Shown: positions 1 to 64,000 of the stretch, piece by piece
Numbering within the stretch: the stretch's first letter is position 1
Layout of the letters: the number at the start of each line of letters is the position of its first letter
Source: TPA_inf: Saccharomyces
Taxonomy: Eukaryota
DNA length: 64,000 nucleotides
Direction: 5' to 3'
Assembly: GCA_000146045.2 (NCBI GenBank)
Contig: BK006937.2
Span: 64,001 to 128,000 of the forward strand
Notes under the pieces: model-generated
Told to the model about the DNA's origin: nothing
Seen by the model: the letters and a program-made list of their open reading frames with translations, nothing else
Database searches by the model: none
Made by a program: the position numbers and the translations under genes

Positions 1-481
1 TTTCGACACAGTTCATAACCGACAATCACCGTCAAGGAGAGAATCCCCGGTAACGGTATTTAGGCAACCCAGTCTTTCCCACTCAAAATCTTTGCACAAG
101 GATAGCAAAAACAAAGTACCCCAAATATCTACAAACCAATCTCACCCATCTGCCGTTTCAACAGCGAACACACCGGGGCCATCACCTAACGAGGCGTTAA
201 AACAGTTGCGTGCATCTAAAGAAGACTCCTGCGAACGGATCTTGAAAAACGCAATGAAAAGACATAACTTAGCAGATCAGGATTGGAGACAATATGTCTT
301 GGTCATTTGCTATGGGGATCAAGAGAGGCTGTTAGAATTGAACGAAAAGCCTGTGATCATATTCAAGAACTTAAAGCAACAGGGTTTGCACCCCGCCATT
401 ATGTTAAGAAGAAGAGGTGATTTCGAAGAAGTAGCAATGATGAACGGAAGTGACAATGTCACCCCCGGTGGAAGACTCTAA
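1..481 (+). CDS. STE50: 3' portion of STE50 (RA-domain C-terminus); 5' end lies outside the window. The reading frame is open from position 2 to the stop at 479-481.
   Basis: The frame is open from the window edge. The C-terminal peptide ...[58 protein letters not shown] is recognised as the Ste50 C-terminus. The ORF track reported only the TTG-initiated subfragment 92..481. Confidence 0.65.
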
Positions 482-674
482 TGTGCAGTTGTCATGCACA
501 TCATCATACTAAACTTACACGAATAGGATAACATGTATGCTAGCAGAATATATATGAAAGAAAAAAATTATTGATGCCTTTAAACTTATACTATTATACT
601 ATATTATGTTATATTATATTATTAGTTTTATAGATATATTGAGATATGTTGAATATGATGACGAGGATGGTGGT

Positions 675-1568
675 TTAAGTGTATGGATTGAATTTTCTCT
701 TAGCTTTCATTACCTTGATTCTTTCTTGATCTTCCTTAAATTTACTTAACAGTTGATTGATCTCCTGTTTTTTACGTTCTCTGACCTGAAATCTATAGAA
801 ATCTTTCTTTGCCTTTTTATCTATATTTGAAATTGGCTTGGCCTTATTTTCATGTTTGGATAATGGATTTTTGTTTAATATTTTCTTTCTTATGGAATTC
901 AATGACTTGGTGTTCTTTCCTACAACTAATGTGAATCCATCCTCATCCACTATAGAACTTTGAACATCCTCTTGTGCTTGAGCTTCACGCTGTTCAAAAA
1001 TTGCCATATGTGTATGAATATCTTCTTTCAAATAATCAATATCCAGTGGTTTGTAGAAGTTAACAAAAGTTGTGAATGATGGAGTCGTATATGTCCATTC
1101 AAATAGTTCATTTGGATGTTTGGCATGCAAATTCGAGTATTTTTTCAAAGCATTCCAGCAGTTATTTATACTTGCAGCATCAACAAATTTTAATAGCGCC
1201 GTGTTTCTTGGTGTGTATCTCTTCTCGTTGACGTCAGTGGAGGACATCAGATCGGAGGTCAATGCCGATAAATCTACTTCATGTAATCCAAATTCATCGT
1301 TATATAGTAGTTCCTCTACATGCGATACTGTATCGTATTTCCCACAGAGCTGCCCGACAAATTTCTTCATGTGCTCTATGTTAGATAATAATGGAAGGTT
1401 GACCAAAAACAAACAGTCAGACTCGTTGGAATTTGAACTCTGGTGTCTTTTAGCAAACATGAAATGCAACGAAGCTTCCTGGCTTTTGGGTAGTGCCTTG
1501 TGATCCGGTAATTTGAACGGCACCACTATAAACCCGTTCTTCATGGCGCTAATGTCTTCAATACCCAT
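675..1568 (-). CDS. RRP7: rRNA processing protein Rrp7 (297 aa)
   Basis: A 297-aa ORF on the minus strand; ATG confirmed at 1566-1568 (cat on plus). Its position immediately upstream of HIS4 is as in chrIII. Confidence 0.8.
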   Translation of the reverse strand: MGIEDISAMKNGFIVVPFKLPDHKALPKSQEASLHFMFAKRHQSSNSNESDCLFLVNLPLLSNIEHMKKFVGQLCGKYDTVSHVEELLYNDEFGLHEVDLSALTSDLMSSTDVNEKRYTPRNTALLKFVDAASINNCWNALKKYSNLHAKHPNELFEWTYTTPSFTTFVNFYKPLDIDYLKEDIHTHMAIFEQREAQAQEDVQSSIVDEDGFTLVVGKNTKSLNSIRKKILNKNPLSKHENKAKPISNIDKKAKKDFYRFQVRERKKQEINQLLSKFKEDQERIKVMKAKRKFNPYT

Positions 1569-1933
1569 CCCGTAACACTCTATCTGAGGTTGTTATCTGT
1601 TACCTAGTTCGTTCGCCCTAAATGCCTCTTGCTTTACCATCCTCTCAATGTTCTCTTCTTTTTCCTGCTTATTTCTTAGGTGACCAAAAAGTGAAAAATT
1701 TTCCAATTTAACTTACGTCGTTCGAAGTGATGACAATAAGGATATTCATTTATTAATCGCTATTTGATACCCACTCTTGCTACTACCTCTCTTTTAATCC
1801 AAAATTACAATTTTTACGTTACCATTCATTACATAGTGTATCTCTATTCATTCAAGACTGTATTTTGTTTGATATATATATGTATATATACATATTATTT
1901 TCGTTAGTGTTCGGTTTCCAAGTTAGAAATAAT

Positions 1934-4333
1934 CTACTGGAAATCCTTTGGGATCAACCCAAGCTTACTCATTCTGATTTTCACAGCGTTTCTGTGACCG
2001 TCTAGACCCTCCTTCTTGGCAACGCACATAACAGCTCTACCGATGTTTTCTAAACCTTCAGGGGTAATGTTTTGGGCAGTGATAAACTTTTGGAAGGTTG
2101 CAGTGTTGGCACCACTGTACTGCCTAGCGTAACCATAGGTTGGTAATGTATGGTTAGTACCACTTGAATAGTCACCGCACGATTCTGGAGTGTAAGCACC
2201 CACAAATACGGACCCTGCATTGTCAACCAATTTAACATAATCGTTAGCATTGGCGATTTGTAGAATCAAATGTTCTGGTGCATATTGGTTGGACATTTCA
2301 AGGGCTTCTTCGTAACCGTCACAAAGAACGATCGTACTGTGAGCAATACATTTACGAACAATATCCACACGTGGCAGTTGTAAAGCTTGATTGTGGACAG
2401 CATCTTGAATCTCTTGAATTTTCTTTTCGCTCAAGTTAACACCAACAAGGATAACTTGGGAGTCAATACCGTGTTCAGCTTGCGATAGCAAATCACTTGC
2501 AACAAAATCCACATCGGCATCTTCATCGGCAATAACCAAAACTTCACTTGGGCCAGCTGGCATATCAATGGAACATAGAGCTTGAGTGTCATTTTGAACA
2601 TACATTTTGGCGGCAGTCACAAATTGATTACCTGGACCCAAGATCTTATCCACTTTAGGAATAGTTTCTGTCCCGTAAGCCATAGCAGCAACGGCTTGGG
2701 CACCACCAGCTAGAACAATCTTGGAAGCGCCAACTTTTTCTGCGACATAAACAACTTCGGGTGAAACTTTACCATCAGATTTTCTTGGTGGAGATGCAAA
2801 CACAATCTCCTTACATTGGGCAACTTGTGCTGGAACACCAAGCATTAATGCAGTACTTGGTAAAATGGCAGTGCCACCAGGGATATACAAACCAACTTTT
2901 TCAATAGGACGAGGGAATCTGGAACACAAGACACCAGGTTGGGTTTCAACTTCAAGAGTCTCTGTTGGCAATTGAGCAGCATGGAATTTGCGGACGTTTT
3001 CAATTGAAAGGTCCAAAGCTTCCTTCATTTCCTCGGTTAAACCTTCAAAGTATTCTTCTGGGAATGGAGCATTAAGAACAGGATTGGATAATTTTACACC
3101 ATCAAACTTTTCTGTGTACTCCAAAAGGGCAGAGTTACCTTTGTCTCTAACATTTTCGATGATCGGATTGACTAAATGCATAATTTCAGAAGTCTTTTGG
3201 ATTGGTCTGCTCAAAGCCTTCTGCACACCAACTTTGTCGGAAGCCTTCACCACGTCCAAGTGAATTGGACCGGTCAGTTTTTCTTCTTCAGCCTTTGGTT
3301 GTCCAACAAACTTTGGCTTAGCATCACCTTTCCGTCTTGTAACCTTCAGATGCTTCATATTCAGATTATTCTCGACGTCCTTCAATGAAACATCGTTGGC
3401 CACTAATTTGGCCAGTGCAAAGTAGAACAAATCGGCAGCCTCCCAAGAAAGCTCCTTCTTACCCTTTGCCTCAGTCAGTTCTTCAGCTTCTTCCTTGATC
3501 TTGGCATCTAACAATGCAGAGTCGTTGAATAGTCTTCTAGTATAAGATTCCTCTGGAGCGTCCTGTAGCCTTTGTTTTAGTAAAGATTCTAGCCCCACCA
3601 AACCATGCTTGAATTCACCAAAGCAAGACATGGTCTCCAAGTGGCAAAATCCAACGTTTTCTTGTTCAACGATAAACTTTAAGGCATCCGAATCACAGTC
3701 AGTAGAGATTTGTAAAAGCTTTTGGCCATTGCCAGAAGTTTCACCCTTGATCCAGATTTCATTCCTAGAACGAGAATAATAAACGCCACGACCCAAATCG
3801 ATGGCCTTTGCTATAGATTTCTTCGAAGAATACACCAACCCTAGACAACGCTCATATTGGTCGACAACTAGGGTGGTATATAAACCGTCAGGACGGTCTG
3901 TACGTACTTCACCAAGCACTTCTTTGGTCAACATATCCTTGCTTAATTTCTTTATGGACACAATTTTATCTTGCGAGAATTTTTGTTTTACCATGAATTG
4001 ATTGGAGAAAACACCGTTCTCTTCCACAACAACACGCTCCTTTGGTACATTCAATTGTTCAACCAAGTGTTCGGCTGTTTTAGCATCTTGGCTAGCAATG
4101 AACAGAGAAGAAACTCCGTTGTTCAAGAAGGCAATGATTTCATCATCGCTGAATTTACCACTTGGCAAGGACAAAGCCACCAATGGAACTTCTTCCTCTT
4201 TGGAGAACTGGAGAATCTCTTCATTACTCAGGCTCGAGCCATCCAAAAGTACCTGACCAACAAGTGAAACGTATTCCTTCTTACTATTCCATGAGGCCAG
4301 ATCATCAATTAACGGTAGAATCGGCAAAACCAT
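1934..4333 (-). CDS. HIS4: Trifunctional histidine biosynthesis enzyme His4 (799 aa)
   Basis: A 799-aa ORF; N-terminus MVLPILPLIDDLASWNSKKEY and the C-terminal histidinol dehydrogenase region are recognised. ATG at 4331-4333. Confidence 0.97.
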   Translation of the reverse strand: MVLPILPLIDDLASWNSKKEYVSLVGQVLLDGSSLSNEEILQFSKEEEVPLVALSLPSGKFSDDEIIAFLNNGVSSLFIASQDAKTAEHLVEQLNVPKERVVVEENGVFSNQFMVKQKFSQDKIVSIKKLSKDMLTKEVLGEVRTDRPDGLYTTLVVDQYERCLGLVYSSKKSIAKAIDLGRGVYYSRSRNEIWIKGETSGNGQKLLQISTDCDSDALKFIVEQENVGFCHLETMSCFGEFKHGLVGLESLLKQRLQDAPEESYTRRLFNDSALLDAKIKEEAEELTEAKGKKELSWEAADLFYFALAKLVANDVSLKDVENNLNMKHLKVTRRKGDAKPKFVGQPKAEEEKLTGPIHLDVVKASDKVGVQKALSRPIQKTSEIMHLVNPIIENVRDKGNSALLEYTEKFDGVKLSNPVLNAPFPEEYFEGLTEEMKEALDLSIENVRKFHAAQLPTETLEVETQPGVLCSRFPRPIEKVGLYIPGGTAILPSTALMLGVPAQVAQCKEIVFASPPRKSDGKVSPEVVYVAEKVGASKIVLAGGAQAVAAMAYGTETIPKVDKILGPGNQFVTAAKMYVQNDTQALCSIDMPAGPSEVLVIADEDADVDFVASDLLSQAEHGIDSQVILVGVNLSEKKIQEIQDAVHNQALQLPRVDIVRKCIAHSTIVLCDGYEEALEMSNQYAPEHLILQIANANDYVKLVDNAGSVFVGAYTPESCGDYSSGTNHTLPTYGYARQYSGANTATFQKFITAQNITPEGLENIGRAVMCVAKKEGLDGHRNAVKIRMSKLGLIPKDFQ

Positions 4334-4526
4334 TATTCAGAAAAAAAATTTTGTAAACTATTGTATTACTATTACACAGCGCAGTTGTGCTATGATATTT
4401 TTATGTATGTACAACACACATCGGAGGTGAATATAACGTTCCATATCTATTATATACACAGTATACTACTGTTCATAGTCATATCCTTTTCTTACCTTCT
4501 ATATCGAATGACTGATAAAAAAACGT

Positions 4527-4588
4527 GAGTCACTGTGCATGGGTTTAGCAATTAATTAACTAATTTACCGGAGTCACTATTAGAGTCA
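4527..4588. promoter_or_regulatory. Cluster of three Gcn4-type TGACTC elements (present as GAGTCA on plus) in the HIS4 5' region
   Basis: GAGTCA at 4527-4532, 4571-4576 and 4583-4588, which is 195-255 bp upstream of the HIS4 ATG. HIS4 is a classic general-control target. Confidence 0.55.
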
Positions 4589-4598
4589 GTTCGACTGC

Positions 4599-5921
4599 CT
4601 AGAAGAACTGCTGGTTGTCAGGATTGTGATGGGGGCATTCTGCTGTATTATGACCCATCGTATCGCAATGCTCACACCACTGTTGTCTTCCTGCCGTGGT
4701 ATCGACTGGTGCAGGGGGGTCGAAAATTGGCAACGATTCCACGGCTGTTTGTGCTTGAGCCTGTTCCAACTGTTTGATTTTTTCATTAGCCTCTTCAAGT
4801 TTTTTCGTTAAGGATGCCACCTCTTCCGATGAGGAATCTTGTGGTTTTGTCAAAAATAGTTCCTTGCTCAAATTTTGGTATTCTTTACTGAGCGAATCGT
4901 TATGCATTTTCAATTGTTCGCGTTCTTTAGCCCACTTTGTCTTGTGTAACTCAAATTGGTCTTCTATGTTGCGTAATTGTTCCAGCTGTTTTTTCAGGAG
5001 TTCGACATCTTCGTTGGCACCAGTGGGTTGATTATGAGAAAGATTTCTCTCTTCGTTTTCTTTGATCTCTTCGTGTAGTTGGCTTACGACAGCAAGTAGC
5101 TGTTCATTCTCAGCGTCAAAAAACTGCTTTTGTTTGGCTTGCTGTCTGCGTTCGAGCTCCAATTGTTGCTTGAGATGGTCTATCTCTTTCTCTCTTTCTT
5201 GTATTGTGGCTTCATACCTATCAAAAGTCGGTTGCACTTCTTCGAGGACCATTCTTTGGTCATCGAGTAGCCTTTTGTAGTGTAGTTGTTTCCTTTGTAG
5301 CTTTTCGATGGTCAATTGGGCTTCTCGTAATTCAATTGTAACTTCGCTGCTATTGAGGTCATTCATGTGGCCATTGTCCGGTTTCCAATCGCTGGTGGTG
5401 TTGTGATTAGCCTTTCTGTCTGATGACAGGATAGAGTCGACCTCCATTCTGTCTTCTCTGTTATCGTAACCAAATTCTTGCTGTTGATGGTGATCCGATG
5501 CCTCCTGGTCCATCGACTGTTGATTACCGCTGTGCCGACTGGTGATCCGGAAACTTCTCATGGGTGTGGGGGATTTAGGATCATCCATGGGAGAGAACTG
5601 GTTAGTGAGCCTCACAATAGATCTGTTTTTGGGTATTGATAGCGGTTCCATTGTCGTTCTTCTCGAGGTTTGCGATATCGATGCCTTCTCGATCAATGAT
5701 GCGACTTTTTGCAACTGAATAAATAGTCCACTTTGAGGATACTCCGTTTGAAAATACTTCTTCCCCATGAATGATCCATCGTTCTTACCAATGTTGGCAA
5801 GTAAGTCTACACCAGCAAACATTCCAGCTTTCGTGTCCACTGGACCCACGTATTTCAGTTGTCCGCGCCCCAAATTTGGGATTTGTATGAAACATCCTAT
5901 CTTTCTTTGATATCTATCCAT
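4599..5921 (-). CDS. BIK1: Microtubule plus-end protein Bik1 (CLIP-170 family, 440 aa)
   Basis: A 440-aa ORF with an N-terminal CAP-Gly domain (GKKYFQTEYPQSGLFIQL), a central coiled coil and a C-terminal zinc knuckle CEHCDTMGHNTAEC. ATG at 5919-5921. Confidence 0.9.
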   Translation of the reverse strand: MDRYQRKIGCFIQIPNLGRGQLKYVGPVDTKAGMFAGVDLLANIGKNDGSFMGKKYFQTEYPQSGLFIQLQKVASLIEKASISQTSRRTTMEPLSIPKNRSIVRLTNQFSPMDDPKSPTPMRSFRITSRHSGNQQSMDQEASDHHQQQEFGYDNREDRMEVDSILSSDRKANHNTTSDWKPDNGHMNDLNSSEVTIELREAQLTIEKLQRKQLHYKRLLDDQRMVLEEVQPTFDRYEATIQEREKEIDHLKQQLELERRQQAKQKQFFDAENEQLLAVVSQLHEEIKENEERNLSHNQPTGANEDVELLKKQLEQLRNIEDQFELHKTKWAKEREQLKMHNDSLSKEYQNLSKELFLTKPQDSSSEEVASLTKKLEEANEKIKQLEQAQAQTAVESLPIFDPPAPVDTTAGRQQWCEHCDTMGHNTAECPHHNPDNQQFF

Positions 5922-6149
5922 GGTATTTCAAACGCATACACAGCCAGCCACAGCTCAACGCCTTTTACCTTGTCCTTTGATGCCTGTCTCGTCCAAACGT
6001 TTTTGGTGTCTTGGCCAATTGCCCTTCTGAAAAATCTCACTGTCCGCAACTCATTAAAAGATACCCAAGCAAGCTACACGATAAAGAAAGGAGAAAGTTC
6101 ATTAAAAGAACGTACATATAGCGATACAAACGTATAGCAAAGATCTGAA

Positions 6150-7367
6150 ATGGATACGGATAAGTTAATCTCAGAGGCTGAGTCTCATTTTTCTCAAGGA
6201 AACCATGCAGAAGCTGTTGCGAAGTTGACATCCGCAGCTCAGTCGAACCCCAATGACGAGCAAATGTCAACTATTGAATCATTAATTCAAAAAATCGCAG
6301 GATACGTCATGGACAACCGTAGTGGTGGTAGTGACGCCTCGCAAGATCGTGCTGCTGGTGGTGGTTCATCTTTTATGAACACTTTAATGGCAGACTCTAA
6401 GGGTTCTTCCCAAACGCAACTAGGAAAACTAGCTTTGTTAGCCACAGTGATGACACACTCATCAAATAAAGGTTCTTCTAACAGAGGGTTTGACGTAGGG
6501 ACTGTCATGTCAATGCTAAGTGGTTCTGGCGGCGGGAGCCAAAGTATGGGTGCTTCCGGCCTGGCTGCCTTGGCTTCTCAATTCTTTAAGTCAGGTAACA
6601 ATTCCCAAGGTCAGGGACAAGGTCAAGGTCAAGGTCAAGGTCAAGGACAAGGTCAAGGTCAAGGTTCTTTTACTGCTTTGGCGTCTTTGGCTTCATCTTT
6701 CATGAATTCCAACAACAATAATCAGCAAGGTCAAAATCAAAGCTCCGGTGGTTCCTCCTTTGGAGCACTGGCTTCTATGGCAAGCTCTTTTATGCATTCC
6801 AATAATAATCAGAACTCCAACAATAGTCAACAGGGCTATAACCAATCCTATCAAAACGGTAACCAAAATAGTCAAGGTTACAATAATCAACAGTACCAAG
6901 GTGGCAACGGTGGTTACCAACAACAACAGGGACAATCTGGTGGTGCTTTTTCCTCATTGGCCTCCATGGCTCAATCTTACTTAGGTGGTGGACAAACTCA
7001 ATCCAACCAACAGCAATACAATCAACAAGGCCAAAACAACCAGCAGCAATACCAGCAACAAGGCCAAAACTATCAGCATCAACAACAGGGTCAGCAGCAG
7101 CAACAAGGCCACTCCAGTTCATTCTCAGCTTTGGCTTCCATGGCAAGTTCCTACCTGGGCAATAACTCCAATTCAAATTCGAGTTATGGGGGCCAGCAAC
7201 AGGCTAATGAGTATGGTAGACCGCAACAGAATGGTCAACAGCAATCCAATGAGTACGGAAGACCGCAATACGGCGGAAACCAGAACTCCAATGGACAGCA
7301 CGAATCCTTCAATTTTTCTGGCAACTTTTCTCAACAGAACAATAACGGCAACCAGAACCGCTACTGA
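6150..7367 (+). CDS. RNQ1: Prion protein Rnq1 (405 aa) with a Q/N/G-rich C-terminal prion domain
   Basis: A 405-aa ORF. N-terminus MDTDKLISEAESHFSQGNH. The Q/N-rich domain carries repeated SFxALASMASSFM oligopeptides. Confidence 0.92.
   Translation: MDTDKLISEAESHFSQGNHAEAVAKLTSAAQSNPNDEQMSTIESLIQKIAGYVMDNRSGGSDASQDRAAGGGSSFMNTLMADSKGSSQTQLGKLALLATVMTHSSNKGSSNRGFDVGTVMSMLSGSGGGSQSMGASGLAALASQFFKSGNNSQGQGQGQGQGQGQGQGQGQGSFTALASLASSFMNSNNNNQQGQNQSSGGSSFGALASMASSFMHSNNNQNSNNSQQGYNQSYQNGNQNSQGYNNQQYQGGNGGYQQQQGQSGGAFSSLASMAQSYLGGGQTQSNQQQYNQQGQNNQQQYQQQGQNYQHQQQGQQQQQGHSSSFSALASMASSYLGNNSNSNSSYGGQQQANEYGRPQQNGQQQSNEYGRPQYGGNQNSNGQHESFNFSGNFSQQNNNGNQNRY
6609..6665 (+). repeat. Hexanucleotide microsatellite (CAAGGT/CAGGGA)n encoding a (QG)n tract inside RNQ1
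   Basis: ggtcagggacaaggtcaaggtcaaggtcaaggtcaaggacaaggtcaaggtcaaggt read directly from the sequence. The antisense and alternate-frame track ORFs here (KVKVKV...) are artefacts of this repeat. Confidence 0.9.
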
Positions 7368-7615
7368 ACGATGATTCAGTTCGCCTTCTATCCTTTGTTT
7401 ACGTATTTGTTTATATATATAACTTTATTTTTTTTTATTAATTGGGCTGCAAGACAATTTTGTTGTCAGTGATGCCTCAATCCTTCTTTTGCTTCCATAT
7501 TTACCATGTGGACCCTTTCAAAACAGAGTTGTATCTCTGCAGGATGCCCTTTTTGACGTATTGAATGGCATAATTGCACTGTCACTTTTCGCGCTGTCTC
7601 ATTTTGGTGCGATGA

Positions 7616-7649
7616 TGAAACAAACATGAAACGTCTGTAATTTGAAACA
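7616..7649 (+). promoter_or_regulatory. Cluster of pheromone response elements (TGAAACA) in the FUS1 promoter
   Basis: TGAAACA at 7616-7622 and 7643-7649, and a TGAAACG variant at 7627-7633, about 160-190 bp upstream of the FUS1 ATG. FUS1 is the canonical Ste12/PRE-driven gene. Confidence 0.65.
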
Positions 7650-7802
7650 AATAACGTAATTCTCGGGATTGGTTTTATTTAAATGACAATGTAAGAGTGG
7701 CTTTGTAAGGTATGTGTTGCTCTTAAAATATTTGGATACGACATCCTTTATCTTTTTTCCTTTAAGAGCAGGATATAAGCCATCAAGTTTCTGAAAATCA
7801 AA

Positions 7803-9341
7803 ATGGTAGCAACAATAATGCAGACGACAACAACTGTGCTGACGACAGTCGCCGCAATGTCTACTACCTTAGCATCAAATTACATATCTTCGCAAGCTAG
7901 TTCCTCGACGAGTGTAACAACAGTAACGACAATAGCGACATCAATACGCTCTACACCGTCTAATCTACTCTTTTCTAATGTGGCGGCTCAGCCAAAATCA
8001 TCTTCAGCAAGCACAATTGGGCTTTCAATCGGACTTCCCATCGGAATATTCTGTTTCGGATTACTTATCCTTTTGTGTTATTTCTACCTTAAAAGGAATT
8101 CGGTGTCCATTTCAAATCCACCCATGTCAGCTACGATTCCAAGGGAAGAGGAATATTGTCGCCGCACTAATTGGTTCTCACGGTTATTTTGGCAGAGTAA
8201 GTGTGAGGATCAGAATTCATATTCTAATCGTGATATTGAGAAGTATAACGACACCCAGTGGACCTCGGGTGATAACATGTCTTCAAAAATACAGTACAAA
8301 ATTTCCAAACCCATAATACCGCAGCATATACTGACACCTAAGAAAACGGTGAAGAACCCATATGCTTGGTCTGGTAAAAACATTTCGTTAGACCCCAAAG
8401 TGAACGAAATGGAGGAAGAGAAAGTTGTGGATGCATTCCTGTATACTAAACCACCGAATATTGTCCATATTGAATCCAGCATGCCCTCGTATAATGATTT
8501 ACCTTCTCAAAAAACGGTGTCCTCAAAGAAAACTGCGTTAAAAACGAGTGAGAAATGGAGTTACGAATCTCCACTATCTCGATGGTTCTTGAGGGGTTCT
8601 ACATACTTTAAGGATTATGGCTTATCAAAGACCTCTTTAAAGACCCCAACTGGGGCTCCACAACTGAAGCAAATGAAAATGCTCTCCCGGATAAGTAAGG
8701 GTTACTTCAATGAGTCAGATATAATGCCTGACGAACGATCGCCCATCTTGGAGTATAATAACACGCCTCTGGATGCAAATGACAGTGTGAATAACTTGGG
8801 TAATACCACGCCAGATTCACAAATCACATCTTATCGCAACAATAACATCGATCTAATCACGGCAAGACCCCATTCAGTGATATACGGTACTACTGCACAA
8901 CAAACTTTGGAAACCAACTTCAATGATCATCATGACTGCAATAAAAGCACTGAGAAACACGAGTTGATAATACCCACCCCATCAAAACCACTAAAGAAAA
9001 GGAAAAAAAGAAGACAAAGTAAAATGTATCAGCATTTACAACATTTGTCACGTTCTAAACCATTGCCGCTTACTCCAAACTCCAAATATAATGGGGAGGC
9101 TAGCGTCCAATTAGGGAAGACATATACAGTTATTCAGGATTACGAGCCTAGATTGACAGACGAAATAAGAATCTCGCTGGGTGAAAAAGTTAAAATTCTG
9201 GCCACTCATACCGATGGATGGTGTCTGGTAGAAAAGTGTAATACACAAAAGGGTTCTATTCACGTCAGTGTTGACGATAAAAGATACCTCAATGAAGATA
9301 GAGGCATTGTGCCTGGTGACTGTCTCCAAGAATACGACTGA
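7803..9341 (+). CDS. FUS1: Cell-fusion membrane protein Fus1 (512 aa): O-glycosylated S/T-rich N-terminus, transmembrane segment, C-terminal SH3 domain
   Basis: A 512-aa ORF. N-terminus MVATIMQTTTTVLTTVAAMSTT followed by a hydrophobic segment LPIGIFCFGLLILLCYFYL. The C-terminal SH3-like region is YTVIQDYEPRLTDEIRISLGEKVKILATHTDGWCLVEK. Confidence 0.92.
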   Translation: MVATIMQTTTTVLTTVAAMSTTLASNYISSQASSSTSVTTVTTIATSIRSTPSNLLFSNVAAQPKSSSASTIGLSIGLPIGIFCFGLLILLCYFYLKRNSVSISNPPMSATIPREEEYCRRTNWFSRLFWQSKCEDQNSYSNRDIEKYNDTQWTSGDNMSSKIQYKISKPIIPQHILTPKKTVKNPYAWSGKNISLDPKVNEMEEEKVVDAFLYTKPPNIVHIESSMPSYNDLPSQKTVSSKKTALKTSEKWSYESPLSRWFLRGSTYFKDYGLSKTSLKTPTGAPQLKQMKMLSRISKGYFNESDIMPDERSPILEYNNTPLDANDSVNNLGNTTPDSQITSYRNNNIDLITARPHSVIYGTTAQQTLETNFNDHHDCNKSTEKHELIIPTPSKPLKKRKKRRQSKMYQHLQHLSRSKPLPLTPNSKYNGEASVQLGKTYTVIQDYEPRLTDEIRISLGEKVKILATHTDGWCLVEKCNTQKGSIHVSVDDKRYLNEDRGIVPGDCLQEYD

Positions 9342-9404
9342 TGAAAATAATATTGACGTTCGCATTTAATCTATACCTATAATTCTGTACTTATATACTG
9401 TTCC

Positions 9405-9986
9405 TTAATTGAAGATTTCAACATCGTTTTTGATGTAGGTCTTTTCACCTGGAGGTGCGGCTGGGGTACCGAAGACTAATTGAGCTTGTACGGTCCAAGA
9501 CTCAGGGATTTTGCTTGGCAAAGCAGCTTTTATGTAACCATTGTAGTGTTGTAGGTGACCACCCAGGCCCATTGCCTCCAAGGCAACCCACGAGTTGATT
9601 TGAGCGGCACCAGAGGTATGGTCCGCGAAACTAGGGAATGCAGCTGCGTACGCTGGGAAGTCAGCCTTTAGCTTTTCAGTTACCTTGTCGTCGGTGAAGA
9701 AGATTACAGAACCAAAGGCCTCATCCCTTGCTGAAGCAGGCCTCTTTTGACCGGCAGGGCTTTCTATAGCCTTAGTCACTTCGTCCCAAACTTTTTTGTG
9801 AGTTTCACCAGTCAAGATAACAGCGCGATTTGGCTGGGAGTTGAAAGCGGTGGGTGTTTCTTTAATGATGGTTTGGACGACGGATTGGATGTCGTTGATA
9901 GTAATTTCACCAGGTAACTCCGGTTTCAAAGCGTAAATAGTACGACGAGCAGTTAAAGTTTTCAAATAAGTTGCAACAGCAGACAT
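9405..9986 (-). CDS. FRM2: Type II nitroreductase-like protein (193 aa), tandem paralog of the next gene
   Basis: A 193-aa ORF with ATG at 9984-9986. It is paralogous to the ORF at 10704-11285 with about 55-60% identity by eye (same motifs TIYxLKPELP, RAVI, SVIFFTD, AAAFP, ALE..GLG..LQHYN). Confidence 0.85.
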   Translation of the reverse strand: MSAVATYLKTLTARRTIYALKPELPGEITINDIQSVVQTIIKETPTAFNSQPNRAVILTGETHKKVWDEVTKAIESPAGQKRPASARDEAFGSVIFFTDDKVTEKLKADFPAYAAAFPSFADHTSGAAQINSWVALEAMGLGGHLQHYNGYIKAALPSKIPESWTVQAQLVFGTPAAPPGEKTYIKNDVEIFN

Positions 9987-10162
9987 GATATTGGATTGTT
10001 TTTTTGTATATATGTTGATATAGGATACTTCAGTCTACGAAAAAAGTACAAATTATGTAGTCAGTTCCTTCAGTATGGTGTCCTTATATACTGTAGTTTG
10101 GACAAGGTGCAAATGCCAAGACCCTAGCCCGAAAAGCTCGAGGCACCCCAGGATCTTTTTCT

Positions 10163-10170
10163 TTACGTAA
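10163..10170. promoter_or_regulatory. Perfect palindrome TTACGTAA (bZIP/Yap- or CRE-like site) about 180 bp upstream of FRM2, with a second CACGTAAAA 9 bp downstream
   Basis: ctttacgtaattttcacgtaaaacg read directly. Whether it is functional is an inference. Confidence 0.3.
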
Positions 10171-10520
10171 TTTTCACGTAAAACGCCACAGTCCGATTTT
10201 TCTCGAATAATCATTAGTAAAAGCGGTATACTGGATTATTGTACGATAACAAGGTAGAGCTTTATTACTAAGCTAAGACGTTCTTACATCAATAGTGCTG
10301 TTCGTTATTGATGTTAGGAGAAGGAGCGGGTCTGGTGAATAGTGTAAGCAGTGTTTCTGAACTTTTTCTTCGTCTAAGTCCTTGTAATGTAAGGTAAGAA
10401 TGCAAGCATCTTGTTTGTAACGCGATTGTACGTTGACGTTAGTAAGTCACAAACCCAAGCTTAACTTCTTCGTGAGGAAGGAAAGTGTTGTCTCCTACTT
10501 TTTTCAAATTTTCGAATTGT

Positions 10521-10531
10521 ATTTATATTTA
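10521..10531 (+). promoter_or_regulatory. Exact match to the ARS consensus sequence (ATTTATATTTA = WTTTAYRTTTW) in the FRM2-HBN1 intergenic region; candidate ARS306 core
   Basis: An 11/11 ACS match within an AT-rich intergenic region; ARS306 is known to map between these genes (from memory). No functional test is possible here. Confidence 0.45.
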
Positions 10532-10703
10532 TTTAGTACTTCTTGAGTTTACATATCCTTCGTAAAAATGCAACTTTTGTCGAAAAACACTTCCAAAAAA
10601 AAATAATAATGAATTTATGAAGCATACTAACGAGCGAGCACATCGCTGAGGTATCATTACTTCATGAGATAAATTAAGATCTCCTCATATGCGAATTTCC
10701 TGT

Positions 10704-11285
10704 TCAGTGATAAACGTTGATTACGTTATTGATAAAAGTCTTTTCTTCTGGCAAGGCAGTTGGAACACCAAAGACCAATTGAGATTGTACAGTCCACGCA
10801 ATAGGAACATCTTGAGGCAAAGCAGATTTGACGTAGTCATTATAGTGTTGCAAATTAGCCCCCAATCCCAATAGTTCGAGGGCAGTCCAAGACTGAATTT
10901 GCACAGCACCGGTCGTATGAGCGGCGCATGTTGGGAAAGCGGCTGCCAAGGCTGGAAAATCTCTTTGCAGTTTTTCAGTTGGTCCTTCATCAGTGAAGAA
11001 AATGACTGAACCGTAAGCCTCATCTCTGCAAGACTCTGGTCTCTTCTTGGCTTCAGCAGTTGGCATTGCGCTCGCAACAGCATCCCATATCCTTTTGTGT
11101 GTATCACCAACGATAATGACAGCGCGATTCACTTGTGAGTTAAAAGCTGTTGGCGTATTCTTGAGAATAACGTGTACAGTTCTCTTTACATCATCCAAAC
11201 CGACACCTTGTGGTAATTCGGGCTTCAAATTGTAGATGGTACGACGGTTTGTAATAGCGTTTAAGTAGTTTCCAGTTGGGGACAT
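10704..11285 (-). CDS. HBN1: Nitroreductase-like protein (193 aa), paralog of FRM2
   Basis: The track ORF 10704..11357 starts at a TTG. The first in-frame ATG (cat at 11283-11285 on plus) gives the 193-aa protein MSPTGNYLNAITNRRTIYNLKPELP... Confidence 0.85.
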   Translation of the reverse strand: MSPTGNYLNAITNRRTIYNLKPELPQGVGLDDVKRTVHVILKNTPTAFNSQVNRAVIIVGDTHKRIWDAVASAMPTAEAKKRPESCRDEAYGSVIFFTDEGPTEKLQRDFPALAAAFPTCAAHTTGAVQIQSWTALELLGLGANLQHYNDYVKSALPQDVPIAWTVQSQLVFGVPTALPEEKTFINNVINVYH

Positions 11286-12017
11286 TTCTTTGGCTTGGAG
11301 GTCTGGTGTTCTTGATTTTGATGGTGTATATAGCTTTAAAAAACCAAAAATGATCAACCTTTATATCTCTCTTCGATCACAACATGGGTGGAGACAAACA
11401 CAAAGTAGTGATGACCCACTCAGGTGTTAAAGTGTGTCATATCTGCAAATGACACTGTATTTTTTTTTCCTTTGCCATTTATTGTCGCAGTAAGGAAAAG
11501 CGCAGAGCAAAGCTGACAAATTGAAAAATTATTCGGAAGAGCATTGACAAATATTGATTAATAATCAAGTAACACTCGCAGACATTGTTATTTCAGAAGT
11601 AAAAATATCGCAGAACAAGTTGGTTAAACTGAATGCTTCAGTCATTCTAATGCTAATTACACCTTAACAAAATTAAAAATTCTTAACGTAGATTTTTAAA
11701 AAAGGCAAGAAGATCGTTCCTGATGCACGACGAAAACGGTTGCACCCCTACTAAGGCAAAATTGCATATGCGGATGAAATCAAACCTCTTCTGTTGCATT
11801 AAGAACAAAAGGAAATCATTTTTCTCTCACTTCATATTATTTCACTTATATTTTCCTCTCCACTTCCATCACGCAATCGTTAGTGCTTTTTATTTTTTTT
11901 CTTCGCTCATAAAGGACTAGAATTAAAATGAAAATCGTCTATCATTACACGTATGCTATTACTACAAAACAGAAGTACAAAAATGAATAAATATAAAAGA
12001 AGTAAATGCTTTTTTTT

Positions 12018-13919
12018 TTAACACCAGAAGGCAACGACCCTTTTCCAATAAGGTCCGTTCCTCAAACGTTCCCTATATTCTTCGTCTTCTTGCTTGATTA
12101 ATTCTTCATCAAAGATTTGTCTATGAGAATCTAGGTCGATCTTGTCTGCCCTGATGAACAGTTTCCAATCCTTGTGCCAGACCTTGTAGCCGACATAAAG
12201 TGCAATCAAGATTGGCATAGCCAAGTAGTTTTCGAAAAAGGCTTGTGCATCCAGCTTACCTTCACCAATGGGGGCGATAGCGACCCAAAATTGGGCAATA
12301 AGAATTAAAATCATCATAATGCAAGCGTAGGCAGATCCCCAAACACCAGTTTGAGATTTGAAACCCAATTCTCCAAGAGATCTCCCTTGGACTTTCATGG
12401 CTCTTCTAAATCTAAGATGGGATAAACAAATGGCAGTCCATGTGAAAAGCTGAGACAAACCAGAAATGGCCAATAACCAAGTGAAAACTTGTTCTTCCTT
12501 GGGAGATGCAGCACAGAAGGCAATAACGGCAAACAATGCAGAAACACCCATGGCAATCAATGGTCTACCGGCTCTGTCGATGTAGGAGAAAACCTTAGGA
12601 GCGTAACCTTGCTCGGATAGAGTTAAAAATAAACGAGCACTGGAGTAGAAGGAGGAGTTAGCCATGGACAGCACGGAAAGTAGAATAACGGCGTTAATGA
12701 AGTGTGGGACGACACGGACACCGTGGGATGCAACAGCAATGACATATGGCGAGGCTTTAGTACCACCACCGGTAGAACCCAATAATTGATCGGAATTGTA
12801 TGGCACCAAGAAACCCAGTAGAATAATGGTAGCCAAGAATAGGAATAAGATTCTGTAGATCATTTGTTTGGCCGCACCTGGAATGGCCTTTCTTGGATTA
12901 GATTGTTCTGCAGTGGTGATGGCAATAAACTCTGAACCACCAAAGGCAAAAGCAGCAGTCACTAATGTTGCAGCAACACCTTTAAATCTGTCAATGGCAT
13001 GTTTACCATTGAAAGCGCCCGGATCGTGCCAGTATTTACCACCAATAAAACCATCATTACCAGCGCCACCAACATCGATGATAATACCAAGAATGAAGAA
13101 CCCAGTCATCATCAAAATTTTGCAACAGTTGAAGAAGAACTCAGCTTCTGCATAACCACGAGCACCGAAAATATTAATAGTAATCACCAAAACATAGAAA
13201 ATAATGACGAACACATCCGGGTTCACAGATGTCGTCCAATATTTGATAGTCATGGATGCGGTCACCAATTCCAGAGGACACACACACAGCCATTGCAAAC
13301 AATAAACCCAAGCGACTGCAAACCCAAAACCATCATCCACAAGGAAACTGGGGTATGCATTGTAGCCACCAGTCAAGTTACTATACACTAGCGCCATTTC
13401 ACCACATGCTTGAATAATACAGTACAAGATAGAACCCATAATAGCGTAACCAATAAGTAGTCCAGCTGGACCCGCATGAACCAACGCGGTACCGTTACCG
13501 ACCAATAACCCAGTACCGATACCCGTACCCAACGCAATCATCAGAACATGTCTAGGCTGAATGGTTTTCTTCAGCGAGTCCGACTTATGACCTGTATTAG
13601 CGCCTATGTTGTCCGAACTTTCATTTTTTTCTAGTTCTTGAGCCTGTCTAGAAGAAGGTGAGATAGCCGACGTAAGATCGTTCATTTGTGTTGCTTCTAC
13701 TTCATCCTGTGGACCCTGATCCGCTCTTTTAAAGGAGTCGAAAAACCTACGCACGGCAGAAGTGTTATGCTGTTCGTAACCTAAATGAGGTTGTGAGGAT
13801 GGACGGTCATTGGAGCCTGTTTCGAAATATTCAATTTCATTATCCTGCCCCGTGGCATGTATTTCTGTGGAGCTATTTTTCAAGTCTTTCAGTTCGTATA
13901 GAGACTTCGACGACGACAT
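12018..13919 (-). CDS. AGP1: Broad-specificity amino acid permease Agp1 (633 aa, APC/YAT family, 12 transmembrane segments)
   Basis: A 633-aa ORF with ATG at 13917-13919; typical yeast amino acid permease architecture and motifs. Confidence 0.93.
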   Translation of the reverse strand: MSSSKSLYELKDLKNSSTEIHATGQDNEIEYFETGSNDRPSSQPHLGYEQHNTSAVRRFFDSFKRADQGPQDEVEATQMNDLTSAISPSSRQAQELEKNESSDNIGANTGHKSDSLKKTIQPRHVLMIALGTGIGTGLLVGNGTALVHAGPAGLLIGYAIMGSILYCIIQACGEMALVYSNLTGGYNAYPSFLVDDGFGFAVAWVYCLQWLCVCPLELVTASMTIKYWTTSVNPDVFVIIFYVLVITINIFGARGYAEAEFFFNCCKILMMTGFFILGIIIDVGGAGNDGFIGGKYWHDPGAFNGKHAIDRFKGVAATLVTAAFAFGGSEFIAITTAEQSNPRKAIPGAAKQMIYRILFLFLATIILLGFLVPYNSDQLLGSTGGGTKASPYVIAVASHGVRVVPHFINAVILLSVLSMANSSFYSSARLFLTLSEQGYAPKVFSYIDRAGRPLIAMGVSALFAVIAFCAASPKEEQVFTWLLAISGLSQLFTWTAICLSHLRFRRAMKVQGRSLGELGFKSQTGVWGSAYACIMMILILIAQFWVAIAPIGEGKLDAQAFFENYLAMPILIALYVGYKVWHKDWKLFIRADKIDLDSHRQIFDEELIKQEDEEYRERLRNGPYWKRVVAFWC

Positions 13920-14439
13920 TGTGCGAAGCTATCTTTGTCTATATTAGCGTGCTTCTTCTATAAAGATTACATAATAAACTTGTTCTACATTGTTGTGGGC
14001 AGACCATCAAAGACAAAGCACTTATATATGTATGTAAAACAAATGAGTATTACGAGGAAAATAACAAAAAGAAACTAATCACGAAGGATATGAGTCTTGT
14101 TAGCGGACGAGGGGAAGATAGCGCAAGACACACGTATAGCCGACCTATCCTATGCATCTTAGCCGTCTTATCAGGATTGATTTGCGGTTCAGTGAAAGAG
14201 ATAACCACTGCCAAGCTGGAAGAAATGGCTAGAAGGCACTAAAAAAAGAGCCTCGCAGCGCAACTTAAGAACTGTGGACTACTAAGGAGCAGCAATCCGC
14301 TGGACGTGGGGGAGTTGAAAGTTGGCCGGATACTGCAACCTGCTTATCTATGACTCGATGAGACCGTTATTTAGTGCGATGGTGCCACTGGGAGTGCCAT
14401 CAACGGCAAAGTTGCAGCTTTTTGCAGCAGATCAGTGCC

Positions 14440-14480
14440 GCTTAGACGGCACCCTCAAGCGGCACTGAAGAACGGCGCGC
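14440..14480. promoter_or_regulatory. Direct and inverted CGGCAC/CGGCGC repeats (Stp1/Stp2 UASaa-like) in the AGP1 upstream region
   Basis: GTGCCG-cttaga-CGGCAC-cctcaag-CGGCAC-tgaagaa-CGGCGC read from the sequence, about 520-560 bp upstream of the AGP1 ATG. AGP1 is a known SPS-sensor/Stp1-Stp2 target (established knowledge). Confidence 0.45.
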
Positions 14481-14578
14481 TTTTTTTTTTCTTCTATTAT
14501 GCCGGTCAAGGAAAAAAAGAAACCAAAAAAAAATGCCGTGGGAGGCACGGATGCAAGATTTCTCCAAAGTCCCTTTTT

Positions 14579-14640
14579 AGCCGCCGAGGAAATGAGGAAA
14601 TAAGGGGTTAGCCGCCGAGTGAAGCCGCCGAGGTATAAAA
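14579..14640 (+). promoter_or_regulatory. Three tandem copies of the URS1 core AGCCGCCGA (Ume6 site) followed immediately by TATAAAAG
   Basis: AGCCGCCGA at 14579-14587, 14610-14618 and 14623-14631, then ggTATAAAAg at 14632-14641. Upstream there are A9 and T10 tracts. Confidence 0.5.
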
Positions 14641-15161
14641 GGGAGAATGCACACCTTCGTAAGAAGATTCTATTTGAAAGAGTGCTAGGTAAAGTCATCA
14701 AAAGGCTTATTGATATAATAATTGCTTTGCAAAATGGAAAACAAATGACTTTGAAAATGGGAGAAAACAAAAATTATATAGGTAATGTTGAGTTCTTGAT
14801 TTTTTTTTTGTTTCTGTCCTTGCCACAGCTCTTTTCATGGAACATTGGGCTCTAGGATAATTTTTTTATGTTTTCTGTTATGTTTGCCATGGTAGGTTGA
14901 GGTAAAGGCGCTCTTTCAGCAATGACGATTTATGCTAATATGTTTTCCTTAAAAGGAAAACATCTCGTTCTTTTTTTCGCGTGCTGTGCAAGAAAACGCG
15001 TAACGCAGTCTTAGTAAAAGGGCTCTCTTGAAAACTACATGAAAACTAAAAAAGAAGATGTAAATTTGGATACAACAGCGTAGAATAGCATAATAGAGTG
15101 TGCAATAAACGTGTATAGGCTTGATAATAGTGCTGACGTAAATTACCAGAACTACTGCAGT

Positions 15162-18100
15162 ATGACTGTGGCGAATACCGAGACCCATTCTGCTGCTAAA
15201 CCATCGAGTACTATAGGCCCATGGAAGCTTGGTGAAACACTGGGCTTTGGTAGCACCGGCAAGGTCCAACTTGCGCAACATGAGCGCACGGGCCATAGAA
15301 CAGCCGTCAAAGTAATCTCAAAGTCCATTTTCAACAACAACGGAAACCACAGTAACGACGATTCAGTGCTGCCATACAACATCGAGCGTGAGATTGTTAT
15401 TATGAAACTTTTGAGCCACCCAAACGTTCTGAGTCTTTACGACGTTTGGGAAACCAACAATAACCTGTACCTTATCCTGGAATACGCCGAAAAGGGAGAA
15501 CTGTTCAACTTGCTTGTGGACCACGGTCCCTTGCCCGAGCGTGAGGCCATCAATTGCTTCAGACAGATAATTATAGGCATTTCATACTGCCATGCGCTAG
15601 GAATAGTACATCGGGATTTAAAGCCAGAAAATCTTTTGCTCGATAGTTTCTATAATATCAAAATTGCGGATTTTGGTATGGCAGCTTTACAGACAGACGC
15701 CGACCTGCTAGAAACTTCTTGTGGGTCTCCTCATTATGCCGCTCCTGAGATCGTATCAGGTCTGCCCTATGAAGGATTTGCCAGCGACGTTTGGTCTTGC
15801 GGTGTAATCCTCTTTGCCCTTTTAACGGGTAGACTACCCTTCGATGAAGAAAACGGTAATGTTAGGGATTTGTTATTGAAAGTCCAAAAGGGCCAGTTTG
15901 AAATGCCCAATGACACCGAAATTTCCAGAGATGCACAAGATTTAATCGGCAAGATTCTCGTTGTAGATCCCAGGCAAAGAATAAAAATCAGAGACATCCT
16001 TAGTCATCCACTGCTAAAAAAATATCAAACCATTAAGGATTCCAAAAGTATCAAAGATTTACCTCGTGAAAATACCTATCTATATCCACTGGCTGACTCG
16101 AACAACCATACTAGCGCCTCTATCGATGATTCAATCCTACAAAACTTGGTGGTACTTTGGCATGGTAGACACGCCGATGACATCGTATCTAAACTGAAAG
16201 AGAATGGAACCAACAAAGAAAAAATTCTATATGCGCTACTATACCGTTTCAAACTGGACTCTGTAAGGGGATCGAATAAGAAGAACCGCAATAAGATAAA
16301 GAAAACCAAAAAAAATAAAAGATCTAGCACACTTTCGTCATCGTCATCATTATTATTGAACAACCGAAGCATACAATCTACGCCACGCAGACGTACATCC
16401 AAGAGGCATTCCAGGGAATTCTCTTCTAGCAGGAAGAGATCGTCCTTTTTACTGTCCTCGAATCCTACCGATAGTTCTCCAATACCTTTGAGAAGTAGTA
16501 AAAGAATTACACATATTAACGTAGCGTCTGCAAATACCCAAGCAACGCCAAGTGGTGTCCCGAATCCTCACAAGAGGAACTCAAAAAAACGGTCAAGCAA
16601 AAGATTATCTTATATGCCTAATACAAAAAGAAGCTCACTAACATCAAAATCATTATCAAACTTTACTAACCTAATAGATGATGATGATTGGGAGTACATT
16701 GAAAAGGATGCAAAGAGAACAAGTTCCAACTTCGCTACACTGATTGATGAAATATTTGAGCCTGAGAAATTTGAATTGGCGAAAAGAGAAAAGGCTGAAC
16801 TTCAAAGAAAAGTTCAGGAAGCAAAAAGGCAATCAGTGAATGCACAGAAGATTAATGAGGACGAGTTTGGATCCGAAGTTTCTGATGGAATGAAAGAGCT
16901 GAAAAAAATAAATGACAAAGTGTCGTCCCCGTTGATAAATTACGAATTTTCGCAACAAGAACTATTGCAAGATATAGACACCTTACTAACGAATCGTTAT
17001 CAACTTTCGTCATATACTAGGCCTATTTCGAGACTGGATCCCGGATTAACGCCTGTTACTGAGACACTTCCTAACAACCTAAAAGAAAAAACAGCTCTGC
17101 TGCAGGATACTGAAAAGAAAATAATAGAAACGATACGCAGATCCAAATTTTTAGGATCGCTACTAAATGTTAGAGGGGGACTATCGCCAGGGAAAAGTGA
17201 ACTGGCACCTATCGAAGAGTCTCCCATAGTTTCAACCACACCACTAATATATAATGATCGAATGGAACCTCGTAGGATATCCGATGTGGAAGTCCCACAT
17301 TTCACGAGGAAATCAAAACACTTTACTACTGCTAATAATCGGCGCTCAGTCTTATCTTTGTATGCGAAGGATTCAATCAAAGACTTAAACGAATTTTTAA
17401 TAAAGGAAGATCCTGATTTGCCTCCACAAGGAAGCACTGATAACGAAAGTAGGAGCGAAGATCCCGAAATAGCCGAGAGTATCACTGATTCAAGGAATAT
17501 ACAATATGATGAGGATGATAGTAAGGATGGTGATAATGTGAATAATGATAATATATTGAGCGACTTTCCTCAAGGCGTTGGCATATCACAGGAATACGAC
17601 ATGAAGGATAAAAATCCAAACCAATCTCCAATATCAAAAAGCGCAGAGCCCACACTGGTAGTGAAACTTCCGTCTTTGAGTTCTTTCCAAGGAAAAAACG
17701 CCAGTGGGTTGGGCCTATACCAAAGAGAGCCTTCTAAGGTAACCTTACCGAGCCTTACAAGTAATAACAGCAGCGTCGGAGAAAACATAGAGGATGGGGC
17801 GGAAAAAGGGACTGAGAGTGAGAAAATCGCTGCTTCCCTGTCAGACGATGACTTGAAGGAAGATAATGACAAGAAAGATAACGACACAGTGAATGCCCCT
17901 ACTACAGTAAAAAAGCCACCTAACAGCGTACTCTTGAAAAAATTCTCAAAAGGTAAAATCTTAGAACTTGAAATACATGCCAAAATACCTGAAAAGAGAC
18001 TATACGAGGGCCTACATAAACTACTAGAAGGCTGGAAGCAATACGGGTTGAAAAACCTGGTGTTTAACATCACTAATATGATCATAACAGGAAAATTGGT

Positions 18101-18275
18101 GAATGACAGTATTTTATTTTTACGATCTACGCTTTTTGAAATAATGGTTTTACCAAATGGAGACGGTAGAAGTTTAATTAAATTCAATAAGAAAACAGGA
18201 TCTACTAAAACGCTGACCAAGCTTGCTACAGAAATCCAAATTATTTTACAAAAAGAAGGTGTTTTGGACAAATAA
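15162..18275 (+). CDS. KCC4: Bud-neck Ser/Thr protein kinase Kcc4 (Nim1/Hsl1 family, 1037 aa)
   Basis: The track ORF starts at 15111; the first ATG at 15162 gives the 1037-aa protein MTVANTETHSAAKPS... Kinase motifs GxGxxG, HRDLKPEN and DFG are present; there is a C-terminal KA1-like region. Confidence 0.92.
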   Translation: MTVANTETHSAAKPSSTIGPWKLGETLGFGSTGKVQLAQHERTGHRTAVKVISKSIFNNNGNHSNDDSVLPYNIEREIVIMKLLSHPNVLSLYDVWETNNNLYLILEYAEKGELFNLLVDHGPLPEREAINCFRQIIIGISYCHALGIVHRDLKPENLLLDSFYNIKIADFGMAALQTDADLLETSCGSPHYAAPEIVSGLPYEGFASDVWSCGVILFALLTGRLPFDEENGNVRDLLLKVQKGQFEMPNDTEISRDAQDLIGKILVVDPRQRIKIRDILSHPLLKKYQTIKDSKSIKDLPRENTYLYPLADSNNHTSASIDDSILQNLVVLWHGRHADDIVSKLKENGTNKEKILYALLYRFKLDSVRGSNKKNRNKIKKTKKNKRSSTLSSSSSLLLNNRSIQSTPRRRTSKRHSREFSSSRKRSSFLLSSNPTDSSPIPLRSSKRITHINVASANTQATPSGVPNPHKRNSKKRSSKRLSYMPNTKRSSLTSKSLSNFTNLIDDDDWEYIEKDAKRTSSNFATLIDEIFEPEKFELAKREKAELQRKVQEAKRQSVNAQKINEDEFGSEVSDGMKELKKINDKVSSPLINYEFSQQELLQDIDTLLTNRYQLSSYTRPISRLDPGLTPVTETLPNNLKEKTALLQDTEKKIIETIRRSKFLGSLLNVRGGLSPGKSELAPIEESPIVSTTPLIYNDRMEPRRISDVEVPHFTRKSKHFTTANNRRSVLSLYAKDSIKDLNEFLIKEDPDLPPQGSTDNESRSEDPEIAESITDSRNIQYDEDDSKDGDNVNNDNILSDFPQGVGISQEYDMKDKNPNQSPISKSAEPTLVVKLPSLSSFQGKNASGLGLYQREPSKVTLPSLTSNNSSVGENIEDGAEKGTESEKIAASLSDDDLKEDNDKKDNDTVNAPTTVKKPPNSVLLKKFSKGKILELEIHAKIPEKRLYEGLHKLLEGWKQYGLKNLVFNITNMIITGKLVNDSILFLRSTLFEIMVLPNGDGRSLIKFNKKTGSTKTLTKLATEIQIILQKEGVLDK

Positions 18276-18461
18276 AAAAAAGGGAGGGATAATCGATCCC
18301 CAAATGGACAATACGATGTAACACCGTTATATAATTAATAAATGTATATATGTAACTATTTTTTGAAAAAAATAAAATGGTAATTTATTAAATATTTGGA
18401 CCGGTCAACAATCTCAGATATAGTTGAAAAAATCTTTAATTGTAATAGCAGAAAAAAAAAA

Positions 18462-18533
18462 CTCCGATACGGGGAGTCGAACCCCGGTCTCCACGGTGAA
18501 AGCGTGATGTGATAGCCGTTACACTATATCGGA
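18462..18533 (-). tRNA. tE(UUC): tRNA-Glu (anticodon UUC), 72 nt
   Basis: The reverse complement reads TCCGATATAGTGTAACGGCTATCACATCACGCTTTCACCGTGGAGACCGGGGTTCGACTCCCCGTATCGGAG. The cloverleaf folds, there is a GGTTCGACTCC T-arm, and the oligo-A/T flank acts as a Pol III terminator on the minus strand. Confidence 0.95.
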
Positions 18534-18699
18534 TAACAAATTATTAAAATTATTTAATAAAAAGATGAACTAATGGTGTATAAAAACATCATAAAAACTC
18601 AACTCAACTGTTCCAATAAAATCTGCAATTTAAATTAATTATTCTGAAAAAACACGTAAATTGTTGGAATGGAACCCTAAAATATTTCCTCTTTAGTAC

Positions 18700-19036
18700 T
18701 GTTGGAATAGAAATCAACTATCATCTACTAACTAGTATTTACATTACTAGTATATTATCATATACGGTGTTAGAAGATGACGCAAATGATGAGAAATAGT
18801 CATCTAAATTAGTGGAAGCTGAAACGCAAGGATTGATAATGTAATAGGATCAATGAATATAAACATATAAAACGGAATGAGGAATAATCGTAATATTAGT
18901 ATGTAGAAATATAGATTCCATTTTGAGGATTCCTATATCCTCGAGGAGAACTTCTAGTATATTCTGTATACCTAATATTATAGCCTTTATCAACAATGGA
19001 ATCCCAACAATTATCTCAACATTCACCCATTTCTCA
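18700..19036 (+). mobile_element. Solo Ty1-type delta LTR (337 bp) flanked by a 5-bp target-site duplication AGTAC
   Basis: It begins TGTTGGAATAGAAATCAACTATCATCTACTAACTAG and ends ...ATTCACCCATTTCTCA. AGTAC appears at 18695-18699 and again at 19037-19041. Confidence 0.9.
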
Positions 19037-19054
19037 AGTACTATTCATGTTACT

Positions 19055-19193
19055 TGAGAAATGGGTGAATTTTGAGATAGTTGTTGGGATTCCATTGTTG
19101 ATAAAGGCTAATAATATTAGGTATACAGAATATGCTAGAGGTTCTCCTCGAGCATATAGGAATCCTCAAAATGGAATTAGCATTTCTACATAA
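19055..19193 (-). mobile_element. Truncated delta LTR in inverted orientation (3'-terminal ~140 bp), followed (19194-19300) by a strongly diverged delta-like remnant
   Basis: TGAGAAATGGGTGAATTTTGAGATAGTTGTTGGGATTCCATTGTTGATAAAGGC... is the reverse complement of a delta 3' end. Beyond 19193 the sequence diverges but still aligns loosely to delta (…TTTTGTGGATTCACATATTCTCGATCGGAACTCCTAGCATAG). Confidence 0.75.
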
Positions 19194-19619
19194 TAACCTC
19201 AATTCCCTTTTGTGGATTCACATATTCTCGATCGGAACTCCTAGCATAGTGCAGACAACACTCACATAGCTCTCCCATTTATCAAGTTGGAATTCACTCC
19301 AAGAAATTTTCTTGCTTCTCTCTTTCCCACAGAAATGAAAAGGAACAGTTTGGCGGCTATTGTTTTAGCCCTTACTTTTTGGACCCTTTGAAAAAATGCC
19401 AAGAATGCGTGACGGTTTCCCTCCATGCTCGAGAACCACAAAAACCCTATGTGGTATTCGATTATGCGACTCACGGCAAATATTTGACTTGTCAAAGTTA
19501 TTCGGGATTTCCTTGAATCCCTGAGAAGTGAAATGGAAAGAATTTAAGGGCATAAATACCTTTCAAGCACCCAGAAGAACAGTAAAATAAAGCAAGGTAC
19601 GTGAAATTAATATTTTTAA

Positions 19620-19997
19620 ATGGTTCTAACCGATGCCGAAGAACTGCGCAGTCCGGTTATAACGTCTGACATGTCCTTTTTTGATTTGGAATCCAACCAC
19701 TCAAGTGACTCTGTTCATTTACTTTGCGAAAAATATACCCACAAATTGCCCATCGAAAGTGAATCGCAAACCACCTTCAGACTGGCACCGACAAAGCAAA
19801 GATTATACAGACAGAGTACTTTATACGTACCGTTAAGTCTCAAGCAAAGGGTTTTCTTATTTACTGAACGGGTAAAGAGTATCTGGGCCGGCTTGCCAAG
19901 ATGCAAACCGAATAAGTATTTCAAAGTTGCATTTGCCTTAGCCGTCCTGACACCATTGGCTATTTGGATATTTTATATTGACTTTCGTGTACATTGA
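19620..19997 (+). CDS. Hypothetical 125-aa protein (YCL021W-A-like ORF of unknown function)
   Basis: ATG confirmed at 19620; a 125-aa ORF with a C-terminal hydrophobic segment. No recognisable domain, and it lies between LTR clusters. Confidence 0.4.
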   Translation: MVLTDAEELRSPVITSDMSFFDLESNHSSDSVHLLCEKYTHKLPIESESQTTFRLAPTKQRLYRQSTLYVPLSLKQRVFLFTERVKSIWAGLPRCKPNKYFKVAFALAVLTPLAIWIFYIDFRVH

Positions 19998-20068
19998 TCA
20001 CATCGACTGTTCTATTGGCAAATGAACCACGGGCATTGACTATTTTTCAGGTTACTACTATATATTAT

Positions 20069-20739
20069 TGTTGGAATAAAAATCAACTATCATCTACTAA
20101 CTAGTATTTACGTTACTAGTATATTATCATATACGGTGTTAGAAGATGACGCAAATGATGAGAAATAGTCATCTAAATTAGTGGAAGCTGAAACACAAGG
20201 ATTGATAATGTAATAGGATCAATGAATATTAACATATAAAATGATGATAATAATATTTATAGAATTGTGTAGAATTGCAGATTCCCTTTTATGGTGTTGG
20301 AATAAAAATCAACTATCATCTACTAACTAGTATTTACGTTACTAGTATATTATCATATACGGTGTTAGAAGATGACGCAAATGATGAGAAATAGTCATCT
20401 AAATTAGTGGAAGCTGAAACGCAAGGATTGATAATGTAATAGGATCAATGAATATTAACATATAAAATGATGATAATAATATTTATAGAATTGTATAGAA
20501 TTGCAGATTCCCTTTTATGGATTCCTAAATCCTCGAGGAGAACTTCTAGTATATCTACATACCTAATATTATTGCCTTATAAAAAATGGAATCCCAACAA
20601 TTACATCAAAATCCACGTTCTTTTCATATGGATTCCTAAATCCTCGAGGAGAATTTATAATATAGTCTGTATACATAATATTATAGCTTCTAACGACAAT
20701 GGAATTCTAACAATTATCAAATTGTCCGCCAGTTCCTCA
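20069..20739 (+). mobile_element. Nested solo LTRs: an older delta (20069-20294 plus 20627-~20739) interrupted by a complete 332-bp delta (20295-20626) with target-site duplication TATGG
   Basis: The first copy stops at ...CCCTTTTATGG. A full delta from TGTTGG to TTTTCA follows, and the older element then resumes with TATGGATTCCTAAATCCTCGAGG..., so TATGG is duplicated at both junctions. Confidence 0.8.
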
Positions 20740-21101
20740 AAAAGATCCATGTATAATCTTCATTATTACAGCCCTCTTGACCTCTAATCATGAATGTTCT
20801 CAAATAAATCTGTTGGAATAAAAATCAACTATCATCTACTAACTAGTATTTACGTTACTAGTATATTATCATATACGGTGTTAGAAGATGACGCAAATGA
20901 TGAGAAATAGTCATCTAAATTAGTGGAAGCTGAAACGCAAGGATTGATAATGTAATAGGATCAATGAATATTAACATATAAAATGATGATAATAATATTT
21001 ATAGAATTGTGTAGAATTGCAGATTCCCTTTTATGGATTCCTAAATCCTCGAGGAGAACTTCTAGTATATCTACATACCTAATATTATTGCCTTATAAAA
21101 A

Positions 21102-22418
21102 ATGGAATCCCAACAATTACATCAAAATCCACGTTCTCTTCATGGTAGCGCCTATGCTTCGGTTACTTCTAAGGAAGTCCCATCAAATCAAGATCCGTTA
21201 GCCGTTTCAGCTTCCAATTTACCGGAATTTGATAGAGATTCCACTAAGGTTAATTCTCAACAAGAGACAACACCTGGGACATCAGCTGTTCCAGAGAACC
21301 ATCATCATGTCTCTCCTCAACCTGCTTCAGTACCACCTCCACAGAATGGACAGTACCAACAGCACGGCATGATGACCCCAAACAAAGCTATGGCCTCTAA
21401 CTGGGCACATTACCAACAACCGTCTATGATGACGTGTTCACATTATCAAACGTCACCTGCGTATTATCAACCGGACCCACACTATCCGTTGCCACAGTAT
21501 ATCCCACCACTGAGTACTTCCTCACCTGATCCAATCGATTCACAGAATCAACACTCTGAAGTACCTCAAGCTGAGACAAAGGTGAGAAATAACGTCTTAC
21601 CACCACACACTTTAACATCAGAAGAAAACTTTTCTACATGGGTTAAATTTTACATCAGATTTTTGAAGAACTCTAATCTCGGTGACATCATTCCAAATGA
21701 CCAGGGTGAAATCAAAAGACAAATGACTTATGAAGAACATGCGTATATATACAATACCTTCCAAGCATTTGCCCCATTTCATTTATTGCCAACATGGGTA
21801 AAACAAATTTTAGAAATTAATTATGCTGACATCCTTACAGTCCTTTGTAAAAGTGTGTCCAAAATGCAAACTAACAATCAAGAATTAAAGGATTGGATAG
21901 CTCTTGCCAACCTTGAGTACGACGGAAGTACATCTGCTGATACATTTGAAATTACAGTCAGTACGATCATTCAGAGGCTAAAAGAAAACAATATCAATGT
22001 TAGCGACAGATTGGCCTGTCAACTAATACTTAAAGGTCTATCCGGTGACTTCAAATACCTACGTAATCAATATCGTACCAAAACGAACATGAAACTTTCC
22101 CAATTATTCGCTGAAATTCAGTTAATATATGACGAAAATAAAATCATGAATCTAAATAAACCGTCCCAATACAAACAACACAGCGAATACAAAAATGTTT
22201 CTCGCACATCTCCAAACACGACTAACACAAAGGTTACAACTCGTAATTATCAGAGAACAAATAGTTCAAAACCAAGAGCAGCAAAAGCTCACAATATTGC
22301 TACATCTAGTAAATTCTCAAGGGTGAACAATGATCACATTAATGAATCAACCGTTTCATCACAATACTTAAGCGATGACAACGAACTTAGTCTTAGGCCA
22401 GCAACAGAAAGAATCTAA
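21102..22418 (+). CDS. TYA: Ty2 TYA (Gag capsid protein, 438 aa); ATG lies inside the 5' LTR
   Basis: [26 protein letters not shown]...; characteristic Ty Gag. Confidence 0.93.
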
Positions 22419-25400
22419 GCCAACACACACAATAGACTCGAATGACGAACTACCTGATCACCTTCTTATTGATTCAGGAGCTTCGCAAACGCTTGTCAGA
22501 TCAGCCCATTATTTACACCATGCAACACCCAATTCTGAAATAAACATAGTCGATGCTCAAAAACAAGACATTCCTATAAATGCCATTGGTAATCTTCACT
22601 TCAACTTTCAGAACGGCACCAAAACATCAATAAAAGCACTACACACACCAAACATAGCCTATGATCTATTAAGTTTGAGTGAGCTGGCTAATCAAAATAT
22701 TACTGCCTGCTTTACCAGAAACACTTTAGAAAGATCGGATGGTACAGTCCTAGCTCCCATAGTCAAACATGGAGACTTTTACTGGTTATCTAAAAAATAC
22801 CTAATTCCTTCGCACATTTCAAAGCTAACAATAAACAACGTCAACAAAAGCAAAAGCGTAAATAAATATCCATATCCGTTAATACATCGAATGCTTGGAC
22901 ATGCTAACTTCCGAAGTATTCAGAAGTCTCTTAAGAAGAATGCAGTTACATATTTGAAGGAATCGGATATTGAATGGTCTAACGCTAGCACATATCAATG
23001 TCCTGACTGTCTAATCGGCAAAAGCACGAAACATAGACATGTCAAAGGATCACGACTAAAGTACCAAGAATCATATGAGCCTTTTCAGTACTTGCATACC
23101 GATATATTTGGTCCTGTACATCACTTACCGAAAAGTGCACCTTCTTACTTTATATCGTTTACAGATGAGAAAACCAGATTCCAATGGGTGTACCCATTAC
23201 ACGACCGTCGTGAAGAATCTATCCTCAATGTTTTTACATCGATATTAGCATTTATTAAGAACCAATTCAATGCTCGCGTTCTAGTTATCCAGATGGATCG
23301 TGGCTCCGAGTACACTAACAAAACTCTTCATAAGTTCTTTACGAACAGAGGTATTACTGCATGCTATACAACCACGGCAGATTCTAGAGCACACGGTGTC
23401 GCTGAACGATTAAATCGTACTTTATTAAACGATTGTCGCACACTGCTTCATTGCAGTGGTCTACCAAATCATCTATGGTTCTCAGCAGTCGAATTTTCTA
23501 CTATAATCAGAAATTCATTAGTCTCACCAAAAAACGATAAATCCGCAAGACAACATGCAGGTTTAGCTGGACTGGACATTACTACTATACTACCTTTCGG
23601 TCAACCGGTTATAGTTAACAACCATAATCCCGACTCGAAAATACATCCTCGTGGCATTCCAGGTTACGCCTTACATCCGTCACGAAACTCTTATGGCTAT
23701 ATTATCTATCTTCCATCATTAAAAAAGACAGTAGATACTACCAATTACGTTATATTACAAGACAAGCAATCCAAATTGGACCAATTCAATTATGATACAC
23801 TCACCTTTGATGATGATCTCAATCGTTTAACAGCCCATAACCAATCTTTTATTGAACAAAATGAAACGGAGCAGTCATATGATCAAAATACAGAATCTGA
23901 TCATGACTATCAATCGGAGATTGAAATAAACTCTGATCCTCTAGTGAACGACTTCTCGTCCCAATCAATAAACCCTTTACAATTAGACAAGGAACCAGTC
24001 CAAAAAGTACGTGCACCAAAAGAAGTTGATGCCGACATATCTGAATACAATATTCTTCCATCTCCTGTACGATCTCGTACACCCCATATCATTAATAAAG
24101 AGAGTACCGAAATGGGTGGTACCGTTGAATCAGATACTACTTCACCTAGACACTCGTCTACCTTCACTGCACGAAACCAAAAGCGACCTGGTAGTCCCAA
24201 TGATATGATTGATTTGACCTCACAGGATAGAGTTAATTATGGACTTGAAAACATCAAAACTACACGTTTGGGTGGTACGGAGGAACCATATATTCAACGA
24301 AATAGTGATACAAATATCAAATACAGGACTACAAATAGTACGCCCTCAATAGATGACCGTTCGTCCAACAGTGAATCCACTACTCCCATCATCTCCATAG
24401 AAACAAAGGCTGTATGTGATAATACACCCTCCATTGATACGGATCCGCCAGAATATCGATCTTCTGACCATGCGACTCCTAATATAATGCCTGACAAATC
24501 CTCAAAAAATGTTACGGCTGATTCTATTCTTGACGACCTCCCACTTCCTGACTTAACCCATCAATCTCCTACGGACACTTCTGATGTTTCAAAAGATATT
24601 CCACACATACACTCTCGTCAGACTAATTCCAGTTTGGGTGGTATGGATGATTCTAATGTTCTGACTACTACCAAAAGTAAGAAAAGATCATTAGAAGATA
24701 ATGAAACTGAAATTGAGGTATCCCGAGACACATGGAATAATAAGAATATGAGAAGTCTGGAACCACCAAGATCGAAGAAACGCATAAATTTAATTGCAGC
24801 AATAAAAGGAGTGAAATCGATCAAACCAGTTCGAACGACCTTAAGATATGATGAAGCAATTACTTATAATAAAGACAACAAAGAAAAAGACAGATATGTT
24901 GAAGCTTATCATAAAGAAATTAGCCAACTATTGAAAATGAACACTTGGGATACAAACAAATATTATGATAGAAATGACATAGATCCTAAAAAAGTAATAA
25001 ACTCAATGTTTATATTTAACAAGAAACGTGATGGTACACACAAAGCTAGATTTGTTGCAAGAGGCGACATTCAACACCCCGATACATATGATTCTGATAT
25101 GCAATCCAATACCGTACATCACTATGCACTGATGACGTCACTGTCAATCGCATTAGACAACGACTATTATATCACACAGCTGGACATATCCTCTGCTTAC
25201 TTATATGCTGATATCAAAGAAGAATTATACATAAGACCTCCACCACATTTAGGTTTGAATGATAAATTACTACGTTTGAGAAAATCACTCTATGGTTTGA
25301 AACAAAGTGGTGCAAACTGGTATGAAACCATTAAATCATATTTAATAAATTGTTGCGACATGCAAGAAGTTCGCGGATGGTCATGCGTATTTAAGAATAG

Positions 25401-26415
25401 TCAAGTAACAATTTGCTTATTCGTTGATGATATGATATTATTCAGCAAAGACTTAAATGCAAATAAGAAAATCATAACAACACTCAAGAAACAATACGAT
25501 ACAAAGATAATAAATCTGGGTGAAAGTGATAACGAAATTCAGTACGACATACTTGGATTAGAGATCAAATATCAAAGAAGCAAGTACATGAAATTAGGTA
25601 TGGAAAAATCCTTGACAGAAAAATTACCCAAACTAAACGTACCTTTGAACCCAAAAGGAAAGAAACTTAGAGCTCCAGGTCAACCAGGTCATTATATAGA
25701 CCAGGATGAACTAGAAATAGATGAAGATGAATACAAAGAGAAAGTACATGAAATGCAAAAGTTGATTGGTCTAGCTTCATATGTTGGATATAAATTTAGA
25801 TTTGACTTACTATACTACATCAACACACTTGCTCAACATATACTATTCCCCTCTAGGCAAGTTTTAGACATGACATATGAGTTAATACAATTCATGTGGG
25901 ACACTAGAGATAAACAATTAATATGGCACAAAAACAAACCTACCAAGCCAGATAATAAACTAGTCGCAATAAGCGATGCTTCATATGGTAACCAACCATA
26001 TTACAAGTCACAAATTGGTAACATTTTCCTACTCAACGGAAAAGTGATTGGAGGAAAGTCGACAAAGGCTTCGTTAACATGCACTTCAACTACAGAAGCA
26101 GAAATACACGCAGTCAGTGAAGCTATTCCGCTATTGAATAACCTCAGTCACCTTGTGCAAGAACTTAACAAGAAACCAATTATTAAAGGCTTACTTACTG
26201 ATAGTAGATCAACGATCAGTATAATTAAGTCTACAAATGAAGAGAAATTTAGAAACAGATTTTTTGGCACAAAGGCAATGAGACTTAGAGATGAAGTATC
26301 AGGTAATAATTTATACGTATACTACATCGAGACCAAGAAGAACATTGCTGATGTGATGACAAAACCTCTTCCGATAAAAACATTTAAACTATTAACTAAC
26401 AAATGGATTCATTAG
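22375..26415 (+). CDS. TYB: Ty2 TYB (Pol: protease, integrase, reverse transcriptase, RNase H), expressed as a Gag-Pol fusion by +1 frameshifting at CTTAGGC (22392-22398)
   Basis: An open +1 frame of 1346 codons overlaps the TYA 3' end. It carries the protease motif [11 protein letters not shown], an integrase zinc finger and DDE region, and the RT motif [10 protein letters not shown]. The heptamer CTT AGG C is read directly at 22392-22398. Confidence 0.93.
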
Positions 26416-26858
26416 ATCTATTACATTATGGGTGGTATGTTGGAATAAAAATCAACTATCATCTACTAACTAGTATTTACGTTACTAGTATATTATCATA
26501 TACGGTGTTAGAAGATGACGCAAATGATGAGAAATAGTCATCTAAATTAGTGGAAGCTGAAACGCAAGGATTGATAATGTAATAGGATCAATGAATATTA
26601 ACATATAAAATGATGATAATAATATTTATAGAATTGTGTAGAATTGCAGATTCCCTTTTATGGATTCCTAAATCCTCGAGGAGAACTTCTAGTATATCTA
26701 CATACCTAATATTATTGCCTTATTAAAAATGGAATCCCAACAATTACATCAAAATCCACATTCTCTTCAAAATCAATTGTCCTGTACTTCCTTGTTCATG
26801 TGTGTTCAAAAACGTTATATTTATAGGATAATTATACTCTATTTCTCAACAAGTAATT

Positions 26859-26972
26859 GGTTGTTTGGCCGAGCGGTCTAAGGCGCCTGATTCAAGAAAT
26901 ATCTTGACCGCAGTTAACTGTGGGAATACTCAGGTATCGTAAGATGCAAGAGTTCGAATCTCTTAGCAACCA
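26859..26972 (+). tRNA. tL(CAA): tRNA-Leu (anticodon CAA) with a 32-nt intron (26897-26928); the SUP53-type tRNA3-Leu gene upstream of LEU2
   Basis: GGTTGTTTGGCCGAGCGGTCTAAGGCGCCTGATTCAAG, then the intron aaatatcttgaccgcagttaactgtgggaata, then CTCAGGTATCGTAAGATGCAAGAGTTCGAATCTCTTAGCAACCA, with a T-run terminator after it. Confidence 0.93.
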
Positions 26973-27125
26973 TTATTTTTTTCCTCAACATAACGAGAAC
27001 ACACAGGGGCGCTATCGCACAGAATCAAATTCGATGACTGGAAATTTTTTGTTAATTTCAGAGGTCGCCTGACGCATATACCTTTTTCAACTGAAAAATT
27101 GGGAGAAAAAGGAAAGGTGAGAGCG

Positions 27126-27135
27126 CCGGAACCGG
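27126..27135. promoter_or_regulatory. Leu3 binding site (CCGGAACCGG, UAS-LEU) about 190 bp upstream of LEU2
   Basis: gagcGCCGGAACCGGCtttt read directly. CCGG-N2-CCGG is the established Leu3 recognition motif. Confidence 0.6.
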
Positions 27136-27323
27136 CTTTTCATATAGAATAGAGAAGCGTTCATGACTAAATGCTTGCATCACAATACTTGAAGTTGACA
27201 ATATTATTTAAGGACCTATTGTTTTTTCCAATAGGTGGTTAGCAATCGTCTTACTTTCTAACTTTTCTTACCTTTTACATTTCAGCAATATATATATATA
27301 TATTTCAAGGATATACCATTCTA

Positions 27324-28418
27324 ATGTCTGCCCCTAAGAAGATCGTCGTTTTGCCAGGTGACCACGTTGGTCAAGAAATCACAGCCGAAGCCATTAAGGT
27401 TCTTAAAGCTATTTCTGATGTTCGTTCCAATGTCAAGTTCGATTTCGAAAATCATTTAATTGGTGGTGCTGCTATCGATGCTACAGGTGTTCCACTTCCA
27501 GATGAGGCGCTGGAAGCCTCCAAGAAGGCTGATGCCGTTTTGTTAGGTGCTGTGGGTGGTCCTAAATGGGGTACCGGTAGTGTTAGACCTGAACAAGGTT
27601 TACTAAAAATCCGTAAAGAACTTCAATTGTACGCCAACTTAAGACCATGTAACTTTGCATCCGACTCTCTTTTAGACTTATCTCCAATCAAGCCACAATT
27701 TGCTAAAGGTACTGACTTCGTTGTTGTCAGAGAATTAGTGGGAGGTATTTACTTTGGTAAGAGAAAGGAAGACGATGGTGATGGTGTCGCTTGGGATAGT
27801 GAACAATACACCGTTCCAGAAGTGCAAAGAATCACAAGAATGGCCGCTTTCATGGCCCTACAACATGAGCCACCATTGCCTATTTGGTCCTTGGATAAAG
27901 CTAATGTTTTGGCCTCTTCAAGATTATGGAGAAAAACTGTGGAGGAAACCATCAAGAACGAATTCCCTACATTGAAGGTTCAACATCAATTGATTGATTC
28001 TGCCGCCATGATCCTAGTTAAGAACCCAACCCACCTAAATGGTATTATAATCACCAGCAACATGTTTGGTGATATCATCTCCGATGAAGCCTCCGTTATC
28101 CCAGGTTCCTTGGGTTTGTTGCCATCTGCGTCCTTGGCCTCTTTGCCAGACAAGAACACCGCATTTGGTTTGTACGAACCATGCCACGGTTCTGCTCCAG
28201 ATTTGCCAAAGAATAAGGTCAACCCTATCGCCACTATCTTGTCTGCTGCAATGATGTTGAAATTGTCATTGAACTTGCCTGAAGAAGGTAAGGCCATTGA
28301 AGATGCAGTTAAAAAGGTTTTGGATGCAGGTATCAGAACTGGTGATTTAGGTGGTTCCAACAGTACCACCGAAGTCGGTGATGCTGTCGCCGAAGAAGTT
28401 AAGAAAATCCTTGCTTAA
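27324..28418 (+). CDS. LEU2: 3-isopropylmalate dehydrogenase (364 aa)
   Basis: [30 protein letters not shown]... is the well-known LEU2 product. ATG at 27324. Confidence 0.98.
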
Positions 28419-28776
28419 AAAGATTCTCTTTTTTTATGATATTTGTACATAAACTTTATAAATGAAATTCATAATAGAAACGACACGAAATTACAAAATG
28501 GAATATGTTCATAGGGTAGACGAAACTATATACGCAATCTACATACATTTATCAAGAAGGAGAAAAAGGAGGATGTAAAGGAATACAGGTAAGCAAATTG
28601 ATACTAATGGCTCAACGTGATAAGGAAAAAGAATTGCACTTTAACATTAATATTGACAAGGAGGAGGGCACCACACAAAAAGTTAGGTGTAACAGAAAAT
28701 CATGAAACTATGATTCCTAATTTATATATTGGAGGATTTTCTCTAAAAAAAAAAAAATACAACAAATAAAAAACAC

Positions 28777-30270
28777 TCAATGACCTGACCATTTGATGGA
28801 GTTTAAGTCAATACCTTCTTGAACCATTTCCCATAATGGTGAAAGTTCCCTCAAGAATTTTACTCTGTCAGAAACGGCCTTAACGACGTAGTCGACCTCC
28901 TCTTCAGTACTAAATCTACCAATACCAAATCTGATGGAAGAATGGGCTAATGCATCATCCTTACCCAGCGCATGTAAAACATAAGAAGGTTCTAGGGAAG
29001 CAGATGTACAGGCTGAACCCGAGGATAATGCGATATCCCTTAGTGCCATCAATAAAGATTCTCCTTCCACGTAGGCGAAAGAAACGTTAACACACCCTGG
29101 ATAACGATGATCTGGAGATCCGTTCAACGTGGTATGTTCAGCGGATAATAGACCTTTGACTAATTTATCGGATAGTCTTTTGATGTGAGCTTGGTCGTTG
29201 TCAAATTCTTTCTTCATCAATCTCGCAGCTTCACCAAATCCCGCTACCAATGGGGGGGCCAAAGTACCAGATCTCAATCCTCTCTCTTGGCCACCACCGG
29301 ATAGTAAAGGTTCTAATCTAACTCTTGGTCTCCTTCTTACATAGATGGCACCTATTCCCTTTGGACCGTAAATCTTGTGAGAAGAAATTGATAGTAAATC
29401 AATGTTCATTTCATTGACATCAATGTGAATCTTACCATAGGCTTGTGCGGCGTCAGTATGAAAGTAGATCTTATTCTTTCTACAAATTGCACCAATTTCT
29501 TTAATAGGTTGAATGACACCGATTTCATTATTGACAGCCATCACAGAGACGAGACAGGTATCTGGTCTAATGGCATCTTCCAATTCCTTCAAATCGATAA
29601 GACCTTGATCGTCCACATTTAGGAAAGTGACTTCAAATCCCTCCTTCATCATGGCCCGTGCGGCTTCCAAGACACACTTGTGTTCCGTTCTAGTGGTGAT
29701 GATGTGTTTCTTAGTCTTCTTATAAAATCTTGGGACACCCTTAAGAACCATATTATTAGATTCGGTCGCTCCCGAAGTGAATATTATTTCCTTGGGGTCG
29801 GCATTGATCATCTTTGCTACGTGAGCTCTAGCATTTTCCACAGCAGTATTTGTTTCCCAACCGTAAGAGTGAGTGTTGGAATGAGGATTACCATAAAGTC
29901 CCGTATAAAACTTCAACATCGTATCCAAAACCCTAGGGTCTGTTGGTGTAGTGGCTTGCATGTCAAGATATATGGGACGAGTACCAAAACCTGTGTTTTC
30001 TTGATAAGCATGGCTCATTGCAGTGCTACCAGAAGCTACTACAGCATCTGGGGTGGTACCGGATGCACTCGCACGGGCACTAGCCTGTGCCTTTGCAGCA
30101 GCCTGAATATCGGTATGCGTTTCCAGAGAGAAGTTGTCGTCTAACTTCACGCCTGCTGCAGGAGGGGAATAGAATCTCCTGCTTACCAAACAAGCCCTAT
30201 ATGTGGCCGCTGGAACGTTGTAAACTTGAGATAATCTTGTTATCGATCTTGTAGCAGTTGATTTCAACAT
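28777..30270 (-). CDS. NFS1: Mitochondrial cysteine desulfurase Nfs1 (497 aa)
   Basis: PLP-dependent class V aminotransferase fold with the active-site loop SSGSACTS and a mitochondrial presequence. ATG at 30268-30270. Confidence 0.93.
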
Positions 30271-30620
30271 CTTCCAGTTGTAGCAGTTCCTTCGTGTATG
30301 CGATATATTTTAATGAAAATGATGTATCTGAAATAGAAAATATAACACACTAATGAACTCTGTCGGTCTTTACTCTGAGTGAGTTACTTAGATAGTCATC
30401 ATATATCCCTGGGCGATGGCCTTACTATTTGTCAGCGACCGTATCTAAAATTGGTAGGTCACTATCAACTATTGCGGGTAATAGGGTGCATAATAGTATT
30501 GTAATATATATAAATATATAAAGCTACTATGATAGATATTTGTTGCTATTCACGTCATCCACTATTACTTTAGTGGTTCCGCTATATATTCGCATTGCCC
30601 ATCGAAGGCAGTTTTGTGTG

Positions 30621-31763
30621 CTACCTGCTCGTGACCACGGTCTTTTTGCCCAGTCTTTTACGGCGGGCATACTTCATGATGAAACTGTCTATTTTCATAC
30701 CTCTTGAATTTAGTTCTTCAATTAGAGGCTTGATATCCTCCAAGTCCCACTGTGACTGTAGCCTAAACAGGACTTTAAACCGTTCTTTGGGGTCCATTGG
30801 TAGTGTGCTTTTCGCTATATACTGGACAGTCTTATCGGTAGGCTTGAAATGATAGCCTCGCAGCATGTCAATGTCAATGTCACATGGGAAGAAAGGTGGG
30901 AAAAGGGACTTCCACTTGATGAGGAACTCATCAATTGGCATGCTTATTCCAGAAACATATTTCCTTAGCGCTTGAATCCCGTACCACTGAGCTATAAACG
31001 GTATTCTCAAGCGCCACGTATTGTTTTCAGCCTCTTGCTCTTGAACAGCAAATTTATTCAGCACTGTTTCAATGATTTCTCTTGTGTATGGATTGAACTC
31101 GTCCTCAATGTCCTTCCCCACAGCGTGATGTGTATCCTCAACATTCAGATGCTGTAGATCGAGTGATTCTGCCATTGCGCTCATCAGTAGTACATGCAGT
31201 GCTTTGAAAAGGAAGTCTTGTGAAAGAATACACAACACACCGTCTTTCACAGATCCACCAATCTTATGCCATTTTGATATACCTTCTAGCGCAGAACATG
31301 GTGAGTTCTCAAGTAGTTCTTCCAGGGTCCCGATAACCTTTGTAGATGACCTCTTCATGATTTTGTCGGAGAAATCCAGTTCTCCGTTGTATATTGGTAC
31401 TGAATTCAAGTTCAATTCGCCATGTGTCTCTCTGGTCTCAAATTCTGATTCAGTCTTGGCGAATCCCACGACGTCCATGTACGGCTTGGACAGTCCAAAC
31501 AAGAGCGTTTCGTCGAAAGTAATAGGTTGTTCAGGAACAAATTCTCTCATTAGTAGAACTGTGTTTGAATGTTTGCGCTGCTTCAGCACCCAAGTCTTGT
31601 CGTGCGAACACAGTACAACTTCAGACTTGTCTTTGTCCAATGACTTAAACCTTAACTGGTGATTTTGAACCGGATCCTGTATTATATCCAGTAACTCTGG
31701 TGTCAACTGGATCAGCTTATAAGATGGATCATACTCGGGTGCGGAATGTAGGTTGATGGACAT
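30621..31763 (-). CDS. DCC1: Sister chromatid cohesion protein Dcc1 (Ctf18-RFC subunit, 380 aa)
   Basis: A 380-aa ORF with ATG at 31761-31763; recognised sequence and position between NFS1 and BUD3. Confidence 0.82.
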   Translation of the reverse strand: MSINLHSAPEYDPSYKLIQLTPELLDIIQDPVQNHQLRFKSLDKDKSEVVLCSHDKTWVLKQRKHSNTVLLMREFVPEQPITFDETLLFGLSKPYMDVVGFAKTESEFETRETHGELNLNSVPIYNGELDFSDKIMKRSSTKVIGTLEELLENSPCSALEGISKWHKIGGSVKDGVLCILSQDFLFKALHVLLMSAMAESLDLQHLNVEDTHHAVGKDIEDEFNPYTREIIETVLNKFAVQEQEAENNTWRLRIPFIAQWYGIQALRKYVSGISMPIDEFLIKWKSLFPPFFPCDIDIDMLRGYHFKPTDKTVQYIAKSTLPMDPKERFKVLFRLQSQWDLEDIKPLIEELNSRGMKIDSFIMKYARRKRLGKKTVVTSR

Positions 31764-32280
31764 GGTACAGGATTATTAGTGAGCAAATCTCTGGTGGATT
31801 TTTACCGTTCATCTCATAGTGCTTTTTTAGTTTATTTTTCACTTTTTTCTGGTTATACTATACGCTGCCTACTGAAGCAATAAGCAAGAAACACAACAGT
31901 ATAAAGGGACAAAGATAATAAACCGCCTACTACTAAATAATATCGCTGTGGTATGCTACTCCTAGAGATTTCGATCACCATCGTGGTGCTCTTTGTCATA
32001 CGCATAGAATTGACAAAAAAGAACCCTAAGCTATAAATTAGGTCATGTTGAGCGATTGCCAGTTGCCAAGACCTAGGGTTTTGTTCGAACAATTCTAAAA
32101 AGGTAAATAAAAACAATGGTAAACAAAGGCTTTGATCTTCAATGAGGAAGATTTCTCTCACTGCGGATAGTAAAAACAACACTAGTTTGTCTGTACTCGC
32201 ATTCTACTGCTGCTACCTGCTACTCATTACGTGTTCGGGCTGTTATCTGGTTGCTAAAAGAGTATATTTACACCTCACCA

Positions 32281-43712: not shown

Positions 43713-44020
43713 TGATATCCTTGCATGCGCAAGTTGGTAATACACTGCACAAAACACGCGTGTGCACATACACTTATGTGGTTCACCGTGCCGCTGCTGT
43801 GTTTATCTGTTGCTCGACATGTGCTGCTAATGATTATGTTGGAATAGACAAACAATTTAAAGTAATTTCTTCTTTTTTTATAGTGAGAAATCTCAAAAGA
43901 AAAAAAAAAAAATAAAAAAAACTAAAGAGCTGCCGGGTGAGCAACGACTAAAAGAAGAAACCATTTAGGGCTTCATCAGCAACTGTAGGAGGAGAAAGCA
44001 GGTATATAACTAGCCGCAAT

Positions 44021-44791
44021 ATGTTTGTGGTGGATTGGAGCGTGCAGCTATGCATGGGAGTGATTTCACCTCTCTTCCGTGCCCTCGTGCAACTGCCTTT
44101 ATCAATTTTCGTATGGAATGGGTTTCAGCTTGTGGCATTGCCTATCAACATCCCATTGAGGTTGTTCCTGGGGACGTCGCTGAGCCGTTTAGTTGCACAA
44201 ACAAGCACATTAGACTTCTATGTGGTTTTGACGTTGTTTCAATATTTTGCTGTGCTTTGTGCTTTTGGCAGCATCATAGGACTCATCTTTGGATTTATAT
44301 TGGGTGTGTTCCACTCAATCTGCGGGGTACCCAGTGTATACATAAGTCTAGAATGGAAACGGTGGTTTGCTCCGATACGTACGGTCCTTGAACGTGCTTC
44401 CACTAGTATTGTCAACATTATGCGAGGACAAACTATTGCGCCAATACCCATGCCTAAGCCCAATCCCACGCATATATCAAAGCCTAACATGAAAAAATTC
44501 CATGATGAGCCTGGAGCTGATGATATGACTATAACGCATGATGTGAACTGCTACATCACCCCTTGCCAAACGCCTACTAACGAAAAAATTCAGCATTATA
44601 ATAATGATTCATTCAACACGACCACCACAGACGATGAACCCACTGATATTTGGGATAGGTCTGACACTTACCAAAACTCATTCGTCACCAATGAAACTTT
44701 GATGTCTCTTTCTAATAGAGCTAAGCTTCGAAGAAATGCCAGTGATGCGGACATCGTTAATATAAAGATTTTACGAAGGAATTCTAGGTGA
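44021..44791 (+). CDS. LDB16: Lipid-droplet biogenesis membrane protein Ldb16 (256 aa)
   Basis: A 256-aa ORF with ATG at 44021, N-terminal transmembrane segments and an S/T/N-rich C-terminus. Confidence 0.78.
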
Positions 44792-44959
44792 TATTGCAAT
44801 TACTTCTTCTCATGCACTAACAAGTGAATGATAGAAATATGTTGAGTTCCTAACTGCCTGATTTTAAATAAGTTTCATATTATAATCTTTTAGCATATAT
44901 ATATATATATTGATCCTCTCTCTTCTTTATTTTCTGCCAGTAACCCATGTGTGAAGAAG

Positions 44960-44970
44960 AAAACATAAAT
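44960..44970 (-). promoter_or_regulatory. Exact ARS consensus match (ATTTATGTTTT on the minus strand) in the LDB16-PGS1 intergenic region; candidate ARS307 core
   Basis: aaaacataaat on plus equals WTTTAYRTTTW on minus, an 11/11 match. ARS307 is known to lie in this interval (from memory). Confidence 0.35.
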
Positions 44971-45104
44971 AAAAAAGCAGTAGCACATGGACACATTCAC
45001 GCCCGAACACTCCTAAAAAGCAGCCCACACAAGAAAGTAGATATAATGTAGGACACCCAGCTTGTCCATAATTGCTAATAGCATACTCAGGATAACATAT
45101 ATTA

Positions 45105-46670
45105 ATGACGACTCGTTTGCTCCAACTCACTCGTCCTCATTACAGATTATTATCCCTACCTCTCCAGAAACCCTTCAATATAAAAAGGCAGATGTCCGCT
45201 GCGAACCCTTCTCCATTTGGCAATTATTTGAACACGATCACTAAGTCCCTACAACAGAATTTACAAACATGCTTTCATTTCCAAGCAAAAGAAATCGATA
45301 TAATCGAATCTCCATCTCAGTTTTACGATCTCTTGAAGACAAAAATACTTAATTCACAAAATAGAATATTCATTGCGTCTCTGTATTTAGGCAAAAGCGA
45401 GACTGAGTTGGTGGACTGCATATCCCAGGCATTGACCAAGAACCCCAAGTTGAAAGTTTCTTTTCTACTTGATGGCCTTCGAGGAACAAGAGAATTGCCT
45501 TCCGCCTGTTCCGCCACTTTATTATCGTCTTTAGTAGCCAAATATGGGTCAGAGAGAGTGGATTGCCGATTGTACAAGACGCCTGCTTATCATGGTTGGA
45601 AAAAAGTCTTGGTTCCCAAGAGATTTAATGAAGGTTTAGGCTTACAACATATGAAAATATATGGGTTTGATAACGAGGTCATTCTTTCGGGAGCCAACCT
45701 TTCGAACGACTATTTCACCAACAGACAAGATAGATACTATCTCTTTAAATCTCGAAACTTCTCCAACTATTATTTTAAATTACATCAACTCATAAGTTCC
45801 TTCAGTTATCAGATTATAAAGCCAATGGTGGATGGTAGCATCAACATCATTTGGCCAGATTCGAATCCTACTGTTGAACCGACGAAAAATAAAAGGCTGT
45901 TTTTAAGGGAAGCATCTCAATTACTAGATGGCTTTTTAAAGAGTTCTAAACAAAGCCTCCCGATTACTGCCGTGGGTCAATTCTCCACATTAGTTTACCC
46001 AATTTCTCAATTCACTCCACTTTTTCCCAAATATAATGACAAATCGACCGAAAAAAGAACAATATTGTCATTGCTTTCCACTATAACAAGCAATGCCATT
46101 TCTTGGACGTTCACTGCAGGATACTTCAATATTTTGCCAGACATCAAAGCAAAACTGCTGGCAACGCCGGTTGCTGAGGCAAATGTAATAACAGCTTCCC
46201 CCTTTGCAAACGGCTTTTACCAATCAAAGGGCGTCTCATCAAATTTACCTGGTGCTTACTTGTACCTGTCAAAAAAATTTCTACAAGATGTATGTAGGTA
46301 CAGACAAGATCATGCTATTACATTAAGAGAATGGCAAAGAGGCGTAGTAAATAAGCCGAATGGTTGGTCATATCACGCAAAAGGTATTTGGCTTTCCGCT
46401 CGTGATAAAAATGATGCTAACAATTGGAAACCCTTTATCACGGTTATAGGATCTTCAAACTATACGAGAAGGGCGTATTCATTAGATTTGGAATCGAATG
46501 CTCTCATTATTACAAGAGATGAAGAGCTAAGAAAAAAAATGAAAGCAGAGTTAGATAATTTATTACAATATACAAAACCTGTAACTCTAGAAGACTTTCA
46601 ATCAGACCCAGAAAGACATGTTGGCACTGGTGTAAAGATAGCTACCTCCATTTTGGGTAAAAAACTTTAG
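45105..46670 (+). CDS. PGS1: Phosphatidylglycerolphosphate synthase Pgs1 (PLD superfamily with two HKD motifs, 521 aa)
   Basis: A 521-aa ORF; HKD motifs include HMKIYGFDNEVILSGANLSNDYF and HAKGIWLS; N-terminal mitochondrial targeting sequence. Confidence 0.92.
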   Translation: MTTRLLQLTRPHYRLLSLPLQKPFNIKRQMSAANPSPFGNYLNTITKSLQQNLQTCFHFQAKEIDIIESPSQFYDLLKTKILNSQNRIFIASLYLGKSETELVDCISQALTKNPKLKVSFLLDGLRGTRELPSACSATLLSSLVAKYGSERVDCRLYKTPAYHGWKKVLVPKRFNEGLGLQHMKIYGFDNEVILSGANLSNDYFTNRQDRYYLFKSRNFSNYYFKLHQLISSFSYQIIKPMVDGSINIIWPDSNPTVEPTKNKRLFLREASQLLDGFLKSSKQSLPITAVGQFSTLVYPISQFTPLFPKYNDKSTEKRTILSLLSTITSNAISWTFTAGYFNILPDIKAKLLATPVAEANVITASPFANGFYQSKGVSSNLPGAYLYLSKKFLQDVCRYRQDHAITLREWQRGVVNKPNGWSYHAKGIWLSARDKNDANNWKPFITVIGSSNYTRRAYSLDLESNALIITRDEELRKKMKAELDNLLQYTKPVTLEDFQSDPERHVGTGVKIATSILGKKL

Positions 46671-46807
46671 ATTCTATTCTATCATAGTATGTCGCCTGTA
46701 AATATGGAAAAATAAAAGAAAAAATAGTAATAATAAATGCATTATCTAAAACTCCTTAAATTTGCAAACATCGCAAAGCCATTAAGGTAGAGAATGAGCT
46801 GACCTTG

Positions 46808-47557
46808 TTATAGTTTTCCTTTTGGCAACCGTGGTTTCCGTCCTACGTAAACATACTGAACTTGACAAAGTATGACCAATAAGGTGACAAATTGTATCAA
46901 TTTTACCCAAAAGGGCGTTGAATTAAATGGTATCTCGTAAAACAATGCATTGGTCGGTATTACCAGTCTACCTAATAAATCGATAGATTCAGCCAAAAAT
47001 GATATCAATGCAAACTTTGATGATAAACCTACTGTTGAGCATCCCATCCAGTTTATACTCATTTGAGGCACATACTTGAAACATTTAAGCAGATTTGCCA
47101 TTACCCACAAATAATTTATGTGTTCCAAATAGAAAACGCCAAATTTACCTGAATTTTTCAACGGTAAATTAGAGATGGAACAGCCATATGTAAATATGCC
47201 TAATACAAGGAACACACTTATAATTATTATGGAAGTAATGGAAATGCCCTGATAAATATGTTTAGTTGACCTATAATAGTATAACTGCCTTAAAACCATC
47301 ATGCAGCAACAGGAAACGCAAAAATCTTTTAGAATGAGGAAACTGGATATAGGTATACTACGGGCATCATTCAACGGATAAAAAAGTGGGAATCTTTGAG
47401 ACAGTTGTTCCCTCACCAGAGATGAATAACAATAATGCAACGCGCAATACAAGTACAGACCATTACCAACAAAATCTAGCAGAAATAAATCATATGAAAG
47501 CCCGTAAATAGATCGATGAAGTTTATTATAGCGCTTTTGACATAGAATGGCGATGAT
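46808..47557 (-). CDS. YCL002C exon 2 (multi-pass membrane protein of unknown function)
   Basis: The frame stays open upstream of the track's TTG start, back to a 3' splice site (AG at plus 47558-47559, minus-strand ...cttacatag|ATCATCGCC). It contains many hydrophobic segments. Confidence 0.55.
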   Translation of the reverse strand: MIAILCQKRYNKLHRSIYGLSYDLFLLDFVGNGLYLYCALHYCYSSLVREQLSQRFPLFYPLNDARSIPISSFLILKDFCVSCCCMMVLRQLYYYRSTKHIYQGISITSIIIISVFLVLGIFTYGCSISNLPLKNSGKFGVFYLEHINYLWVMANLLKCFKYVPQMSINWMGCSTVGLSSKFALISFLAESIDLLGRLVIPTNALFYEIPFNSTPFWVKLIQFVTLLVILCQVQYVYVGRKPRLPKGKL

Positions 47558-47633
47558 CTATGTAAGAAATGGAAGTTTTCTCCCTTAGTTAGTCAAACCT
47601 TTCATGTATACTTTCTCCTTCAATTATGCATAC

Positions 47634-47675
47634 TGATAAAAAACCTGCCAAGCCCTGCAGAACAATAACAAGCAT
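47634..47675 (-). CDS. YCL002C exon 1 (42 nt, MLVIVLQGLAGFLS); intron 47558-47633 (76 nt) with 5' splice site GUAUGC and branchpoint GACUAAC
   Basis: ATG at plus 47673-47675. The exon ends on a codon boundary directly before GTATGC. The GACTAAC box lies ~31 nt from the 3' AG. Exons 1 plus 2 give 263 aa. Confidence 0.5.
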
Positions 47676-47915
47676 GTGAATGATTCAATATAATTGCTTC
47701 GCAGGGCTCCTCAACCTCTCCTCTGGAAAACCTTACCTCAATGAGGTTAAAAATTGTGGGTTTTTCGTTCGCAGAGGAAAAAAAAACTTGTCAAAACACG
47801 CCTCTGCAGTAGAACACGAATTATACATAAGAAAAATAACGATACAAGAAAGGCGATTTCGATTTGGGACTAAGTGTTACACGAAAGGCATAGAGTATCA
47901 AAAAAAGGAAGCAAG

Positions 47916-48482
47916 ATGGATTACGATAGCTCTGATACAATGAACGGTGGTTCAAGTAACCCCTTAATCACTAAGATGAATACAATGAAATTATTATATC
48001 AACACTATTTGGATAAAGTCACTCCTCACGCTAAGGAGAGGTGGGCTGTATTGGGTGGTTTGTTATGTTTGTTTATGGTTCGTATTACAATGGCCGAAGG
48101 CTGGTATGTGATTTGTTATGGTCTAGGTCTATTTTTATTGAATCAATTTTTAGCCTTTTTGACCCCAAAATTCGATATGTCCTTACAGCAAGATGAAGAA
48201 AACAACGAATTGGAAGCTGGAGAAAAATCAGAAGAATTCCGTCCATTCATCAGAAGATTACCAGAGTTCAAATTCTGGTATAACAGCATTAGAGCCACTG
48301 TCATTTCCCTCTTGTTGTCGCTATTTTCAATCTTCGATATTCCAGTATTTTGGCCCATCTTATTGATGTATTTCATATTATTGTTTTTTTTAACTATGAG
48401 AAGGCAGATTCAACATATGATAAAATATAGATATATACCCTTAGATATCGGTAAGAAGAAATATTCTCATTCTTCTAACTGA
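47916..48482 (+). CDS. RER1: Golgi-ER retrieval receptor Rer1 (4 transmembrane segments, 188 aa)
   Basis: The first ATG at 47916 gives MDYDSSDTMNGGSSNPLITKMNTMKLLYQHYLDKVTPHAKERWAVLGG..., a conserved Rer1-family sequence. Confidence 0.92.
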   Translation: MDYDSSDTMNGGSSNPLITKMNTMKLLYQHYLDKVTPHAKERWAVLGGLLCLFMVRITMAEGWYVICYGLGLFLLNQFLAFLTPKFDMSLQQDEENNELEAGEKSEEFRPFIRRLPEFKFWYNSIRATVISLLLSLFSIFDIPVFWPILLMYFILLFFLTMRRQIQHMIKYRYIPLDIGKKKYSHSSN

Positions 48483-49079
48483 TATACCCTGACTCCACAT
48501 ACCTATTCAACGAACACATTCGTATCTTAATTATATGTAAACAAAATTATATGATAGTTACAGAATAATTGTGATTATTTTCTCCTTCTACTCATCTTCT
48601 CTTATATTGGAAGAATACATGAAGTTATTGATTAAGCAAAATTGAAGGGAAGAGGCTCATTTTCTTCCATTTATAAATGGAGAGCTTGAGATGCCTCCAA
48701 TTGATAAATTTTTGTAAAGACTTTCAAGAAACATGTCTAAAAAGAATTGACAGCTTCGAACCTTTCTGCATAATTACTAATACCAAATTAGTGAGAAATG
48801 GGGTATGTCGAGGAATAAAGGATGCAAAAGAGAGAGTAATGTCATGCAAGTTGTGAGTTTGAAATGTTCACACGTTTATAATGTCCATACTCCGTGGCGT
48901 GCATGTGTTTTAGTGTATTAGTTTTCCAAGTTATTAAAGAACTTAGTAAATTTATCATCGAACGCATTTTGATTAAGTGGCACAATAGACTTCAATGGAA
49001 AATGAAAATCATATCTGTAGCAAAAACGACAGCGAAGATAACGGTTACACAATTATCACGTTGATTCGTCAACTTAAAG

Positions 49080-50024
49080 ATGACCTTTTTACAATTTATC
49101 AATAATAATAGACAAGAAGGACAAGGTTATATTTCAGAAAAATTATTCAAAACTAAGAAGAATGAGATGATAAGAAAAACAGTTACCAATTTAGTAGCTG
49201 TAAGATTAAAAAACTTATCCCACGAATTTGATGTAATAGAGAATTATCTGCGCTATATAGCTAGCACCAGTGAACATCTATTTACTGCTATTAAGCGCCA
49301 CTTTAACAAATGTGCCAGAAAACTTTTGAAAGAAGCAATCGACTCCAAATCAAACTCAGAAACTGCTACGGTGGTTCTGCAAGAAGGATTTTCTGGCATT
49401 TGCTTATTGAAAGCGTCTTCAATTATATTAAAACTAAAATTGAAGTTTCCAAAAAAGAAAGATAGAACTGATATTAGCAAATTGTGTGACAAGAAAGAAC
49501 GGATGACACAGTGGTTAGAAATTTCAATTTTGATGAACTGAGAATAATAATATTATGCTCCCCTGGATTTTATGCGAAGACACTGCTGAAAAAATTTCTG
49601 ATATATGCAGAGAAGGAGCAAATAAGCCAGTTTTAAGGAACCGAGATAAGCTGTTTTCGCCCATTGTTCTAGTTCTACAAAATATCTACAGGGAATCGAT
49701 GAGGTTGTAAGAAATCCTGAATACTCTATGATAGTGCATAACACTAAAAAGTTGAAAGAATCCCGTATCATGGACGATTTCCTTGAACATTTGAGCAAAG
49801 ACGATAACAAAGCATGGTATGGCGCGGAAGAAACCGAGAGAGCTGCAAAATTAGATGCAATAGAAACACTACTTATTACAGATAGTGTACTAAAAAGGAA
49901 CGACGTGAAAAAACGTGAAAAATACCTAGACCTAATAGAGAATAGTGGAAACAACAATGGCAAAATATTCGTACTCAGTACTTCAAAAATCACAGTGAGC
50001 AACTTGACAAACCAACAGATATAG
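49080..50024 (+). pseudogene. Dom34/Pelota paralog relic spanning three reading frames. It is currently readable as two ORFs: 49080-49541 (153 aa) and 49770-50024 (84 aa).
   Basis: The first ORF ends at TGA 49539-49541. The Pelota-like sequence continues in frame +2 (IILCSPGFYAKTLLKKFLIYAEKEQ at ~49550-49630). It then returns to frame 0 as ...KKLKESRIMDDFLEHLSKDDNKAWYGAEETERAAKLDAIETLLITDSVLKRNDVKKREKYLDLIENSGNNNGKIFVLST, a Pelota C-terminal eRF1-like domain. Confidence 0.6.
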
Positions 50025-50384
50025 GCTGTGTCTTAAAATATACCATCCAATACCTTGATGAACTTTTCAAAGATGACTAAAATAAGTGAAATTTCAACAT
50101 TAACTTCGAATTTTTTTCTTTTTATCTAACACTTGTCAAACAGAATATAAGGATTACTTGTCTTCTTTGCTACATATTGCTACCACTTCTATTACACAAT
50201 AGTTTCAATAGCTTGCAGCGTAGCTAAACTCTAAAATTTATCTAAATCACTCATATAAACCGAACCCTTCCCCTTCCGCTTATAGTACAGTACCTATACA
50301 TTTCATAAACATGGCATGGCGATCAGCGCCAAACAATATGGAAAATCCACAGAAAGCTATTCATTGAAAAAATAGTACAAATAA

Positions 50385-50501
50385 GTCACATGATGATATT
50401 TGATTTTATTATATTTTTAAAAAAAGTAAAAAATAAAAAGTAGTTTATTTTTAAAAAATAAAATTTAAAATATTAGTGTATTTGATTTCCGAAAGTTAAA
50501 A
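50385..50501 (+). other. CEN3: Point centromere CEN3: CDEI GTCACATG (50385-50392), CDEII 84 bp at >90% A+T (50393-50476), CDEIII TGTATTTGATTTCCGAAAGTTAAAA (50477-50501)
   Basis: All three elements are read directly. CDEIII contains the invariant CCG flanked by the TGATTT and GAAAGT half-sites. CDEII shows the A-run/T-run periodicity. Confidence 0.95.
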
Positions 50502-51684
50502 AAGAAATAGTAAGAAATATATATTTCATTGAATGGATATATGAAACGTTTACTGGTGGAAGTTTTGCTCATATATTATTATTCAATAGAAGTAATAAAG
50601 AAAAAGTTGGTAAAGCAACTTAACAGTAAAAAGGTAATGATTGAAAAAGTTTTTGAACATCTAAGCTATATGTTGATGGGTTTACAATTTTACCATTAGT
50701 ACTCATGCCTATACTTTTCTGTTCGTCCTTAATGTCCGCGATTTAGAGCAATCATTGAAAGTACTAGATACATTTTAGCCAGAGAGGACTCGTTGACGTA
50801 GAATTAAAATTCAAATGAATTTCCGCCCCATTCATATACCCCAAATAACAAACATATTAAAACTTCATAATTATTCAAAATGTGGAGTAGTATAGAAGAG
50901 CAGTACCTTCAAAATTGATTTCTTCAGTTTCCCACCCGGGATCCACTTGTCATGCGGTGAGAATCGTATATTGCGTATAATCCGTGTTTCATCACCCACA
51001 TTATAGTACAAACCTACTGGTGTAACCATTATCATATTCATGACTTGTAGTTAAAAATCTTTCACGATAAATTGAGGAAAAAATCACGTTAAATAGTTTC
51101 ATATCATTCTTTAGTTAAAGTCTGTGCATAAAAAGAGGATCGGGTGTTGTACTCGTTCTATCAAAATATTGTTATTGTTGCATTATCACACGAATTACAA
51201 TCAATTTTTTTATCTACAGGCCAGAGTACCTGAAATAATGGAATTAGATTCAAAAAGGATAGCTTAATCGGTCTTTATACTAATTATTTTACGCCCAGAA
51301 CGAAACATAACGTGCATTAAATCTCACTGTCACAACATTGTATATAATGGTAGCATCGTACTAACTATTGGCATTCATTCAATATTATACAATTATCTTA
51401 TTAATACTTTCTCAAGTAGTCTTGAAGACCAGCATGTAGGAAGGTGATGATATGCTCCGTAAATAATTGGAAATATTGAGATATAATAACGATGACAATA
51501 CTAACAAAAGTAATAGGTGAGCTCCGCCAATTGATTGTTTTGTTTTGAATATATATTGATGCTTAACAATTTAGTCGTCAAATAGCACCTGCAAAACCTA
51601 CCTCTTACAGGCTTTTTTTCAATTTACTCCCCATGTGGGAGTTCTACGTAAACCACTTAGAATGCAGTTTCTCTTCTAAATAAC

Positions 51685-51999
51685 ATGTTATATCTTCTGA
51701 AGAAATTGAAACATATTGATTCTTATGGTGAGAGCAATTTATCAATGTTTTATCTTAAGTTCTACTGCCCTTGGAAATTATGTCCTTTGCTTCCCATTTT
51801 ATATGGAAGAAACAAATCAGTACAAAATGCTTGGTCATGTCATAAGCTTCATCGATTTATTGACTTCCCAACTCCTTCGGCTAATATGAATTTTTTTTTC
51901 TTTATAAGAGTTTGCTATGGAACTGTCTCGCTGTTTATTTCAACGTTTCTAAAGAAAATATCCTTTTTTATTTATGTGAACTTCACTGTATACTTTTAG
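51685..51999 (+). CDS. Hypothetical 104-aa ORF in the pericentromeric gene-poor zone (YCR001W-like); coding status doubtful
   Basis: ATG at 51685. The protein is hydrophobic and low-complexity with no recognisable domain. Confidence 0.2.
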   Translation: MLYLLKKLKHIDSYGESNLSMFYLKFYCPWKLCPLLPILYGRNKSVQNAWSCHKLHRFIDFPTPSANMNFFFFIRVCYGTVSLFISTFLKKISFFIYVNFTVYF

Positions 52000-53379
52000 T
52001 ACCTTTCGGTGGATTTCTTCTATTTTACTCGATCACTTTTCTTGACTGTGCACTGTCGGTACAATCCTTATTGTATTAACTTGCGAAGAATATTTAGTCG
52101 TTCAGTAGGGTTCTTTTGGAAGAAATGCTAGCTTAACATGAGTGTGATCTCTTCTAGAATTAACTCTTTTGTTTATCCATGTAATCTGTTACCAACACAT
52201 AAAATGCATTGATAGACCAAATATCAAAAGCGTGCAGGCATCTCTTATCTAACAGTAAGCAAAATTTTGCCTGCGCTTTACTTCAATTTTCCATTCTTTT
52301 TCTGAGTCTTCGTCAGTGCATATTTTTTTACTGACAGCACCATTAATCAATCAGCTCACCTGCGCATTTCCAATAATCGTGCTCATGAAGATCATAAAGA
52401 AACGTCCAAACATGAAAGTGCTCCTTTAGAATTTCTAAATCCAAACGATATATGTACCCCTCGTTGATTTGTCCTAAAATGAGTATAGCTTGATTTTCGT
52501 TATATATTTTTTCATAGTATTCAGAAGAGGAGAGAGGATGTGATTTATCAATATCTGCATTAAGTAATGAACTTTGCCCTCTACTGAGGATATTCCCACT
52601 AGAAAACTATAAAAAATGGGAGAAAGTCAATCGCTGTTCAGGATTCAACATAGTTGTTGACAACGTATGATAAGAAGGCCAGTCCAGTCCTCCTAAGTTA
52701 GGTTAAGGGAGGTAGGGAAAAACTGAAGTGTAATGATAATCGAGGATGAAAGTGTGCGGCCAGAAAAATCTTTTCTTTTTATATTAATCTGTAATAAATA
52801 CAAGACCTATATATTAAAGTAAAACAACATTGAATCAGATCGCATACTGGTGTAGACGTGAAGTAGACATATGATAATCGAGCAGGGTGCTCAATTTGGT
52901 GTGGGACACGTTTGGGAAGGTTAAAAGAAGAGGTATATCCGGATTACATTTATTTTTGGCGTATTTTAATAATTTACTAAAAGCGCGAATAGCTTCCCAT
53001 TAGCAACGCTCAGGGACTCTTTCTAATGTTTATAGTAATACTTTAATAAGATGAGTACCAATTGCTTCTCTATGAGGCACAATCCCTAACCAAACTTTTA
53101 TTTAGAATTACCGGTAAACTCCGTTTTCTTCATAGATTAAATATTTGGCTAAGACAACAAAATGTTCTTTCATTTTACCAAACGAGAAGGTGATAGCTGT
53201 ACGCCAGAAAAGAAGGTAAAAACTCTCGCCAATCCAGCAATACCTGTACCTCTAGTTTTCGATCGCATTATGTCATTATGTAAAACCAAGGAGAGAAGCA
53301 AGTTACGGTGTTTTCATATAGAATAATTTGAGAATTCTTAATAACATAAGATATATAATCACCACCATTCTTATGAGAT

Positions 53380-54348
53380 TCAACGTTGAATGGCGTTGCT
53401 AGACATATGAGCTGAGGAACGACTATTCGCATTTTCTTTCAAGGCAATTAATTGTCTTGCTCTGAACCCTTCATAATGAATGTAGGAAGTTGTTTCGATT
53501 AAGTCTTGGAGATGAGTTCGAATCAAAAATTCCCTTAAATATACAAAATCACACTGGTTGATATCCTCAACATTAATAGCGCTCCAACGAGTTTTTCTTC
53601 CCCTGAAGGTTTCACCGTTTATTTCAATCTCATTCTCAGAACCAACCACTGCAAACGGAATGATAGATCTAACACTTCTGTTTAGTTCTAATTCCTCGTC
53701 AGTTAGTTCTTCCGAATCATAAGGATAAATCTTGAAATTGTATTTTTCGAATTCATTTTGAATAAGCTCCCTAAACTCCGTTCTTTCATCTAAAGTCAAT
53801 GTATCCGACTTGCCAATAACTGGTATAACATTTGCTATTTCTGTCAATCTTTTCAAGGCTTCAACGTCAAGGCGGCTCAACTCCTTTCCATTTGGTTGCA
53901 GGAAATAAAGAATTGCATGAACTCTTGTATCAGTAATAAACCTTTCACGTTGGGCTGTCAATTCTTTACGTAAGTATTGAGAATGTTGTTCCTTAATGTA
54001 CTTCACAATAGGCTCCCAAGCTTTAGAATTGTCAATAAAGTCACCAAATCCAGGTGTATCTATAACATTAATATTCAAGCGAACGCGGTCCTCCACAAGA
54101 GTATGAGTAGAAATTTTCATTTCAGTTGTTTTTGTAACAGGCAGGGCAGAAATATCATCACCAGTAGCAGAATCAATCAAATGTGAGGCAAATAACGTAT
54201 TTATTAGAGTACTTTTACCCAATCCGGATTGGCCAACAACCATTATATTAAATTGAAAACCTTTCTTCAACAGACGATGTTCGATCTGATTCGTGATGGT
54301 ATCAAAACCAACATAAGAAGCAGGCTGTACTGAGCTGAGAGGATCCAT
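53380..54348 (-). CDS. CDC10: Septin Cdc10 (322 aa)
   Basis: GTP-binding motifs GQSGLGKST and DTPG plus a septin unique element. N-terminus MDPLSSVQPASYVGFDTITNQIEHRLLKKGFQFNIMVVG. Confidence 0.95.
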   Translation of the reverse strand: MDPLSSVQPASYVGFDTITNQIEHRLLKKGFQFNIMVVGQSGLGKSTLINTLFASHLIDSATGDDISALPVTKTTEMKISTHTLVEDRVRLNINVIDTPGFGDFIDNSKAWEPIVKYIKEQHSQYLRKELTAQRERFITDTRVHAILYFLQPNGKELSRLDVEALKRLTEIANVIPVIGKSDTLTLDERTEFRELIQNEFEKYNFKIYPYDSEELTDEELELNRSVRSIIPFAVVGSENEIEINGETFRGRKTRWSAINVEDINQCDFVYLREFLIRTHLQDLIETTSYIHYEGFRARQLIALKENANSRSSAHMSSNAIQR

Positions 54349-54571
54349 TAATATATTTATAGAGTGCTTGTAGTAACCGTGGGGCTTGGCCTTGTATTTT
54401 CTTGTCTTTGCCTGAAAAAAGTTAAGTATTACTGATACATGTTTACATATATTCTATTCAGCGATTCTGATCTATTTGTGGTCTCTCGAGGAAATCTCAT
54501 CGTATCATACGATTATTTCCGCAAGCATTCAGAAAGCAAATCTTAATATAAGGCACAATGTTCCCAAATAA

Positions 54572-55171
<600 letters not shown>

Positions 55172-55574
55172 GCTCATCTTTCATCTAGTGGTTTCCTTTT
55201 TAAATAAACTTAAGCCTGTATATAGAAACTTAATTTCAAACTGTATATTTATTGTTTAAGACAGCATCAATGGTAGAATACAAGGAGCGGAAACAGAAAG
55301 AAAAGTCGAAATAGAATTTTTCGCTTTTGGCTTAACAAAATGAGGTCTTTGAAATCAAGAGTTTTGCTTGACAAAAAACAACTATATTTCAAAATATTAG
55401 GAAATGATATTATTAGTACAAGGACTTACAGAAATATACTTTTAATATAAAAAGGAAAAAATAAAATAAAAAGAGTTAATTCTTTATTAATTTTCCAACG
55501 TCCTACATTGATATATCTGCTGAGATAGAATTAATGTTAGTAAGAACTAAATATTAGACGCGAACTGTTGTTTC

Positions 55575-64000: not shown

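Follow-up and report, generated by a model that had tools for sequence, protein, structure and literature searches.

A conserved cluster of URS1 motifs at the KCC4-side edge of the AGP1 control region in Saccharomyces

The intergenic region between the divergent genes AGP1 and KCC4 of Saccharomyces cerevisiae carries three perfect URS1 motifs that abut a TATA-like element. This cluster is statistically non-random and conserved, and it forms the outer, KCC4-side edge of a conserved block of AGP1 control elements. We put the chances at about even that the trio is a docking cluster for Ume6 and Sin3-Rpd3L that damps this mid-intergenic control region. The motifs, their conservation and the order of the elements are observed here and occupancy by Ume6 is taken from the literature; by analogy with other loci we infer recruitment of the co-repressor and the transcript that it would affect.

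The URS1 motifs and the binding of Ume6 were published between 2004 and 2008, the binding being cited here from a secondary account. New here are the conservation of the cluster across six loci, the positional retention of the TATA-like element, the lack of constraint on the next 300 bp and the placement of the cluster at the edge of the AGP1 block. The cluster as such therefore adds nothing new, and the remaining interest lies in the target transcript. The trio is among the strongest URS1 clusters one could design, is conserved together with a TATA-like element and, according to that secondary account, is bound in vivo. Despite this, the tables we searched give no sign that either neighbouring gene is a direct target of Ume6.

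The URS1 cluster and the AGP1 control block

The window analyzed is a 64,000-nucleotide stretch of S. cerevisiae chromosome III with an offset of +64,000, such that window position 14579 corresponds to chromosomal position 78,579; all coordinates below are those of the window unless stated otherwise. The AGP1-KCC4 intergenic region occupies positions 13920-15161 (1242 bp), and its features are collected in Table 1. The 9-mer AGCCGCCGA occurs three times on the plus strand (14579-14587, 14610-14618 and 14623-14631) and has no other match on either strand of the 64 kb. Dinucleotide-preserving shuffles give an expectation of 0.09 matches, and in 100 such shuffles three matches never occurred. Extended to 12 nucleotides, the copies read, from left to right, TTAGCCGCCGAG, TTAGCCGCCGAG and GAAGCCGCCGAG. 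All three carry the GGCGGC core of a Ume6 site as perfect AGCCGCCGA copies, two of them within TTAGCCGCCGAG, with flanks matching TAGCCGCCGA (TCGGCGGCTA). An earlier note on this DNA had described three perfect URS1 copies followed by a TATA box and had identified them as Ume6 sites. A motif scan bears out this arrangement, and the identification is right, given the full consensus match and the Ume6 ChIP result relayed in later literature. The distances given there are also correct, with the trio at -660 to -712 relative to the AGP1 ATG and the TATA element at -528 to -521 relative to that of KCC4. The three motifs and the TATA element are identical in two other S. cerevisiae contigs (L014 and L015).

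Table 1. Features of the AGP1-KCC4 intergenic region and its flanking genes (window coordinates; strand given where assigned)
Feature	Position	Strand	Remarks
AGP1 (YCL025C) CDS	12018-13919	-	633-aa amino-acid permease; an orthologous permease gene lies next to KCC4 in every Saccharomyces locus
AGP1 core-promoter TATA	14021-14030	-	about 105 bp upstream of the AGP1 ATG
Most conserved intergenic block	14137-14183		contains a GATAAG site (AGP1 nitrogen control); probable GATA-factor site
AGP1 UASaa region	14432-14476		GCCG-N6-CGGC at 14437-14450 within a perfect 12-nt inverted repeat; two more CGGC up to 14476; conserved
Poly(dT)/poly(dA) tracts	14481-14533		between UASaa and palindrome; nucleosome-excluding role likely
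Near-invariant palindrome GCCGTGGGAGGCACGG	14535-14550		CCG-N9-CGG-like; 27 bp left of URS1 site 1
URS1 site 1 (TTAGCCGCCGAGG)	14577-14589	+	core AGCCGCCGA at 14579-14587; in 6/6 Saccharomyces loci, AGCCGCC invariant
URS1 site 2 (TTAGCCGCCGAGT)	14608-14620	+	contains TTAGCCGCCGAG (14608-14619), the longest stretch of invariant columns in the 1242-bp alignment
URS1 site 3 (GAAGCCGCCGAGG)	14621-14633	+	lineage-specific third copy
TATA element (TATAAAAG)	14634-14641	+	2 bp after the third motif; abuts the URS1 trio
Spacer right of TATA	14642-14920		unconstrained; 0-4% invariant columns (14620-14920), many indels, no conserved ORF or RNA
KCC4 proximal promoter elements	14975-15001		CGCGAAA/TCGCGT at 14975-14982; ACGCGT (MCB) at 14996-15001; conserved; predicted MBF/SBF binding
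KCC4 (YCL024W) CDS	15162-18275	+	1037-aa kinase; most similar in the database to Kcc4 proteins from Saccharomyces species

Five further AGP1-KCC4 regions were obtained through Kcc4 orthologues, from S. paradoxus, S. kudriavzevii, S. arboricola, an S. eubayanus-type locus (a subgenome of S. pastorianus) and one further Saccharomyces locus, and the divergent arrangement of the two genes is kept in all five. The six-way intergenic alignment holds 229 invariant columns among the 1242 S. cerevisiae positions, and conservation across these sensu stricto species peaks at the URS1 sites. In each of the six loci, two or more TTAGCCGCCGAG-type sites point the same way, with a third copy restricted to S. 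cerevisiae and S. paradoxus and degenerate or absent in the other four. Most of the conservation falls within a zone (14120-14620) that comprises the GATA block, UASaa, the palindrome and the URS1 pair and that joins up with the AGP1 elements. The MCB-type elements, about 170 bp upstream of KCC4, lie in another conserved zone of smaller size (14920-15040). The spacing from UASaa through the palindrome to the two URS1 sites is tight in all species. How far these elements lie from either ATG differs by 140-200 bp.

The block as a whole runs, in order, through the GATA block, UASaa, poly(dA:dT), the palindrome, two or three URS1 sites and the TATA-like element. UASaa has been defined as two inverted CGGC sequences six nucleotides apart (PMC7947893), and a scan with this definition returned the sequence at 14437-14450 as its sole match. 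This element lies at -518 to -531 of AGP1, within an inverted repeat that reads TCAGTGCCGCTT / AAGCGGCACTGA (14432-14468). Only about 130-190 bp separate UASaa from the trio, and the AGP1 control region therefore reaches this far. Hence, the argument that the cluster is too far from either gene to serve it, and is thus stranded, is weak for AGP1. A QTL study (PMC5831830) notes that a predicted Ume6 motif in front of AGP1 carries a SNP. We rejected this SNP as a variant of the trio, because it maps to AGP1 -523, inside UASaa. Conservation of the palindrome GCCGTGGGAGGCACGG extends to all six Saccharomyces loci, and it ranks with the best-conserved 20-mers between the two genes. Homopolymer tracts (T10, A9 and a T-run) at 14481-14533 and 14799 differ in length from those of contigs L014 and L015.

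The TATA-like element is kept in a different manner. In five of the six loci, a match to TATAWAWR lies 9-14 bp after URS1 site 2, but in the form of TATAAAAG, TATAAAAA or (TA)n. S. cerevisiae, S. paradoxus and S. kudriavzevii have TATAAAAR, the two S. eubayanus-like loci have (TA)n, and S. arboricola has ATACAAAAG at this position. Plus-strand matches to TATAWAWR occur at only one or two places per intergenic region, and 2-5% of the 30-nucleotide windows in these regions contain one by chance. Because the element is retained in position and not in sequence, the comparison suggests that it is used or at least under selection. Its conservation would make local promoter function possible.

Ume6 occupancy and the search for a target transcript

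Three UME6 sites near position 78 600 of chromosome III, in the AGP1 promoter, have been mapped to linker DNA (PMC2718629; Yassour et al., 2008). The same paper relays a ChIP-chip result for the trio from Harbison 2004 (P<0.001), and on this second-hand account the question of Ume6 occupancy raised by the earlier note is answered in favor of binding. A motif search published in 2006 (PMC1679804) had listed TCGGCGGCTAA at AGP1 -699 and -668, which are two of the sites, and gives the same form for MEK1 and other meiotic genes.

Evidence for a responding transcript is sparser. The supplements searched for four studies (PMC8153250, PMC7807719, PMC10550318 and PMC4288150), which are lists and not raw tracks, contain no entry for KCC4 or YCL024W. 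A search of the same four for KCC4, YCL024W, AGP1 and YCL025C gave AGP1 in a ume6-delta table as its sole match. The LUTI study (PMC8153250) combined TL-seq, nanopore sequencing and Ume6 ChIP-seq, and neither gene appears in any of its supplementary files. None of its 65 intergenic meiotic transcription start sites (TSSs) plausibly maps to the AGP1-KCC4 intergenic region. The tables searched in that study are restricted to 5′ extensions and to canonical targets known beforehand; therefore, induction at the normal AGP1 TSS would be invisible there, but they ought to show a KCC4 LUTI or an intergenic TSS. Neither gene is in the supplementary tables searched for a second meiotic TSS study and for a study of Ume6/Rpd3 transcript isoforms. 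After acute depletion of Ume6, AGP1 and KCC4 are not among the 165 responsive or the 144 direct targets, and KCC4 is absent from the list of derepressed LUTIs. A literature search that combined KCC4 with URS1, Ume6 or LUTI found nothing relevant.

The one positive entry is an increase of AGP1 by 1.80 log2 units in a ume6-delta strain (Table S3 of PMC10550318), a list that does not include KCC4 and that its authors consider largely indirect. In the portion of this table examined, many YCL/YCR and YIL genes are raised by about 0.6 to 1.1 log2 units. The strain looks as if it carried extra copies of chromosomes III and IX, a point on which the paper is silent. The rise in AGP1 may thus be due in part to copy number, which is our interpretation of those entries and not that of the authors.

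The proposals of the earlier note fare unequally in the light of these lists. A long KCC4 leader and an unannotated meiotic transcript are not borne out, since the tables searched for the two TSS-mapping studies and for Ume6 depletion have no entry here. For control of AGP1 by Ume6 the support is weak: the rise in the ume6-delta strain speaks for it, although this value is confounded, and the lack of a response to acute depletion speaks against it.

A putative co-repressor docking cluster and its alternatives

If the trio is a docking cluster, Ume6 on the URS1 sites would tether Sin3-Rpd3L and Isw2, as is established at other loci; both are mentioned in the literature on Ume6. These complexes would then remove acetyl groups from the one or two closest nucleosomes and shift their positions. 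Recruited Rpd3 is usually credited with a range of one to two nucleosomes, which here would cover the TATA-like element next to the trio (2-15 bp) and UASaa of AGP1 (130-190 bp). The cluster would therefore have two effects in vegetative cells: silencing of the orphan rightward TATA, such that the strong AGP1 UAS could not fire towards the KCC4 promoter, and a trimming of the output of that UAS. Should this be correct, Ume6 would also serve as a boundary by preventing a strong UAS from driving transcription into a neighboring promoter. The absence of a listed TSS at this position fits the silence of the orphan TATA. However, permanent silencing would be expected to let a TATA element decay. 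The retention of this one hints at use under some condition, and this counts against the proposed mechanism.

Alternatively, the cluster might be purely an element of AGP1, either a distal URS of the CAR1-like metabolic Ume6 regulon or an Ime1-dependent UAS active in sporulation medium. We regard this as rather unlikely, and we give equally little weight to its corollary, that the TATA-like sequence is irrelevant and merely AT-rich, nucleosome-excluding DNA. Conservation does run on contiguously from the AGP1 UAS elements, and AGP1 is the gene that rises in the ume6-delta strain. The sense strand of AGP1 reads TCGGCGGCTAA, the form shared with meiotic genes, and the earlier papers assigned the sites to AGP1 (PMC2718629 and PMC1679804). 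Moreover, induction at the normal AGP1 start would have escaped the LUTI-study tables. Against this, AGP1 is unresponsive to acute Ume6 depletion, and about 550-610 bp lie between the cluster and the AGP1 TATA box, more than the one or two nucleosomes usually given as the reach of Rpd3. A TATAWAWR match kept at a fixed offset in two sequence forms is also not expected of a bystander.

A third reading is that the cluster is a distal meiotic promoter. In early meiosis, Ime1 would make an activator of the Ume6 bound at URS1, and rightward firing of the URS1-TATA unit would give a 5′-extended, uORF-laden KCC4 mRNA (LUTI) or a non-coding RNA. Transcription of either one across the MCB-type KCC4 promoter would repress that promoter in cis. 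The usual layout of early meiotic promoters has URS1 immediately upstream of TATA, and that layout is found here, with the TATA-like element kept at 9-14 bp in five of the six loci. Most known LUTIs are driven by conserved, Ume6-bound URS1 sites. The placement also matches that of a LUTI promoter: the distal URS1-TATA (-528) is on the same strand as KCC4, and KCC4 has conserved proximal MCB-type elements of its own at -166 to -185, including TCGCGT at 14977. These elements suggest that the proximal promoter may be of the G1/S type. An invariant AAAGGGCTCT follows the MCB/SCB-type elements at 15017-15026, and together these elements lie about 140-185 bp upstream of KCC4.

A leader starting at about 14680-14760 would contain about 10-13 upstream ATGs, none of them in the last 100 nucleotides before the KCC4 ATG, and only short, non-conserved uORFs. 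However, the 13 ATGs in 14680-15161 are not above the chance level of 10.6 +/- 3.0. The hypothetical rightward transcript would include a single efficiency-type element (TATATA, at 14775), and Nrd1/Nab3 motifs along it would be few. Downstream of the TATA element we found no tRNA and no Rfam family; a match to the Rfam bacterial Phe leader (E 0.11) was rejected as far below the gathering score. A conserved small ORF was rejected as well, since a 112-aa ORF on the minus strand (14432-14770) and the short uORFs lie in indel-rich, unconserved DNA. With no conserved ORF, Rfam family or tRNA downstream, any rightward product is, on this comparison, unconstrained in sequence. Such unconstrained DNA would fit a transcript for which the act of transcription and not the transcribed sequence matters. 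Although a meiotic promoter agrees with the anatomy of the region, the published lists searched do not support it. KCC4 is missing from the supplements of the LUTI study, none of the 65 intergenic TSSs plausibly lies here, and the second TSS study and the depletion, derepressed-LUTI and isoform tables searched are equally without it. We therefore hold the meiotic promoter to be improbable. If it were real, one more meiotic interference transcript would exist. Whether the cluster is a meiotic promoter or the co-repressor docking site that we propose, the answer would refine the well-studied Ume6 regulon and not change it, and the question is in this sense a modest one.

The evolutionary history of the spacer offers a related scenario. 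AGP1/GNP1 and KCC4/GIN4 are pairs from the whole-genome duplication. The order permease (minus strand), SMT3 (plus strand) and kinase (plus strand) is found in the pre-duplication species L. thermotolerans, K. lactis and Z. rouxii, and also in the post-duplication species N. castellii and K. africana. In the chromosome IV copy of S. cerevisiae, SMT3 and GNP1 are inverted. The chromosome III copy has lost SMT3, and the AGP1-KCC4 spacer derives from the ancestral SMT3-containing arrangement, with the rightward TATA located where the SMT3 promoter once was. The URS1-TATA unit might accordingly be a conserved, Ume6-gated cryptic promoter in the place of the lost SMT3 duplicate, which we think doubtful. 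It is similarly doubtful that derepression, whether in early meiosis, upon Ume6 degradation or by a nutritional signal, would yield an unstable non-coding or 5′-extended RNA across the MBF-type KCC4 promoter. There is likewise only a small chance that published screens missed such an RNA because it is short-lived or remains below threshold.

It is far less credible that the URS1-TATA unit is a decaying, functionless leftover of the promoter of the lost SMT3 copy. The ancestral gene order and the place of the TATA agree with such a relic, as does one URS1-like sequence upstream of SMT3 in S. cerevisiae. However, the URS1 sites show the highest conservation in the intergenic region, next to DNA that is unconstrained, and Ume6 binds them in vivo according to the 2004 ChIP as relayed in PMC2718629. 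Further, no URS1 cluster occurs in any non-Saccharomyces locus compared, and no SMT3 coding remnant was found in the AGP1-KCC4 spacer (best tblastn E 0.46). A relic of the SMT3 promoter as the sole explanation is thus largely refuted by the pattern of conservation, and the alignment indicates that the cluster is a feature of the genus Saccharomyces under constraint. The S. cerevisiae SMT3-GNP1 spacer (L008, 1626-1634) carries a single imperfect URS1-like CTCGGCGGCAAAA, which lies upstream of both genes, at 242 bp from SMT3 and 717 bp from GNP1; its distance to the permease gene is similar to that between the trio and AGP1. Neither SMT3 nor GNP1 is in the Ume6 target tables.

It is also most improbable that the GCCGCCGA repeats are Stp1/Stp2 sites extending UASaa instead of Ume6 sites, because, although each repeat contains CGGC, the minus strand reads CGGC-N-CGGC and the true UASaa is about 130 bp away, the trio does not fit two inverted CGGC separated by 6 nucleotides, the full Ume6 consensus is matched over 10-12 nucleotides, and ChIP, in the second-hand account, assigns the sites to Ume6.

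Comparison with known URS1 promoters

The cluster shares traits with three kinds of URS1-containing promoters. Like CAR1, a gene of nitrogen metabolism in which a Ume6 site is located between UAS and TATA, it has the 9-mer AGCCGCCGA, identical in both, and a rightward order of UAS, URS1 and TATA, here UASaa (14437-14476), URS1 (14577-14633) and TATA (14634-14641), with the same order in all six loci. The neighbor AGP1 is a nitrogen- and amino-acid-regulated permease, and Ume6 occupancy is reported, if only at second hand. In contrast to the CAR1-type arrangement, there are three copies here instead of one, and the abutted TATA lacks an annotated gene. In addition, AGP1, the gene adjacent to the UAS, is transcribed in the opposite direction with its TATA about 600 bp off.

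Early meiotic promoters such as those of SPO13, HOP1 and IME2 similarly have a strong, Ume6-bound URS1 near the core promoter. Unlike these, the URS1-TATA unit described here is not followed by a conserved ORF or RNA, and the next 300 bp are unconstrained. With Ume6/Ime1 LUTI promoters (for example NDC80-LUTI; 74 cases in PMC8153250), the cluster shares conserved URS1 sites about 500 bp in front of an ORF of the same orientation, which is equipped with a proximal promoter of its own. The would-be leader contains many upstream ATGs, though not above the chance level. It differs from them in that a 5′-extended KCC4 transcript is absent from the published lists searched.

The 65 intergenic meiotic TSSs discussed above include two entries for chromosome III, at 111.1 kb and 230 kb in SK1 coordinates. 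The GLK1 entry suggests that, at 52 kb, SK1 and S288C coordinates differ by at most about 2 kb. Of the two entries, the meiosis-induced intergenic TSS at 111.1 kb (SK1 chrIII:111127-111167) may fall within the window, at roughly 45000-52000.

Follow-up and report, generated by a model that had tools for sequence, protein, structure and literature searches.

A probable non-functional remnant of a second DOM34 gene between RER1 and CEN3 of Saccharomyces cerevisiae

Two small ORFs of chromosome III of Saccharomyces cerevisiae, YCL001W-A and YCL001W-B, are listed in SGD and UniProt as pelota-like and have been tested genetically, so that their recognition matters little as a discovery. YCL001W-B has been taken as a paralogue of DOM34 of unknown function (PMC5074521). 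A preprint (bioRxiv 10.1101/2023.09.07.545205) named the locus REMYCL001W-A (chrIII 113002-113982), assigned it as the whole-genome duplication (WGD) paralogue of DOM34 and reported insertions totalling 12 bp, deletions totalling 94 bp and 9 out-of-frame indels. According to the same work, the allele is intact in S. paradoxus CBS432 and broken in S288c and 86 of 93 other strains, introgressed intact alleles being present in 7 of the 93 strains and in 66 of 1011 genomes. Deleting either ORF had no effect on 18S NRD, alone or together with a dom34 deletion (PMC5689013). A sense centromeric RNA, cenRNA3, covers YCL001W-B, and the 3' part of the locus is transcribed within it (PMC6442628). In the GIM large-scale screen, the ycl001w-a deletion was synthetic sick with rrp46-DAmP and nop56-DAmP (10.1101/2020.10.04.325191), which could reflect either a function or an effect on a neighbouring gene or the centromere. 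The locus is thus already known, catalogued as YCL001W-A/-B and described lesion by lesion.

We analysed a stretch of 64,000 nucleotides of chromosome III (contig BK006937.2, positions 64,001 to 128,000 of the forward strand; hereafter the window). A preliminary description, made from the sequence alone, had proposed a single decayed Dom34/Pelota paralogue at 49080-50024. Dom34-like coding sequence was found to extend beyond both of these boundaries. By tblastn, three-way DNA alignment and indel mapping, the whole DOM34 paralogue remnant occupies 49002-50080 on the plus strand, from the ancestral ATG to the ancestral TAA, and measures 1079 bp, compared with 1161 bp in the intact orthologue. 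When the intact orthologue P0001 was used as the tblastn query, its residues 1-353 and 356-384 were covered in the window. The ATG (49002) and the TAA (50078-50080) have both been kept, and they align with the start and stop codons of the orthologue.

Between these two points the ancestral reading frame changes repeatedly (all segments are on the plus strand and frames are numbered relative to 49080). The start segment MKIISVAK (49002-49025) lies in frame 0 and is followed, after a 2-bp insertion, by an N-domain segment of 25 aa in frame 2 (49028-49101) and by a segment of 10 aa in frame 1 (49104-49134), which is flanked by two further 2-bp insertions. YCL001W-A (49080-49541, 153 aa, identical to UniProt YC01A_YEAST) keeps the ancestral frame only in about 49137-49494. 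Its codons 1-19 are out of that frame and their peptide is not derived from Dom34. It also contains the site of an in-frame 69-bp deletion and a compensating pair of 1-bp and 5-bp deletions, and it is terminated by an out-of-frame TGA at 49539-49541. The central-domain segment, TVVR plus 33 aa, follows a 16-bp deletion and is read in frame 2 (49495-49619). It is succeeded in frame 1 by NKPVLRNRDK (49620-49651), between two 1-bp deletions. Frame 0 is then regained at 49652-49985, which encodes the end of the central domain and most of the C-terminal eRF1_3 domain. YCL001W-B falls partly in this segment (49770-50024, 84 aa, identical to NP_076878.1; 98 aa when read from the ATG at 49728). The C-terminal tail, NHSEQLDKPTDIGCVLKYTIQYLDELFKDD (49986-50080), follows a last 1-bp deletion and is read in frame 2 up to the TAA. 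What is annotated as YCL001W-A and YCL001W-B is no more than the two longest stretches still open in frame 0.

Indels were mapped by a three-way DNA alignment of the window with two intact syntenic orthologue loci, L001 and L005. Compared with both, the remnant carries 11 indels, nine of which shift the frame. Four are insertions, totalling 12 bp (+2 at 49026, +2 at 49102, +2 at 49135 and +6 at 49666, the last one in frame). The other seven are deletions, totalling 94 bp (-69 after 49269, -1 after 49438, -5 after 49448, -16 after 49494, -1 after 49619, -1 after 49651 and -1 after 49985). The 69-bp deletion takes out 23 codons of the N domain. The ancestral frame accordingly runs 0, 2, 1, 0, 2, 0, 2, 1, 0, 2 along the remnant. 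This path is longer than the 0, +2, 0 succession first suggested, in which the return from frame 2 to frame 0 had been drawn without the intervening frame-1 stretch. The lesions had been modelled as a TGA plus one -1 and one +1 shift; the TGA is indeed present at 49539-49541, but it is not a primary nonsense lesion. Since it lies in a non-ancestral frame, it is a consequence of the 16-bp deletion. No stop codon generated by substitution was found in the indel-corrected ancestral frame, all codons of which are sense. Translation from the ancestral ATG nevertheless ends after 20 codons, at 49062, so that no full-length protein can be made.

The relationship of the pieces to Dom34 was assessed with PDB Dom34 chains and with the S. 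uvarum DOM34 orthologue (P0013) as references. That both small ORFs resemble Dom34 was borne out. The 153-aa ORF matched yeast Dom34 (PDB 2vgm/5m1j) with E=2e-20 over Dom34 residues 41-86 and 104-191, and the 98-aa ORF (49728-50024) matched residues 273-355 with E=4e-20. Translation of all three forward frames also yielded the expected Pelota-like peptide in the connecting stretch, 34 aa long and in frame 2. In Pfam searches, the only domain of the 98-aa ORF was a near-complete eRF1_3 (6.7e-19); the last ~30 residues of this domain are missing from YCL001W-B and are encoded in another frame. YCL001W-A gave no Pfam match, and in the stitched translation the N-domain match was gone, while the intact P0001 keeps all three domains. 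The ORF matches, the connecting peptide, the TGA and the centromere all lie where the preliminary description had placed them, and the resemblance to Dom34 is thus real and far beyond chance.

When searched as a protein, the stitched translation retrieved the intact paralogue P0001 (386 aa; E=2e-124), P0002 (S. uvarum SUVZ_03G0620, 390 aa) and, as a more distant match, P0013, which is the DOM34 orthologue of S. uvarum chromosome 14. After correction for indels, identity to the chromosome-3 copies was 60-69% (S. paradoxus-type P0001) and 54-62% (S. uvarum), and identity to S. uvarum DOM34 was 43-47%. In a neighbour-joining tree the corrected translation grouped with the chromosome-3 copies, on a long branch. 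Homology to the Pelota/Dom34 family is therefore significant, and the three domains of the family (Pelota_N/eRF1_1, eRF1_2 and eRF1_3) are not found in one continuous ORF.

Intact orthologues of 386 or 390 aa were found in a shared gene order consisting of a PGS1-like gene (with a PLD domain), a small minus-strand YCL002C-like gene, RER1 and the Dom34 paralogue. This order was the same in loci L001-L005 and L013-L020, and in the loci encoding P0001 a centromere consensus follows the Dom34 paralogue. In the window, RER1 (47916-48482, plus strand, 188 aa; Pfam Rer1, 1e-75) is the upstream neighbour of the remnant and provides the synteny anchor common to the intact orthologues. The sequence flanking the gene in L001 shows 86% identity to the window. 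P0001 and S. paradoxus SPAR_C00590 fall in one 90% cluster and share 96% identity. SPAR_C00590 and S. uvarum SUVZ_03G0620 occupy the same RER1-side locus as the remnant, and their start and stop codons align with those of the latter. Unlike it, they are uninterrupted ORFs of 386 and 390 aa with all three eRF1/Pelota domains and an omega of about 0.1, which indicates that they are functional copies of a second Pelota gene, one that is lost in S. cerevisiae. The proposal of a single Dom34/Pelota paralogue decayed by frameshifts is thus upheld by the alignment to intact orthologues.

The preliminary description had noted that the locus adjoins CEN3, and this proved correct. A full point-centromere consensus, comprising CDEI (GTCACATG), an AT-rich CDEII and CDEIII (TGTATTTGATTTCCGAAAGTTAAAA, which begins with TGTATTTGATTTCCGAAA), is present at 50385-50501 on the plus strand and starts 304 bp downstream of the stop codon of the remnant. 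The CDEI-CDEII-CDEIII consensus had 0 matches in 100 shuffles. In S. uvarum, the strict CDEI-N(70-95)-CDEIII pattern had no match in the loci of chromosomes 3 and 14 (L005 and L006), beside either Dom34 copy; presumably the centromeres of this species deviate from the strict pattern or lie outside the flank examined. The DNA between CEN3 and a septin gene (53380-54348), at about 50500-53400, is poor in ORFs. In 500-bp tiles it is 70-76% identical to S. paradoxus CBS432, two tiles being without any blastn match to this genome, and the flanking genes are 84-94% identical.

On the far side of the centromere, the window contains a citrate synthase gene (56946-58328, minus strand; Pfam Citrate_synt, 4e-96). 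It is 80% identical to L006:12331-13767, the partner of DOM34 on S. uvarum chromosome 14. There, DOM34 (plus strand) is followed by citrate synthase (minus strand), and in the window the remnant (plus strand) is followed by CEN3 and citrate synthase (minus strand). The comparison of this one flanking pair supports the view that the two arrangements form a paralogous block, as would be expected for paralogues of the CEN3/CEN14 ohnologue pair, which lie in blocks of paralogous gene order. It also agrees with the earlier suggestion that the locus is a relic of an ancient duplication. The literature attributes this duplication to the WGD (bioRxiv 10.1101/2023.09.07.545205; PMC5074521).

The two intact copies were also compared with homologues from other yeasts. 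The chromosome-3 paralogue (P0001, P0002) was 63-66% identical to a Naumovozyma dairenensis homologue and 57-60% identical to a Maudiozyma exigua homologue, against 62% and 54%, respectively, for DOM34 (P0013), a single homologue having been retrieved from each of these two species. Sequences from Lachancea, which predates the duplication, were closer to DOM34 (59-60%) than to the chromosome-3 paralogue (52-57%). In its sister species, the copy lost by S. cerevisiae shows no obvious degeneration or fast evolution.

With S. uvarum as the outgroup, each substitution was placed on a lineage, and the counts were broken down by codon position. On the window lineage, the counts at positions 1/2/3 were 47/34/49, a uniform distribution (p=0.23, n=130). 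A strong excess at the third position was seen on the S. paradoxus-type (L001) lineage (12/7/40) and on the S. uvarum (L005) lineage (36/21/91). A Nei-Gojobori three-taxon branch decomposition proved unreliable, dS to S. uvarum being saturated (~1.5), and was given up in favour of outgroup-polarised parsimony counts and a neutral expectation corrected for kappa. Omega on the window branch amounted to 0.46 by parsimony and to 0.67 with a kappa of 3.8 accounting for the observed transition bias; it was 0.14 on the L001 branch. The remnant is 80.0% identical to L001, compared with 76.6% for the intergenic DNA next to it and 92.2% for RER1. The purifying selection on coding sequence that would mark a member of the Pelota/Dom34 family was therefore not found.

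Calculated by part, omega on the window branch was 0.44 in each of the two ORFs, 0.46 in the untranslatable middle and 0.48-0.55 in the termini. As it is uniform inside and outside the ORFs, preservation in YCL001W-A and YCL001W-B does not exceed that in the other parts of the remnant. The window-branch omega was below 1 (p=0.04 to 5e-5 against strict neutrality), which means either that the gene was constrained for part of the branch or that a weak constraint persists, and the data do not separate the two. The uniformity across ORF and non-ORF parts favours an initial constrained period as the simplest explanation, and we infer an early loss of constraint on the S. cerevisiae branch.

We considered the possibility that some activity persists in the remnant. 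Transcribed within sense cenRNA3, the YCL001W-B stretch, or the small eRF1_3-domain peptide that it could encode, might aid CEN3 function or RNA surveillance, and the synthetic sickness of the ycl001w-a deletion with the two hypomorphs, of exosome and snoRNP, might represent a residual activity. As a separate point, S. paradoxus and S. uvarum may use their intact second Pelota gene, which purifying selection has maintained, for a specialised form of ribosome rescue with which S. cerevisiae has dispensed. We regard this set of proposals as speculative and unlikely to hold.

It is also conceivable, at a quite low probability, that one or both fragments have been kept as functional small proteins. 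YCL001W-B could for instance serve as an isolated eRF1_3/Pelota C-terminal domain with Hbs1 or the ribosome as its binding partner, and YCL001W-A could be a factor of RNA metabolism. The near-full eRF1_3 match of the 98-aa ORF, the occurrence of the ORFs in most strains, an omega below 1 on the cerevisiae branch and the reported synthetic sickness of the ycl001w-a deletion with rrp46-DAmP and nop56-DAmP would all be in keeping with this idea. Yet the ORFs evolve with the same omega (0.44) as the connecting segment (0.46) and the out-of-frame termini (0.48-0.55), YCL001W-A starts with 19 codons that are out of the ancestral frame and matches no Pfam family, and YCL001W-B has lost the last ~30 residues of its domain. 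Furthermore, some strains carry additional frameshifted or truncated alleles, and the deletions caused no 18S NRD phenotype and did not enhance that of the dom34 deletion (PMC5689013). As to the genetic interactions, removal of DNA that lies 300-1300 bp from CEN3 and beside RER1 can cause neighbour effects. A residual function of the fragments is thus unlikely, and a non-functional remnant remains the preferred reading.

If a full-length Pelota-like protein were produced, this would need programmed ribosomal frameshifting and/or stop-codon read-through. The conserved ancestral start and stop and the absence of any nonsense codon from the ancestral frame are compatible with such a mechanism, for which there is precedent in the yeast +1 frameshift genes EST3, ABP140 and OAZ1. 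However, nine shifts of both signs would be required, some of them across the 16-bp and 5-bp deletions, the 23 N-domain codons would still be lacking, and the substitution pattern is relaxed. Genes of this kind have one shift site, which is conserved in orthologues and carries a slippery or hungry-codon heptamer; no such site was found here. Eight frameshift-type heptamers (including CTTAGGC, CTTAGTT, GCGAGTT and TTTAAAC) were searched for in the remnant; none was at a shift site and five were absent. AAAAAAC is present at 49208 and 49908, and AAAAAAG at 49451, immediately 3' of the 5-bp deletion that follows 49448, is the only one of the searched heptamers that comes close to a shift boundary. 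None of the shift sites is conserved, since the ORFs of the orthologues run without interruption. With nine mixed shifts, no conserved heptamer site and orthologues that contain no shift, programmed frameshifting was excluded, its residual probability being negligible.

The broken allele is widespread, its ORFs being found in hundreds of S. cerevisiae assemblies. The exact 153-aa sequence of UniProt YC01A_YEAST ('Putative pelota-like protein YCL001W-A') occurs on 369 contigs (644 index blocks) and the exact 84-aa YCL001W-B sequence on 131 contigs. The lesions were reproduced in independent genomes, at loci L007-L012 from six separate assemblies, and some strains have further frameshifted or truncated variants (P0027, 140 aa; P0030, 132 aa; P0051, 68 aa). 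An intact ORF in the real genome, which would have pointed to a sequencing error, was not found for the S288c-type allele. As regards other strains and species, the ORF is intact in S. paradoxus and S. uvarum, but the intact alleles of S. cerevisiae are introgressed only. These alleles (P0052, 386 aa), which are annotated in some S. cerevisiae assemblies, are identical to that of S. paradoxus CBS432 (L017). Two of the loci concerned, L015 and L016, were compared with window 43000-56200. L016 matches the window at 100% identity as far as about position 3500 of the locus and CBS432 at 100% identity thereafter, and L015 is a three-part mosaic with two switches between window-type and CBS432-type sequence. 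Complete identity to CBS432 and such sharp switches indicate that the intact alleles are introgressions and not a native allele. In both loci, the S. paradoxus-type block runs from upstream of the intact gene (6001-7161) to the end of the 13-kb locus. Since it extends past the CEN3 position downstream of the gene, these strains appear to carry an S. paradoxus centromere 3. Sequencing or assembly errors in a genome that is really intact, to which the intact alleles annotated in some S. cerevisiae assemblies might have pointed, are thus refuted with near certainty by the identical 153-aa ORF in many independent assemblies, by the introgressed origin of the intact alleles (L015 and L016) and by the preprint's finding that S288c and 86 of 93 further strains carry the broken allele (bioRxiv 10.1101/2023.09.07.545205).

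Some public S. cerevisiae gene models at this locus look like gene-prediction artefacts with invented introns. P0016 ('protein retrieval receptor', 293 aa, 47916-49541) joins RER1 residues 1 to ~150 to YCL001W-A, and P0028 (260 aa, 49080-50024) splices YCL001W-A to YCL001W-B. A published statement on the region 49080-49541 of the window (PMC4524479) is probably also an artefact, which came about by projecting the S. cerevisiae ORF, with its frame shifts, onto the intact gene of S. paradoxus.

Taken together, homology, synteny, the indel map, the relaxed substitution pattern and the occurrence in many assemblies make it highly probable that the locus is a non-functional DOM34 ohnologue remnant at its ancestral position. 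It would represent the dead second copy of the ribosome-rescue gene DOM34/Pelota, a WGD ohnologue still lying between RER1 and CEN3, of which the counterparts in S. paradoxus (SPAR_C00590) and S. uvarum (SUVZ_03G0620) are intact and under purifying selection. Constraint would have been lost in the S. cerevisiae lineage after its split from S. paradoxus, and 11 indels and evenly spread substitutions would then have accumulated. The absence of function in the fragments and the timing of the loss are themselves deduced. The preliminary description was right in essence; it understated the extent of the remnant and the damage to it, and took the TGA for a primary lesion.

The practical value of this reading is in annotation. 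Two 'uncharacterized ORFs' are to be understood as fragments of a single dead gene, with some of the YCL001W-A sequence being out-of-frame noise, and automated pipelines build spurious chimeras at the locus (RER1 with YCL001W-A, and YCL001W-A with YCL001W-B). The biological question that it raises is what role the intact second Pelota paralogue plays in S. paradoxus and S. uvarum, and why it is dispensable in S. cerevisiae.

Our map agrees with that of the preprint on REMYCL001W-A in the 12 bp inserted, the 94 bp deleted, the nine out-of-frame indels and the start (113002, which is window 49002). In the preprint the end lies at chrIII 113982 (window 49982), with 8 deletions and 3 in-frame stops, whereas in our map homology extends further, in frame 2, as far as the TAA (50078-50080), with 7 deletions and no stop in the corrected frame. 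These discrepancies are a matter of alignment and bookkeeping only. With respect to DOM34 itself (YNL001W; Pelota, PDB 2vgm), the remnant is homologous over all three domains and has the same centromere-adjacent place in the duplicated block. DOM34 is an intact gene of 386 aa, whereas the remnant has no continuous ORF, lacks 23 N-domain codons and shows no codon-position bias. The remnant belongs to the same class as other remnants of WGD paralogues (REMYDR439C-A, REMYKL162C-A/REMPIR6 and REMYCR099C/REMVTH4), each a former gene at its ancestral site. Like them, it has multiple frameshifts, pieces annotated as small ORFs and an intact copy in S. paradoxus, with, in some cases, recovery by introgression. 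It differs in that it derives from another gene family, lies directly beside a centromere and has its 3' part under a centromeric non-coding RNA.
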